Shown one piece after another: positions 1 to 64,000 of a DNA stretch of 64,000 nucleotides. Source of the stretch: Mobula hypostoma (taxonomy: Eukaryota); the NCBI RefSeq assembly GCF_963921235.1, contig NC_086108.1, positions 58,158,001 to 58,222,000 of the forward strand. The letters run 5' to 3'. Numbering within the stretch: position 1 is the first letter of the stretch; every line of letters begins with the position of its first letter. Under the pieces are notes generated by a model. The model was not told the origin of the DNA and searched no databases. It saw nothing but the letters and a program-made list of their open reading frames with translations. The position numbers and the translations under genes are program-made.

Positions 1-2030
1 TTGTTTTTTGGCAGCAGAACATTGCAATACATAATAATAAAAACTATAAATTACGATTAAAAAGAATTTAAATGGGTCGTGAATAAGGGAAGAAAAAGTA
101 GCAAGGTAATGCTTATGGATTCATTCTCCATTCAGAAATATGATGGTGGAGAGAAAGAAGCTCTTCCTCAAGCATTGAGTGTGAGCCTTCTCCTCCTGCT
201 CGATGGTAGCAATGAGAAGAGGACATGTTCAGGGTGATGGGGTCCTTAATGATAGATGCTGCCTATTTGTTTAGGCATCACTTTTTGAACATGTTCTTGG
301 TGCTGGAGAGGCTAGTGCCCATCATGGAGCTGGCTGAGTTTACAACCTTCTGCAGCTATTTCCGATCCTGTGCAGTGGTCCCTCCATACCAGACAATGAT
401 ACAACCAGTTACAATGCTCTCCATGGTACTTCTGTAGAAATTTGCAAGTGTCTTTGGTGACATACAAGGTGTCTTCAACCTCCCAATGAAATATAGCTGC
501 TGTTGTGACCTCTTTGTAATTGCATCAATATGTTGGGCCCAGGATAGATCTACAGAGATGTTGACACCAAGGAACTTGAAGCTACTCACCTTACCACTAC
601 TGATCCCTTGATGAAGACTGGTCTGTGTTCCTTCAACTACCCCTTCCTGAAGTCCACAATCAATTCCTTGGGCTTACTGACAATAGGGTTGCCAACTTTC
701 TCACTCCCAAATAAGGGACAAAAGTAGCAGTCAAATACGGGACACTTGTGTTTACCCCGAGAAAGGCTACCATGACCATGAAGCCTTGCGCGGGCACCTG
801 TGTGCGCATATGTGCGTGTGCATGTGTATACGTGCCGATTTTTCTCTACAAATCGGTTTTAGCTTAATCTTCCCAAATCTGTTAAGTGAAACTACACTGT
901 ACATACATTATTTCTACTTTATATAGGCTGTGTATTTATCATATCGTTCTTGCTTTTACTATATGTTAGTGTTATTTTAGGTTTTATGTGTTATTTGGTA
1001 TGAATTGGTAGGTTATTTTCTGGGTCTGGGAATGCTCAAAAATTTTTCCCATATAAATCAATGGTAATTGCTTCTTCGCTTTACGCCATTTCTGCTTACG
1101 AATCGTTTCATAGGAGTGCTCTACCTTAGCGGGGGAAATACGGGGACAAGGGCGGTCCTGTATGGGACAAAGCAATTTAGCCCAATATACGAGATGTCCT
1201 GGCTAATACGGGACAGTTGGCAGCCCTAGCTGACAATGAGTGCAAGGTGGTTGTGACACCACTCAACCAGCTGATCTATCTCACTCCTGTACACCTCCTC
1301 ATCACCATCTAAAACTCTGCCAACATGGCAAATTTATAGATGGCATTTGAACCACATAGTCTTGGGTGTAGAGAGAGTAGAGCAGTCAGCTAAGCCCGCA
1401 TCCTTGAGATGCACCATTGCTGATTATCAGCAAGGAGGAGAACAATCTGCACTGACTTTGCAGAGGAAGGTCCAGAGACCCTGGTTTTTAAGTTTGTTGA
1501 ATGGAACAGAGGGTATGATGGTGTTGAACGCTGAGCTGTAATCAATAAACAGCAGCCTGACGTAGGCCAAGTGGAGACACAGTGAGATTGCATCCACTGT
1601 AGACCTATTGAGGTGACAGGCAAATTGCAGCTGGTCCAGGTCCTTCCTTAGGCAGAAGATGATTCTAGTCATAACCAACCTCCCAAAGCACTTCATCACA
1701 GTAGATAAGAGTGGCAAGGGGTGATGGTCATTCAGGCAACTCACCTTGCCCTTCTTGTCACTGGTATGATTGTCAGCCTTTTGAAGTGGTTAGGAACTTT
1801 CAATTGCATCAGTGAAAGATTGAAGATGTCCTTTAACAAACCCACCAGTTGGTTGCCACAGATTTTCAAAGCCCTACCAGATGCACCATCTGGGCCTAAC
1901 ACTTTGCAGGGGTTTACCTCGTTGAAAGATGCGACAGAGATCACAGGGTTACCAGATGCTGCAGGGATTTGCACGGGTGTAGTTTTATTTATGTGATCAT
2001 AAATCCAGAGCCTACTGTTCATTTTGTGGA
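1..2030 (-). mobile_element. Decayed Rex1/Babar-type LINE (RT region and 3' end), interrupted by a hAT MITE
   Basis: ORF pieces 1741-2022, 1427-1744 ([18 protein letters not shown]) and 356-589 (FKFLGVNIS..LSW, FYRSTMESIVTGCIIVWYG) are typical of this clade; frameshifted. Confidence 0.85.
684..1228. mobile_element. Non-autonomous hAT-type DNA transposon (MITE)
   Basis: 14-bp TIRs TAGGGTTGCCAACT (684-697) / AGTTGGCAGCCCTA (1215-1228); 8-bp TSD actgacaa (676-683) / gctgacaa (1229-1236); repeated subterminal ATACGGGACA motifs. Confidence 0.9.
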
Positions 2031-2204
2031 GAAGAAAGGGTCTGCTGCTGACGTGCCTTATTTCTAACCATTGGAGCCTCTATTTAATAGAGTAAAATCA
2101 AACTGTGGTCAGGTGGATGGTGGCAGTGCATTTGAACATTTAATCTTGTGTTGTTCTCTATATTATTCCATCACGGGTAAAACCCTCCCCCCACCCCCCT
2201 TGAG

Positions 2205-2940
2205 CGCATCTGCACAGATCATTGTCATGGGAAAGCAGCATTCATCATAATGGACCCCCACCAATCTAGCCATGCTCTCCTCTCGCTGCTGTCATCAGGA
2301 AAAAGGTACAGGAGCCTTAGGACCCCAGCATTAGTTTAGGAACATTTATTGCCTCTCAACCATCAGGCTCTCAAACCAGAGGAGATAACTTCACTCGTTA
2401 CATCACTGAACTGTTCCCACAACCTATGGACTCACTTTCAAGGATTCTTCATCTCATGCTCTTGATGTTCATTGCTTATTTATTTATTTATTTATGTATT
2501 AGTATTATAATTAATACTAATAACATTAGTATTATTAGCAGGCTGGCTAGTAGTGTAGTGACATCAGCACTGGACTTCAAGGCAGATGGTCCTGAGTTCA
2601 AACCCAGCCGGGTCCCAGCCTGGGCAGCAGCAGTATCTGTGTGGGAGAAAGCCCTGGCAGTCTACTTCCATATCTTGTCATGAAAACCCTATGGACCCAA
2701 TGGTCCATGAGGTCATGAAGAGTCAGACTCGACTATACAACTGAACAACAAACCAAAATGCATGACCATGGTTTTGCACTTTAGACGGAGATGTAATGTA
2801 AAGATTTTTACTCATGTATATGAAGGATGTAAGTAATAAAGTCAACTCAATTCAATTCAACTCTCTTTTGTATTTGCATAGATTGTTGCCTTTTGAACAT
2901 TTGTTGTTTGTCCTGTTTGATGCAGTCTTTCACTGATTTA
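2205..2940 (+). mobile_element. 3' fragment of a Rex-type LINE hosting further insertions; its tail resumes at ~5450-5550
   Basis: Resembles the Rex 3' ends at 7690-8150; tail aataactttactttaaactttgaac near 5526-5550. Confidence 0.65.
2541..2752 (+). mobile_element. tRNA-derived SINE with an RTE/BovB-like 3' tail
   Basis: Head with A/B-box-like motifs (tagtgtagtga ... gagttcaaaccc); tail gaggtcatgaagagtcagactcgactatacaactgaacaacaa. Confidence 0.65.
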
Positions 2941-2944
2941 TAAA

Positions 2945-5452
2945 AAACACCTTTACTGGGTATCTTTTATAAACCTCCCAACAGTAACAGGGATATTGAG
3001 GAGCAGATAGGGAGGCAGATTCTGGAACAGTGCAATAATAATAGGGTTGTTCTGATGGGAGATTTTAACTTTCCTAATATTGATTGACATCTCCCTAGCG
3101 CAAGGGGTTTAGATGGGGTGGAGTTTCTTAGGTGTGTTCAGGAAGGTTTCCTGACAGAATATGTAGATAGGCCAACTGGAGGAAAGGCTGTACTTGATCT
3201 CGTATTGGGAAATGAACCTGGTCAGGTGTCAGATCTCCTGGTGAGAGAGCATTTTGGAGGTAGTGACCACAACTCTATCTCCTTCACCATAGTGCTGGAG
3301 AGGGATAGGAGCAGACAATTTGGGAAAACATTTAATTGGTGTAGGAGGAAATATGATGCTATTAAGCAGGAGCTTAGGAACATAAATTGGGAGCAGATGT
3401 TCTCAGGGGAATGCACGGCAGAAATGTGGCAAATGTTCTGGGAAGATTTGCATGGAGTTCTGCATAGGTATGTTCCATTGAGGCAGGGAAAGGATGGTAG
3501 AGTTAAAGAACCATAGTGTACAAAGTATGTAGAAAATCTAGTTAAGAAGAAAAGAAAAGTTTACAAAAGGTTCAAGAAGCTAGGTACTGTTAGAGTTCTA
3601 GAAAATTACAAGCTTGCTAGAAAGGAGCTTAAGAATGGAATTAGGAGAGCCAGAAAGGGCCATGAGAAGGCTTTGGTGAGCAGGATTAAGAAAAACCCCA
3701 AGATATTCTACAAGTATGTGAAGACCAAGAGGATGAGCCATGTGAGAATAGACCAAACAGGTGCAATAGTGGAAACGTGTGCATGGAGTTGGAGGAGGTA
3801 GTGGAGGTACTTAATAAATACTTTGCTTCAATATTCACCAGGCAAAAAGACATTGGTAATTGTTGGGATGACTTACAGTGGACTGAAATGCTTGAGCATA
3901 TAGACATTAAGAAAGAGGATGTGCTGGAGTTTTTGAAAAGCATTAAGTTAGATAAGTCACTGGGACTGGATGAGATGTACTCCAGGGTACTGTGGGAAGT
4001 GAGGGAGGATATTGCTGAGCCTCTTGTGATCTTTGTGTCATAAATAGGGACGGGAGTAGTACCAGAGGATTGGAAGGTTGCAAATGTTGTTCACTTTAAC
4101 CCAGGAAATTATAGACCAGTGAGTCTGACTTCAGTGGTGGGCAAGTTCCTGAGAGGCAGGATTTATAAGCATCTGGAGAAACGTAATCTGATTAGCGATA
4201 GTCAACGTGGCTTTGTCAAGGGCAGGTCGTCCCTTACACGCCTAATTGAATTCTTTGAGGATGTAACAAAGCACATTGATGAAGGTAGAGCAATGGATGT
4301 AGTGTATATGGATTTCAGTAAGTCATTTGATAAGGTTCCCCACGCAAGGCTTCTTCAGAAAGTAAGAAGGCATGGGATCCAAGGAGACCTTACTTTGTTG
4401 ATCCAGAATAGGCAAAGGGATGGTTTGTATTCTGGGTGGAGGTTGGTGACCAGTGGTGTCTCAGGGATCTGTTCTGGGACCCCTCCTCTTTGTGATTTTT
4501 ATAAATGACCTGGATGAAGTAGTAGAAGTTTGGGTTAGTAAGTTTGCTGATAAAACAAGGTTGGGGGTGTTGTGGACAGTCTGGAGGGTTGTCAGAGGTT
4601 ACAACTGGACATTGAGAGGATGCAGAACTGGACTGAGAAGTGGAAGATGGACTTCAACCCCGATAAGTGTTAAGTGGCTCACTTTGGTAGGTCCAATTTG
4701 AAGACAGAATATAATATTAATGGTAAGACTCTTGGCAATGTGGAGGATCATGAGAGATCTTGGGGTCCGTGTCGAGAGGATACTCAAAGCTGCGCAGGTT
4801 GACAGTGTTGTTAACACTGCTCCTGTTGTTAAGAAGGCATATGATGTGTTGGCATTCACCAACCTTGAGGTAATGTTACAGTTATATAAGACCTTGGTCG
4901 GACCCCACTTAGACTACTGTGTTCGGTTCTGGTCACCTCACTACAGGAAGAATGTGGATACTATAGAGAGAGTGCAGAGGAGATTTGGAGGATGTTGCCT
5001 GGATTGGAGAGCATTCCTTATGATAATAGGACGAGTGTACTTGGCCTTTTCTCCTTGAAGCGATGGGGGATGAGAGGTGACCTGATAGAGGTGTATAAGA
5101 TGATGAGGGGCATTGATCATGTGGAGAACCAGAGGCTTTTTCCCAGGGCTGAAATGGCTGACACGAGGAGTCATAGTTTTAAGGTGCTTGGAAGTAGGTA
5201 CCGAGGGGATGTCAGGGGTAAGTTTTTCACGCAGAGAGTTGTGCATCCATGCAATGCACTGCTGGCGGCTGTGGTGGAAGTGGATACAATAGGGTCTTTT
5301 AAGAGCCTCTTAGATAGGTACATGGAGCTTAGAAAAATAGAGGGCTATGCACTAGGGTAATTCTAGGCAGTTTCTAGAGTGGGTTACATGGTCAGCACAA
5401 CATTGTGAGCTGAAGGGCCTGCAATCTGTAAATTTCTAGGTACTATGATTCT
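2945..5452 (+). mobile_element. 5'-truncated, decayed CR1 LINE (endonuclease C-terminal part, RT, 3' UTR)
   Basis: GDFN..SDHN endonuclease motifs, MDFSKSFDKVPH, QGSVLGP, KFADK, PHLDYCVRFWSPHYRK; many stops and frameshifts. Confidence 0.92.
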
Positions 5453-5549
5453 ATTGTGTTTTTGGATTTACTGTGTAGGCCCGCAGGAAAATAAATCTCA
5501 GGGTTGTATATGGTGACACTTTCATAATAACTTTACTTTAAACTTTGAA

Positions 5550-5880
5550 CCCTCTAGTTAAATAAATTCCTTTTCATCTCTGTTCTAAAGGAATGTACTT
5601 GTATTCTGAGTCTGTGCGTTCTGGTCCTAGACTCTCCCACTTTTGGAAACATTATCTCCATGGTCACTCCATCTAGGCCTTTCGATATTTGGCAGGTTTC
5701 AATGAGATTCCCCCCCAACCCCCGTGCTTTTAAATTCCAGTGAGTAAATGTCCCGAGCCATCAATCATCCCACATGCATTAACCCTTTCATTCCCAGAAT
5801 CATTCTCTTAAACCACCTCTGGATCACCTCAAATGCCAGCACATCCTTTCTTAGACCCCAAGGCCAAAACTATTCATATT
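5550..5880 (-). mobile_element. CR1 3' ORF2 fragment
   Basis: Resembles the CR1 3' region at 29790-30090. Confidence 0.7.
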
Positions 5881-5989
5881 GAGCAATCTCAGTGTTTTCC
5901 AAAATTAGCTTACAATTGTTTGTACATTTTGATTTCAATCCTTCTAAGGAGTTTGGGAATCATTTAAAAGCAAACGGAAAAAAAAAATC

Positions 5990-8900
5990 TGCAGATACTG
6001 CATAGCTCCACAGTTCCTCCACAGCTTCCAATTTTATGGTGCCCTGTCCTTGTATTGCCTCATTCTACTTTTCCCAAGATCAACAAAGTGGACTGTCCCA
6101 GCAGATAAATTGATTCAGCCTGCTGTCACCAAACCAAACTCACTTCTTCCTACCTTTACTCCATCTTTTCTTCCCTGCTCCTGTCCTTTTCCACTAACAT
6201 CCATAACACTTTGGATGCTGTTAATGGTTCTCGTTTTCCTGCTCTCAATCAGTCCATCCTCTCCGTAGAAGATGGAAATGTTGGTGGAGGGCAACTTGGT
6301 CTTTTACCAGATCCTCCAAATCTCTATCCCACATCAGGAGCAAAGGCCCCACAAGTTCTCCTCCTCCAACACGCTCATTCGTCTGGTTGCATGTGTCCTC
6401 ACCTTAAACAATTTCTGCAACTAACCTTGAGTAATACACAGAAAATGCTAGAGAATCTCAGCAAGTCAGGCAGCATCTATGGAGGGAAGTTTACAGATGA
6501 GACTCTTCTTCAGGACTGGAAAGGAAGGGAGCAGAAGCCAGAATAAGAAAATAAGAGAGGAAGCAGTAGAAACTAGTAGGTGATAGGTGAGATCAAATGA
6601 GGGGGAAGGTGGATTGGTGAAGGACAGAGAATGAAGCTGCAAGCTGGGAGGGGATATGTGGAAAAGATAAAGGGCTGAAGAAGGAATCTGATAGAAAAAT
6701 ATGGTGCAATAAAGGAAGGAGGTCAAGAATCAGAGGGAGAGAATGGACAGATCATGAGTGCAGGGGAGGTAAAGAGAAGGAATGAGAGTGTAACCAGAGT
6801 GGGTGAGAAACAAAAGGAGGGGGGCATTAAAGATAAGGGCAGTGGTTACTAGAAGTTAGATAAAACAGTGTTCATGCAATGCGGTTGGAGACATCCCAGA
6901 CCGAATATGAGGAGCTGCTCCTCTAATCTGCATTTGGTCTCATAATGGAGGTAGAGGAGACCTTGTACAGACATGTTGGTGTGGGAATGGGAAGTCAAGT
7001 TGAAGTGGACAGTCACCAGGAAGTTTTGCCCTCAAGACTAATCAATAAGCTCCAAGATCTAAGCCTCAAAACCTCCCTGTGCAATTACCGTCAGCACAGG
7101 TGCACCACAAGGCTGTGTGCTTATCCCCCCGCTCTACCCACTTTATATTTATGACTGTGAGGCTAAGTACAGCTCCACTGCCATGTTTAAGGTTGCTGAC
7201 AATACCATTGCTGTTGGCTGAATCAAAGGAGGTGACGAATCAGCGTATACGTAGGAGGGAGATTGAAAATCAGGCTCAATGTTGCCACAGCAACATCCTG
7301 TCACTCTACATCAGCAAAACCAAAGAGCTGATTATTGACTACAGGAGGAGGAAAGCAGGGGTCCATGAGACTGTCCTCATCTGGGAAACAGAGGTGAAGA
7401 GAGTTAGCAACTTTAAAGTTCCTTGGCATTATCATTTCAGAGGATCTATCCAGCACGTAAGTGCCATTACAAAGAAGGCACTTCAGCACCTGTACTTTCT
7501 TAGAAGTTTGCAAAGATTCAGCATGTCATCAAAAATTTTGACTTACTTCTATAAATCTGCAGTGGAAAGTACACTGGAAGCATCTATTCCCTTGAACGGA
7601 AAAACCTACAAAAAGTGGTAGATACAACCCAGTCCATGACAGGTAAAGCCCTCCCCAGCACTGATTAGATCTATCAGGAGTGCTGTTGTAGGAAAGAGGG
7701 ACCCATCGTCAAGGATCCCCACCATCCAGCCTTTGCTCTCTTCTTGCTGCTGCTATCAGGAAGGAGGTACAGAAGCCTTAAGTCCAACACTGCCAGGTTC
7801 AGGAATAGTTACCATGTTCTTGAGCCCGAGTGGATAACTTCACTCACCCCAACACTGAAATGATTCCACAATCTATGAGTACACTTTCAAGGACTCTACA
7901 ACCCATGTTTTCAATGTCTACTATTGATTTCTTTATTATTATTATTATTTTGTGTTTTATTTTCTTGTTGGTATTTGCACAGTTTGTTGTCTTTTGCACA
8001 CTGGTTGTTTGTCCATCTTTGCTGTGTGCAGTTTTTCATTGTTTTTATTGTGGTTCTTTGTGTTTACTCTGAATGCCCACAGGAAAACAAATCTCAGGGT
8101 TGGATATGGTGACATATATGGATTTTGACAATGCATTTACTTTCAATTTGTCATATGCAGTGGACAGAATAAAGGTGCTTGACAAAGCGATCCCCCAATC
8201 TGCATAGGGTCTCACTAGTGTAGTGAAGGTCAGATGCAATAAATGAGCCCGAAAGACTCACAGGGGAAGCACTACCTCACTTGGAAGGATAGTTTAAGGC
8301 CCTGAATGGTGGTAAGGGAAGAGATATGGGGGCAGATGTAGCACTTTTACTCTCCCACCTTATTATAGCTTCTCTCCCCTTCCTTTCCAGTCCTGTTGAA
8401 GGGTCTCAACCCTAAATATCAACTGCTTATTTCTCTCCGTAAATGCTGTCTGACTTGCCAAGTTCCTCCAGCATTTTGTGTGGGTGTGTTTCTCCTCCAA
8501 ATCCACTCACTTTCTCCAGATCAAGAATGTAACAATAGCCCTTACATAGGCCCAAGCTGAACCTGTCCTGAGTCACTCCTCCAATGCTTTCCCAGGTACA
8601 AAAACAACTGCTTGCTGCACTCATGCAAAGCTTGAAAATTTCATCACTTCACAGTCAACTCTGTCGTGAACTTAATTCTGATTCATTCATTCTGTTTTTG
8701 GATCTCCCTGTTACTATCTCAGGGGCTAGGCTAGCCACAATCATCCATCGTAAGCCCACAGATTCCCATAAATATCTTGATTATTATTCCTCCGACCCTA
8801 CCTTCTGTATGGATTCTTGGTCCCCCTGTCTCCATTGTATTTGCTTCAAAGACAAAATATTCCACAGAAACATTCCTTAATCATGAGTTCCTCTCTGCTA

Positions 8901-9170
8901 TAGTGGTCAGAGTCTCTGACTGCACGTCATCTATTTCCCATATTCGTGCCTTCACACCTGTCCTCTCATTCTTCCCACTTGATAGAACAAGAAGAGTTCC
9001 CCTGGTGCTTGCCTTCCGCTCACCAATTTCCACATTTGGTGAATCATTTCCTGGGATCTCCAACAAGAATCCAGCACCAGACGTACATTTCCCCTATCTT
9101 TTCCTCTCAGCATGTCATAGAGATTACTCCCTTTGCAACTCCTTGGCCCACTCTTTCATACTTATGGCTC
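5990..9170. mobile_element. Rearranged remnants of Penelope-like family A in both orientations, interrupted by a Rex LINE
   Basis: 8584-8880 frame FLDLPVTISGARLATIIHRKPTDSHKYLDY resembles a PLE RT C-terminus; degenerate LPKIHK..CP-like remnant at ~6060-6170; terminal-repeat sequence at 6435-6520 (-) and 8385-8490 (+). Confidence 0.7.
7030..8150 (+). mobile_element. Rex1/Babar-type LINE, 3' part
   Basis: [14 protein letters not shown] at 7098-7140, SKTKELIIDYRR, LYFLRSL; tail aatgcatttactttcaatttg. Confidence 0.85.
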
Positions 9171-10410
9171 TTTCAAAGTTCAAAATAAATTAATTATCAA
9201 AGTTACCATAACATTACATGTTACCATATACTACCCTGGGATTTATTTTCTTGTAGGCATTTACCAAAAAAAAGTACAATTAGAATTTTATGAAAAACTA
9301 CATTTTAAGAGTGACAAGCTTAATTAAAGCATCTGTTAGTCTTGCGAGACCATGGATCTGTGTCCTGGAAAATCTTCACTCTCCATAAAACCTTGCAGGC
9401 CTGGGCAAGGTTGTATGGAAGACCAGCAGTTGCCCATGCTGCAAGTCTCCCTTCTCCACAACACCAGTGTTGTCCAAGGGAAGGGCATTAGGACCCATAG
9501 AGCTTGGCACCAGTGTCGTCACAGAGCAATGTGTGATTAGGTGCCTTGCTCAAGGACACAACACGTTGCCTCAGCTGGGGCTCGAACTCACAACCTTCAG
9601 GTCACTAGTCCAATGCCTTAACCACTTGGCCACGTTCCCATGTGACAAGCTACCAATGTTCAAATGAAGACAAACAGTATATTTTGAAAAAACACTGAGA
9701 AATGAGTCTGAGCCTGCGGTTGTAGAATCAGATCAGAGTTGTGGTGACTGAAGTTACCCATGTCGCTTCAGCAGCCTGATTGTTGTAAGGTAATAATATT
9801 CCTGAACTTAAGACTTCTGTGCCTCCTCCCCAGTGGTAATAGCACGTAGAGGGCATGGCCTGGTTAGTGGGGGTCTGTGATCGTAGATGCTGCTTTCTTA
9901 TGGCAGTGCTCCAAGTAATTGTACTCAATGGTGGGGAGAGCTTAGTCTGAGATGGACAGGGCTGTATTCACCTCATTTTGTAGCCTTTTCTATTTCTGAA
10001 CATTGGTGTTTCCATACCTGGCTGTGATGCAGCCAGTTAGGATACTCTCCACTGTGCATCTATAGAAGTTTTTCAAAGTTTTTAGTGACATGCAGAATCT
10101 TCTAAGGAAGTAGAGGTGCTAACGTGCCTTCTTTGTGATGACACTCACCTACTGGTCCAGGACAGATCCTCTGATATGTTGACAACAAGGAATTTAAAGC
10201 TACTGATCCTCTGCATCTTTGTTCCCCTAATAAGGACTGGCTCATGGACTTCCAACTTTTTTCCTGTAGTCGATAATCAGCCCTTTGGTGTTGCTGATGT
10301 TGAGTGAGAGTTTGTTGTTGTGGCACAACTCAGCCAGATTTTCAATCTCCACTCCCCCCAACCCCCGATGCCAACTCACCATCACCTTTGATTCGGACAA
10401 CAGCAGTGGT
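9170..10410 (-). mobile_element. Rex-type LINE 3' part with an inserted SINE
   Basis: Reverse-strand match to the Rex 3' ORF and UTR seen at 1-600; tail ttcaaagttcaaaataaatt at ~9172. Confidence 0.75.
9321..9641 (-). mobile_element. tRNA-derived SINE
   Basis: Perfect 10-bp TSD gtgacaagct (9311-9320, 9642-9651); minus-strand head TGGCCAAGTGG (A box) ... GTTCGAGCC (B box). Confidence 0.85.
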
Positions 10411-11232
10411 TCTCATGCACTACCACCAATCTTGACCTCTGGTTTTTGATAACCTTCTCGGGTGATTGCAGGAGAGAGAGCCTAGATGTTATGCAATGGC
10501 ATTTTGTGTCAATAGATCAACGAATCTTGCTGATGGCTCTTTGTCTATTAATTGATGGGGCAATGCGGAACAGATAAATAAGTTCGGTATTTAATATGAG
10601 GTAGTTGCAGATGGTAGGATTGTCAGCTGAGGGATGGTCTTAGCCATTGGGTGGTTAAGATGATAGGTTTGGTGGTTGGGACAAGGGTAGGCTAGATAAT
10701 CAGAGGGTGACCCCTGTTTTCAGGGAAGATAATTAAGGGGGGTAGGACTGGTAGTGGATGGGACTGGGAGAGTGATTTGTATTAGTGGTAGTTTAGGGAA
10801 TTCAATAGTCATGGGGTAATCTGTATTCAAGGGTCTGGTGGTTAGCATGAAATCTCTGCTTAAGGTTTGGGGTTCAGTGTCAGGGTGTTTGTAGATTGGA
10901 TTTAGTGATTAGCAGATCGGCGGGATCTGAGCTTGGGCTAGTGAGTTGGGTTTGATGGGAATCATAATGGGGGAGTTAGTAGGAGCACTTTCCCATAATA
11001 ACCCTATATCTGTTGAAGCCCTGAACATCCATGGGCACTAGAAAGCCATATTCTGCAAAGTGGGTCTGTAGATGATGCAGGCTACATTCGTGCATTTGAA
11101 AATTATCTTTCTTGTACCTGAAAATACAGTCATCATTTTGCATATTCAAAACCCTCAGACAACAGCCATCTGAGTGGCAGCAATCAAGCAGCCACTGATG
11201 CCATCACCATGGTGGGCACCACTGCTGTACTT

Positions 11233-11335
11233 GTAAGACCATAAGACATAGGGGCAGAATTAGGCCATTCAGCCCGTCGAGTCTGCTACGCCATTCCATC
11301 ATTGCTGACCCCGGATCCCACTCAACCCCATAAAA
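11233..11335 (-). mobile_element. CR1 3' tail fragment
   Basis: taagaccataagacataggggcagaattaggcc is the reverse complement of the tails at ~27620-27652 and ~40720-40750. Confidence 0.75.
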
Positions 11336-11513
11336 CCTTGATCTGTGCAAAGCACTGCCATGAGATTTAAGCTGGACCGCTTTGTACTGCAAGCAAGTTG
11401 AGCGTGATGCTCCAATTATGCCATTGGGTGTGTGGATGTAGTAATTTCAGCTAAGGTTCAATTGGGGAGTAATGATGGCTTTCCCACTAGGCTAATTCTG
11501 CTCGGTGCTACAT

Positions 11514-12322
11514 TTCAAAGGTTCAAAGGTTGAATTTAATGTCAGAGAAATCTATACAATATACATCCTGAAATGCTTTCTCTTTGCAAACATCCACGAA
11601 AGCAGAGAAGTGCCCAAGGAATGAATGACAGTTAAGAGTGAGAACTCCAAAGTCTCCCCTCCTGCACGTAAGCGGCAGCAAGCAACGATCCCCCTCCCCC
11701 CACCAGCAAGTAAAAGCGCATCGGTACCGTCACCGAGCCCAAGCATGAGCTAAGCAATAGCAAAGACACAGACCGAAGTTACCCCAAAGGCTTTGCATTT
11801 CATCCGACATTTGACAAACCACAGGTTCTCTCTCTCCCTGGCAAGGGAGAGGGAGGTGTCTCCCATTTTCACAGTGAGCGCAGACATAACAACAATCCAC
11901 TGGTTTACGATGTTAAAAGTCCGTTTCATGACTTTTTCCGAGCTCTGTGTCAGAAGATTGCAAAGACCTCAGGTCTTCAGGCCCACAGCAAAAGATTTTA
12001 CAACTCCCCCGACAACAGACGAGTCTGTTGCCGTGACACTGACCATCGATCCGCCAGTCTCCAGAGCCCCGAGATCTTCGGCTTCCAAACACGAGTGAGA
12101 CTCTCAGGCCAAACTCTTGGCATGTTGAATAACGGCCAGTCGTGGAACCCCGAGAACGGGTCCCATTCCAGCAAAGAACCGAAGCCTGTGTGTAACTCCA
12201 GGTCAGGGTCTTCAAAAGAACCCTGAAAGGGAAGAATAAAGATATTAAAGGAGGAAGTAGAGCTGTTTCCGAAGATGTAAGCAAAGGAGTCGCCGTTAGG
12301 CACCATTATCCCTCCTAAGCTC
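11514..12322 (-). mobile_element. Probable non-autonomous LINE-derived retroposon
   Basis: Minus-strand 5' AATGGTGCC start, no credible ORF, 3' ATTAAA followed by a (CCTTTGAA)n tail like the Rex elements. Confidence 0.55.
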
Positions 12323-12454
12323 TGCATAATTCTGCATAAATCTTACCAGTAAGGTGAGATTTTTTTAAAAACATATTTAAAGATTCTTGTTTACTGCAGA
12401 TACCAGCATTTCACCTCTATTGCAGGATTGGGGTATTTGTGATTTAGTTTATTG

Positions 12455-12697
12455 AGATACAGCATGGACTAGGCCCTTCGAACTGTGCTGACCCCGATTT
12501 AATCCTAGCCTAATCTACAATGACCAATTAACCTAACAACCAGCATGTCTTTGGACTGTGGGAGGAAACTGGAACACCCAGACGAAGCCCAAATGGTCAT
12601 GGGGAGAACGTAGAAACTCCTTACAGACAGCGATGGGAATTGAACCCGGGTTGCCTGTATTGTAAAGTGTTGTGCTATGCTACCATGCTGCCCCATG
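12455..12697 (-). mobile_element. V-SINE (HE1-like)
   Basis: V-domain-like tgtgggaggaaactggaacaccc..ggggagaacgtagaaactcc; B box GGTTCAATTCC on the minus strand. Confidence 0.75.
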
Positions 12698-12929
12698 TTT
12701 GATGTCTCCACAGTTGACCAGCTTGTTCTAACTTCACACCTGGGTTCATAAAGAGGTCATTTACAAGCAATTTGCCCCAATGACGAAGTTCTGGGGGATG
12801 TCCCTCCAGTGCTCAGAAGCATATTTTGGACATCTATGCTCAAACTTGGTCCCATTCCTTCAAATACAGGAGTAAAATGGTAGTTTCAAACTCCTGGGAG
12901 TGCACATCACACACATCCTTTTGTGGTCC

Positions 12930-13615
12930 CGGAACACATTCTACACAATCAGGAAAGCTCGTCAACGCCTCTACTTTCTGAGGAGGATGACGAGAGCTCG
13001 ACTCTGCACATCTACAGTATACTCATGTCATTCTACTGACGTGCAGAGGAGATCATCCTAACAAGCTGCATCACTGCTTGGTACAGAAACTGCTCTGGAG
13101 CTGACAGGAAAGCTCTATAGCAGGTAGACAAAACTGCCTCACTCAGCACGGGCACCAGTCTACCTGCATCAGGGACCTATATACAGAAAGTTGCTAGCAA
13201 AGGGCCTGCAACATCATGAAGGATCCCACCCACCCTGCTCACGGACTGTTTTCCCACTCCCATCAGGAAGGAAGCTACATAGCATCTGCGCCGGGACCAC
13301 CAGACTCAAAAACAGTTACCTTCCCCGAGCAGTAAGGCTGATCAACACCCCGACCCACTAACACACCACTGCCTTGTCTTTGTCACTTGCTGTCAGTCAC
13401 CTTGTGTACAAACTCTCCTGCGCCTAGCATCACTTTATGGACATGCAATCTCTCTATATACATAAACTTCATATGCATTTATATTTATTGTGTTTTTATA
13501 ATGTGTTCTTTATCTTTTTGTGTCTTTATTTTATGCTGCATCAGATCCAGAGTAACAATTATTTTGTCCTCCTTTACACTTGTGTACTGGAAATGGCATT
13601 AAATAATCGCGACTT
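12930..13615 (+). mobile_element. Rex-type LINE 3' fragment
   Basis: RKARQRLYFLRR at ~12951, DPTHPAHGLFSPLPSGR at ~13222. Confidence 0.8.
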
Positions 13616-13726
13616 GATTCATGTGACTTGCCACCTCTGTGGTAAGAATACAGTTGAAGAATAATTTACCACATGTACAGTAATTTTATCTGAACAAAAG
13701 CAAGAATTTTAATACAAATAGTATGC

Positions 13727-13842
13727 CAGCCCTGATGAAAGGTTTTGGCCTGAAACATCGACTGTTTATTATTTTCTACAGACGCTGCCTGATTTTGTGT
13801 GTGTTGCTCTGGATTTCCAGCATCTGTGGAACCTCTTGTGTT
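13727..13842 (+). mobile_element. Short PLE terminal-repeat insertion carrying a hammerhead motif
   Basis: CTGATGA (13732-13738) ... GAAAC (13752-13756); TSD-like tacaaatagtatgc (13713-13726) / tacaatatgtatgc (13843-13856). Confidence 0.7.
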
Positions 13843-14197
13843 TACAATATGTATGCTTTTCCTTTTATTGCTAGCATTAAGTTGGTGTAATTGAAAGTTC
13901 AGTGTGTAAGCAGAGTTGGCATGTGTAGAAATGAAAAAAAGAGTGCATGCTGAGCCTTACCCATCTCACAGCATGTACTGTCACTATTTCAATCACTGCT
14001 TTCAAATGCAACTGCACCGCATTAATTTACTGAAGCTCAGCTGTAGTTTACTAAACTTCCTGCTTTATCACCCTGGAAAGCTAGTGCGTAGATGGCATTA
14101 ATCAGCATTTGAATGTCTGTGCATGAACAATTTAACACTTAAAATTCTTAAAGCCTCAGTAGTCCCAGTTCCTGACATGTTGCAGGTTATATTTATT

Positions 14198-14565
14198 GCA
14201 ACACACACAAAGTGCTGGAGGAACTCAGCAGGCCAGGCAGCATCTATGGAATAAAGTACAGTCGACATGTCAGGCTAAAACCCTTCGGCAGGACTGGAGA
14301 AAAAATGCTGGAGTAGATTTGAAAGGTGGAGGGAGGAGAGAGAAACACCAGGTGATAGGTGAAACTTGGAGAGGGGGAATGAAGCAAAGAGCTGGCAAGT
14401 TGATGGGTGAAAGAGTCAGAAGGCCATGGAAGAAAGAAAAAAGAGGGAGGAGCACCAGAGGGAGGTGATGGGCGGGCAAGGAGATAACATGAGAGAGGGG
14501 CAAGGGGATGGGAAATGGTGGGGGGTGGTGGAGGCATTACTGGAAGTTTGAGAACATCAATGTTT
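14198..14565 (-). mobile_element. PLE family A 3' terminal fragment with a degenerate hammerhead
   Basis: caacacacacaaagtgctggaggaactcagcaggccaggcagcatc terminus followed by a purine-rich tract; reverse complement of 48000-48380. Confidence 0.8.
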
Positions 14566-16111
14566 ATTACAATGTTTTTCTAATTTTTACCATGCTCAGT
14601 CCATGTGTAAGCCTGAATGTTAAATGTCAACCAGTTTTAAAAAAGGATCTATTGCTTTCCCGGTGTATATGACAAATAAACCATTCTTGGGCTTCTAGCC
14701 GGGTAGAGGTATCAATTATAAACAGCATTTCAATGACAGACTCTGCCTTCTTCATAAGGGATGATGCCTGGGCATGTCTAGTCCAGTGGTATTTATACCC
14801 CCTTAGTCTGTCCCTCCTGATTGGCTAGTCCTTATCCAATCAGGTTTCCGCTCTCCCACCTTGTTTACAATCGAATTCCAGTTCTTTCTTTGAGTGAGAC
14901 CTTTGCTTCCGTTAAAATTCTTTTCCTCCAGTTTTATTTCAATGGTTTCCTTCACAAAGCGATCCCTAAAGCCATTGGCACAGCACAGTAGTTTTGTGCC
15001 ATCAAAGTTAACCTATGGCCATTGTGAATGCAATGTCTGCTATCGCCACTTTCCCCAGGCAACCAAAACGGATACACCTCCTGTGCTTCGTGATGGGGTT
15101 TCCACCGTGTGTCCCTTCTGCTCGATATCCAAACAAAGGGCAGCCCTGCCATCATTGACAATCCTTTTAGGGTACATCGATCAAACTGGGCAATCCATCG
15201 ACAAGGCAACCAGATCGGTCCTCGCCAAGGGGCTAAATTTGGCTCCAATCCCTAGAGCTATACCTTATTGGGACCACATTGGCCTGGTAGAGCAATCAGT
15301 CCGAAAGCTACCACGGAATACCGCGGAGGAGGTAGGGATGGAGGTCTGCATGGCCCTCAAAAGAGCTGTTTTGCCGAAACCGAACGTTACAAAAGGAGAG
15401 CGACTGACCCTCCAGGCACTACGGCGAAACCCAACCATCATGATTTTACCAGCTGACAAAGGAAATGCAACATTCCTGATGTCCTCTGAGGAATACCACT
15501 GGAAAGTCCAACAGATTCTGGACGATCCTGCCTACAGAGTTCTACAGTGGGATCCCACGGATTCGATTATGAGGCTGACCTCCACTTTACTGAAAAAATC
15601 CAGACTGCCAGCAGATATATGCAAGACACTTCAGCCTCAGGTGTCAAGTTCACCAAGACTTTACAGGCTTCATTAAAACATTATCCAACATCCAGCTGAA
15701 CACTGAAGACTTAATCTTTAGTTTCAACGTGGTGGCCCTGTTCGCAGGTGTTCCTATTAAGAACAGCTTGGGCATCCTGTGGTCAAGGTTTGCTAAGGGT
15801 ACCATTGACCTTTTTGAACCCACCCATACATCGATGTACTTCCCCAACAAGGGGAACTACAAAGAAAAAATGGACAGAGTGGCCATGGGATCACCCTTGT
15901 CATTGGTTATTGCTAATTTCTCCAGGGAGTACTTTGAGATGAGGGCTATATATATATATATAGTTCATCACCTTACACCCCAAATGCTTCTTCAGATACG
16001 CCATCGTAGTGTTGCCTCATGGACTCCCTGTACTCCAACAGTTCCACTTCCATCTGAACAGCATACATCCAAACATTCAATTTACAATAGAGATGGAGAA
16101 GCACGATTGTC

Positions 16112-17534
16112 ATTTTCAATCTCTCACTGCATGAGTGGAACTCCCTACTTGCTTCAAAAAGGCAACAATTGTGCCAGCGCCTAAGAAGAATAATGTGAGC
16201 TGCCTCGAAGACTATCACCCGATAGCACTCACATCTACAGTGATGAAATGCTTTGAGAGGATGGTCATGACTAGACTGAACTCCTGCCTCACCACAATAG
16301 GTCAACGGCAAATGCAATCTCAGTGGCTCCTCACAGGGCCTCAGACCACCTGGACAATACAAACACCTATGTCAGGATGCTGTGCATCGACTATAGCTCA
16401 GCATTTAACACCAACATTTCCACAATCCTGATTGAGAAGTTACAGAACTTGGGCCTCTGTACCTCCCTCTGCAATTGGATCCTCAACTTGCTATCCGGAA
16501 GACCACAATCTGTGGAGATTGGTGATAATATATCCTCCTCGCAGATGATCAACACTGGTGCACCTCAGGGGTGTGTGCTTAGCCCATTGCTCTACTCTCT
16601 CTATACCCATGATTGTGTGGCTAGGCATGGCTCAAATACCATGTATAAATTTGCTGATGTTAGAACCATTGTTGGTAGAATCTCAGATGGAGACGAGAGG
16701 GCATACAGGAGCGAGATATACCAATCAGTGGAGTGGTGCTGCAGCAACAACCTTGCACTCAACGTCAGTAAGACAAAAGAGCTGACTGTAGACTTCAAGA
16801 AGGGAAAGATGAAGGAACACATACCAATCTTCATAGAGGGATCAGAAGTGGAGAGAGTGAGCTGTTCAAAGTTCCTGGGTGTCAGATCTCTGAGGACCTA
16901 ACCTGGTCCCAGCATATTGATGCAGCTATAAATAAGGCAAGATGGTGACTATACTTGATTAGTAGTTTGAAGAAATTTGGTATGTCAACAAATACACTCA
17001 AAAACTTCTATAGATGTACTGTGGAGAGCATTCTGACAGGCTGCATCACTGTCTGGTATGGAGGGGCTACTGCACAGGACCGAAAGAAGCTGCAGAGGGT
17101 CGTAAATTTAGGCAGTTCCAACTTGGGTACAAAATACCCAGGACACCTTCAAGGAGCGGTGTCTCAGAAAGACGGCGGCCATTATTAAGGACCCCCAGCA
17201 CCCAGGGCATACCCTTTTCTCACTGTTGCCATCAGGTAGGAGGTACAGAAGCCTGAAGGCACACACTCTGCAATTCAGGAACAGCTTCTTCCCCTCTGCC
17301 ATCCGATTCCTAAATGGACATTGAACCCATGAACACTACCTCACTTTTTTAATGTATATTATTTCTGGTTTTGCACAATTTTTCAATATATGTATTCAAC
17401 ATACATTTACTGTAATTAGTTTACTTATTTATTTTTACTGTTTTCCTTCAATATTATGTATTGCATTGAACTGTTGCTTCTAAGTTAACAAATTCTACGA
17501 CACCTGCTGGTGATAATAAACCTGATTCTGATTC
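16112..17534 (+). mobile_element. Rex1/Babar-type LINE 3' part inserted in the Penelope RT
   Basis: [32 protein letters not shown]; tail AATAAA-cctgattctgattct; the host frame EMEKHDC|PFLDVL rejoins across it. Confidence 0.92.
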
Positions 17535-17877
17535 TCCCGTTCCTGGACGTTCTAATATAATGGAAACTGGACAGTAGCCTCAGACACAGTGTCTGTCGGA
17601 AACCCACTCACACGGACTTATACCTCAACAATAACCGCCACTATCATGCCTCCCAACGTAGAGCCGTTCTTTCTACTTTGATTAATCGTGCAAAAACTAT
17701 TTTGGACCCAGAGAGTCTGCCCAAGGAAATAAGATGATTATGTATGGTGTTCATACAGAATGGCAACAAGTGAAGGAAATCAGTCAGGCCCTTTAAAAGG
17801 CAGATGGAAAAACCAGGAAACCTAACAGCAAGGAGGAACTCGTCACTACTGCCTGTCTTTCCTATATTTCCATGGTT

Positions 17878-18345
17878 TAGAAACATAGACATAAAAAACC
17901 TACAGCACAATACAGGCCCTTCGGCCCACAAAGCTGCACCAAACATGTCCTTACCTTAGAAATTACCTTGGGTTACGCATAGCCCTCTATTTTTCTAAGC
18001 TCCATGTACCTATCCAGGAGTTTCTTAAATGACCCTATTGTCTCCGCCTCTACTACCGTCACCGGCAGCCCATTCCACGCACTCACCACTCTCCACATAA
18101 AAGACTTAGCCCTGACATCTCCTCTGTACCTACTTCCAAGTACCTTAAAACTGTGCCCTCTTGTGCTAGCCATTTCAGCCCTGGGAAAAAGTCTCTGTCT
18201 AGCCACGCAATCAATGCCTCTCATCATCTTATACACCTCTAACAGGTAACCTCTTATCCTCTGTCTCTCCAAGAGGAAAGGCAGAGTTCACTCAACCTAT
18301 TCTTACAAGGCATGCTCCCCAATCCAGGCAAGATCCTTGTAAATT
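17878..18345 (-). mobile_element. CR1 3' end inserted in the Penelope element
   Basis: ORF 17973-18272 (TRGHSFKVLGSRYRGDVR); TTCTATGT-type tail. Confidence 0.9.
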
Positions 18346-18959
18346 CAGGATCCTATAGAAGTACCAGATTAATACCATCCACAAACCTGTAAGGAATCTT
18401 ATGCAGGTCAAGGATGACCTTGGACTCAGGACAACTAGCACTTACAGGATTCCCTGTGAATGCGGAGCACTATATATTGGCCAGGTCATCCCATGTTGGA
18501 AACCCGCATCAAGGAGTACGGGAGATGCATCTGTTTGGGTTACCCAGAGAAACCAGTGGTAGCAGAACATTGCATCTGTAATTGACTTTGATGGCACAAA
18601 ACAACTCTACCCTGTCAGTGGCTTTTGGGACCATCTGGTGAAGAAAGCCATTGAAATAGAACTAGAGGAAAAGAAATTTAACAAAGACCAAGGTCTCGCT
18701 CTAAGTAAGAACTGGAATTTGATTGTAAACAAGGTGGGAGAGTGGAAATCTGATTGGGTGAACACTAACCAATCAAGAGGGATGGACTATGGGATTATAA
18801 AACCAAAAGACTGGATGTGCCCAGGCATCAACCCTAATGAAGATGGCAGAGTTTGTCATCGAAACATCAGTTATAATTGATACGTGCCCGGCTGGAAGCC
18901 TAAGAAGAGTCTATTCATCAACTAGTTATTACTTAAACTTAAATTGGAAAATCACTATA

Positions 18960-20047
18960 CAGTGGATTCTCGTTAACTGGGACACATTGGGACCAATATA
19001 TTTTGGCCCATTCACGCAGCTGCCCCAATTAGCCAAAGTTTCATGGAAATAGTTAAAAAGTTATTTTAAAAAAAGGAAACTATCACTTAATTGAATAACA
19101 AATTATGTATTTAAATGAAACATAGAATAAGTTAGAACACTACCAATACTACTACAGTACTATGGGAGGGAGGGAACGTCAACCCAGACCATGAGAGGCC
19201 TGCGGCGGGCATTTTCATGCCTTACAAGGCACAGGTTGGAAGTCTGTGTGGGGCACCACTCCTCGCACAGATACTAGAGCAATGTGTGATTAAGTGCCTT
19301 GCTCAAGGACACAAACATGCTGCCACAGCCGAAGCTCAAACTAGCGGCCTTCAGATCACTAGACGAACACCTTAACCACTTGGCCACATGCCCAATAGTA
19401 CTATACAACTGCATATTAGTTCCTAATAGCTATCAAAAGAGGAATTCATCCATTATATGCTGCTGCATTCTTTTGATTGACTGTAAATGAACAAAATGAG
19501 CACAGACACCTAGTTTAGATAATAGACTGCCTTCATACAATGCTATTGATGATTGCTTCCTCCAAAACTTCATTTTCCATGTAATATTCAAAATGATCAT
19601 CAACATGTTCAAATTTTTTATAGCTTCTAATTTATTGAAGTAGTAAAATCATTTCAATTTTACCCCCAGTCGTTTCTGGCATCTCCAAGCCTGAATGCTT
19701 GAAACTGCAGTGAGCAAAACAGTTCTGAATTGTCTTACTGCTTATTTCACATCAACTATCAGTGACAAAAATCACTGCTTTTTGAACACAAGCATATGCA
19801 ATTGACACTGTTTAAAAACTGTCCACTCTAAGCTTGGTGTAGTTTTTGACAGCCACACATGTGCATGCATCTGATGCTAGTTAGAAACTGTTCGGTAACA
19901 GCCTCCTGTCCCAATTAAACAGTATGGTGTCCTAAATAAATGAAGAGAATCCCAGCCATTTTCTTGATTTTTTTTTGTTCTTTAAGAGTTGTCCTAAATA
20001 TGCAGCTTCCCGGATTAACTGATGGCCCAATTAACCGGAATTCACTG
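18960..20047. mobile_element. Tc1/mariner (pogo/Tigger-type) non-autonomous element
   Basis: TIRs CAGTGGATTCTCGTTAACTGGG / reverse complement CAGTGAATTCCGGTTAATTGGG; TA on both sides (18958-18959, 20048-20049). Confidence 0.85.
19164..19394 (-). mobile_element. tRNA-derived SINE inserted in the MITE
   Basis: TSD acagtactat (19154-19163) / atagtactat (19395-19404); head shared with 9321-9641. Confidence 0.8.
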
Positions 20048-20318
20048 TATATCCATTTTCCAGCATGAACCATTGAAAAACAAGGATGCTGTTTGATTCT
20101 AGTTAATGTGTTTTTGAGCCAGAAGAGCCCAGGAAAGCTGAAACCACTAACCACTTTGATAAAAATGCAATTCAAGGTTTAACTTTGTGCCTTCTTTATT
20201 TACAACTCTGAATACTTCACCAGCTAAAGCACTTAATTGGGACAAATGCAAAGTTATCAATGGTGTTGGTTAAATGTGCGGCACCAAGCAGCAACCTGTT
20301 TAACTTTTTTGTCTTCAG

Positions 20319-20438
20319 GCACCATCACAACAGGGCAATGTTCATGACAGTGAGCTGGAAGATATATCTCCAACTAGTCAGTGGAATTCATATGCGTTGG
20401 GAAGACGGGATGTGCCACCGGAGAACATGATAAAAAAG
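20319..20438 (+). CDS. LRRC7: LRRC7/densin-180 internal coding exon ([40 protein letters not shown])
   Basis: ttttttgtcttcag acceptor, AAG/gttaga donor, 120 nt phase 0; matches recalled mammalian [27 protein letters not shown]..KK. Confidence 0.93.
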
Positions 20439-21464
20439 GTTAGACCATTCAAAGGTGGATTTGATTTCTTGACAGTTCATGTCTTATCTGTTGTGATTTC
20501 ATTCTTGTTCCTTGAACTTCCTTTGTTTTTCTGGCAGTGTATTCAGTTTCATTGTGTCATTATGGTTTAAAATACATGGTGAGTTTAACTTAATTGATGT
20601 ATCTGTTCTATGTGTTTTTTTTTCTGACTATACAGTATGATCTATTTATGACAGCATTATTTTGAATGCCTTTATGGCCAATTCCAGTAAGCAAGGCTAG
20701 ATAGTTTCACACTTGAACTCTTGATGTAGGCCTGGAAATCTTTTACTGCCAATTTTCATTTGAATCCCATTGAACAATCACTTGTCCGCTTCCCATAGAA
20801 AGTGGCATTCCTCCAATTCGGAGTTAATCAACCTGGCTCTTGATGTTGTGAGAAGACTGCTTCTTGCAATGAATGGACAGGAAGAAATTCAGTGTTCAGG
20901 AAGTGATCAATACTCAATGCACAGGTTGTGATCTGCATGCAGCCTGGGGTTAAGGGTATGGTAGGGGTTAGTGGTCAAGGGCGATTACAGATTAGGAATT
21001 GGTTGTAATAGTTCTATGGAATTAAAGGATTAATTTAGATTCATTTATTATTCAGTCTTGAAAGAAGAATGTTAAATATATGTACTGTTATGCCAAGAGA
21101 GACTACTTGGCCGATTGAATCCATACTGGCTACTAGTCTTCTCAGTCTCTTTGCCCAGGTTTTTCATAGCCCTGCTAATTTGTTTTTCTTATTTGTCTAA
21201 CTCCCTCTGCTTCTAAGATAAAGAGCAAACATGAGACCCCAGACTCTTCCATAGGTGAGACAGGTGGGTTTCGTGTGAGGTGGTGTGCTCCAATTTACAG
21301 ACAGCCCTGAAGTCCTCCATGCTATCATAAATGCTCTTCCTCCGCTTAGAGTGGTTGTGGAACAAGGATTCCTAGGACTCACTGGGGATGTAGCACATAT
21401 TTGAGGAGGCTTTGACCGTGTCCTCAGTGTCTATTTTGGGAACCTGGTGTTGGGTGTGAAACTT

Positions 21465-21960
21465 GTGTGACCTGCTCTGCCTGAACGCAGAGATATTCTC
21501 CCTGCTAAAAACCTGGGATGCTCCCTTCAAATCTGGTGACAGAACAGCTCTCATGACAGCCAGGAAAAACCCCATCTTAGACATCTAGAGGGGAAATGCC
21601 ACCTACACACAATAAAATCAGAAACACCTGTCCGATGACAATCTGTGGCAAATGTGGCTGGGCACTGCGGGCACTACAGACTATGCAAGGAAAAACAGTG
21701 TCAGTTGTACCAGTGACGCCTCCCTCCCTGACACCCTAAACAACTTTTATGCGTGCTTCGAGGCATGCAACACAACGCCAGCCACGAAAGCTACCCCCTT
21801 CCCAGGTGAGCAGCCACTGTCTGTAACAGCAGCAAAAGTGAGAAGGACTCTGCAGAGAGTCAATCCCCATAGGGCAGCCAGGCCAGAAAACATCCCAGGC
21901 CAAGGACTTGGAATATACATACCAGATGAATGACATCTTCACCGACACCTTTCTGAATTG
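21465..21960 (+). mobile_element. Rex-type LINE internal fragment
   Basis: ORF 21652-21933 DASLPDTLNNFYACFE..VRRTLQRVNPHRAARPENIPG. Confidence 0.75.
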
Positions 21961-22729
21961 TGCAATAGCTGCACTGGTAGAGGGAAAAAGATGCTGATTT
22001 ACATCATCGATTCTGCCTTCACTGACGGATGTGAAGAGGTTCATATTTTCAAACTTTATTATCATTGTTGCACAGAAGAAGGTGATTAGTAGTCCACCTT
22101 TTTCTTACTGTTAGTGAATGTAAGGCCCATTCTCCTTTTCACTTCAGTAACAAGTTAATGATGATTTGGAGCTTGGCTTCCAAATGTGTGCTCATGCACA
22201 TATATTCTTAAAAAATGGAATGTAATTACCTTATTTCAGTGACCTTGATGTTTGTGGGAATATAAATTGCCCTAGATAAATAGTTATGAAGATTAGCTCC
22301 ACTCCCACAGGAAGTTTGTGGAGATGAGATTCAGCTTAATTTGATGGGGCAAAGATGGGTGTCTTGTTTGACACTCGTCGTGATTGAGATTGGCACTTGA
22401 TGCTGTGGAACCAGTGGTTATTATTCTGTCATCGTAAAACAAATATAAGATTGAGATACATTTGAGAAGACTGTACCGCAGTCAGAAAAGCTGTAGTGTA
22501 ATCAGAAAACGTGCTGCTTCCTGCATGTTTCCCACCTTGAACGCAGTGAGGATCATTAACATGTTGTGATTCAAACACCAGCTCTTTATCCACTGAAAGG
22601 AGCAGGTTGAGAAGAGCCCTGGTAGAAAGCAGGGAGACAGGGAGAGCCATCTATTATTACCACAATACAACATCTCTGAGATGCCCTAGAATATTCTCAA
22701 GTTTCTAGATTGAATAATAGATCATGAAG

Positions 22730-22812
22730 GCAACACACACAAAATGCTGGAGGAACTCAGCAGGTCAGGCAGCATCTATAGAAATAAATACCAGTTAACG
22801 TTTCAGGCCAAG
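22730..22812 (-). mobile_element. PLE family A terminal fragment
   Basis: caacacacacaaaatgctggaggaactcagcaggtcaggcagcatc. Confidence 0.75.
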
Positions 22813-23840
22813 GTGTGTGTGTCTGCATCAGAGCAAGTACACACTTACTGGACAATATCTACATATGCCCCACTAATCTACCAAGCTGCTAGTACTGACA
22901 ACAATAAAACATAGGAAAGCCAGGATTCTATTAATGAATGTGCTCAAGGAAGCCATGAAATAATATCTTTTAAATAAATCAATACATTAAAAATTAAAAA
23001 GTAATGCAAAATAATTTCACAGACAAAAAGAGATTGAAATGAATTGAAAATATTTTGACTTCTTACAATACACATGCTTACCCCCAGAAATGATCCCTCT
23101 CCCACCAGAGTGCCAGAAGTGTATCTGCTAACATTTTGAGTCACTAGTTTGTAACTAGTCTAATTCCATTTTCAAGCCCTGGACTGCATCTGCTGCCTGC
23201 CCCACTCCAGGATTATCTCTAGTTATCTCATTTCCCATTGTTCAGACTTAGTATCTCATTTTGATTCCAAATGAGTTCCCATTTCACCTCACTGATTACT
23301 GTATTCCTCATTCAAGTACTCAGAAACCCCTTGTATTGTGTCCCAAGTTCAAATGAGAAAGATCACAATATATTTTATTAAATGTATTTCACTTGTAATC
23401 ACTTCCTCATACAAAAGTTTTCCTTTTGCAGACAATAGTTTTACTACTTTTAAATGAACTGAATATTCTGCGATACCCTTGGCTTCCTGTTCTATCACTG
23501 TTATCAAAATAAAATCTTATTAGGCTCATTGTATATCCTTTTAGTAACATTATGCATTTCACTAGCAAGTTAGTTAAATATAAAGGCATGTTGCTTCTTC
23601 TGATAAATCTATTTTTTTCCAAAAAAATTATCATTTCAAAACTATTTTAATTATCTCCCATACAACTGTAGAAGCTAAGACATCATCTTAACTAAACAGT
23701 ATGATCCATGCTATATTCAAAATCTGTATATATACACTTTAGACTGATTTCTAGGTATTGGTGTTGTCGTCACTTAGGTCTCCTGTGTCCTTTTTTTTCT
23801 TTTATCTGTCTGTGTAAGTTGTAATGATTGTCCTTTACAG

Positions 23841-24122
23841 CTTCCTGAATCTTTGCCTAATGGGCTGAATTACCCACAGGCAGGTAGCCACCCTCATCAA
23901 GGGCAAAGTGCATTAGGGACTTCACCACAAAGCCTACAGCATCGATCCAGGGAGCAACAGTATGAAGGAGCTGTGTCAAAAGTAACGCTTCAGCAATATC
24001 AGAAGCCTTTGCAGATTGCCATTTCATCAACGCAGAACGTTCCCAATGCACGAGCAGCTCAACCCAGCAGATGTCTAACAAGCATTAAGCCACAAAAGAG
24101 TACAGAAAGTTACCAGGAGCAG
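23841..24122 (+). CDS. LRRC7: LRRC7 coding exon (..[38 protein letters not shown]); alternative in-frame start at 23880
   Basis: [11 protein letters not shown] matches densin; acceptors tcctttacag (ends 23840) and tacccacag (ends 23879); donor CAG/gtaaag; phase 0. Confidence 0.9.
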
Positions 24123-24911
24123 GTAAAGTGGCTATCGTGTATTTAAGTTTATGTGAAGAAAAGTTAAACATAAAGTTGTAAATAAAACTCCTGAACATTT
24201 AGTCAATAAATTCACTGTCATGTCAGTTTGTTAGTATGGTAACTTTGTCATGACAGCAATAGTGTACTACAACTATCTTATCACCAAACCGGAAAGAGGA
24301 TAATGAATATATATTCTGTTGTTAATCGCTGGTAAGTTTTCCACTCATAAAGTGCATGCATGTCGGGCAAAAACAGCAACTGATATGATATGAGGGCAAT
24401 ATTGATAAATATCTAGGCTCAAATCAAAAGGTTGCCCCTGATATCAGAGAAAAACCAGTAACCATGAATGATATTTCACCATAAATGCTTAAAATGTTTT
24501 GGATAAAATTCAAGGTATGCAAATAAATGCAGAGTACAAATATCATACATTGAATTTCATATCCTATGGAACAGGATTAAGTGAGTAGAGGGAATTGGTT
24601 TTGGGTGGATGCACAATGAAATTATATTTAGAGTCCACAGAAACTTCAAGTTCAAACTATTCTGTCCTATCAAGAATATAGATGGTGCTTCATCTGCTGA
24701 ATGTTTGAAACTAAATCAAATCTGGAACCTTTATGATCAGAATTGCTCAATTCCATTTTGGACTGTGGACATATGACTGATGCATTACAAATGTTCATAA
24801 TTTCTCCTATGATAAATTAAAGCATATTGATATTGCCATATTTATACCAAAATTGTCTTAGTTGCTGTATTTACACTAACAACCATGTTTTTTTTTCACT
24901 CTTTAACTCAG

Positions 24912-25004
24912 TTTTGTGTGAGGATAGAGAAGAACCCCGGTCTTGGTTTCAGCATAAGTGGAGGAATAAGTGGACAAGGGAATCCATTCAAGCCATCTGA
25001 TATG
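24912..25004 (+). CDS. LRRC7: LRRC7 PDZ exon 1 ([31 protein letters not shown])
   Basis: GLGF loop; cag acceptor after a T-rich tract; ATG/gtaatc donor; 93 nt phase 0. Confidence 0.97.
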
Positions 25005-26451
25005 GTAATCTGAAAGAGAACAATCAAATGCAATTGCATTTTCCCAGATAACTTATAGGCTACAGTAACATTGCCCTACCCTCCATAGGTTGATGCCAGC
25101 TATCAAAGGATGAGCAGAAGTCAGCTACAGATGGTAAAGGGAAATGGTGTAAGTCAGCAAAGCTGGTACTTCATTAACAATAAACAGCATGCTTTTTAAT
25201 ACTCCACAAACTAGGAAAATTTTTTTTTACATTAATTATTTTTAGAATAATCCAGCCATAATTTCAAAACACCAAAAATCATCAATTAGGTGCTTTATTC
25301 CGATTCATTTTTTTAATATCTTGCCATCCATGCATATATCACAATTTGCTCCATGAAACCAGATAATATCATTAGTTCATCATTTTAATTTGATAGATAA
25401 TTTATTTTAAATGGGTTACTATTAACATTAAAATAATATCATAAAATCTAGTCAGAATGTACTATATAATGGAGCTTTGTGTTAATTGTATATGTTCACA
25501 AGTTAACATTTCAGTGGTAGTTAGTATTCTTATTCTTCTTATGGCTCATCTTCCTGGCATCATAAACTCCTGAGTCCTCTCCACCCTAGTTCCTCATTCC
25601 TCCTGCAAAGAAACTAACATTGTCACACTTTGATCTTTTCATCTGTTTATCATAGTTTAAATTATATCTTCAAGTACGTGAGAAGTTATGCATTCTTATG
25701 CTACCTAGAGCATCAATTCTTTACTTTATCACAAGCTCCATCTCCCATAAGAAACCACTTCCATTTTGGGCTTTCATTATTATTTAATTCTTTTTCTCCT
25801 TTCTTATTGAAAAAGGTTTCCTTACCATTATAAAATGGTAAGGGGAATAGGCAGAAATTATTGTGCTGCAAGTGGGATGGTCTCTGCAAAGATTGATGCA
25901 GAAATGAAAAAACTTTCTTTCTGTTGCCATCTTCTACAAACACTATGAGTTATATTACAGTTGTAACACAATAAGACATAGAACCACACATGAAACACAA
26001 TGTGCTTGTTTCAAAACTAGACAAATCTATCAAAACTATTATCCTTTAAAAATATCTATGAGCTAAGTAATATTCTACGTAATCCATTCCATTAAGCTGT
26101 CCCTTCATGCATTGCTTTACCATTAACTTATGAAAGTATCTCCAAATAATGTGGTTAGATTAACCATCTACTCTGGAAAGTAGATGCAGAATATTACTGC
26201 TGAACCAAATCATATTTGATTTGTCCATGGTTTATAACAAAACAATGTAAGGGACCAGACGGTAATCAAGGATATGGAACCTATTTGAAACTAACTTCCA
26301 TGTAGCATGACACAAAGAAAGAAAAATGTACAGAAGCTAACCCTAACCCTGATTGATCACAGCTCTGTTGAAGTCAACCACAATCAACTGGAACTATTTT
26401 TTTTGAATCTATGACGCTATGACTATCCTCAATCTAATCACTTAATTGTAA

Positions 26452-26905
26452 ATCATAAAGCAATGCTGACTGTTCTAAGCAGGCCATGTCTTTTTGAATG
26501 CACATGATTCCTATCCTTCAGTATCTTCTCCAGTGGCTTCCATACCACTGATGTGAGGCTCCTTGTCCTGTAATTATCTGGATTATCCTTATTTCCCTTC
26601 TTGAACAAAGGCACATTTGCTACTCTCCATTCCTCTGGGACTTCACCTCTTGCCAGTGTGGACACAAAGATCCTGGTTAAAGCCCCAGCAATCTCTTTAC
26701 TTTCTTCTTTCACTATAATGGGATATATGCCATTAGGTCCTGGGGACTTATCCAACTTCATGCTTTTCAGGAGACCCAGCATTACCTCCTCCTTAATCTC
26801 AGAATGTCCCAGCACATCAGAATGCTCCAGCCAGTTTTCAGTATCCTCCAAATCCTTCTCCTTGGTAAATATCAATGCAAAGTATTCACTTAGTAACTCA
26901 GCCAT
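26452..26905 (-). mobile_element. CR1 ORF2 fragment
   Basis: DKSPGPNGIYP..PEEWRVANVPLFKKG..NYR. Confidence 0.85.
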
Positions 26906-27454
26906 GTGCTATAACAACAAACACAAATTCTGTTCTTTATCCTCATGTGGACTGTAGCTGCACTGTTCAATGGTGGAATAGATTGGAGGGACTAAATGGG
27001 ATAGAGTAATTCTTGTTTCAGTGTGCTGTCTTCCCATCGTTTGGACACTACAAAATGCTGATGCTCTGAATTTAGACAGCACATTCCTCAGCAGACAGTG
27101 CTCAGTGTGACTGAGCAGACAGTCGACAGTAGATAGTCAACTGAGTAGGCAGTTCTGGCAATGCAGTGTGCTAACAGCTCCCAATGGGCTAATTTAGAAG
27201 CATGTCACATGTAGCAGTCAAAACGAATAGCTCACAATGACTTGGATGAACAAGGACAGCATTCATGAAAAAATGGGATTGTTGGTTCCTTTACATCTGG
27301 CCACATGAGATCTCGAAAATGACATTTTCTGCATGCACATTTTGTGACTCCCATATGCCACAGATTTAGTGTTGGCCTAATGAGTATTTACCATTTGTAC
27401 ACACAACAATGAAATGCAAAACTGCCAGTCACCCATAACAGATGTTAAGAACTG

Positions 27455-27652
27455 ACAGACTGCAGTGGAGGCCAAGTCCGTGGGTATATATAAAGTGGAA
27501 GTTGATAGATTCCTGATTGGTTGGGACATCAAGGAATATGGTGAGAGGGCAGGTGTATGGGGTTGAATAGGATCTGGAATCGGCCATGATGAAATGGCAG
27601 AAGGTACTCAATGGGCTGAATGGCCTAATTCTGCTGCTATGTCTTATGGTCT
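27455..27652 (+). mobile_element. CR1 3' end
   Basis: gcagtggaggccaagtc...gggctgaatggcctaattctgctgctatgtcttatggtctt tail. Confidence 0.75.
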
Positions 27653-29283
27653 TCTGCTGAGAAGTGCAGCAGTGGACAAAATTAGGAAGGTACCATCATT
27701 GTGAGGAAGTTAATGTGCCTTTGTAATTCTTATACTGGCATAGCGGTGGTGGATGTACCACCATGTACTTAATGCACATAGATGAATGTGATGTATGATA
27801 AAATGTGGTTACTTTTCCCCAACTATCTTTACGCAGTATGACACATTATAAGCTGGGTGGAATAGCAGGCAAAACTGCAGGGAAGATAAACATTCACATA
27901 AACATGGCATTGGATAAAGATAATGAATATTCTAGAAGTTGTTGGATTAAAAACATCAGAATCTAACATTATATAGTCAAATTATAGATCATAATTATAC
28001 AATTATGCAGTCTTAATTGAACAAAGTGGAAATGGGCAACCCCAGTATTGAGCAGGGTATGCTAAGATGTTTGGCACCTTGTAGTCCAGAAGCTCTCAAC
28101 AATTGTATTTCTTGTCAGCAATTGTTTAGGGTCTGTTATTTGCAAGGGAGGCCTATAATGTGACTCTGGAAAGTAAGAAAAAAGCAGTCGTTAAGTTTGT
28201 GTACCTAGGTTCTTGTTATACAGAGTGTGGAACTTCCGTGCCAGTAATCTGCAGAGATGGTAATAGAATTGTGAAGGTTGTCTTGATATATGCATCATAA
28301 AACAGATACTTAGCGCAGCATGAATTGGAAGGATTTTATTAATTTGGAATCACTAAACATGGTACTTATTGATTAAGGACTGAGAGAACAATAGTCATTT
28401 CAAGATTTACACAGATTCAAGACTATCATTTTGGAAATTACCTCATTGTCAGGGCACCACGTAAGTGCTGAAAATAATATCATTAAAATAATTGGAACCT
28501 GGAAGCACCCACAGTTGCTAAGTGCTTCAAGGTTCACTCACTACTGCTGTGTCAGAAGCCAGTTATCTTGCAACTTAGCTCTAAGTGGCAATTTTGAAAT
28601 TATATTTAAAATCTATTTCAGTCTCTTTGCCTGCAAGACAGATTAAGACTTTTAGGAGAAAATCTAATTTTTACTTTCTCTGTCCCTGCGCAATGAACAG
28701 AAATTCTCTTGTCCTTAGCTACTACAGTATTAAATTCTAAAGTATCTGTTTCCATACATCATCGGTAAGTGATCATGCAGTTCAGTCAGCCAACTCAATC
28801 CCACGTATGATTAATGACATATGGCCTATATATCATCAGTTATTAAAGTTCATTTTGAGTACACTCACCTTCTCCTCAAATGCTTTATTTGCTAATGATT
28901 TTCTAGCTCCTCATTAAAGCAATGAATTTGTGCAATTTTACCACCCTGTCTAGATTTGGAACCTTGCTTAATTTTTTTTTGTTTACTCAACTTAAATAGT
29001 TCACTTCTCCCTTAACAAAATGTTTTGTTGTTTTACAGAATTGAATTATATTTCTCATGAATCAGCTATTGTTCATTGAAAATATATTTAACCTATTGGG
29101 CCTTTGTTTATAACTTGCTCTTGCAAGCCAGAATTATACTGCACCCTCTTTGCCAATTTTCCAATAGATTCCAATGCTTCTTGAGATAAAGTGACCAAGA
29201 TTAAATTTCACACTTGTATCTGTCAACATTAACATAATATAACATTTTTTAGACACTAAAGCATTAACAACCTTATTTTGCAT

Positions 29284-29450
29284 TAGAAACATAGAAACAT
29301 AGAAAACCTACAGCACCATACAGGCCTTTCAGCCCACAAAGTTGTGCCGAACACCTCCCTACCTTAGAAATTACTAGGCTTACCTATAGCCCTCTATTTT
29401 TCTAAGCTCCATGTACCTACCCAAAAGTCTCTTAAAAGACCCTTATATAC
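29284..29450 (-). mobile_element. CR1 3' tail fragment
   Basis: tagaaacatagaaacatagaaaacctacagc; near reverse complement of 39120-39270. Confidence 0.8.
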
Positions 29451-31352
29451 CCTTTGCTTCTCTGATTATTTGTATCATCTGGGATGATGCTGGTACACCA
29501 TGATTATCACCAAGTCACTTTCCTTTCTACCTCTGCCCATTGCAATTCTAAGCCATAAGTCCATAATGCATGGGAGCAGACTCAGGCCTCTTGGCCCACA
29601 AGTATCCTCTACCATTTTATCATGGTCAATTTAGTTTCCCTCTCAACCCCACCCTGCTGCCTTCTCATCGTAACCTTTGACACACTTACTAATAAAGAAT
29701 CTATCAATCTTCGCTTTAAGTATACCTAATCACTTGGCCGTCCACAGTCATCTCTAGCAATAAGTTTCGCACATTCTCCACCCTCTGGCCAAAGGAATTC
29801 CTCCTCATCTCTATTCTAAAAGGAAGTCCTTCTATTCCGAGGGCTGAGCCCTCTGGTCTTAGAACTGTCCCACTGTTGGAAACATCCTCTACATGTCCAC
29901 TTTATTTAAGCCTTTCAGTATTCAGATATACCCCCTCATTCTTCTAAACTCCAATGAATACAAGCCCAGAGCCATCAAATGCTCCTCATATTAATCCGTT
30001 CATTCCCAATATCCTTCTTGTAAATCTTCTCTGGATCTTCTCTAATGCCAGCACATCATTTCTTATATATGGAAGCCAAACCTACTCACAATACTCCAAA
30101 TATGGTGGAAACAATGCCTTATAAAGCCACACCTTAACCTTTACATTCTAGTCCTCTGGAAATGAATGCTAGCATTGCATTTGCCTTCCTTACTACCGAC
30201 TCAACCTGCAAATTAGCCTTTCGGGAATCCACAATTAGGACTCCCAAGTCCATTTGAACCACCAATTTCTGAGTACATTCCTATTTAGAAAATAGTGTAC
30301 ACCTTTATTCCTTCATGAAGTCATAAAGTACACGACTATAGACTTCCCACTCCTCTGCCCGTTCTCCCAATCTGTCCAAATCCTTCTGGAGATTCTGCTC
30401 CCTCAACACTACCTGCCCCTCCACCTATATTTATATTATACGCGAACTTGGTCACAAAGCCATCAATTCCATCATCCAGATCATTAACATTAAACGTAAA
30501 AAGTAGCGGACCCAACACCAACCCCTGCGGAATACCATTACTCACTAGCAGTCAACCAGGAAAGACCTGAATTATTCCCACTCTTTGTCTTCTGTCAGCC
30601 AACCAATCTTTGATCCATACTAGCATCTTTCCTTTAATACTATGGGTTCTCATCTTGTTCAGCAGCCTCCTGTATAGCAACTTGTAAAAGGCCTTCTGAA
30701 AATTCAAGAAAATAACATCTACCAACACTTTTTACATATCCTGCCTGTTATTTCCTCAAACAATTCCAATAGATTTGTCAGGCAAAATTTCCCCTTAAGG
30801 AAACCATACTGACTTGGGCCTATTATATCACTTATCTTCAAGTGCCCTGAAACCTCGTCCTTAATATCGGACTCTAACATTTCCTCACCCACTGAAGTCA
30901 AGCTAACTAGCCAATAATTTCCTTTCTTCTCCCTTCTTAAAAAGTGGAGTGATAATTGCAATTTTTCATTCTTCAGGAACCATTCCAGAATCTGTTGATT
31001 CTTGAAAGATCACTACTAATGCCCTCGCAATCGCTTCAGCTGCCTCTTTCAGAACCTTGAGTGCAGTTCATCTGGTCCAGGTGACTGATCTTCCTTCAGA
31101 CTTTTTCAGCTTCAGAAGCACCTTCTCCTTAGCAATAGCGACTTCACTCGTTTCTGCCCCTTAATGTTCTCAAATTTTTGGCTTGTTGCTGGTGTCTTCC
31201 ACAGTGAAGACTGCCACAAAATACTTATTCAGTTCAACTGCCAAATCTTTGATTCCCCCATTACTACCTCTCCAGCATCATTTCACAGCAGTATGCTGTC
31301 CATTCTTGCCTCTCTTTCACTCATTTGTATATCTGAAAACACTTTTGATCTC

Positions 31353-34300
31353 CGCTTTTCTGTCCATTGCAGGCACCTATTTTCTGAAACGCGGGTTGGA
31401 GCGTGGTAGAGGCAAATTATGTATTGTCGTTTTGTTTATTGTTTAGTTTAGACTAGTTGAGAGTTAGAGGCAGCTGGGAATGATATTTTTTGTTGACTGC
31501 TAATTCTGATATCGCTATTAGTACACTTAAATACGTATAGAATGCTAATTTAGTTCGATCACTTAGTTACGCTAATTGGGACATTATTGGAACACAAACT
31601 AGATCACTAACTTAAATACGTTAGTTCGACTGCTAACTTTGTTACTTCGCTAATTTGAACATTATATCGCTAATTTAGTTTTGTTAGTTTTTCATTGCTA
31701 CACGATCATTCATCTTTGCTGGTTTCATAATAAAAGATTGAACATACCTTCTTCAACTTTGGAAATTTATTATTTTGAAGCACATCATACAGTGTCTCCT
31801 GGCTTAGTCTCTCAGCAGTTTTGGTTTGTTTTAAAGTAACTACTAGATTTTGTCAACAAAAAAAAAGTTTTACCAAATGAACACCAGTCTGCAGCAAAGG
31901 ATTGCCTTTGGATCTGTTGGCGAAATTGGAATCACAACACTGAGAAGCCAGAGCAGTTTGAGGCAAGTAATGGCCTTTTGTTGATTCATGCTGTGTATTT
32001 GTGGTTTGAACACTGTTTTAAATGGTCAGCGCTGCCTGTTCATTGGGGACTGTTGTTCGCTCTTGTGGTGTGGGTGTTAGCCTGGGGGTTTGTTGCTTTG
32101 TTTGATTGAAGTACTGAAGTATTCCGGTTACCAACCTTTGAATTGAAGGCTGTTTGTTCGGTCTGGTTTAAACGCTATGGATGCACAGACAGTTTGTTTG
32201 TTGACTACATGTATTGAATAAAATATTGCCGGTCCTGCGGGTGAACAAAAGGTTAATTGCAAGTGGTGCAATTAGGAGATAGTAACATGATTGTATCGGA
32301 GCATGGAACTGGCACGAACGACTGGAATTGGGGTTGACAAAAGAGAAATTAAACTTACTTTGAAAGCTTTAGTGGGTAGAATTGAAAATCTTCAAAAGGA
32401 ATGTAAACCAAATGTGAACAAAATTAAAGGTTTAATACCATCCATTAATGATCTTACGAAACTTAAAGAAAATATCTTGCAAGTGCTCAGGTCTTGACTA
32501 ATCTCCAACTGTTGCTAAGCAACATCACATGCTAATCTAACTTCCCAAATTCGAGCAGGAAAGAGAAAATAGATGTTTTTCAAGCATTGATTGCTATAAT
32601 AGTGCATTCATAGGGGATGTGGAACAATGGTTGAACCAACCGTGCTCCACTGAAGGTCATGTTGCTACAAGTGAATGTGTTTCTCACCTTCCATCAGACA
32701 ATGTTTCTCAAATTCCAAGGCATGTTTTGACTACACATATAGCAGAGGACACACAGGATGATGTAGATCCACAAAGTGTGTCAAATGTCAATGCTCGAAG
32801 TTCTGCTGCAGGCAGAGCACCTTCTGTATCAAATACCTCCTCTGCATGCATTAAAACAGAGGCTGATTTAGCTGCATTAATTGCACAACAACAATTATTG
32901 AAGGACAAACATCCATTGGAAAAACCAGAGGAGCACACACGGAGAGGAAGGAGCAGCTATGGAAAAGGAAGGAACCTAAAGTATAGGAGCTGTTGCAAAT
33001 GATTCGCAGTGTTAATAATGCATTTAGAATAATGTTGAGTTGGACTGTGAATGAACCACTGAAAGGAGACCATGACGCTGGAAGAGACTGTGCACAGCCA
33101 CAGCTGACAGTTAACAGGATTTCCGTTTTGAACTTGGATAGGCTTTGGCAGCAGCAGTTCAAGACAGACTTTCTTAAATGCAGTAATGATAAACAACATG
33201 GCTTGTCAAGAGAAGATCACAAGTTCATGGAGCTGGCTATGAATTCTGCAAAACTAGTGGATGACCACTACCAGATTGGTTTACCTTTGAGAAAGAAGGA
33301 GGTTACCACGCCAAGTAATAGGGCGGTTGCTGAACAGCATGTTCTAAGTTTATGAAAGGGGTTTAAGGAGGATTTGTCATTTCACACGGACTGCACAGCT
33401 TTCATAAAGCATGTCATCTTAAAAGGTTTTACCGAAAATGTGCCAGCAGAGGATCTGGAACACGGTGAAAGGAAAACCTGGTATACTCCACATCCTGGTG
33501 CTTGTCACCCCAGAAAAGGGAAACTTTGTGTTGTGTTTGACTGTAGAGCGACTTTTCAGAGAAAATTACTTAATGCACAGCTTTTATAGGGACCAGATCT
33601 TACAAGCTTATTGATTGGAGTCATACAAAAAGTTCAAAACTAAATTTATTACCAAGTACATATGCGTCACCATATATAACCCTGAGATTCATTTACTTGT
33701 GGGCATACTCAACAAATCTATAGAAAAATAACTGTAACAGAATCAATGAATGACTGGCCAACTAGGGCATTCAACCGGACAACAAACAGTGCAATTGTCA
33801 AAATAAGAAAGAATAATATAAATAAATAAACAATAAATATTGAGAACATGGGAAGAAGAGTCCTTGAAAGTGAGTCTATTTATTGTGGGAACATTTCAAT
33901 AATGGGGCAAGTGAAGTTGAGTGAAGTTATTCCTTTGGTTCAAGGTAACTGTTCTGGAACCTGGTGGTGTGAGTCTTGAGGCTCTTGTACCTTATTCCTG
34001 ATGGCAGTAGTGAGAAGAGACCATCCAGAAAAGAACCAGTGGTGATAATGGCAGATATCGAATTACAGTTCCGTCAGATTAAAGTACCAGCAGAAGATGC
34101 AGATCTGTTGAGGTTTCTCTGGTGGCCTGATGATGACCTCAACAAAGATATGGGGGACTTTAGAATGGTGGTACATTGCTTTAGAGCAACTTCATCACCA
34201 AGCTGTGCCAATTTTGCTTTTAGGAAATGCACCAAAGACAAAGAAGAACAGTTCAAACGTGAGACAGTGGATAAAGCTTTGCGTGGCCTCCATGTTGATG

Positions 34301-36934
34301 ACTGCCTTGTATCAATGTCTTCTGAGGAAGACCCTGTGACTCTCTATCCTGACCTTGCATCCGTTTGTGCTAAAGGCGAATTTCGTCTCACAAAGTGGAT
34401 AATCAACAGACGTAGTGTGTTAGCCGTGGTACCAGAAGAGCAGAGAACGAAAGACATGAAGGATTTGGATTTGGGGTTGTGTCAAGATATATCTTCAATG
34501 GAAAGAATACTAGGTGTGCAATGATGCGTTCAGTCTCATACTTTCAATTTCAGGAACATGATCCAAGATAGACCACTCACCAGAAGGGGGATCCTCTCCA
34601 CAGTTAGTTCCTTCTATGATCCTTTAGGAATCTTGATCCGGTGATGCTGGCTGCTAAGAAGATCCTGCAAGATCTATGTTAGAAAGGGCTTGACTGGGAT
34701 GACACGATATCAGCATCAGTTGCTCATAAGTGGACAAGCAGGCTGGAAGAACTCTGCCAATTGGAAGACTTCAAGGTTGCTAGATGTTTGAAAGCCCTCA
34801 GATTTTGGAGAAGTTACTGCTGCATAGTCACACCACTTTGCAGATGCAAGCAAAGATGGTTATGGAGCATCGACTCACCTATTGTTGCACAACATGCGCT
34901 CCCGGATGCACAGTACTTTTATCATGGGAAAATCTAGGTAGCTCTGTTGAAGTCAGTTTCCATCCCTCGTATGCAGCTCACCACTACTACAATGGCAAGT
35001 TGTATGGGCACATTGTGGAGGAAAGGATTGCTTATGTAGCTTCATGACTCAGTTATTTGGACCAATGGCACTTCCGTGCTGAAGTACATCGAGAATGAAG
35101 CTTCCAGGTTCAAACTTTTCGTTGCAAGTAGAGTTTCAGAAATTGTTAAGACCTCACAGGCATCTCAATGGAGGTATGTAAACACTTCAAGCAACTGGCA
35201 GATGTGGCCTCTAGAAGGTTGATGATGAAAATATTCCTGAAGAATGAGACATGGCTGTCAGGGCTCATTATCTTCTTTAGCCTGAAAGTGAATGGTATGT
35301 GAATTCTGATTGTTCTAAAGAACAACTACTACATGACTGGAAGTCAAGAGGCATGTTACAATGAATGCCATGCAGGTTGAAGGGGAATTGGACCCATTTG
35401 AGGTGAAGAGCAAAAGGAGTACAGTGAAGAGGTATGGGCTGTTCAAATTGAAGTACCTCTTTAGACACAGATTCTTTTGTTAATGCATTTCAACGCTTTA
35501 TAGCAAGACAAGGACAGGTTTGTGAACTGCACTCAGATAATATGACAAACTTTGTTGGTGCTGAGCATGAGTTGCAAGAAGCTATTGAGAAGTAGAAGCA
35601 TTCACAGATCAGTGATGTCCTTCTTCAAAAAGGATTTAAGTGGATGTTTAACCCCTTGGCTGGTTCACATGGGTGAGATTGATTGGATCTGTGCAAAAGG
35701 TCTTCAATTCCACCATGAAGATACAGAATCTTGATGAAGAGGGTTTGCACACAATCCTTTGTGAAGTCGAGGCTATTATCAATGGTCATCCAATTACTAA
35801 AGCATCCTCCAATCCCAATAATTTGGAGGCATTAACACCAAACAATCTATTGCTTCTTTAGACCTCACCATCCTTACCACCAGGAGAGTTCATTTATTCT
35901 CATTGTAGATGTAAGTGTTCCAATGTATGTCAAACTTGCCTTGGAAATAGTGGGTCAAGGAATATTTAATAAAATTGCAAGGCAGTCAGAAATGGTCAGG
36001 TACAAAACACAACTTCCTCCCAGGAGATATTGTATTTATAGATGACAACACAGCACTTTGAAACTCATGGATTGTGAGAAGAGTTATTCAAGTGCTTCCA
36101 GACAGAAGAGGATTTGTGTGGCATGTGCATGTCCAGACCAAGATCAGCTCCCTGGACAGGCCTATGACCAAGATCTGTCTTCTACGGGAGGCAGAGGTTT
36201 AAGGAGCTACTGCTCTTGATGCTTCATGACTTTGTCTTGACTTACTGACTTGACAGAGAGCGGTGGTAAAGTACTGTACTGGGCTAAGTGCTAGTAACCT
36301 CTGGCCTAGATGACTGTTACGTGATTTGTCTGGAAGAAGAAAGAGAACATTTGTATAAATGTTAAGATGCTTGTCCTTGAAGATTTCATGTCTCCTGTAT
36401 TAGTAGTATTTGTAGTTGTAATTGTTGTAGTATAATAATTGAAGGACAGGGATGTAGGAGCCATTTATCTATTTTCTGTCACATGGGTTGGGGCATGATA
36501 AGAAGCAGATGAATACAGTTACGTGTTCTCATTTCGTTCATTGTTTAGTTTAGTCTAGTTGAGAGTTAGGAGCAGCTGGAAATGAATTTTTATGTTGATC
36601 ACTAATTTTGATATCACTATTAGTACATACAGAACACTAATTTATTTGACTGCTTAGTTAAACTAATTGGGATGTTATTGGAACACTAACTTCACTTAAA
36701 TACGTTAGTTCAACTGCTAGCTTCGTTACTTCACCAATTTGAATGTTATATCACTAATTTGTTTCATTAGCTTTTCATTGCCACAAGATTGTTCATCTTT
36801 GCTGTTTTAATAATAAAGGATCGAAAGTACCTTTCTCGACTTTGGAACTCCGTTATTTTGAAGGACATCATAGAGTATTGGTCTCCTGGCTTAGTCTTTC
36901 AGCAGTTTTGGTTTGTTTTAAAGTAACCGCTACT
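31353..36934 (+). mobile_element. Decayed BEL/Pao LTR retrotransposon
   Basis: Diverged direct LTRs ~31365-31846 and 36453-36934; PPT gaaggacaggga before TG at 36453; pol motifs [68 protein letters not shown]. Confidence 0.92.
33628..34022 (-). mobile_element. Rex-type LINE 3' end inserted in the BEL pol
   Basis: Interrupts GPDLTSLLIGVI|..RKEPVVIMADIE; reverse complement of the Rex 3' UTR. Confidence 0.8.
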
Positions 36935-38282
36935 ATATCATTGACTAGCTTATCTTCATATTTCCTCTTTTCTCACCTTATTGCTTTTTTAGTTGCTTTG
37001 TGTTGGTTTTTAAAAGCTTCCTGATCCTTTAGCTTCTCACTAATTTTGGCTATATTGTATGCCCTCTCTTCTGCTTTTATGCTGTCTTTGACTTCCCTTG
37101 TCAACCATGGTTGCCTCATCCTCCCTTTAGAATGCTTCTTCTTCATTGGGATGAACTGATCCTGTGTCTTCTGAATTACTCCCAGAAACTCCAGCTATCA
37201 CTGCTCTACTACCAGCCCCGCTCGTGTCCCCTTCCTATCAACTTTGTCCAGATCCTCTCTCATGCCTCTATAGTTCCCTTTACTCCACAGTAATAAGGAC
37301 ACATCTGATTTTAGCTTCTTCCTCTAAAACTGCAGGATGAATTCTAACATATTTTATCACTGGGTTCCTTTACCTTATGCTCCCTAATAAAATCTGATTC
37401 ATTACACAACACTCAATCCAGAATTGCGTTTTCCCCTAGGAGACGTGACTAAAAGTTGTTCTAAAAAGCCATCTCATAGGCATTCTACAAATATCTTCTC
37501 TTGGGATTTAGCACCATCCTGATTTTTCCCAATTTACCTGCATATTGGAATTCCCTATGACCTATGACCCTTTTGTTTAAATGCCTTTTCTATCTCCCAA
37601 TGCAATTTGTAACCCCACATCCTGGTTACTGTTTGGGGTCCTGTATATAACTCACACCAAGGTCTTTTCACCCTTGCAGTTTCTTAACTCTACCCGCAAG
37701 TATTCTACATCTTTTGGTCCCATGTCACTTCTTTCTAAGGATTTTATTTTAATGAACAAATACATCCCACCCCCTTCTGCCCACCTGCTTGTTTTATCAA
37801 TACAATGTTTCTTCAACATCCTTGGATGCTAAGCTCCCTGGTGTAATCTTTCAGCTCAGCCCTCTGATGCCCACAACCTGCCAATTTCTAACTGCACTAC
37901 AAGATCGTCTACCTCATCTTGTATCCTGTGTGCATTCAAATGTAACACCCTCAGTCCTGAATTCACCACCCATCTTTTCTTATCCCTTTCTAAACTTTTT
38001 TAGTCATATTCTTTATTTTGGAAATTTCCATAACCTCTCCTGCGCTCTCCTTCCCTTTACCTTTATCCATGCTTTTCCGAGCTGTTGAACCCACCCCCTA
38101 CAGTTTAATTTAAAACTCTATCCTCAGCCTTGGTTAGGCGATTTGCCAGGCCCCAGCCTGGTTCAGGTGGAGCATGTCCTATCAGAACAGCTTACTCCTT
38201 CCCCAGCACTGAATTCAAACGCACTTGTTCCATACCAATCTTAGACCCACACATTTAACTCTCTGATCATATTAATGCCGTG

Positions 38283-39270
38283 CTAGTCTGGGACCCCTAC
38301 TCTTTGTGATTTTTATACATGACCTGGATGAGGAAGTGGAGGGATGGTTTAGTAAATTCGCTGATGATGCAAAGGTTGGGAATGTTGTGGATAGTGTGGA
38401 GGGTTGTCAGAGGTTACAGCGGGACATTCATAGGATGCAAAACTGGGCTGAGAAGTTACAGATGGAGTTCAACTCAGATAAGTGTGAGGTAGTTCATTTT
38501 GGTAGGTCAAATATGATGGCAGAATATAGCATTAATGGCAAAACTCTTGGCAGTATGGAGGATCAGAGGGAACTTGAGGTCCGAGTCCATAGGACACTTG
38601 AAGTTGCTACGCAGGTTGACTCTGTGGTTATGAAGGCATACAGTGCATTGGCCTTCATCAATTGTGGGATTGAGTTTAAGAGCCAAGAGGTAATGTTGCA
38701 GCTATATAGGACCCTGGTCAGACCCCACTTGGAGTACTGCGCTCAGTTCTGGTCACCTCACTATAGGAAGAATGTGGAAACCATAGAAAGGGTGCAGAGG
38801 AGATTTACAAGGATGTTGCCTGGATTGGGGAGCATGCCTTATGAAAATAGGTTGAGTGAACACGGTCTTTTCTCCTTGGGGTGACGGAGGATGAGAGTTG
38901 ACCTGATGGAGGTGCAGAAGATAATGAGAGGTATTGATCATGTGGATAGTTAGAAGCTTTTTCCCAGGGCTGAAATAGCTAGCATGAAAGGGCATAGTTT
39001 TAAGGTGCTTGGAAGGAGGTACAGAGGCGATGTCAGGGGTAAGTTTTTTTTTTACACAGAGAGTGGTGAGTGCTTGGAATGGGCTGCTGGCGGCTGTGGT
39101 GGAGGCGGAAGCGATAGGGTCTTTTAAGAGACTCCTGTATGGATACATGGAGGTTAGAAAAATAGAGGGCTATGGGTAAAGCCTAGGTAGTTCTAAGGTA
39201 AGGACATGTTCGGCACAGCTTTGTGGGCCAAAAGGCCTGTATTGTGCTGTAGGTTTTCTATGTTTCTATC
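38283..39270 (+). mobile_element. CR1 3' portion
   Basis: ORF 38306-38884 (KFADD..RPHLEYCAQFWSPHYRK); tail ttttctatgtttctat. Confidence 0.92.
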
Positions 39271-40299
39271 TTTTTAGTTAACTACTATATAAAAAAACAC
39301 TTATCTGCTCTTACCTGCTACTCACTTCTGCCTCGTTGCCAATGCCTTTCAAGCCAACACTTCAGACTCCTACACTGGCCCACTAACACAATGGCTGTTC
39401 CAAACTGGACTCCGGGACCTTGGACTCTGCTCCTCCTTGCTGAAGCCTCCTGAGCCAAAACCTCATTTCCCACTCGAATTCTGTCCAGTCATGCAATGGC
39501 TATTCCTCATAACCCCAACTTATTTTTAATGGTCCTTGCCAATTGCCTAATAACCCAATGGAATTCAGACTCAGCAGCAAGCCCTGACAGGCCCTGGTTG
39601 CTTGTTAAATCTGATGCTACTCACAAGCAACAAGATACTTTTATAGTTGATTTGTAAATATTTATTGCCTTACACATTCATATTTGATTCTATCTAATGT
39701 ATCACAGTGATTTATTTAGGTTATTGTTTGTGTTCACATTACTTAAGTGGCTTGATGTCAACTTCCTTTCAATATCTGTCTTTTTCATCAGCTTCGTATG
39801 GGAATTAATCAATGCCATTAACTAATTTAATGTATACCAAGTCTGGTGGGGGGGGGGGGCTCAACTAATTTGTGTTTTAGCTCATATTGCAATTTTAATT
39901 CATGATTATAAGTTACTACATAAATACATGAATGCAATGAATGGCAAAGAAAATCATAGTATGTTTGACAATGGAAAATGCAATCACAATATTATACTTT
40001 GACTTTCTTGTGTTAGTTTTTGTTTAATCACACTTGTTATGTCATTTGGCACAGCAATAAATTTAAGTAGCTCTGTTGATTTTTGAATTGGTGAAGGAAA
40101 TGTCAATGATTGATGAATGATGTATCAAAATCTATGTAGTTGTATGTATTGCCTTTGACTTCATAGGAGTTTGAAAATATATAAACGCAATGTTTATTTG
40201 CATCTCTGGGATTGTACTAGCAGCTCTAAATTGCTCTTGCAAAACAAAGAGAACCCACCACCAGTCCATATAAATATTGAAGGTAAATTACTATACAAA

Positions 40300-40751
40300 G
40301 AGGGTTCAAAGGAGATTCATGAAAATTATTCCAGGCTGGTATGGCTTGTCGTATGAAGAGCAAAAGAATGAGGGGTAACTTAATTGAAACCTATTGAATT
40401 GTGAAAGGCCTTGATAGACTGCATGTGGAGAGGATGCTTCCTGTGGTAGGAGAGGCTAAGATCAGAGGACACAGCCTCAGAATAGAGAGGCATCCTTTTA
40501 GAACGGAGATAAGGAGGAATTTCTTTAGCCAGAGAGTAGTGAATCTGTGTGGAATTCTTTGCCACAGGCAAGTCTTTATGCATATTTAAGTTAGAGGTTG
40601 ATGAAATCTTGATTGGTCAGGGCATGAAGGGATATGGGGAAAAGGCAGGAGACTGGGGCTAAGAGGAAAATAGGATCAGATATGATGAAATGACGAAGCA
40701 GACTCGATGGGCCAAATTGCCCAATTCTGCTCCTATATCTTATGGTCTTAT
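40300..40751 (+). mobile_element. CR1 3' end
   Basis: RGHSLRIERHPFRTEIRRNFFSQRVVNL; tail tcttatggtctta. Confidence 0.85.
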
Positions 40752-41192
40752 TCATTCATGGGAAATTTTGCCTTTGTAAATTTTAAATCCTCCATAAAAC
40801 AAACTTTTACTTTATTTTGCAAATGTTAGAAAACTGCATTTATGGGTACCTTATTTCTTCATAACAATCCAATTTTTTAAAAAATCAAATTTTTAGAAAT
40901 GCTGTTGCAGGAGGCAGCAACATTCTGTTTTGTGTAACCACTTCACATATTAGGTAATTCCAAGGTCAAATACGGAGCACCCACAACTCTTAGGAATACC
41001 TCTACTGATCCATCTTTTTTGTTCTCTACTGTAGCAACACTGACTATTTTTTTTCTCACCTTTCAGTGAAATAGAACTACTAAGAATCTACAAAAAATGA
41101 AATAAAAGTAAAATAGGGAATTGTACATTGTATGCCACTTTTTTATCCTATATAATAAAGTCAATCCATAACTGTCTCTCTTGCTTCAACAG

Positions 41193-41267
41193 GGAATCTT
41201 TGTTACTAGAGTGCAACCTGATGGACCAGCATCCAACCTGTTACAGCCTGGAGACAAAATCCTGAAG
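41193..41267 (+). CDS. LRRC7: LRRC7 PDZ exon 2 ([25 protein letters not shown])
   Basis: ctctcttgcttcaacag acceptor, AAG/gtgaga donor, 75 nt phase 0. Confidence 0.97.
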
Positions 41268-41649
41268 GTGAGATGAGGATATTGGAAATTTTAATGGAAA
41301 TTATCAATTTAGTGAGGCATAAATAACTGACATAAAATTTCTGTGGACATGTATGTTCACACTATCTGCTGAAGATAGAGTCAATGACCAGATCCCAAAG
41401 AAAAGAAAATCTGTTAACCATGACATTACCTAAATTTTAATCCATATTTTTGTAACTGTGACTTGGATGTTTAAAACAATCAACTCAGCATAAATATTAG
41501 CTGAAAATTAAATACCACATAGTAGATCTGTAACATCAATGCATGGAAGGCCAGTGGACAGATAGTTTAATGGTTATAAATTGTTTACAAAATGGAAGGC
41601 CAAGTATGGGTTTAAAGGGCAGATATTTCAGCATGAAAGAAGGTAGAAT

Positions 41650-44046
41650 GTGGGATTCCATTTGCTTTGTGTGATCATTTTGGTAGTGGTATACATTCCA
41701 CCTCAGGCTTCAGATGGTCTGAGCAATGGGATTGACATGCACGAAACAGCGCACCCTAGCCCCTTCACCATCATTTTGGGGGATTTTAACCAGGCCAGTC
41801 TGAAAAAATCGCTAGATTATTTGCAATACTAAAGGAAACAACACACTGGACCACTGTTACACCACCATAAAGAATACCTACTGTGCTATTCCACGCCCTC
41901 ACTTCGGGAAGTCTGATCACCAAGCTGTACTTCTACTCCCTGAGTATAGGCAGAGACTGAAGACTGCAGCACTAGCAGTGAGGACAAAGAAGGTGTGGAC
42001 AAGGGAAGCACGGGATCGCCTACAGGACAGCTTTGAATCAGCGGACTGGACTGTATTCAGGGATTCATCTTCGAATCTGGATGAGTATCCTGCAGTTGTT
42101 ACCGACTTCATTAAAACCTGTGTGGATGACTGTGTGCCTAAAAAGACTTGCTGTACATTCACAAACCAAAAGCCTTGGACGAACCAGGAGGTACATTGTC
42201 TGCTGAAAGCTAGATCTACGGCATTCAAGGCTGGCGACCCAGGTCTGTACCAGGAAACCAGGTATGACTTGTGGAGAGCTTTTTCAAGGGCAAAGAGACA
42301 ATTTTGAACAAGGTTGGAGCTGACATCAGATGTACATCAACTCTGGCAGGGTCTGCAAGACATTACTTTCTACAAAGCGAAACCCAATAGCATGAGTGGC
42401 AGTAATGCTTCAGTACCAGATGAACCCAATGCCCTCTATGCCTGTTTTGAAAGGGAGAATATAACTACAGCAGTGATGATCCTTGTTACAGCTGGTGACC
42501 CTGTGATCTCTGTCTCGGAGACTGATGTTAGGCTGCCTTTAAAGAGAGTGAACCCTCGCAAGGCGGAAGGTCCCAATGGAGTACCTGGTAAGGCTCTGAA
42601 AATCTGTGTCAACCAACTGACGCGAGTATTCAAGGATATTTTCAACCTCTCACTGCTATGGCCATAAGTTCGCACTTGCTTCAAAAAGGCAACAATTATA
42701 CCAGTGCCTAAGAAGAATAATGTGAGCTGCCTTAATGATTATCACCCAGTAGCACTCATATCTACAGTGATGAAATGCTTTGAGAGATTGATCATAACTA
42801 GACTGAACTCCTGCCTCTGCAAGGACCTGGACCCACTACAATTTGCCTATGGCCACAATAGGTCAATGGCTCTTCACACAGTTTTAGACCACCTGGACAA
42901 CACAAACACCCATGTCATCGACTATAGCTCAGCATTTAATACCATCATTCCCACAATCCTGATTGAGAAGAAGTTACAGAACCTGGGCCTCTGTACTTCC
43001 CTCTGCGACTAGATCCTCAACTTCCTAACCAGAAGACCACAATCTATGCAGATTGGTGATAATATCTCCTCCTCATTGATGATCAACACTGGTGCACCTT
43101 GGGGATGTGTGCTTAACCCACTTCTCTACTCTTTCTATACTCATGGCTGTATGGCCAGGCATAGTTCAAACACTATCTATAAATTTGCTAATGATATAAG
43201 CATTGTTGGTAGAATCTCAGATGGAGACGAGAGGGCGTACAGGAGTGAGATATGCCAACTGGTGGAGTAGTGCTGCAGCAACAACCTGGCACTCAACGTC
43301 AGTAAGACAAGAGCTGATTGTGGACTTCAGGAAGGGTAAGATAAGGGAGCACATACCAATACTCATAGAGGGATCAGAAGTAGAGAGAGTGAGCAGTTTC
43401 GAGTTCCTGGGTGTCAAGATCTCTGAGTACCTAACCTGGTCCCAGCATATCGATGCAGCTATAAAGAAGGCAAGACAGCAACTATAGTTCATTAGGAATT
43501 TGAAGAGATTTGGTATGTCAACAAAAACATTCAAAACTTCTATAGGTGTACCGTGGAGAGCATTCTGACAAGATCGCATCACTATCTGGTATGGGGCGGA
43601 GGGGTGCTACTGCACAGGACCGAAAGAAGCTGCAGAGAGCTGTAAATTTAGTTGGCTCCATCTTGGGTACTAGCCTACAAAGTACCAGGACATCTTCAAG
43701 GAGCGGTGTCTCAGAAAGGACCATTATTAAGGACCTCCAGCACCAGGGCATGCCCCTTCCTCACTGTTACCATCAGGTAGGAGGTACAGAAGCCTGAAGG
43801 CACAGTTTCTTCCCTTCTGCCATCCAATTCCTAAATGGACATTGAATCCGTGAACAATACCTCACTTTCTAAATATATATTATTTCTGTTTTTGCACAAT
43901 TTTTAATCTATTCAATATAAGTATCCTGTAATTGATTTACTTAGTTAATATTTTTTTCTTCTTCTATGGCATGTATTGCATTGAGCTGCTGCTGCTAACA
44001 AATTTCACAACACATGCCAGTGATAATAAACCTAATTCTGATTCTG
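41650..44046 (+). mobile_element. Rex1/Babar-type LINE (endonuclease C-terminal part, RT, 3' UTR); same family as 16112-17534
   Basis: [36 protein letters not shown]; tail AATAAA-cctaattctgattctg. Confidence 0.92.
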
Positions 44047-45665
44047 TTTCTGCTTGATTAACATGGGGACATAATCTGCATTCATATAATTTGATTTGGG
44101 GATCATCTCAGCAGGATCTTCACATAATCTTCTGTGGAAATCCTTGACTGCAAGGCCCTGCAATTCTTATTGTCAAATAGAGTGGTCTTGGGGCAAGGCA
44201 AACACACCCCACCCCCACATAAAAAGGGAAAAATCCTTGCTTAATAAATAAACCCCAGCAGTAAACTTCTGACAATGACTTACAGTTTTACTAATTTATG
44301 TGCACGGACATGGGAATGTATAAATAGACAGTTCAATAACATGCAAACTTGCTGGTTAATAAAGAAATCTTTTTTCATAGATAAATGAAAGGTGACGCAA
44401 GTTGGTAAGAAAATTAGAAAAATCACCTGCAGCTTAGAAAATTGTAACAAAAATGAAAGGGGTATTATGGGAAAAGGAACAGAGGATGCAAGTTAAGGAA
44501 CTATTAATTACGACAACCATGGCAATTTTAAATCCTAAAAAAAGATGACATCTGTGCACTTTGATAATTAATTTGTATTGCACTTTTAAGTCTCTCCAGT
44601 GGCTGCAATATCACAGTTCCATGTGTTGATTCATGGCATGAGCTCATCTGCCTTCCTTGCAATATTTTTTGCATAAAATTTGGAAGTTATATTAAACATC
44701 AGGTACAAATTTTAATGATGGTACTATACAAAGGACATAAATATACCTAAGAATATTCAAAAAAAGCATGGTAACAGAGCTGAGATATGGTAGCATAGTG
44801 GTTAAATTAATGGATCAGACTAACAAATAAGAGGCATGACTCCTTGGGGAACTTTAATTCAATTAATTGAAATAAATCTGCCATACAAGCCGAGTATCAA
44901 TAATCAGTGACAAAGAAATTAATGTATTTTTGTAAGAATTCATCTTGTTTACTCACGTCCCATTAAAGCCAAGAATCTAATCAATTTGACCCATTTGTGA
45001 CTTTGAACCCACCAATATGGCTGATTCTTAATTGCCCTCTGAAATGGCTTTGCAGTTACATTGGAGGATGTGAGCAAACAGCAATAAATGTTGTTTTAGC
45101 CACATCCTGCAATTAGAAAATAAACACAGGGATTACAAATGTAAGCAAGGATTGAAGTGGCTTTTCCTTGCAATTGAAACGATTAAAAAGTGGTTTTACA
45201 GAGGAACAAAATGTTTTCACCTGTAATAGTATCTAAAATCACTTGCCATAAATAAAGGACAAAATGAGAAGTTTCCTTAATTAGAATGTGAAATTCACTA
45301 CCACAGAAAATAGTCAAGAACAGTTTATTAGATTTGAAATAAATTTCAAAGCAAACTAGAGAAGTAGCTGCAAACAAAAGGAATACCAAAAGATGATAGT
45401 ATTTGGATGTGCCTACTTTACAAAGTTAATCTAATAGAGAAGGGTTTTCTCTAAATCTAAATCTTTTAGAGTCCCCAGCATTGTTAGAATTAACAGTCAT
45501 GCACCAATAAACTGCTAAATATGGGTTCCAGCAGGACCACAGAGACCTGAATTCCAGATATTATGAGGGAAGTTGCTTAAGGTACAAAATACTACAATTT
45601 TACAAAGACAGATTATTGCTTTTTCAGTAACTGTTTGTGCATAAATGTATTTTCTTTCGTTGCAG

Positions 45666-45773
45666 GCCAATGGTCATAATTTTATACATATGGAACATGA
45701 AAAGGCAGTCTCGCTTCTTAAGAGTTTCCAGAATACAGTGGATCTGATAATCCAACGTGAGGTTACAACTTAG
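45666..45773 (+). CDS. LRRC7: LRRC7 terminal coding exon ([35 protein letters not shown])
   Basis: tttctttcgttgcag acceptor; completes the PDZ domain; TAG at 45771-45773. Confidence 0.97.
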
Positions 45774-46803
45774 AATTTAAATGACTTTTCTGTAGAAAAA
45801 TGTTTAACCTTTAAGATTAAAATCCTTTACTGCAGCTTCCTGTGTGAGGAAAGCCAGGCAATTTTTTCCGATTTTCTTTTGCCAATTGCTGGACCAATGG
45901 CAACACTTGTGCCAAACTTACTACTAAGGTACTTATCAACCAGTATTATAATCTTTAATATTTTATCTTCACAAATGTATCATTTATGAAATTGATGTTA
46001 ATGTGGTGATTTTTCAGCCTGTCATCTAGAGGCTGTGAAATGGCAGGTCATTTGGTGCAAATGTTTATATATATTTATTACATATATCATTCATTTTCTG
46101 AGTGGATTTTTTTTGTTAAGTATCTGAGCACCAAAAGCACATATGCTCTTGAGGAATTGCACCACCATTAAATACTGCCTCAAACTTGTACATGTCCATT
46201 TTTGTAAAAAGAAAAAATGCATCAACAAATGCAAATGAACTAAGAAATTTAAAGCTATTTTCTTATCAATAATTGAAAGATAATTTGGACTTGGAGGGTT
46301 CAGCAAATGATGTTATCTGTCATAGAAACCAATCCAAAAATAACCATAAAGTTGGAAATGCTTTTATACACATTTAAAAAAATTGGGGTAAAAGATTTTT
46401 TTCAACTGCCTCTCTCCGAAAAATTCTGAATATGTAAGTTATTGGAGCAGAAAGAAAACAAGTTTATTTTTAAATTTAGAGTACCACCCCAATGTTTATT
46501 TCAAATACACCATTGATAAAATGTTACTAAAATTCAAAGCACGTCAGCATAATATTCATAAGCAAATTACCCATTAGATATTTGTTCCTTTTAACATTTA
46601 ATAGAAATAATTGAATTTAATCTACATATGTACTACATTAACCAATGTGCATTCGTTCACATGCTGACACTCATTTCATTTCCCTATTGTCATATGCACA
46701 GCCTTGTACCAGAATCAAAAAGGTACTCTGAAGTGTGTTACTTTCGAAATGCAACATAAGCTAAAGGCAGCCACTGCTCTTTGAAAAATGTGTTCAATTT
46801 GGG

Positions 46804-47326
46804 AATAAATATCTGCAAAAGCTCAGGTTGTCTCATTTCACCAGTCGTTTGTGGTTGAATTTAACAAACCACATATATAAATGATGTTGTCCATATATTG
46901 AATTAATTAATATAATTCTTGGCTCTCTAGACAAGAGCACTTAATGATACAGATGATATTTTTATATAGATCAGGGATATTGGCATTAGGTTGATATGCA
47001 AGTTTCATTTTACAATAAATATTACAGTCACTCTCTTTTATTTGTCTTTTAAAATTTACTTTGCTTTTCTGCTTCATCGAATATTCCTTTTCTGGTGAGG
47101 GAATCCATTAATCAGAATTCCATTTCTCATTCTACAGAAAGAAATTTCTTTTGCTATTTAAAAACTTATAGAAACGACATTTGACACAATAGATTTCCTT
47201 ATTTCCATGGAATTATTTGGTTACAGAAATAATGTTCTGAATGTTGAAACTTGTAAAAGTTGGTGCTCAAAACAATTAACTATCGATAATCTATACACTT
47301 TGCAGAACAGTTTAATACATAATAAA
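46804..47326 (+). promoter_or_regulatory. Candidate proximal LRRC7 poly(A) signals (AATAAA at 46804, 47014, 47321)
   Basis: Hexamers only, in AT-rich sequence; usage unknown. Confidence 0.3.
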
Positions 47327-47639
47327 AACTCTAATCGGAGTTTTTGAGATGTCAGTTTATATCGTCATATCTGAGATTTAATTAAAATATGCAACTTCGT
47401 TAAAGAGAGAAATGTAACTATTTTTTAAAATGACATTTCTTGTTTAATGCGGCGGTAGTGAAAGGACACTCATGGCAGTTCAGTTGCACTTTATCTATTG
47501 TGTTTTAAATAGTTTAAACAAATATGCAGTGGATTGTAAGATGAATTAATTTTGCAACAGCACCCATCAACTTATGTAACTGCTTTTGTAAATTTTTAAC
47601 CTTTGAGTTATCGAAGTACTAAAATCACAACTATTCTTT

Positions 47640-48382
47640 CCTCGCCACTAATCTCCCTCTTGGCACCTATCCCTGGAAGCGGAAGAAGTGCTACAACTGC
47701 CCGTTCACCTCCTCCCTCACCTCCATTCAAGGCCCAAAACAGTCCTTTCAGGTGAGGCAACAATTCACTTGCCAATCTACTTTATCTGGTGTTCTTGATG
47801 TGGCCTCCTCTGCATTGGTGAGACCTGACATAGACTGTGAGACCATTTTGCCGAGCGCCTTCGTGAAAAGCTGGACTTCCTGCTAGCCATTTTACTTCCA
47901 ATTGCCATTCCCATTCTGACATTTTGGTTCATGTCCCCTTCTACTGTCACAATCAGGTTGGAGGAGCAACACCTCATATTGTGTGGGTAGCCTGGCATGA
48001 ACATAAATTTCTGTAACTTCCAGTAATTTTTCCCCCTCTGCTTTCCCTCCCCACTTACCTCTTCTCCTCACCTGTCTATCACTTCCCCCAGTACCTCTCC
48101 ACCTTCCCCTTTTCCCAGGTCCACTCTCCTCTGCTATGTGATTCCTTCTTTTCTAGGCCTTTACCTTTTCCACCTATCACCTCCCAGCTTCTTACTTCAT
48201 TCCCCCTCCCCCCTCACCTGCCAGTTTGTATACCTTCTGTTCCCCCCACCTTCCATTTCTGGTGTCTTCCCCCCTTCCTCTCCAGTCCTGATGAAGGGCC
48301 TCAAACTGAAACGTTGACTGTTTATTCATTTCCATAGATGCTGCCTGACCTGCTAAATTCCTCCAGCATTTTGTGATTTGCA
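47640..48382 (+). mobile_element. PLE family A 3' end (GIY-YIG remnant, pyrimidine tract, hammerhead-bearing terminus)
   Basis: C..CPFT and GLLCIGET remnants at ~47690-47825; terminus tagatgctgcctgacctgctaaattcctccagcattttgtg. Confidence 0.85.
48283..48320 (+). ncRNA. Minimal type I hammerhead ribozyme motif (stem II degenerate)
   Basis: cagtc CTGATGA agggcctcaaact GAAAC GTT gactg; perfect 5-bp stem I. Confidence 0.6.
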
Positions 48383-48959
48383 CTAATGGACCAATTTTTT
48401 TTAACTGCAATAATCTAGAACTACTTTATTAAAAGAACATGATTTCACTCAAATATTTATATTTATGCATGGCTTTCTCACACAGGCCCTCATTTTCTTT
48501 GGAAGGTCATGTTAACTATTTACTAAATCTAATATGAACGCAATGTTTTAAACCGTAAATGTGAATTTCCTTCTTCATTCTAGTTTGCATTCTTCATTTC
48601 GGCAAGTAGTTATTTTATTAATGTGCCAAAGCACTTGTAGCCTGAGTGCCTGGACAAATAGGAGAAAAACTGGGGGTTGGGTTAAAATTATTTGTCCAAG
48701 AATAAAATGCAGTAGTTCTTCTTCACAACATTGCTTGGTGTGCAATATTGCCTTCTGTAGATGAAGCTTCAAAATTCACTATGGTGAAGGGAATTATCTG
48801 CATTGTATCATCTTAGTCAATGGATCTGGGAAAATCTAGGGCACCCAAGACTATTCAGGCCATCAAGTGCCAAGTCAAAAAAAAACTTTCCAGCAATTAT
48901 TGTGTTGCCATGCAGGTAATGGCTATACAAGTACATATTTGTATACTGCTAAAATTTGT

Positions 48960-49848
48960 TGAAAATTTGCCAACGATACGAAGATAGGTGGAGGGGCAGG
49001 TAGTGTTGATAAACTGAGTCTGCAGAACTTAGGACAGATTTTGAGAATTGGCAAAGAAATGGCAGATGGAACATAGTGTAGGGAAGTGTTTGGTCATCCA
49101 CTTTGGTAGAAGTAATAAAGGCGTAACTATTTTCTAAATGAGGAGAAAAGTCAGAAATTGGAGGTGTACAGAATTTGAAGTCCTTGTGCAGGATTCCCTA
49201 AACTTACAGGTTGAGTTGGTGCTAAGGAAGGCAAATGCAATGTTAGCATTCATTTTGAGAGGACTAGAATATAAGAGCAAGGATGCAATTCTAACCCTTT
49301 ATAAGGAATTGGTGAGGCCTCAGTTGGAGCATTGTGAGCAGTTTTGGGCCCCTTATCTAAGGAAAGATGTGCTGGCATTATAGAGGTTCACAAGAATGAT
49401 TTCAGGAATGAAAGGTTTAACATATGGAGTGTTTGATGGCTCTGGTCCTGTACTTGCTGGAGGTTAGCAGAATGAGACGGGGATCTCATTGAAACCTATC
49501 GAATATTGAAAGGCCTAGACAGCATGGGTGTTTCCTATAGTGGGCGAGTCTAGGAACGGAGGGCACAACCTCAGAATCGACGAATGACCACTTAGAACAG
49601 AAAGGAAGAGGAATTTCTGTAGCCAGAGGATGATGTACCTGTGGAATTCATTGCCATGGATAACTATAGAGTCCATGTCATTGAGTATATTTAAAGCGGA
49701 GATTGATAGGTTCTTGATTTGTCATGGCATCAAAGGTTACAAGAAGGTGGCAGGAGAATAAGGTTAAGAGGGATAATAAATCAGACATGATGGAATGGCA
49801 GAGCAGACTCAATGGGCTGAATGGCTTAATTCTGCTCTTATGCGTTAT
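48960..49848 (+). mobile_element. CR1 3' portion
   Basis: KANAMLAFILRGLEYKSKD..RPQLEHCEQFWAPYLRKD. Confidence 0.88.
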
Positions 49849-49869
49849 TTTTAGCTATAGGTAATAACA

Positions 49870-50365
49870 TATTACATTGTCATCCATGCAGCTGAGTTGC
49901 ACCTGTCTCCACCATCTGTGTAAAAACATTTAACGACTTGTCTCCTCTACAAATTACATTAAATCTCTGTTCCTTGGTGTTTGACTTTCCTGCTAAGTGA
50001 ATACATTCTCCCCATTTCTGCCTCTCGTTTTGTATCAGCTCATCCAATCTTTTTTCATTAACAACAATTACCCAGTCCTGGAGATGTCTAGTAAATCCCT
50101 TCTGCAGCTGTGCCTGTGCAATCACTCCTTTCTTGTTATTTTGCATGCAATTCAAGCATTACATCCAATTCATATTTTTAGCCATAGGTAATACCATATT
50201 ACATTGCTTAATTACTGTTAATTACTTAATTGACCTGTCTGTTAAGAACCATGCACATCCAGAGCATTTTATTTATTTTCTCATCTTGTTGCAGCTCCTC
50301 AAAAATATTACCATGCTTTAATTAAATTCCATTTGTCATTTTTCTGCCAACTAACCAGTCCATTT
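49870..50365 (-). mobile_element. Highly decayed CR1 3' fragment
   Basis: Weak resemblance to the CR1 ORF2 C-terminus (FTQMVE, QKGFTR). Confidence 0.45.
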
Positions 50366-53110
50366 ATATCTCAAAGTACTGATGTCACTGTATACTACCT
50401 TGAGATTCATTTCTGCAACTTAAAGCTTTACTCTTTACTGTCAACTCCAATTTGCATTTACTAATTAAATCCAATATCTTTAACATGTTATTTTACTGTT
50501 TTCTAATCTTTTTCACCTCCACTAAAGATGTGGGGTTGGGGATTCACCACCTCCAACTAAAAGGCAAAATTGATTAATTCAATCAACATCTCTTTTGGAT
50601 TTTCAACATGTGCTGTTACAGCAGTATAATTCAAACAATTTTTTTTTGTTCAGGCTCTGATGGACTAATCATATCTTTTGCTATTCTACATACCCCTGTT
50701 GGTTCTATTAAGAGTTTTTTCTACTTAATTAATATTAGTTTTTAATCACCTTTCAGTTAAAGTCACACTTCCAATTTTTCTTTGAGACTATTTTGAAGAA
50801 TGTTGCCAATAACAGCCGGGTGTGCTTTCCCTATAGAGAGTTCCAAATTTAATTCATTGAAAAATAAAAGAGGAAAGTTTAAATCAAATATTTGTCCAAG
50901 TATTTTCTCCACAGGGTCCTTGCTATTTGAAACCAGAGAAAACCTCCTGCAATACAACATTCTTGTTGAAAAGGAAAGGAATCCAAGTTTAGTGAACATT
51001 TTGTAGCTGGATAGTGCATGGATGAGTTTCCATAATGCAAAGATAGAAGGGAAACTATCCTCAGGCCTCCCTGGTTTAGATATTACAGAACAGATTGCAT
51101 TGTAAAAATGAACCCTTACACAAGTGCAGCTTTGTTGATGTAAAAGAAAACAGTCACTTTTCTATGTCATAATTCATAAATGAGAAAGTTATAGTAAAAT
51201 TTAGTCTAACTGCAGTATTTTGTAAATAACTGTCAACAATGGCATTTAAATAATTTATCATTTAGATTGTGAATGTAAACATCTGCTTCTGCAGTCAAAA
51301 ATATTTTACTTGACTTGAAAGCTGCTTTATGTGCAACAAAAGACAAAAAAAACTTTACAGGATTTTACAGTTTTTAATTTCACAGACTGTAGTGAAGTTG
51401 ACAAAAACTTGTTTGTTTAAATGCACATGCAAGTCTAATCCTTCCAATTTTATTTAGGACTTTACAATTCTACTGGTACAGTGTATATCTGTGTTCAAAA
51501 TACATTTTGCATATTCTGTATGTACATACTTGGAGAAATTTTACCTGATATTAAAAGTAATTAAGCTACTCATTTACAATTTGGGTGCAAAGTATAGCAG
51601 AGCTATTTTTGGGCTTTGAAATTCTGGGATTTTTTTCTGTATTAAAAAAAGTGAATAATGTATGAAGTCTCTTTAATGAAAGGATGTTAATTTAAATTGT
51701 CACACATTTGTAAATAATCTCTTTGCTGAATGGATTTATCTTCTTGTCAATGCTGTATTGCATAAGTTTCATTATCAAATTTCATAGTCTGTTTTTTTAA
51801 AATCCCAATTTTTAGGTTGAATTAATGAATTCTTAATGTATTAATGCTATTGTCAAAATATAAAACTGTGCTAATGATTTGCATTTCTGGAGCAGGTAAT
51901 CGTGATTTTGTTCACTGTCAAACACAGTCTATAGCTTTCATAAGAACAAAATTCTATTTCAGACTTGGGTAAGGCTGGGGAGTCGATGGGATATTGATCC
52001 AAATAAACCAAACAACCGATGACTTTGAGATGCTTTCTCCTGTAGTTATCAATAAATGCGCCCCCACCCCACTGATGTGGTTTTAAGCAATGTTGAGCAT
52101 GAACAGTCCGTGCTTGATCCTAACATTTTGTCTGGGCTTATTAACCTCAAACTGACAAGTACTAGAATACTACACATATTAAACAGCGTATCCTCTGTAG
52201 ATTTTTTTCTACAGATCAGTTCATTTTGATTTAAATGAATCAGTACCACATTTACACAATAGCAGTATAAGTCAATATTTAATATTATTTGATGTCCCAA
52301 AATAATGGATATAATTGGGTTTTCTCTAGTTAAATAATTGAAAGCATAAACAATCCCAAAATTGCACTGAAGACTCATTAACATAGTTTATATATAACTT
52401 AAGAACAAATTGTATTTTGAATAACTTGATTGCACTGAATTAAACTTCAAAACCCACACGGAAAATTGCAGTTGTGCAAAACGTTATCCCAACTCAAAAG
52501 ACAACATTGTAAGTCTATATTAATTTCTATTTCACCATATTAAATGGATTGGAATTTATCTTCAAGATGATGAGTCAAGCAACAGGTATAGTTTCGTTCT
52601 GCTAAAATGTTTGAGCAAATTTGGCAGTTCACAAAATATGTTTGGCCAATTATCATCTTGGATATTTTTTCCATAAATATATTTTAGACGTGAATAACAT
52701 ATGAAATGGACTTACTGCTTTGTGGAGTAAGAAAGAGGGTGTAGAAAGGGCAAGAGAATGGTGGAAAGGCAGCATGGAAGGAAGATAAAACAGAAGGGTC
52801 AATGCGGGCTGAGCATATCATGAGTGATTGGAAGGTTATCTCTAAATAGCTAAAGCTGTCTTACAGCGTTCTCCTTTTATAGAAAAAGATTTTAAAAAAT
52901 CTCAGCCAAGTAAGCTTCAATACATTTCAAAGAATTCCCATGTAGTACAATATGAACATAAACTGAAATAATTAAAGAAACAAGAACCCTCTGAAACACA
53001 TAGAATATAACAAAATCTATTCAAATAAATCACAGAAAATAAAGCCAACTTTATCAACAGAACCCATGATCAAACACCTTGAGAAAAATCTCATTCTCTA
53101 AGACACAGAT

Positions 53111-53284
<174 letters not shown>

Positions 53285-54270
53285 TTATTATCCAATATAA
53301 TATACCCCTTCTACTGTCCCAGGGGTCCATAAGGAAATCCAAAAGAAAAATCAACTGAAGGCTTAAATCAACTTTCATCCAAATGAATGCTTAACAAGAA
53401 AAACACAGCATAGAACCAGAATTGAGATCAACTCAAATGTTCAATCAAACATAATAGTTTAATCATATTTATCTTCCAGAATCAATATGCTGGATCTCTA
53501 CTGGCAATTAAAGTCAATGGCAAAAGTCCACCACTAACCAGTTTATACATTGATCTTTATATGATTAGTGACTGAAGATGTTGACTATGTCAATATCCAG
53601 ATTCATAACTCACGTTCTTAGTGACTATGTTCATATACTAATCCTACATTTATTTTTCAGAAAAATTCTTGACATTTACTGTATACCAAAGTAAAATAGC
53701 ATTCTTCCAATGTTTGACCCGTTTCCTCTATTTTACATGTGTATTTCTCCTTTAATTAGATTAAGTCATATATTTGCTTGCCTGGCTGGTTAAAAAATAT
53801 TGGCAGTTTAAAATTAGTGTTTTTAACTTTTTTGAAACAGTACATAAATAACACCTTGACTACATTTTAATTTAATCTGCAAGTTGAAAAAACATAACAT
53901 TTTACAATGCAAGTTTGTGTAATTAACCATGCAGTTTTTGTTTTTTTACTGACAGCTAGTCTCAGAGCCGAGGTCCATCATCAGGGTTCTGTAGAGACAG
54001 GATGCACTTGTGCCTCAGTATCAAGTGATCTTTAGCATTGAGCACAGAACCAACCAAGGCATCAGCTCAAGGCATACACATTTTTGACTTGGTTACAATC
54101 AAGCGGCAGCATACTTCCAAAGTAGTGATCATTAAAACTTTTCAAACAGCAGTGCGCAACTGGTACAGGATAAACTGATGGCTATTCTAAAAAATAGATT
54201 ACCAGGACCATAATTTATCAAAAAATACAAGTTAATGAAAAGCACTTTTACTGTGAATTTTAAATATTTA

Positions 54271-54483
<213 letters not shown>

Positions 54484-55266
54484 TTAAAAACTAAATCCGA
54501 GAAAAAAAATTGTTACCCAATAATTCATCATTCACCACTTGTTCAAACTGGTTGAGCACATACCAAGGGTAAAATAACAATTTATAATAATATTGCTACC
54601 TTTGTTCAATTAGTTGGTGGTTGGTTGGGGGGGGGGGGTGTTGGTAAGATGGGAGAAAAGAGAAAGTGAATCAGATGAAGAAAGCTGACACAAATTTCAC
54701 CACGCAGACAAGCTTAACATAGCTTGACCTCATGCATTTCAACATCACTGCTGCACATAATAGGTATTAAATTGTTATATCTAACAACAGAGTCAATCTA
54801 ATCCACTTTCTACACCTTAGAACTGGTATAGTGTCATTCACATATCACCCCATGGAATCTCCCTCAATACTTTGTCATCATCTTTCTTCCTTACAATCAC
54901 ACCATTCAAACTATGTTTTAACAAAGCTTTTGGTCACCTGTCCCATTATCTTTCTTAACTGATATTTGACTCCTGTGAAGTTATTTGGGCCCCTTCCCCA
55001 ATTTAAGAATGCAGATATTTCACCTGCATGTAGGCAAAATACTGTAGATCATCTTGATTTTGAATACTAGAATACTATTTCGTGTAAGGAGACTCTGTTT
55101 ATACTGATTTTCTCAGAACAGATAGAAACTACTTTTGAAATTGTATGCAGAAACAAATTTAAACCCAGACCCAACAAATGGAAGATAATCTATTATCCAA
55201 AGAACAAAATTTGAATACTACATTAATATTGTAAAGGAAGCAATGTTTTTGGAGTAAAATACTGAC

Positions 55267-55344
55267 CTGTTAAATGAAAGGATTACAGTTTGTAATTGTT
55301 GTAGCTTTTTCATTTCCATTGGTAATGAAGTCAAAATGTTATTT
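55267..55344 (-). CDS. LRRC40: LRRC40 exon (NNILTSLPMEMKKLQQLQTVILSFNR)
   Basis: aag acceptor, AG/gtcagt donor, 78 nt phase 2-2; LRR pattern. Confidence 0.95.
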
Positions 55345-56119
55345 CTTCAGAATTAAGGGAAAAAATGACAATAAGGCAATGGCAGGAAGCTATCAAATGA
55401 ATGCAAAAGAAATCTAACAGAAGTTTCATTTTCACACTTAACTAATCAAATCCTCAAAATTCTACTTCAGGTCTCAGTCAGTCAGTTTGTCTTTTAAAAC
55501 CATAAGCTTAAAACATGGTTAATCTGATAACCTGACAGAGAGAAAACCATATACAAATATAAATCCCTAAAAGTGGACTGCAGACAATTTATATTTTAAA
55601 AACAAACCTTCAGGTACAGAATAAACAAATTTAGTGTGAAATCATGCCACTTGAGAAATTTGTAAACCAAACTGGTTTTAAATGCAATAAAGACTTAAGG
55701 TTATGCAATGAGTTCTCAGATGAGAAGTCAAAATTTTGTCTTTAATATTTTTATCCATCCATAAGTATTTTTATTATAATCTGTTTTCAGCCTCTTAAAA
55801 ACCTTTTTAGACAGTTACAAATTAAGACTAAATTACAGAGATTTCCCAAGGTATGGTTGGAATCATGCTATGACTGAGATTAGGCTAAATTCCATATTCT
55901 GCCTTAAGGAATTTACACTTGGGATTCACTTCTAATGAATTTCAATTTCACATCTGAAGTAGAGTCATCCTGTGATGACGTGGTGGCATGTGGAATTTCA
56001 GCGTCATTATTCAGCAAAAGTACGGAAAGTTAATTTTCTGTGCAAATGACGGATGGATCTACATAGCTCTACAAGTCACAGATGAAATAGCAATAAAAAT
56101 GTACAAGTCCCCAACCTAC

Positions 56120-56230
56120 CTAAGATCCAGATGTATCAAGTGCTCCAGTGTGCAAAGCTCCAAGGAAATAGAATCAAGCTTGTTGAAACCAAGATTTACA
56201 TCAGTCACCGTGACTTTAAGTTCTGCAATC
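56120..56230 (-). CDS. LRRC40: LRRC40 exon (IAELKVTVTDVNLGFNKLDSISLELCTLEHLIHLDLR)
   Basis: ttttatacag acceptor, AG/gtaggt donor, 111 nt phase 2-2; the gene presumably continues beyond the window. Confidence 0.95.
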
Positions 56231-56640
56231 CTGTATAAAAATACTAATGTTACTGGCATCATCTTGGTGTCTTTATCATATAACACTAGTTAAACATTCC
56301 AATTTAATTTTTGTTCTAATGAATGGAAACTTTTAAAATCATTCTCACCCACCAAATACAACTGTAAACCACAGATATATGCCCAGTGTTTTGACCCAAC
56401 AATTTAAGCAGTTTCCTTTACAGTATTATCAAAGCAACTAACAAGAAATATCCTTTACTTTCTTTTTATTAAAACAGAAACCCAACTATTTATACACATT
56501 TTCAACAATAACTAGGACTTTGGAAAATAGGAATTAAAATTAAATTGATGCAGAGCATTCTACCATCAATGTATTTAAAGATAAAACTGGTGTCCAGAAT
56601 TACTATTGATCCTAACTTTAAAAATAATGACCATGTTACC

Positions 56641-56840
56641 ACAAGAGATTCTGCAGATGCTGGAAATCCAGGGTAACACACAGAAAACACTAGATGAACT
56701 CAGCAGGTCAGGTAGCATCTACAGAGAGGAATGCACAGTTGACATTTTGGGCTGAAACTCATCATCTTGGCCCAAAACGTCAACTGTTATTCCTCTCCAT
56801 AGATACTGTCTGACCTGCTAAGTTCATTCAACATTTTGTG
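56641..56840. mobile_element. Fold-back mini-element made of inverted PLE termini
   Basis: Arms ~56678-56752 and 56768-56840 are reverse complements; flanking aatgacca at 56626 and 56841. Confidence 0.8.
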
Positions 56841-57096
56841 AATGACCACATCATGCAGGAAAGTGGCAAAGCTAAGCACCAGTGGCTGCGGGGCCTACTT
56901 CTGTTTCTATTTCAGATGTTCATTAGTTGTTGTCTTGAATACAATGTCTAATAATGAATTCAAAAGCAATAGCTTAAAAAAGATTTAATGATGATGTCAT
57001 TTCAGTGGTGTTGCTAACTTTCATATTAGGCTGATCATTTTTAATCTTTCAGATTAACCTGCATGTGATCTCAAATCTCAGGAACAACTTTACTAA

Positions 57097-57383
57097 CAAG
57101 AGAAAATTTCCAGATACCATATCATCAACAAAAGATAATCTGCAGATGCTGGAAATCTGAGCAACACACACAAAATGCTGAAGGAACTCAGCAGGCCAGG
57201 CAGCATCTATGGAAAAAAAGTACAGTCGACGTTTTATGCCGAAACCCTACAGCAAAAGTACAGTTGGTGTTTTGAGCTGAAAGCCTTCAGCAGGACAAAG
57301 GGTTTTGACCCAAAGCATCAACTGCACATTTTTCCATAGATGCTGCTTCGCTTCCACAGTTCCTCCAGCATTTTATGCATGTT
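57097..57383. mobile_element. Fold-back mini-element of PLE termini with an internal tandem duplication
   Basis: Perfect 15-bp flanking direct repeat gaacaactttactaa (57082-57096, 57384-57398); inverted arms. Confidence 0.82.
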
Positions 57384-57815
57384 GAACAACTTTACTAAGA
57401 CTTTTTCCCTCTTCTTTCCCTTTAAAAACATAGAGTGTACATAAGAAAGTACAAGTCATCTGGCCCCTTGATCATTCAATAAGGCTATGTCTGAACTGAT
57501 TTTAGTCTCAGCCTCACTTTCCTGAATGTTCCCCTTTACCCTTGATTCCCCTTGTAGATGAAAGATCTTTTAATTTCCAGCCTCAAGTAGATTGAGTTCA
57601 CCATGCTACCCTTACTAAATTTCCACAGTTCTCTAGACTGGAGAATTCCAGAGAGTCAGCACGCTCTGGAAGAAAAAAAAATTCATCATCTCCAGCTTAA
57701 GTAGAAGTCCCTTATTCCAAAACTACCTCAAGTTCTAAGGTAACCCACTAGAAGAAACACCCTCTCAGCATATATGCTATTAAACTTCTCTAAACCAGGA
57801 ACCAAGATTTCTAAC

Positions 57816-58133
57816 AACAGGAATTCTGCAGATGCTGGAAATTCAAGCAACACACATCAAAGTTGCTGGTGAACACAGCAGGCCAGGCAGCATCTCTAGG
57901 AAGAGGTGCAGTTGGTGTTTCAGGCCGAGACCCTTCCTCAGGACTAACTGAAGGAAGAGTGAGTAAGGGATTTGAAAGTTGGGGTCTCCCCCTCCCCCTC
58001 CAACTTTCAAATCCCTTACTCACTCTTCCTTCAGTTAGTCCTGATGAAGGGTCTCAGCCTGAAACGTCGACTGCACCTCTTCCTAGAGATGCTGCCTGGC
58101 CTGCTGCGTTCACTAGCAACTTTGATGTGTGTT
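57816..58133. mobile_element. Young fold-back mini-element of PLE termini (~134-bp inverted arms)
   Basis: Arms 57849-57982 and 58000-58133 nearly perfectly complementary; 15-bp TSD accaagatttctaac (57801-57815) / accaagatctctaac (58134-58148). Confidence 0.9.
58036..58073 (+). ncRNA. Minimal type I hammerhead ribozyme motif with an intact core
   Basis: tagtc CTGATGA agg-gtctcag-cct GAAAC GTC gactg; stem I agtc/gact, stem II agg/cct, predicted cut after C58068. Confidence 0.8.
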
Positions 58134-58182
58134 ACCAAGATCTCTAACCTATCTCCTTAAATAAAGAACATGCCTAAGCCAT

Positions 58183-58888
58183 CTTCCGGTTAAATGGCAG
58201 AGAGTTTGGACGCAGTGGTCTCTACAGGGCCAACCAAAGATTTTATTATCTTTTTTAAATATCTTTTTATGATCTCAAGACGCTGCTGGACACTAAGTAC
58301 TGCAGGTCTACCCCACCAGTGAGTTGCTCGTTGACGGAGAAGCTGGAGTTAGTATGGACCATGCTGCTGCCTGCTACAGAGAAGCATCCCAGTCAGTGTA
58401 TGAGGGTGGTGTGCAGTCCAACAGCGAGTGATTGTCTTAGTTGTTTTTCGCACGACTGCAAGACCCTGTTGGACATTGGTAATGTGGAATGCTGCAAGTC
58501 CGATTCGCTGATTTACTGGCAAGACTGACAGTGGAGGAGCTGTGTGGCCTCGGTTGTAACACGGTGTCACATATTTGCAGCCACCCAGGAGAGAAGCATC
58601 GGAGTCTGCTTCTGAAGGCGCTGTGACTCCGCATCCATGCTGGCATCAGTGCTGTCCTCCAGTGTTCACTCGGTGAAAGTGCAGGCTTGCTCTTGCCGAC
58701 AACATTCATGGACTCAGGGACCTGGGCTGTATTTTTTTTTGTGTGGCTGTATGTTTACTGTTATCTTATATGTGCTATATGCGCCTTGTGCTGTGTATGA
58801 CTGTTTTTGCACCTTGGTCCTGGAGGAACACTGTTTCATTTGGCTGTATTCATATACGGTTGAATGGCAATTAAACTTGAACTTGAAA
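58183..58888 (+). mobile_element. Probable non-autonomous LINE-derived retroposon
   Basis: 5' cttccggttaaatggc start; 3' ATTAAA followed by a (cttgaa)n tail; no credible ORF. Confidence 0.55.
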
Positions 58889-58899
58889 GCAAACTGAAT

Positions 58900-60000
58900 A
58901 CAGGACATTGTTGGTGTGCATCATCAGTGCCATGCACAGCTATATCAAAACTTCCCTATTTTCATATTCTGTCATCTTTGCAATAAACATTCTGTTAGCT
59001 ATCTTAATCATTTGCTTTCATTAAAAACTGATTTTATATGTCATATACAAGGAAGCTTTGAGCCCTCTTGGCTGCATTGTTCTGCAGTCTCCCTATGTAA
59101 ACATTCTGCTTTATAATTCCTACCAGAATTCTAACGTTGTCACCTCCCACATGAAAGTCCATCCAAAGAAAATGTCCCACCATTCAATCTATTTCTTTGC
59201 AAACTCTATCCTCACAACCAGCTTTCCGATCTTTTGTATCTTATGCAAATTTACTCCATTTTCCATTTTATTCATTTAAATCATAATTAGCTTTTTATGA
59301 GCATCATTGCTTCCTCATCCATCTTTTTGATGCCAGAAAATGTTTCCAAAGTACCTTTGTCCCCTTCATCCAAGTCATTAATAAAAATTATAAATGGTTG
59401 AGACCCCAGAATCGATCCTCCTGGCAATCAGTAAAAACTTCCATTTATCCTAACACTGACTTTATTAGTGAGCCATTCTTCTGACCAGGCCAATAAATTA
59501 TCCCACTGTCACAAGCAATATCTTGTAAGTTTTTAATTTGGCACCATATCAAATGCTTTCTGGAAGTCCAAATACATCAATTGGCTCCTCTTTATCTACC
59601 TGGCTTATTATATTCTTAAAGAACATTAATAATAGATCTGTCCAACACAATTTCATTTTCAAAACACAATTCAGCAGGGTTAACCTGAGTCTTGAACTGT
59701 TCTGGTACTAACTGCATAACAATGAATCACAGAATTTTCCTAATGACGTGTTAGGCTAACTACCCTAAAACTTCTCACTCTCTCCCTTCTTTCCTGGATA
59801 GTTATTTGTTGTTTTGCAATCCACTAAACCCTTCCAAAATCAAGGTAATTTTGTCACATCAAAGCCAATTCATATAGTATCTCTGCAGTCAGTTAGTATT
59901 TTAGGATGCAGGTCATCAGTTGTGGCAAACCTGTAGCCTACCTCCCCATACTTATTATTGTTCCTTTTCCTTGCAACTGCAATAGTTCATCACAGATTTC
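58900..60000 (-). mobile_element. Old decayed CR1 RT fragment
   Basis: Reverse strand gives degenerate DVFGLPESI/YLDFQKAFD-like and PQGS.LG-like DNA (59400-59580). Confidence 0.6.
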
Positions 60001-60028
60001 CTATAATTAGAATGTGTTAATTGCCTTT

Positions 60029-62539
60029 TATAGAAACATAGAAACATAGAAAATAGGTGCAGGAGTAGGCCATTCGGCCCTTCGAGCCTGCACCGCCATT
60101 TATTATGATCATGGCTGATCATCCAACTCAGAACCCAGCCTTCCCTCCATACCCCCTGACCCCTGTAGCCACAAGGGCCATATCTAACTTCCTTTTAAAC
60201 ATAGCTAATGAACTGGCCTCAACAGTTTGCTGTGGCAGAGAATTCCACAGATTCACCACTCTCTGTGTGAAGAAGTTTTTCCTAACCTTGGTCCTAAAAG
60301 GCTTCCCCTCTATCCTCAAACTGTGACCCCTCGTTCTAGACCTCCCCAACATCGGGAACAATCTTCCTGCATCTAGCCTGTCCAATCCCTTTAGGATCTT
60401 ATACGTTTCAATCAGATCCCCCCTCAATCTTCTAAATTCCAACGAGTACAAGCCCAGTTCATCCAGTCTTTCTTCATATGAAAGACCTGCCATCCCAGGA
60501 ATCAATCTGGTGAACCTTCTTTGTACTCCCTCTATGGCAAAGATGTCTTTCCTCAGATTAGGGGACCAAAACTGCACACAATACTCCAGGTGTGGTCTCA
60601 CCAAGGCCTTGTACAACTGCAGTAGTACCTCCCTGCTCCTGTACTCGAATCCTCTCGCTATAAATGCCAGCATACTGTTCGCCTTTTTCACCGCCTGCTG
60701 TACCTGCATGCCCACTTTCAATGACTGGTGTATAATGACACCCAGGTCTCGTTGCACCTCCCCTTTTCCTAATCGGCCACCATTCAGATAATAATCTGTT
60801 TTCCTATTTTTGCCACCAAAGTGGATAACTTCACATTTATCCACATTAAATTGCATCTGCCATGAGTTTGCCCACTCACCCAACCTATCCAAGTCACCCT
60901 GCATCCTCTTAGCATCCTCCTCACTGCTAACACTGCCACCCAGCTTCGTGTCATCCGCAAACTTGGAGATGCTGCATTTAATTCCCTCATCCAAGTCATT
61001 AATATATATTGTAAACAACTGGGGTCCCAGCACTGAGCCTTGCGGTACCCCACTAGTCACCGCCTGCCATTCTGAAAAGGTCCCGTTTATTCCCACTCTT
61101 TGCTTCCTGTCTGCTAACCAATTCTCCACCCACACCAATACCTTACCCCCAATACCGTGTGCTTTAAGTTTGCACACTAATCTCCTATGTGGGACCTTGT
61201 CAAAAGCCTTTTGAAAATCCAAATATACCACATCCACTGGTTCTCCCCTATCCACTCTACTAGTTACATCCTCAAAAAATTCTATGAGATTCGTCAGACA
61301 TGATTTTCCTTTCACAAATCCATGCTGACTTTGTCCGATCATTTCACCGCTTTCCAAATGTGCTGTTATCACATCCTTGATAACTGACTCCAGCAGTTTC
61401 CCCACCACCGACGTTAGGCTAACCGGCCTATAATTCCCCGGTTTCTCGCTCCCTCCTTTTTTAAAAAGTGGGGTTACATTAGCCACCCTCCAATCCTCAG
61501 GAACTAGTCCAGAATCTAACGAGTTTTGAAAAATTATCACTAATGCATCCACTATTTCTTGGGCCACTTCCTTAAGCACTCTGGGATGCAGACCATCTGG
61601 CCCTGGGGATTTATCTGCCTTCAATCCCTTCAATTTACCTAACACCACTTCCCTACTAACATGTATTTCGCTCAGTTCCTCCATCTCACTGGACCCTCTG
61701 TCCCTTACTATTTCTGGAAGATTATTTATGTCCTCCTTAGTGAAGACAGAACCAAAGTAATTATTCAATTGGTCTGCCATGTCCTTGCTCCCCATAATCA
61801 ATTCACCTGTTTCTGTTTGCAGGGGACCTACATTTGTCTTTATCAGTCTTTTCCTTTTTACATATCTATAAAAGCTTTTACAGTCCGTTTTTATGTTCTC
61901 TGCCAGTTTTCTCTCATAATCTTTTTTCCCCTTCCTAATTAAGCCCTTTGTCCTCCTCTGCTGAACTCTGAATTTCTCCCAGTCCTCAGGTGAGCCACTT
62001 TCTCTGGCTAATTTGTATGCTACTTCTTTGGAATTGATACTATCCCTAATTTCTCTTGTCAGCCACGGGTGCACTACCTTCCTTGATTTATTCTTTTGCC
62101 AAACTGGGATGAACAATTGTTGTAGTTCATCCATGCAACCTTTAAATGCCTGCCATTGCATATCCACCGTCAATCCTTGAAGTGTCATTTGCCAGTCTAT
62201 CTTAGCTAATTCATGTCTCATACCTTCAAAGTTACCCCTCTTTAAGTTCAGAACCTTTGTTTCTGAATTAACTACGTCACTCTCCATGTTAATGAAGAAT
62301 TCCACCATATTATGGTCACTCTTACCCAAGGGGCCTCTCACGACAAGATCGCTAATTAACCCTTCCTCATTGCTCAAAACCCAGTCCAGAATAGCCTGCT
62401 CTCTAGTCGGTTCCTCGACATGTTGGTTCAAAAAACCATCCCGCATACATTCCAAGAAATCCTCTTCCTCAGCACCTTTACCAATTTGGTTCACCCAGTC
62501 TACATGTAGATTGAAGTCACCCATTATAACTGCTGTTCC
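60029..62539 (-). mobile_element. Young 5'-truncated CR1 LINE
   Basis: Uninterrupted ORF2 from the endonuclease GDFN motif to the stop; short 3' UTR with a hairpin and (TTCTATGT)n tail at 60029-60052. Confidence 0.96.
60128..62538 (-). CDS. CR1 ORF2 (partial AP-endonuclease plus complete reverse transcriptase); N-terminally truncated
   Basis: GDFN, LDWVL, SDH, NYRPVSLTS, YLDFQKAFD, QGSVLGP, FADD; the first ~28 aa of the 831-aa track ORF come from flanking DNA. Confidence 0.9.
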
Positions 62540-62559
62540 TGAAGACAAATATAAAATTT

Positions 62560-64000
62560 GATTGGAAGGTGACACAAGCAGAGATGACAACTTTACAGTA
62601 ATGGCTAGAGTTTCTGGGAGCAATATGGAAGGTGCAAGATAGATACATCCCGAAGTAGTAGTGGTATTCTAAAGGCAAGATAATACAACTGTAGCTAACA
62701 AGAGAAGTCAAAGACAACATAAAAGCAAGAGAGTGCATAGAGCAAAAATTAGTGGGAAGTTAGAGGATCGGGAAGCTTTTAAAAACTAACAAAAAGGCAA
62801 CTAAAAAAGCCAGTTTTTTTTTTAGGTATATAAAGAGTAAAAGAGGGATGAGAGTAGATATCGGACCGTTGGAAAATTTCACTGGAGAGGTAGTAATGGG
62901 GGACAAGGAAATGACAGATGAACTAAATATGTCTTCACTGTGAAAGACACCAGCAGTATGCTAGAAGTTCAATAGCGTCAGAAGGCAGATGTAAGTGCAG
63001 TTGTTATTACTATGGAGAAGGTGCCTGAGAAGCTGAAAGGTCCAAAGGTAGATAAGTCACCTGGACCAGATAGACTACACCCCACGGTTCTGAAAGAAGT
63101 ACTGAAGAGATTGTGGAGGCATTAGTAATGATATTTCAAGTATCAATAGATTCTGGAATGGTTCTAGGGGACTGGAAAATTGCAAATGTCACCCCACTCT
63201 TCAAGGAGGGAGGGAGGCAGAAGAAAGGATATTACAGGCCATTTAGCCTGATCTCAGTGCATGGCAAGATGTTGGAGTCCATTATTAATGTTGAGGTTTT
63301 GGGGTACTTGGAAGCACATAATTTTTTTTTAAAGGCTTAAGTCAGCATGGCTTCCTTAAGGGAAAATCTTGCTTGACAAATCTGTTGGAATTCCTTAAAG
63401 AAATAACAAGCAGCATAGACAAAGGATAGAGGATTGGCTGATTGGCAGGAGGCAAAGAGTGGCAATAAAGGGAACCTTTTCTGGTTGGCTGCCAGTGACT
63501 AATGGTATTCCGCAGGGATCAGTGTTGGGACCGCTTCTTTTCATATTATACATCAATGATTTTGATGACGGAATTGATGGCTTTGTGGCCAAGTTTGAGG
63601 ATGAAAGGTGCAGGAGCAGGTAGTGTTGAGGAAACAGGGAGGGTGCCAAAGGCCTTAGACAGATTAGGAGAATGGGCAAAGAAATGGCAGATGGAATACA
63701 GTGTCAGGAAGTGTATGATCATGCACTTTGGCAGAAGAAATAAAAGCATAGACTATTTTCTAAACAGGGAGAGAGAACATACAAAAATCAGAGGTGCAAA
63801 GGGACTTGGGAGTCCTTGTGCAGGATCCTTTAAAGGTTAACTTACAAGTTGAGTCAGTGGTGAGGAAGGAAAGTGCAATGTTAGCACTCATTTCGTGAGG
63901 ACTAGAATATGAAAACAAGGATGTAATGCTGAGGCTTTATAAGACACTGGTGAGTATAATGAGCAGTTCTGGGCCCCTTATTTAAGAAAGGATTTGCTGA
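62560..64000 (+). mobile_element. Decayed CR1 ORF2 running off the window end
   Basis: [32 protein letters not shown]; frameshifts and stops. Confidence 0.88.

Follow-up and report, generated by a model that had tools for sequence, protein, structure and literature searches.

Three short inserts lie close together in one intron of the 64,000-nucleotide stretch of DNA analysed here (the window), each folded back on itself and each bearing the hammerhead-containing end of a Penelope-like element (PLE). They raise the question of whether such inserts form a mobile family in their own right or are left behind by ordinary PLE insertion, and whether this intron is a hotspot for it; the original prediction had allowed either a retrozyme/MITE-like family or a recurrent product of abortive PLE insertion. 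We conclude that each very probably arose by a separate insertion of an abundant Neptune-type PLE and is no longer active, and that two-primer synthesis and joining is the likely origin of the miniature head-to-head form.

An inverted-repeat search confirmed inserts with inverted arms at 56640-56840 (E1, 201 bp), 57097-57383 (E2, 287 bp) and 57816-58133 (E3, 318 bp); the three elements of 200-320 bp, each with its own direct repeat, are thus present as predicted. All three consist of two head-to-head, 5'-truncated copies of the hammerhead-bearing PLE terminus inside a single target-site duplication (TSD), and in all three only one copy carries a tail (35 nt in E1, 36 nt in E2, 33 nt in E3), the inverted arm being tail-less. 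The two arms are identical at 57 of 71 aligned bases in E1 (80%), 66 of 85 in E2 (78%) and 127 of 134 in E3 (95%). In an alignment, the tail-less ends of E1-E3 and of five single copies (about seven in the window) fall within ~6 nt of one point.

From left to right, E1 comprises a decayed 14-bp TSD (56626-56639), a minus-strand long arm (56640-56763, with its tail at 56640-56674) that is 5'-truncated within the hammerhead core, a plus-strand tail-less arm (56764-56840) that begins in hammerhead stem II, and the right TSD (56841-56854), located by direct-repeat comparison. Its left end, 56640, is a main loose-end point of the PLE family in all four runs compared. E2 is the most complex: between TSDs of 15 bp (57082-57096 and 57384-57398) stand a degenerate tail-like lead of 30 bp (57097-57126, minus strand, 18/23 identical to the E2 tail), a minus-strand long arm (57127-57256, tail at 57127-57162) truncated inside the hammerhead core, a short tandem re-copy of the hammerhead region (57257-57296, minus strand, 38-40 bp, 31/39 identical to the long arm) and, as delimited by alignment to the long arm, the inverted tail-less arm (57298-57383, plus strand). 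We infer that the tail-like lead possibly records a first, aborted priming. In E3, TSDs of 15 bp (57801-57815 and 58134-58148) enclose a minus-strand long arm (57816-57981, tail at 57816-57848), whose hammerhead cleavage triplet is mutated, and a plus-strand tail-less arm (57982-58133). The predicted plan of a full terminus followed by a shorter inverted copy therefore stands as regards the inverted pairs, but the long arms of E1 and E2 are truncated inside the hammerhead core, and the inverted arm of E3, although it has no tail, outreaches the long arm by ~17 nt on the 5' side.

The direct repeats match at 15/15 positions in E2 and 14/15 in E3, and in neither case did any of 2000 random boundary pairs do as well. 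For E1 the match is 10/13 with three transitions, equalled by 11 of 2000 random pairs, and is best read as a decayed 14-mer (10/14, all four mismatches being transitions), which makes the TSDs 14-15 bp in E1, E2 and E3 alike. The lengths originally given (8 or more, 15 and 15 bp) hold for E2 and E3, whereas the 8 bp of E1 gives way to this decayed 14-mer.

A profile built from 10 copies in the window yielded 13 arms at nine loci, those 10 matching by construction. Two of the six loci other than E1-E3 run upstream into PLE protein remnants. The longer of these copies (47626-48377, plus strand) contains a Zn-finger linker and GIY-YIG remnant, a pyrimidine-rich stretch and the hammerhead terminus (48284-48386); by tblastn the protein P0003 maps to 47626-48023 (E = 2e-25), a short distance before this terminus. 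In the second (6432-7028, minus strand) a PLE C-terminal remnant lies upstream of the same terminus, with phmmer matches down to E = 2.5e-9 and a tblastn match at 7028-6852 (E = 7e-15). For a 53-aa piece of it (6852-7010), phmmer found 24 relatives at E ≤ 0.001, one of which, P0003, combines a Zn-finger linker with a GIY-YIG domain (Pfam E = 0.002, below the cut-off). Pfam matches to GIY-YIG were found on two of seven relatives, both under the curated cut-off, and the Zn-finger linker is visible in P0003, in P0007 and at 47626-47778. The frameshifted remnant at 47778-48020 went unrecognised by Pfam and by a word-based protein search; 6852-7010 had no match in an Atlas search, although the full phmmer search did find its relatives. 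Because the terminus lies downstream of PLE protein remnants in two longer copies, it is the 3' end of an endonuclease-bearing (EN+) PLE, and the PLE origin proposed for E1-E3 is borne out. A CX2-5CxxC Zn-finger linker before a C-terminal GIY-YIG domain marks the Neptune and Nematis clades in the PLE scheme of PMC8557442; judged by its sequence, the family is an EN+ PLE with a linker of Neptune/Nematis type, from which the clade is provisionally assigned.

The family is very abundant in these fish. On a 3.2-kb stretch, contig pieces of at least 90% identity numbered 139,745, 90,535 and 64,424 in three DNA-like runs, almost all of them on repeats and with flank depths of ~5-13, such piece counts not being equal to copy number. 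A scan with the terminus pattern gave no locus in viral contigs and none in metagenomes; two loci found with a second metagenome pattern were rejected as chance matches in coding-like sequence that lack the other parts of the terminus. None of the six other loci in the window has a significant TSD, their boundaries being mostly rough. The best candidate is a single-arm tailed copy at 13727-13843 that starts 4 nt before the hammerhead core and has a 20-bp internal deletion; its possible 14-bp duplication (11/14; 219/2000) is not significant. Elsewhere an inverted piece of PLE linker and GIY-YIG (8346-8163, minus strand) abuts a plus-strand terminus that is followed by an RT piece, and the whole (8163-8483 and 8677-8865) is a larger rearranged insertion of the same PLE family in which no duplication was found.

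Little of the ribozyme survives intact. A full minimal hammerhead core was recognised by pattern in one of the seven fold-back arms, the short arm of E3, and in two of the six other copies. This sole full core among the arms (~58036-58073) is on the plus strand, antisense to the host gene, and none of the four arms on the host-sense strand has an intact core. Rfam gave no match at gathering score, and its 21 weak matches were to generic hairpins, none of them a hammerhead; E1-E3 hold no tandem of intact same-strand hammerheads, the cores of the E2 tandem re-copy being broken. The motifs are like the minimal type-I hammerheads of metazoan PLEs (PMC4209133) in their CUGANGA core, with one bulged base before stem II, and in the palindromic ACGU that replaces helix III. 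Such minimal motifs require a same-strand partner and cleave poorly, and pairs on opposite strands, 100-700 bp apart, have already been noted in the same account (PMC4209133). In contrast to the hammerheads described there, six of our seven arms have a broken or truncated core, and the intact core of E3 has no same-strand partner for dimer folding. Every arm of E1-E3 starts on the 5' side of the hammerhead cut site, which points to uncleaved RNA as the template and rules out a turn at that site; uncleaved RNA serves as template for the PLE protein PAc in the experiments of PMC11167929. In seven of the 13 arms (those listed include 56763, 57256, 57297, 13727 and 22814) the 5' end lies between about -4 and +16 of hammerhead C3, as if RT often stopped at the hammerhead structure, in what is a small sample.

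That E1-E3 are separate insertions, as originally proposed, is confirmed by their three different junctions, their own TSDs and the membership of E3 in another subfamily. In a by-eye alignment, with distances taken from hammerhead C3 (long arm/short arm), the junctions fall at about +1/+11 in E1, -3/+6 in E2 and -41/-57 in E3, and no second copy of any of them occurs within the window. Over the core, the two E3 arms agree with each other at 92%; their identity to the full arms of E1 and E2 is 61-72%. Arm identities of 80, 78 and 95% indicate different ages, E3 being the youngest. In E2 a perfect 15-bp TSD accompanies arms with 22% divergence, possibly a sign that two different RNA templates were copied.

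Sequence from other organisms bears on the age of the inserts. Organism B, 1.2-2.7% divergent from the window over three long pieces, has contigs that bridge the E1 junction (no difference in 113 letters, depth 13), the right end of E1 and both ends of E2, and contigs that reach only 23-25 letters into E3 and into the left end of E1 (the threshold being 31 letters). Organism C (4-6% different) bridges the left end of E2; its contig near E3 stops at 57789, with 66 letters unaligned. Organism E yielded nothing informative on these inserts. The bridged inserts are therefore old and at least partly common to species, and among the joints listed there is no empty allele. At 57985, 40 contigs of organism B depart from E3 and continue, without folding back, into ordinary upstream sequence ending in TTGGA, a motif that also stands at the end of the E3 long arm. 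The motif could provide a 4-5-nt inverted match where two cDNA ends pair, one or two bases being left unexplained; a short match was also looked for at the E1 and E2 junctions, and none could be shown.

Taking together the observed anatomy, TSDs, tail asymmetry, PLE link, differing junctions and ages and decayed ribozyme cores, we envisage the following course. A protein with RT and GIY-YIG domains would nick both strands of AT-rich DNA, 14-15 nt apart, and each nick would prime cDNA synthesis on uncleaved element RNA. Starting at the outer of two start sites would give the arm with the tail, and starting at the inner site the tail-less arm. Both cDNAs would terminate after 80-170 nt, near the structured hammerhead region, and their ends would be joined end to end, in E3 by way of the 4-5-nt inverted match, after which repair would leave a fold-back within one target duplication. 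Two-primer synthesis and joining is thus what we infer, with the order of steps borrowed from in vitro work on another PLE clade. L1 twin priming is similar in that cDNA synthesis begins on each of the two target strands and short matches join the products within a single TSD; there the second primer uses another region of the RNA as template, whereas here both arms derive from the same region, giving a hairpin. Several points count against our explanation: the turning points of E1 and E2 are no more than ~10 nt apart, no short match could be shown at either of these junctions, E2 combines its perfect TSD with diverged arms, the listed joints include no empty allele, the in vitro precedent is a Poseidon-clade element, and three fold-backs crowd into 658 bp while the six other loci all lack the miniature fold-back form, a distribution that is improbable per window.

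The same PLE origin could be kept and the second primer dispensed with if a single nucleic acid, perhaps an antisense template with a palindrome at the junction, primed itself by snapping back. Palindromes at head-to-head junctions of rotifer PLEs have been read in this way (PMC3846280), a short one exists at the E3 turn, and in E1 and E2 the tailed arm reaches further 5', which fits folding back of that cDNA. In E3, however, it is the tail-less arm that extends further 5', so snap-back of one cDNA cannot have made the tail, and the second arms end at the inner RT start point, which suggests priming there; we regard self-priming as quite unlikely. A self-propagating non-autonomous family (retrozyme-, SINE- or MITE-like), in which a hairpin acts as master and the PLE enzyme copies it in full, would account for the common size range, architecture and 14-15-bp TSDs of E1-E3 and for the closeness of the E1 and E2 turning points; PLE proteins can mobilise pLTR-bounded sequence in trans (PMC3846280), and animal retrozymes come from pLTRs (bioRxiv 10.64898/2026.07.22.740005). 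Against it, all three junctions differ and none is repeated in the window, a comparison of breakpoints that rests on three fold-backs in one window; tandem same-strand hammerheads are lacking and a full core is confined to a single arm; and the termini are asymmetric, unlike terminal inverted repeats. Among the contigs listed at the E3 turn, moreover, the continuation is ordinary upstream PLE sequence. Where a MITE or fold-back DNA transposon has symmetric terminal inverted repeats and a shared interior, these inserts have a one-sided tail and three interiors. We therefore consider a mobile family very unlikely, and the retrozyme/MITE-like alternative of the original prediction is not supported, given the differing junctions, the missing tandem hammerheads and the want of an intact core in any host-sense arm. 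Three differing junctions, the E3 subfamily, the ages of the arms and the decayed cores instead identify the inserts as by-products of insertion. That second alternative holds up, on tail asymmetry as well as on junctions and cores, in all but its adjective: the inserts are truncated, not abortive, each having been resolved with a target duplication.

The head-to-head pattern itself is already published, and E1-E3 are a tidy small example of it. The scheme in Fig. 2 of PMC8557442 places a 30-40-bp tail at one end of a PLE and an adjoining inverted, 5'-truncated copy, and head-to-head pLTRs within one duplication are described for the EN+ PLE Pen2a_Av of Adineta vaga (PMC3846280). Our inserts share with those of both accounts an inverted truncated copy joined to a direct one, a single TSD and a tail at one end only, as well as a partial tandem (E2) and a short junction palindrome (E3). 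They differ in having no ORF between the arms and a whole length of 200-320 bp, and their TSDs of 14-15 bp compare with 8-10 bp in the rotifer examples given (PMC3846280). Closest to the mechanism we favour is the in vitro work on PAc (Poseidon_Ac), a protein predicted to be a dimer, in which two RT start sites explain the tail and both target strands are nicked and extended (PMC11167929). Two start sites bounding the tail, an AC-rich start, AT-rich targets, extension on both strands and an uncleaved RNA template are common to PAc and our inserts; PAc, however, belongs to the Poseidon clade, unlike the Neptune/Nematis-type linker seen here, and no fold-back products are described for it (PMC11167929). 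Animal non-LTR retrozymes are likewise short, non-coding, pLTR-derived and of type-I hammerhead ancestry, but they are described as tandem units, arranged head to tail, with two or more complete hammerheads, where E1-E3 are head-to-head with at most one (bioRxiv 10.64898/2026.07.22.740005). The listings of a literature search drawn largely from open-access papers showed no account of miniature PLE fold-backs from cartilaginous fish. How PLE head-to-head inserts are made is a step still called undefined in the papers cited here. The value of such inserts is accordingly collective: a census of tail position, breakpoints, TSD length and empty sites could test head-to-head insertion of PLEs in vivo.

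Whether the intron segment is in addition a true PLE target hotspot, set by target sequence or chromatin, depends on how surprising the cluster is. With the inserts removed, the three target sites lie within 658 bp, and the 60 bp to the left of each are 63-70% AT, against 60% for the window. For the three fold-backs alone such closeness has P = 0.0003-0.0014 per window, uncorrected for more than 200 windows, whereas for any three of the nine loci P is 0.026 (taking 62 kb) to 0.10 (30 kb). Across 209 windows, a density of three fold-backs per window would yield 0.06-0.3 such clusters and a density of five to eight would yield 0.7-3.7, so the assumed density sets an expectation anywhere in 0.06-3.7. 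The cluster is thus a little out of the ordinary, but it does not establish a hotspot. The empty sites of E2 (57068-57096 joined to 57399-57410) and E3 (57787-57815 joined to 58149-58160) are alike over ~40 bp, with their TSDs almost in register; the score was equalled by 7 of 4940 pairs drawn at random and by 27 of 5000 shuffles, for what was one of six pairs tried, chosen post hoc and excluding E1. The likeness is absent from the wider flanks, where 933 of 1000 shuffles scored as well, and this flank comparison rules out a long ancient duplication spanning both sites. It may reflect target preference or chance, and is a weak lead. We hold a hotspot to be doubtful, the clustering being most likely fortuitous in so dense a family, with the age and AT-richness of the intron DNA contributing. 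A bolder version would have a PLE endonuclease with sequence preference and a fixed 14-15-nt stagger hit one segment three times, twice at look-alike 40-bp sites, the fold-backs recording a dimeric enzyme that primed on both target strands and seeding clusters of editable dsRNA in introns; as a whole this is unlikely.

The host is a minus-strand LRR gene. An LRRC40-like exon at 56120-56230 has AG and GT flanks, and further exons at ~55267-55343, 54272-54456 and 53114-53216 (all minus strand) are the last of the gene. The 3' splice site of the first of these is 410 nt downstream of E1 in the transcript, and no further exon was found from 56231 to the end of the window, so E1-E3 lie 0.4-1.9 kb upstream of a 3' splice site. 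The intron of an LRR gene is thereby confirmed; the name LRRC40, also used in the original prediction, is presumed from the protein and from its place beside LRRC7. The two genes converge tail to tail, with the PDZ exon of LRRC7 (densin) at 24891-25010 on the plus strand (E = 2e-16; region 24831-25010). In X9, a run presumed to be RNA, a 220-letter contig of depth 416 aligns to exon 56120-56230 with its first 113 letters only, and intron contigs have depths of ~5, a contrast that fits normal splicing.

Folded in the host sense, E1, E2 and E3 are predicted to reach -105, -131 and -264 kcal/mol (z = -13, -13 and -28), with longest unbroken helices of 19, 26 and 45 bp, and in a fold of the whole cluster each insert pairs with itself. 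The long hairpins expected in the host pre-mRNA are thus supported as a prediction. The strong predicted fold follows from the head-to-head geometry, and on this model the hairpins are a passive consequence of it: a G·U bias favouring host-sense pairing (20 vs 12, P = 0.22) is not significant and gives no hint of selection. Were such hairpins common in introns, these animals would have a large source of dsRNA in them. Also in X9, a 1250-letter contig of depth 867 (record 31) opens with 85 letters like the terminus (58047-58131); a copy of the PLE family may form the end of a well-covered transcript.

Other retroelements surround the inserts. LINE remnants are plentiful in the window, which is vertebrate DNA, and the same intron holds a young LINE with an uninterrupted 846-aa endonuclease-RT frame (60131-62668, minus strand; Pfam RVT_1, E = 9e-34). 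The spacer between E2 and E3 (57437-57790) resembles the antisense 3' end of a CR1-type LINE, a likeness that no search returned, and E3 stands just beyond it. A second family is represented by 226-bp inverted repeats (14675-14900, minus strand, and 18693-18915, plus strand) that are 80% alike, carry a different hammerhead-like motif and enclose RT remnants and a later LINE piece, with no clear duplication; the RT frames at 14894-16184 (plus strand) are presumably PLE-like.

Follow-up and report, generated by a model that had tools for sequence, protein, structure and literature searches.

A minimal hammerhead motif in a palindromic, 5'-truncated insertion of a Penelope-like element in Mobula hypostoma

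Here, we report that the motif at 58036-58073 is a genuine copy of the minimal type I hammerhead known from Penelope-like elements (PLEs), and that it sits in the right arm of a 318-nt head-to-head palindrome (57816-58133) with a 15-nt duplication abutting both ends. The window, i.e., the whole stretch of DNA analyzed, is 64,000 nucleotides long. Taken as a whole, the locus is very probably a one-off, extremely 5'-truncated insertion of an endonuclease-bearing, possibly Neptune-like PLE, in which the element end was copied twice, the arms have since decayed, one core was kept by chance, and the hammerhead is unable to fold in a genomic transcript. The parts of the insertion are as follows.

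57801-57815, no strand: 15-nt target-site duplication, left copy, matching 58134-58148 at 14 of 15 positions
57816-57848, minus strand: tail of 33 nt, absent from the right arm; the outer of two inferred reverse-transcription start sites lies at its far end
57849-57982, minus strand: left arm, an inverted, 5'-truncated PLE end repeat, 134 nt with 7 differences from the right arm
57909-57946, minus strand: damaged second hammerhead, with U16.1, position 16.2, and position 1.1 altered
57983-57999, plus strand: unpaired centre, of which 57985-57999 is sense-strand end repeat and part of the right arm
58000-58133, plus strand: right arm, a direct, 5'-truncated PLE end repeat that stops 65 nt past the predicted cut site
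58134-58148, no strand: right copy of the target-site duplication, abutting 58133

The limits of the insertion are set by the direct repeat, i.e., since it abuts both ends, the inserted segment is 57816-58133. A 15-nt duplication with one mismatch is a length reached by only 2 of 1500 random window pairs. The inverted repeat of about 134 bp mentioned in the first-pass annotation was found again as 57849-57982 and 58000-58133, with 95% identity. The left arm extends 33 nt past the end of the right arm, and this tail is found in 4 of the 12 related arms in the window (this left arm and three others). No open reading frame is attached to the insertion.

Briefly, the region 57983-58400 was matched at 85% likeness to contigs from 4 of 24 listed sequencing runs, which gave 55,896 (X1), 36,007 (X5), 2,498 (X10), and 19,291 (X19) contigs. 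Those continuing beyond 58133 start with the tail sequence in all four runs, and those reaching upstream of 57985 continue with end-repeat sequence. In X1, the summed depth, which is not a copy number, is 5-11 million over most of the arm versus 8.9 on the unique flank, and it falls from more than 1e6 to about 9 in the space of two bins beyond 58133. Past about 58200 (58193-58400), the right flank is another moderately repeated element with a depth of 100-9000. In one X5 contig of 214 nt, 23 nt of the element end continue into the right flank, below the 31-letter bar, a hint that the insertion is possibly common to organism B.

The hammerhead in the right arm is made up of the following segments, all on the plus strand.

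58036-58073, plus strand: minimal type I hammerhead motif, with the cut predicted between 58068 and 58069
58036-58040, plus strand: stem I, 5' arm
58041-58047, plus strand: core (CUGAUGA)
58048-58060, plus strand: stem-loop II
58061-58065, plus strand: GAAAC
58066-58068, plus strand: GUC
58069-58073, plus strand: stem I, 3' arm

All of the segments read in the first pass are present at these positions. The core keeps 11 of 11 conserved positions (C3 U4 G5 A6 N7 G8 A9, G12 A13 A14 A15.1, and U16.1), and H17 is C. In the partition function of the 38-mer, stem I has five base pairs including one U·G (pair probability 0.92), and stem II, closed by its loop, has four including two G·U (0.95-0.97). 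The hammerhead architecture proposed earlier holds for every core base but not for the register of stem II: the pair A58048-U58060 has a probability of only 0.03 in the 38-mer, and the preferred register closes with G58049·U58060 and leaves A58048 unpaired (0.95, same calculation). With A58048 as the additional base between A9 and 10.1, this register agrees with the published one for PLE hammerheads (PMC4209133). Stem III is absent as had been said, and the self-complementary ACGU lies at 58064-58067, through which two molecules could pair. As had also been proposed, this design matches the published minimal type I hammerhead without helix III in the accessible parts of that report (PMC4209133). 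The 10.1-11.1 pair is G·U here, not the conserved G-C. In hammerheads, G·U in place of G-C at 10.1-11.1 would be expected to lower activity.

A descriptor of the minimal hammerhead (core words, a 4-bp stem I, a 3-bp stem II in which one extra base is allowed, and no stem III), composed after the motif had been seen, gave one match on both window strands, the motif itself, and none in 300 dinucleotide shuffles, so its occurrence is not due to chance. Rfam gave no match at the gathering score in the whole window, and, over 57700-58300 with E up to 10, it gave 32 matches with no hammerhead family among them. The covariance-model scan suggested as a check in the first pass thus reports no hammerhead at the motif, a silence which would be expected for a motif having no helix III. 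The matches at E up to 10 assign generic hairpins of the microRNA-precursor kind to the palindrome; all of them are below their own gathering scores and were set aside.

The element to which this end repeat belongs was approached through its sister copies in the window, above all the following one.

47626-48378, plus strand: copy C, a longer, older relative with a broken frame of Cys linker and GIY-YIG endonuclease, a pyrimidine-rich spacer, a hammerhead at 48283-48320, and the same 3' end

Copy C is 79% identical to the right arm over 71 nt. Its broken frame, with X at the stops, was searched with phmmer against 1.84 billion proteins and matched three, of which only P0004 aligns over the endonuclease motifs (42%); P0002 and P0003, which are repetitive and match through their composition, were set aside. 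Taken back to the window with tblastn, P0004 hits 47626-48023 (E 2e-25), 6852-7028 (upstream of copy F), and 8163-8346. The C-terminus of P0004 scores 18.7 bits (E 0.002) against Pfam GIY-YIG, under the 22.6-bit cut-off, and the nearest Atlas clusters to its residues 228-379 are GIY-YIG proteins, some with reverse-transcriptase domains. P0004 bears the Cys motif (CX2-5CxxC linker), and copy C has a damaged form of it, as judged by eye; a Cys-rich linker before the endonuclease is described for Neptune and Nematis PLEs (PMC8557442, accessible parts). GIY-YIG endonuclease remnants thus lie upstream of the hammerhead-bearing end repeat in the sister copies C and F. On these sequence grounds, the end repeat of 57816-58133 probably belongs to a GIY-YIG-bearing PLE, the link running through sister copies that are about 79% alike, and the clade may be Neptune-like, with Nematis as an alternative. 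An inverted, 5'-truncated copy with an optional tail of 30-40 bp at one end is also a hallmark of PLE insertions in the available text of two reports (PMC8557442 and PMC3846280).

Pfam applied to 11 open frames and four fragments of the window found only two LINE-type reverse transcriptases and nothing for the PLE pieces; homologue searches with two window fragments of 60-74 residues gave no matches, which is weak evidence. Three further observations concern other elements nearby. In 6400-8495, copy F, whose endonuclease pieces occupy 6852-7028 and 8163-8346, lies on the minus strand together with copy E, which runs on the plus strand from about 8350, and the two may be one long head-to-head PLE insertion split by another element; no flanking duplication was found by eye in that interval. 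At 14894-16184, on the strand opposite to copy B, there are broken reverse-transcriptase frames with DKG and MGSP motifs, by eye like a second PLE family and giving no Pfam match. An uninterrupted LINE frame of 846 codons with endonuclease and reverse-transcriptase domains occupies 60128-62668 (minus strand), a young copy.

Among the 12 arms, three keep all 11 core positions and one, with the motif at 58036-58073, also keeps both stems. The 10.1-11.1 pair is G-U in five of them, G-C in three, A-U in one, and falls in a gap in three. Within 1.2 kb, the family has two further, older palindromes, at about 56640-56840 and 57130-57385; in each of them only one arm carries the tail, and their centres differ. 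Counted together, there are three palindromic insertions of two subfamilies within 1.5 kb (56626-57400 and 57801-58148), and in every one the left arm bears the tail. At the 56.6-kb palindrome, the search for a target-site duplication gave no more than 8-nt matches, a length that 679 of 1500 random pairs attain as well. In the palindrome at 57082-57400, the duplication is 17 nt long (57082-57098 and 57384-57400, 16 identical), about 28 nt between its left copy and the tail are unexplained, and the centre holds a 38-nt tandem repeat in two copies.

Such a cluster of three family palindromes, together with terminal inverted repeats and a duplication that resemble those of a MITE, raises the question of whether the 318-nt palindrome is the mobile unit itself, a MITE-like or retrozyme-like non-autonomous element copied whole. 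We find this scarcely credible: the three palindromes are unlike in arm length and centre, the tail makes the ends unequal and the duplication is 15 nt long, the other arms are single or continue into endonuclease remnants, and there is no retrozyme-like tandem array of hammerheads, the only tandem repeat of the window being the two-copy 38-mer.

The preferred reading, a truncated insertion copied twice, would proceed as follows. The target DNA would have been cut with a 15-nt stagger and the end of the element RNA copied from each of two start sites, which lie 33 nt from one another, each arm being an antisense copy of the same RNA end joined to one of the two target 3' ends. The two short copies, joined head to head, would give a palindrome with the tail on one side; after insertion, both arms would have decayed, mostly at CpG, with the core of the right arm kept by chance. 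The start lies 65 nt behind the cut site for one arm and 98 nt behind it for the other. Since both copies read through the cut site, their template would have been uncut or re-ligated there, and since none of the 12 arms starts at the cut site, the same would apply to the templates of the others. The anatomy of this one junction is consistent with two cDNAs primed on both target strands. In our literature search, which covered few subscription papers, no report on point was found for twin priming in PLEs.

The palindrome may alternatively have arisen by fold-back self-priming: a strand that folded on a 5-nt inverted repeat naturally present at the centre would have templated its own copy, and an endonuclease would then have trimmed the tail off one arm. 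The family sequence does have a 5-nt inverted repeat where the centre lies, and just upstream of 57985 it ends in five bases complementary to 57999-58003; self-priming is an explanation put forward for head-to-head PLE structures (PMC3846280), and the one-sided tail has been ascribed tentatively to endonuclease resolution (PMC8557442), both in the accessible portions of these papers. However, the same five bases are equally usable as a microhomology joining two cDNAs, and the unpaired centre belongs to the tail-less arm. If the tail-bearing copy had folded back, a G-rich loop strand would be expected on the plus strand, where a C-rich one is observed; if the tail-less copy had done so, there would be no template for the tail without an extra step. 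Since fold-back thus gives either the wrong loop strand or, unless trimming is invoked, no tail, twin priming with a microhomology join is the shorter account, and we hold fold-back to be possible but rather doubtful. Please note that this question bears on the origin of the locus and not on the identity of the motif. The accessible literature poses as questions how the inverted ends and one-sided tails of PLEs arise and which role the hammerhead has in these elements; a genome-wide count of junctions could separate twin priming from fold-back and also show whether cDNAs ever stop at the cut site.

Two further features of the arms were noticed. On the minus strand of 57816-57910 and in sister arms, UGUU closes each of the two inferred start sites, and a repeated CAGCA-containing motif precedes each by 21-23 nt; in two sister arms the tail is predicted to pair back onto the segment right behind the hammerhead in a stem of 12-18 bp. 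The CAGCA-containing motif and the tail stem are candidate binding signals for the protein of the element.

It seems unlikely from the predicted folds that the copy at 58036-58073 cleaves in place. In the bare 38-mer, the core is predicted to pair with the cut-site strand with a probability of about 0.95 (-9.2 versus -7.0 kcal/mol for the open hammerhead), and with C at position 7, as in the family majority, core and cut-site strand would form a full 4-bp Watson-Crick match. Among the dimers, the strand-swapped active form is predicted at -11.5 versus -21.6 kcal/mol for the best one, and it is weaker than two inactive monomers. Dimeric hammerhead variants of this type are reportedly the subject of a 2017 paper by Lunse, Weinberg, and Breaker. 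A longer transcript meets a second predicted obstacle upstream.

58022-58052, plus strand: competing hairpin (predicted), in which upstream pyrimidines pair with the catalytic core, in both the minimum-energy and centroid folds of 58000-58133

When 6 to 51 nt of the upstream repeat are included (starts at 57985-58030), the probability of stem I is 0.001-0.007, and in the whole element the hammerhead stems have a probability of 0.0. The free energy of the whole element is -265.0 kcal/mol when folded freely versus -206.4 kcal/mol with the hammerhead enforced, a cost of about 59 kcal/mol in nearest-neighbor energies, which omit tertiary core contacts and help from proteins. The 134-bp hairpin fold of 57805-58145 has a z of -27. 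The left arm is made first on the plus strand and pairs over 134 bp, so the hammerhead could not fold in a genomic transcript. The first-pass annotation expected the inverted repeat to compete with folding, and the predicted effect goes beyond competition. Its view of this motif as the best candidate in the window for real catalysis is borne out insofar as this arm alone among the 12 is complete, but capture by the hairpin and by the palindrome speaks against catalysis in place.

We also considered whether the copy is a working, perhaps even a kept, ribozyme, whose transcript, starting just before stem I, escapes the hairpins and is then cut after 58068 by way of ACGU pairing with a family transcript or refolding by protein. 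Its 11 core positions, GUC, and both stems are complete as in no other of the 12 arms, stem I reaches a probability of 0.77 if the 5' end of the RNA is at 58036, and partner transcripts would be abundant given the contig counts; moreover, the lizard (Anolis) PLE hammerhead cuts once the protein of its element is added (PMC11167929, accessible parts). That hammerhead does not cut without the protein, is dispensable for insertion in vitro, and leaves no RNA reads ending at its site (same source). Yet the core of the bare 38-mer is already locked with the cut-site strand and the active dimer is weaker than the inactive forms. The 10.1-11.1 pair is not the conserved G-C, and published minimal PLE hammerheads are inactive as monomers and weakly active as dimers, according to the available text (PMC4209133). 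The two departures of the motif from the family majority are both CpG-type changes at tolerant positions, namely, 58045, with T at the locus versus C in 62% of X1 depth (free position 7), and 58056, with A versus G in 65% (loop II). A third letter private to this locus is at 58114, outside the motif. On balance, a working ribozyme is very unlikely in our view, if not quite as far-fetched as the palindrome being the mobile unit.

The reading of a decayed insertion agrees with how the subfamily varies. Among the seven differences between the arms, five are at CpG sites (CpG in one arm or in the family majority), and the left hammerhead (57909-57946) is damaged by three of these five and by one other difference. 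Four CpG positions fall in the ACGU palindrome or around the cut site, and the share of depth in which they are changed is 7-8% for X1, 7-10% for X5, and 16-19% for X19, versus 11-13% at a CpG outside the motif; these figures are biased by the 85%-likeness matching to this copy. In X10, guessed to be RNA, the same positions are changed in only 2-5% of depth, a weak hint that younger or intact copies may be those transcribed. Position 58060 (11.1) is U in about 85% of X1 depth; C makes up 15-17% in X1, X5, and X10 (organisms A and B) versus 42% in X19 (organism D), and from these sequences it seems that the G·U-closed subfamily expanded in organisms A and B. No pair was changed on both sides among the 12 arms, a number of decayed arms that gives little power to detect covariation, and paired cells make up 80.2% versus 81.7% in shuffles. 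With five of seven arm differences at CpG and no compensatory change, the completeness of the right-arm hammerhead looks like luck and is in keeping with neutral decay in a subfamily that is fairly young and very abundant.

A wider proposal would make the locus a frozen record of twin priming, in which 3' ends staggered by 15 nt prime on uncut RNA at two starts 21-23 nt behind the CAGCA-containing motif and the cDNAs join at a 5-nt microhomology, with the hammerhead acting as a protein-gated switch whose core is shut by the cut-site strand and the upstream hairpin. We regard this full combination as speculative, and as somewhat less probable even than fold-back. If true, tens of thousands of such junctions would allow it to be tested by counting.

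Compared with known systems, the locus has relatives on several sides, described here from the accessible parts of the cited reports. Animal non-LTR retrozymes (bioRxiv 10.64898/2026.07.22.740005) are likewise non-coding, carry a type I hammerhead, and derive from PLE end repeats, and they are reported in one chondrichthyan genome; retrozymes, however, are tandem hammerhead units, whereas 57816-58133 is a single inverted pair on opposite strands, and no array of tandem units with a complete hammerhead in each was found in the window. The minimal hammerheads of PLEs (Cervera and De la Pena 2014, PMC4209133) are, like 58036-58073, of type I without helix III, with palindromic 15.2/16.2, a helix I of 4-5 bp without a clear loop 1, and one extra base between A9 and 10.1; likewise, they occur mostly as single motifs on truncated copies and also as opposite-strand pairs 100-700 bp apart. 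Unlike them, this subfamily has G·U rather than G-C at 10.1-11.1, a pair which is highly conserved among PLE hammerheads but not absolutely so, and its helix II is just 4 bp. Cartilaginous fishes are not named among the hosts in the accessible text of that paper, and our literature search, which took in few subscription papers, found no report on point for shark or elasmobranch PLE hammerheads.

The insertion units of PLEs (Arkhipova et al. 2013, PMC3846280; Craig et al. 2021, PMC8557442) share with 57816-58133 a 5'-truncated copy and an adjacent inverted one placed head to head, a one-end tail of 30-40 bp, a target-site duplication, and an arm offset of about 15 nt; in contrast to those units, the present one retains no more than the last 150-170 nt and is devoid of coding sequence, and its duplication is 15 nt versus 8-10 nt in the rotifer examples. 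In Poseidon PAc of Anolis (Frangieh et al. 2024, PMC11167929), two internal start sites downstream of the hammerhead likewise delimit the tail, and, matching the proposal made here, both target strands undergo cutting and extension in vitro, the template is mainly uncut RNA, and no reads end at the cut site. PAc differs in that it belongs to another clade, its frame starts at stem II, and its cleavage was measured, whereas for 58036-58073 the cut site is a prediction. Set beside these systems, in which minimal hammerheads on PLE ends are already published, the motif at 58036-58073 is one decaying copy among very many and ordinary in kind; what value the locus has lies in the anatomy of its insertion, in which a stretch of 350 bases takes in the two ends, the duplication, and the junction.
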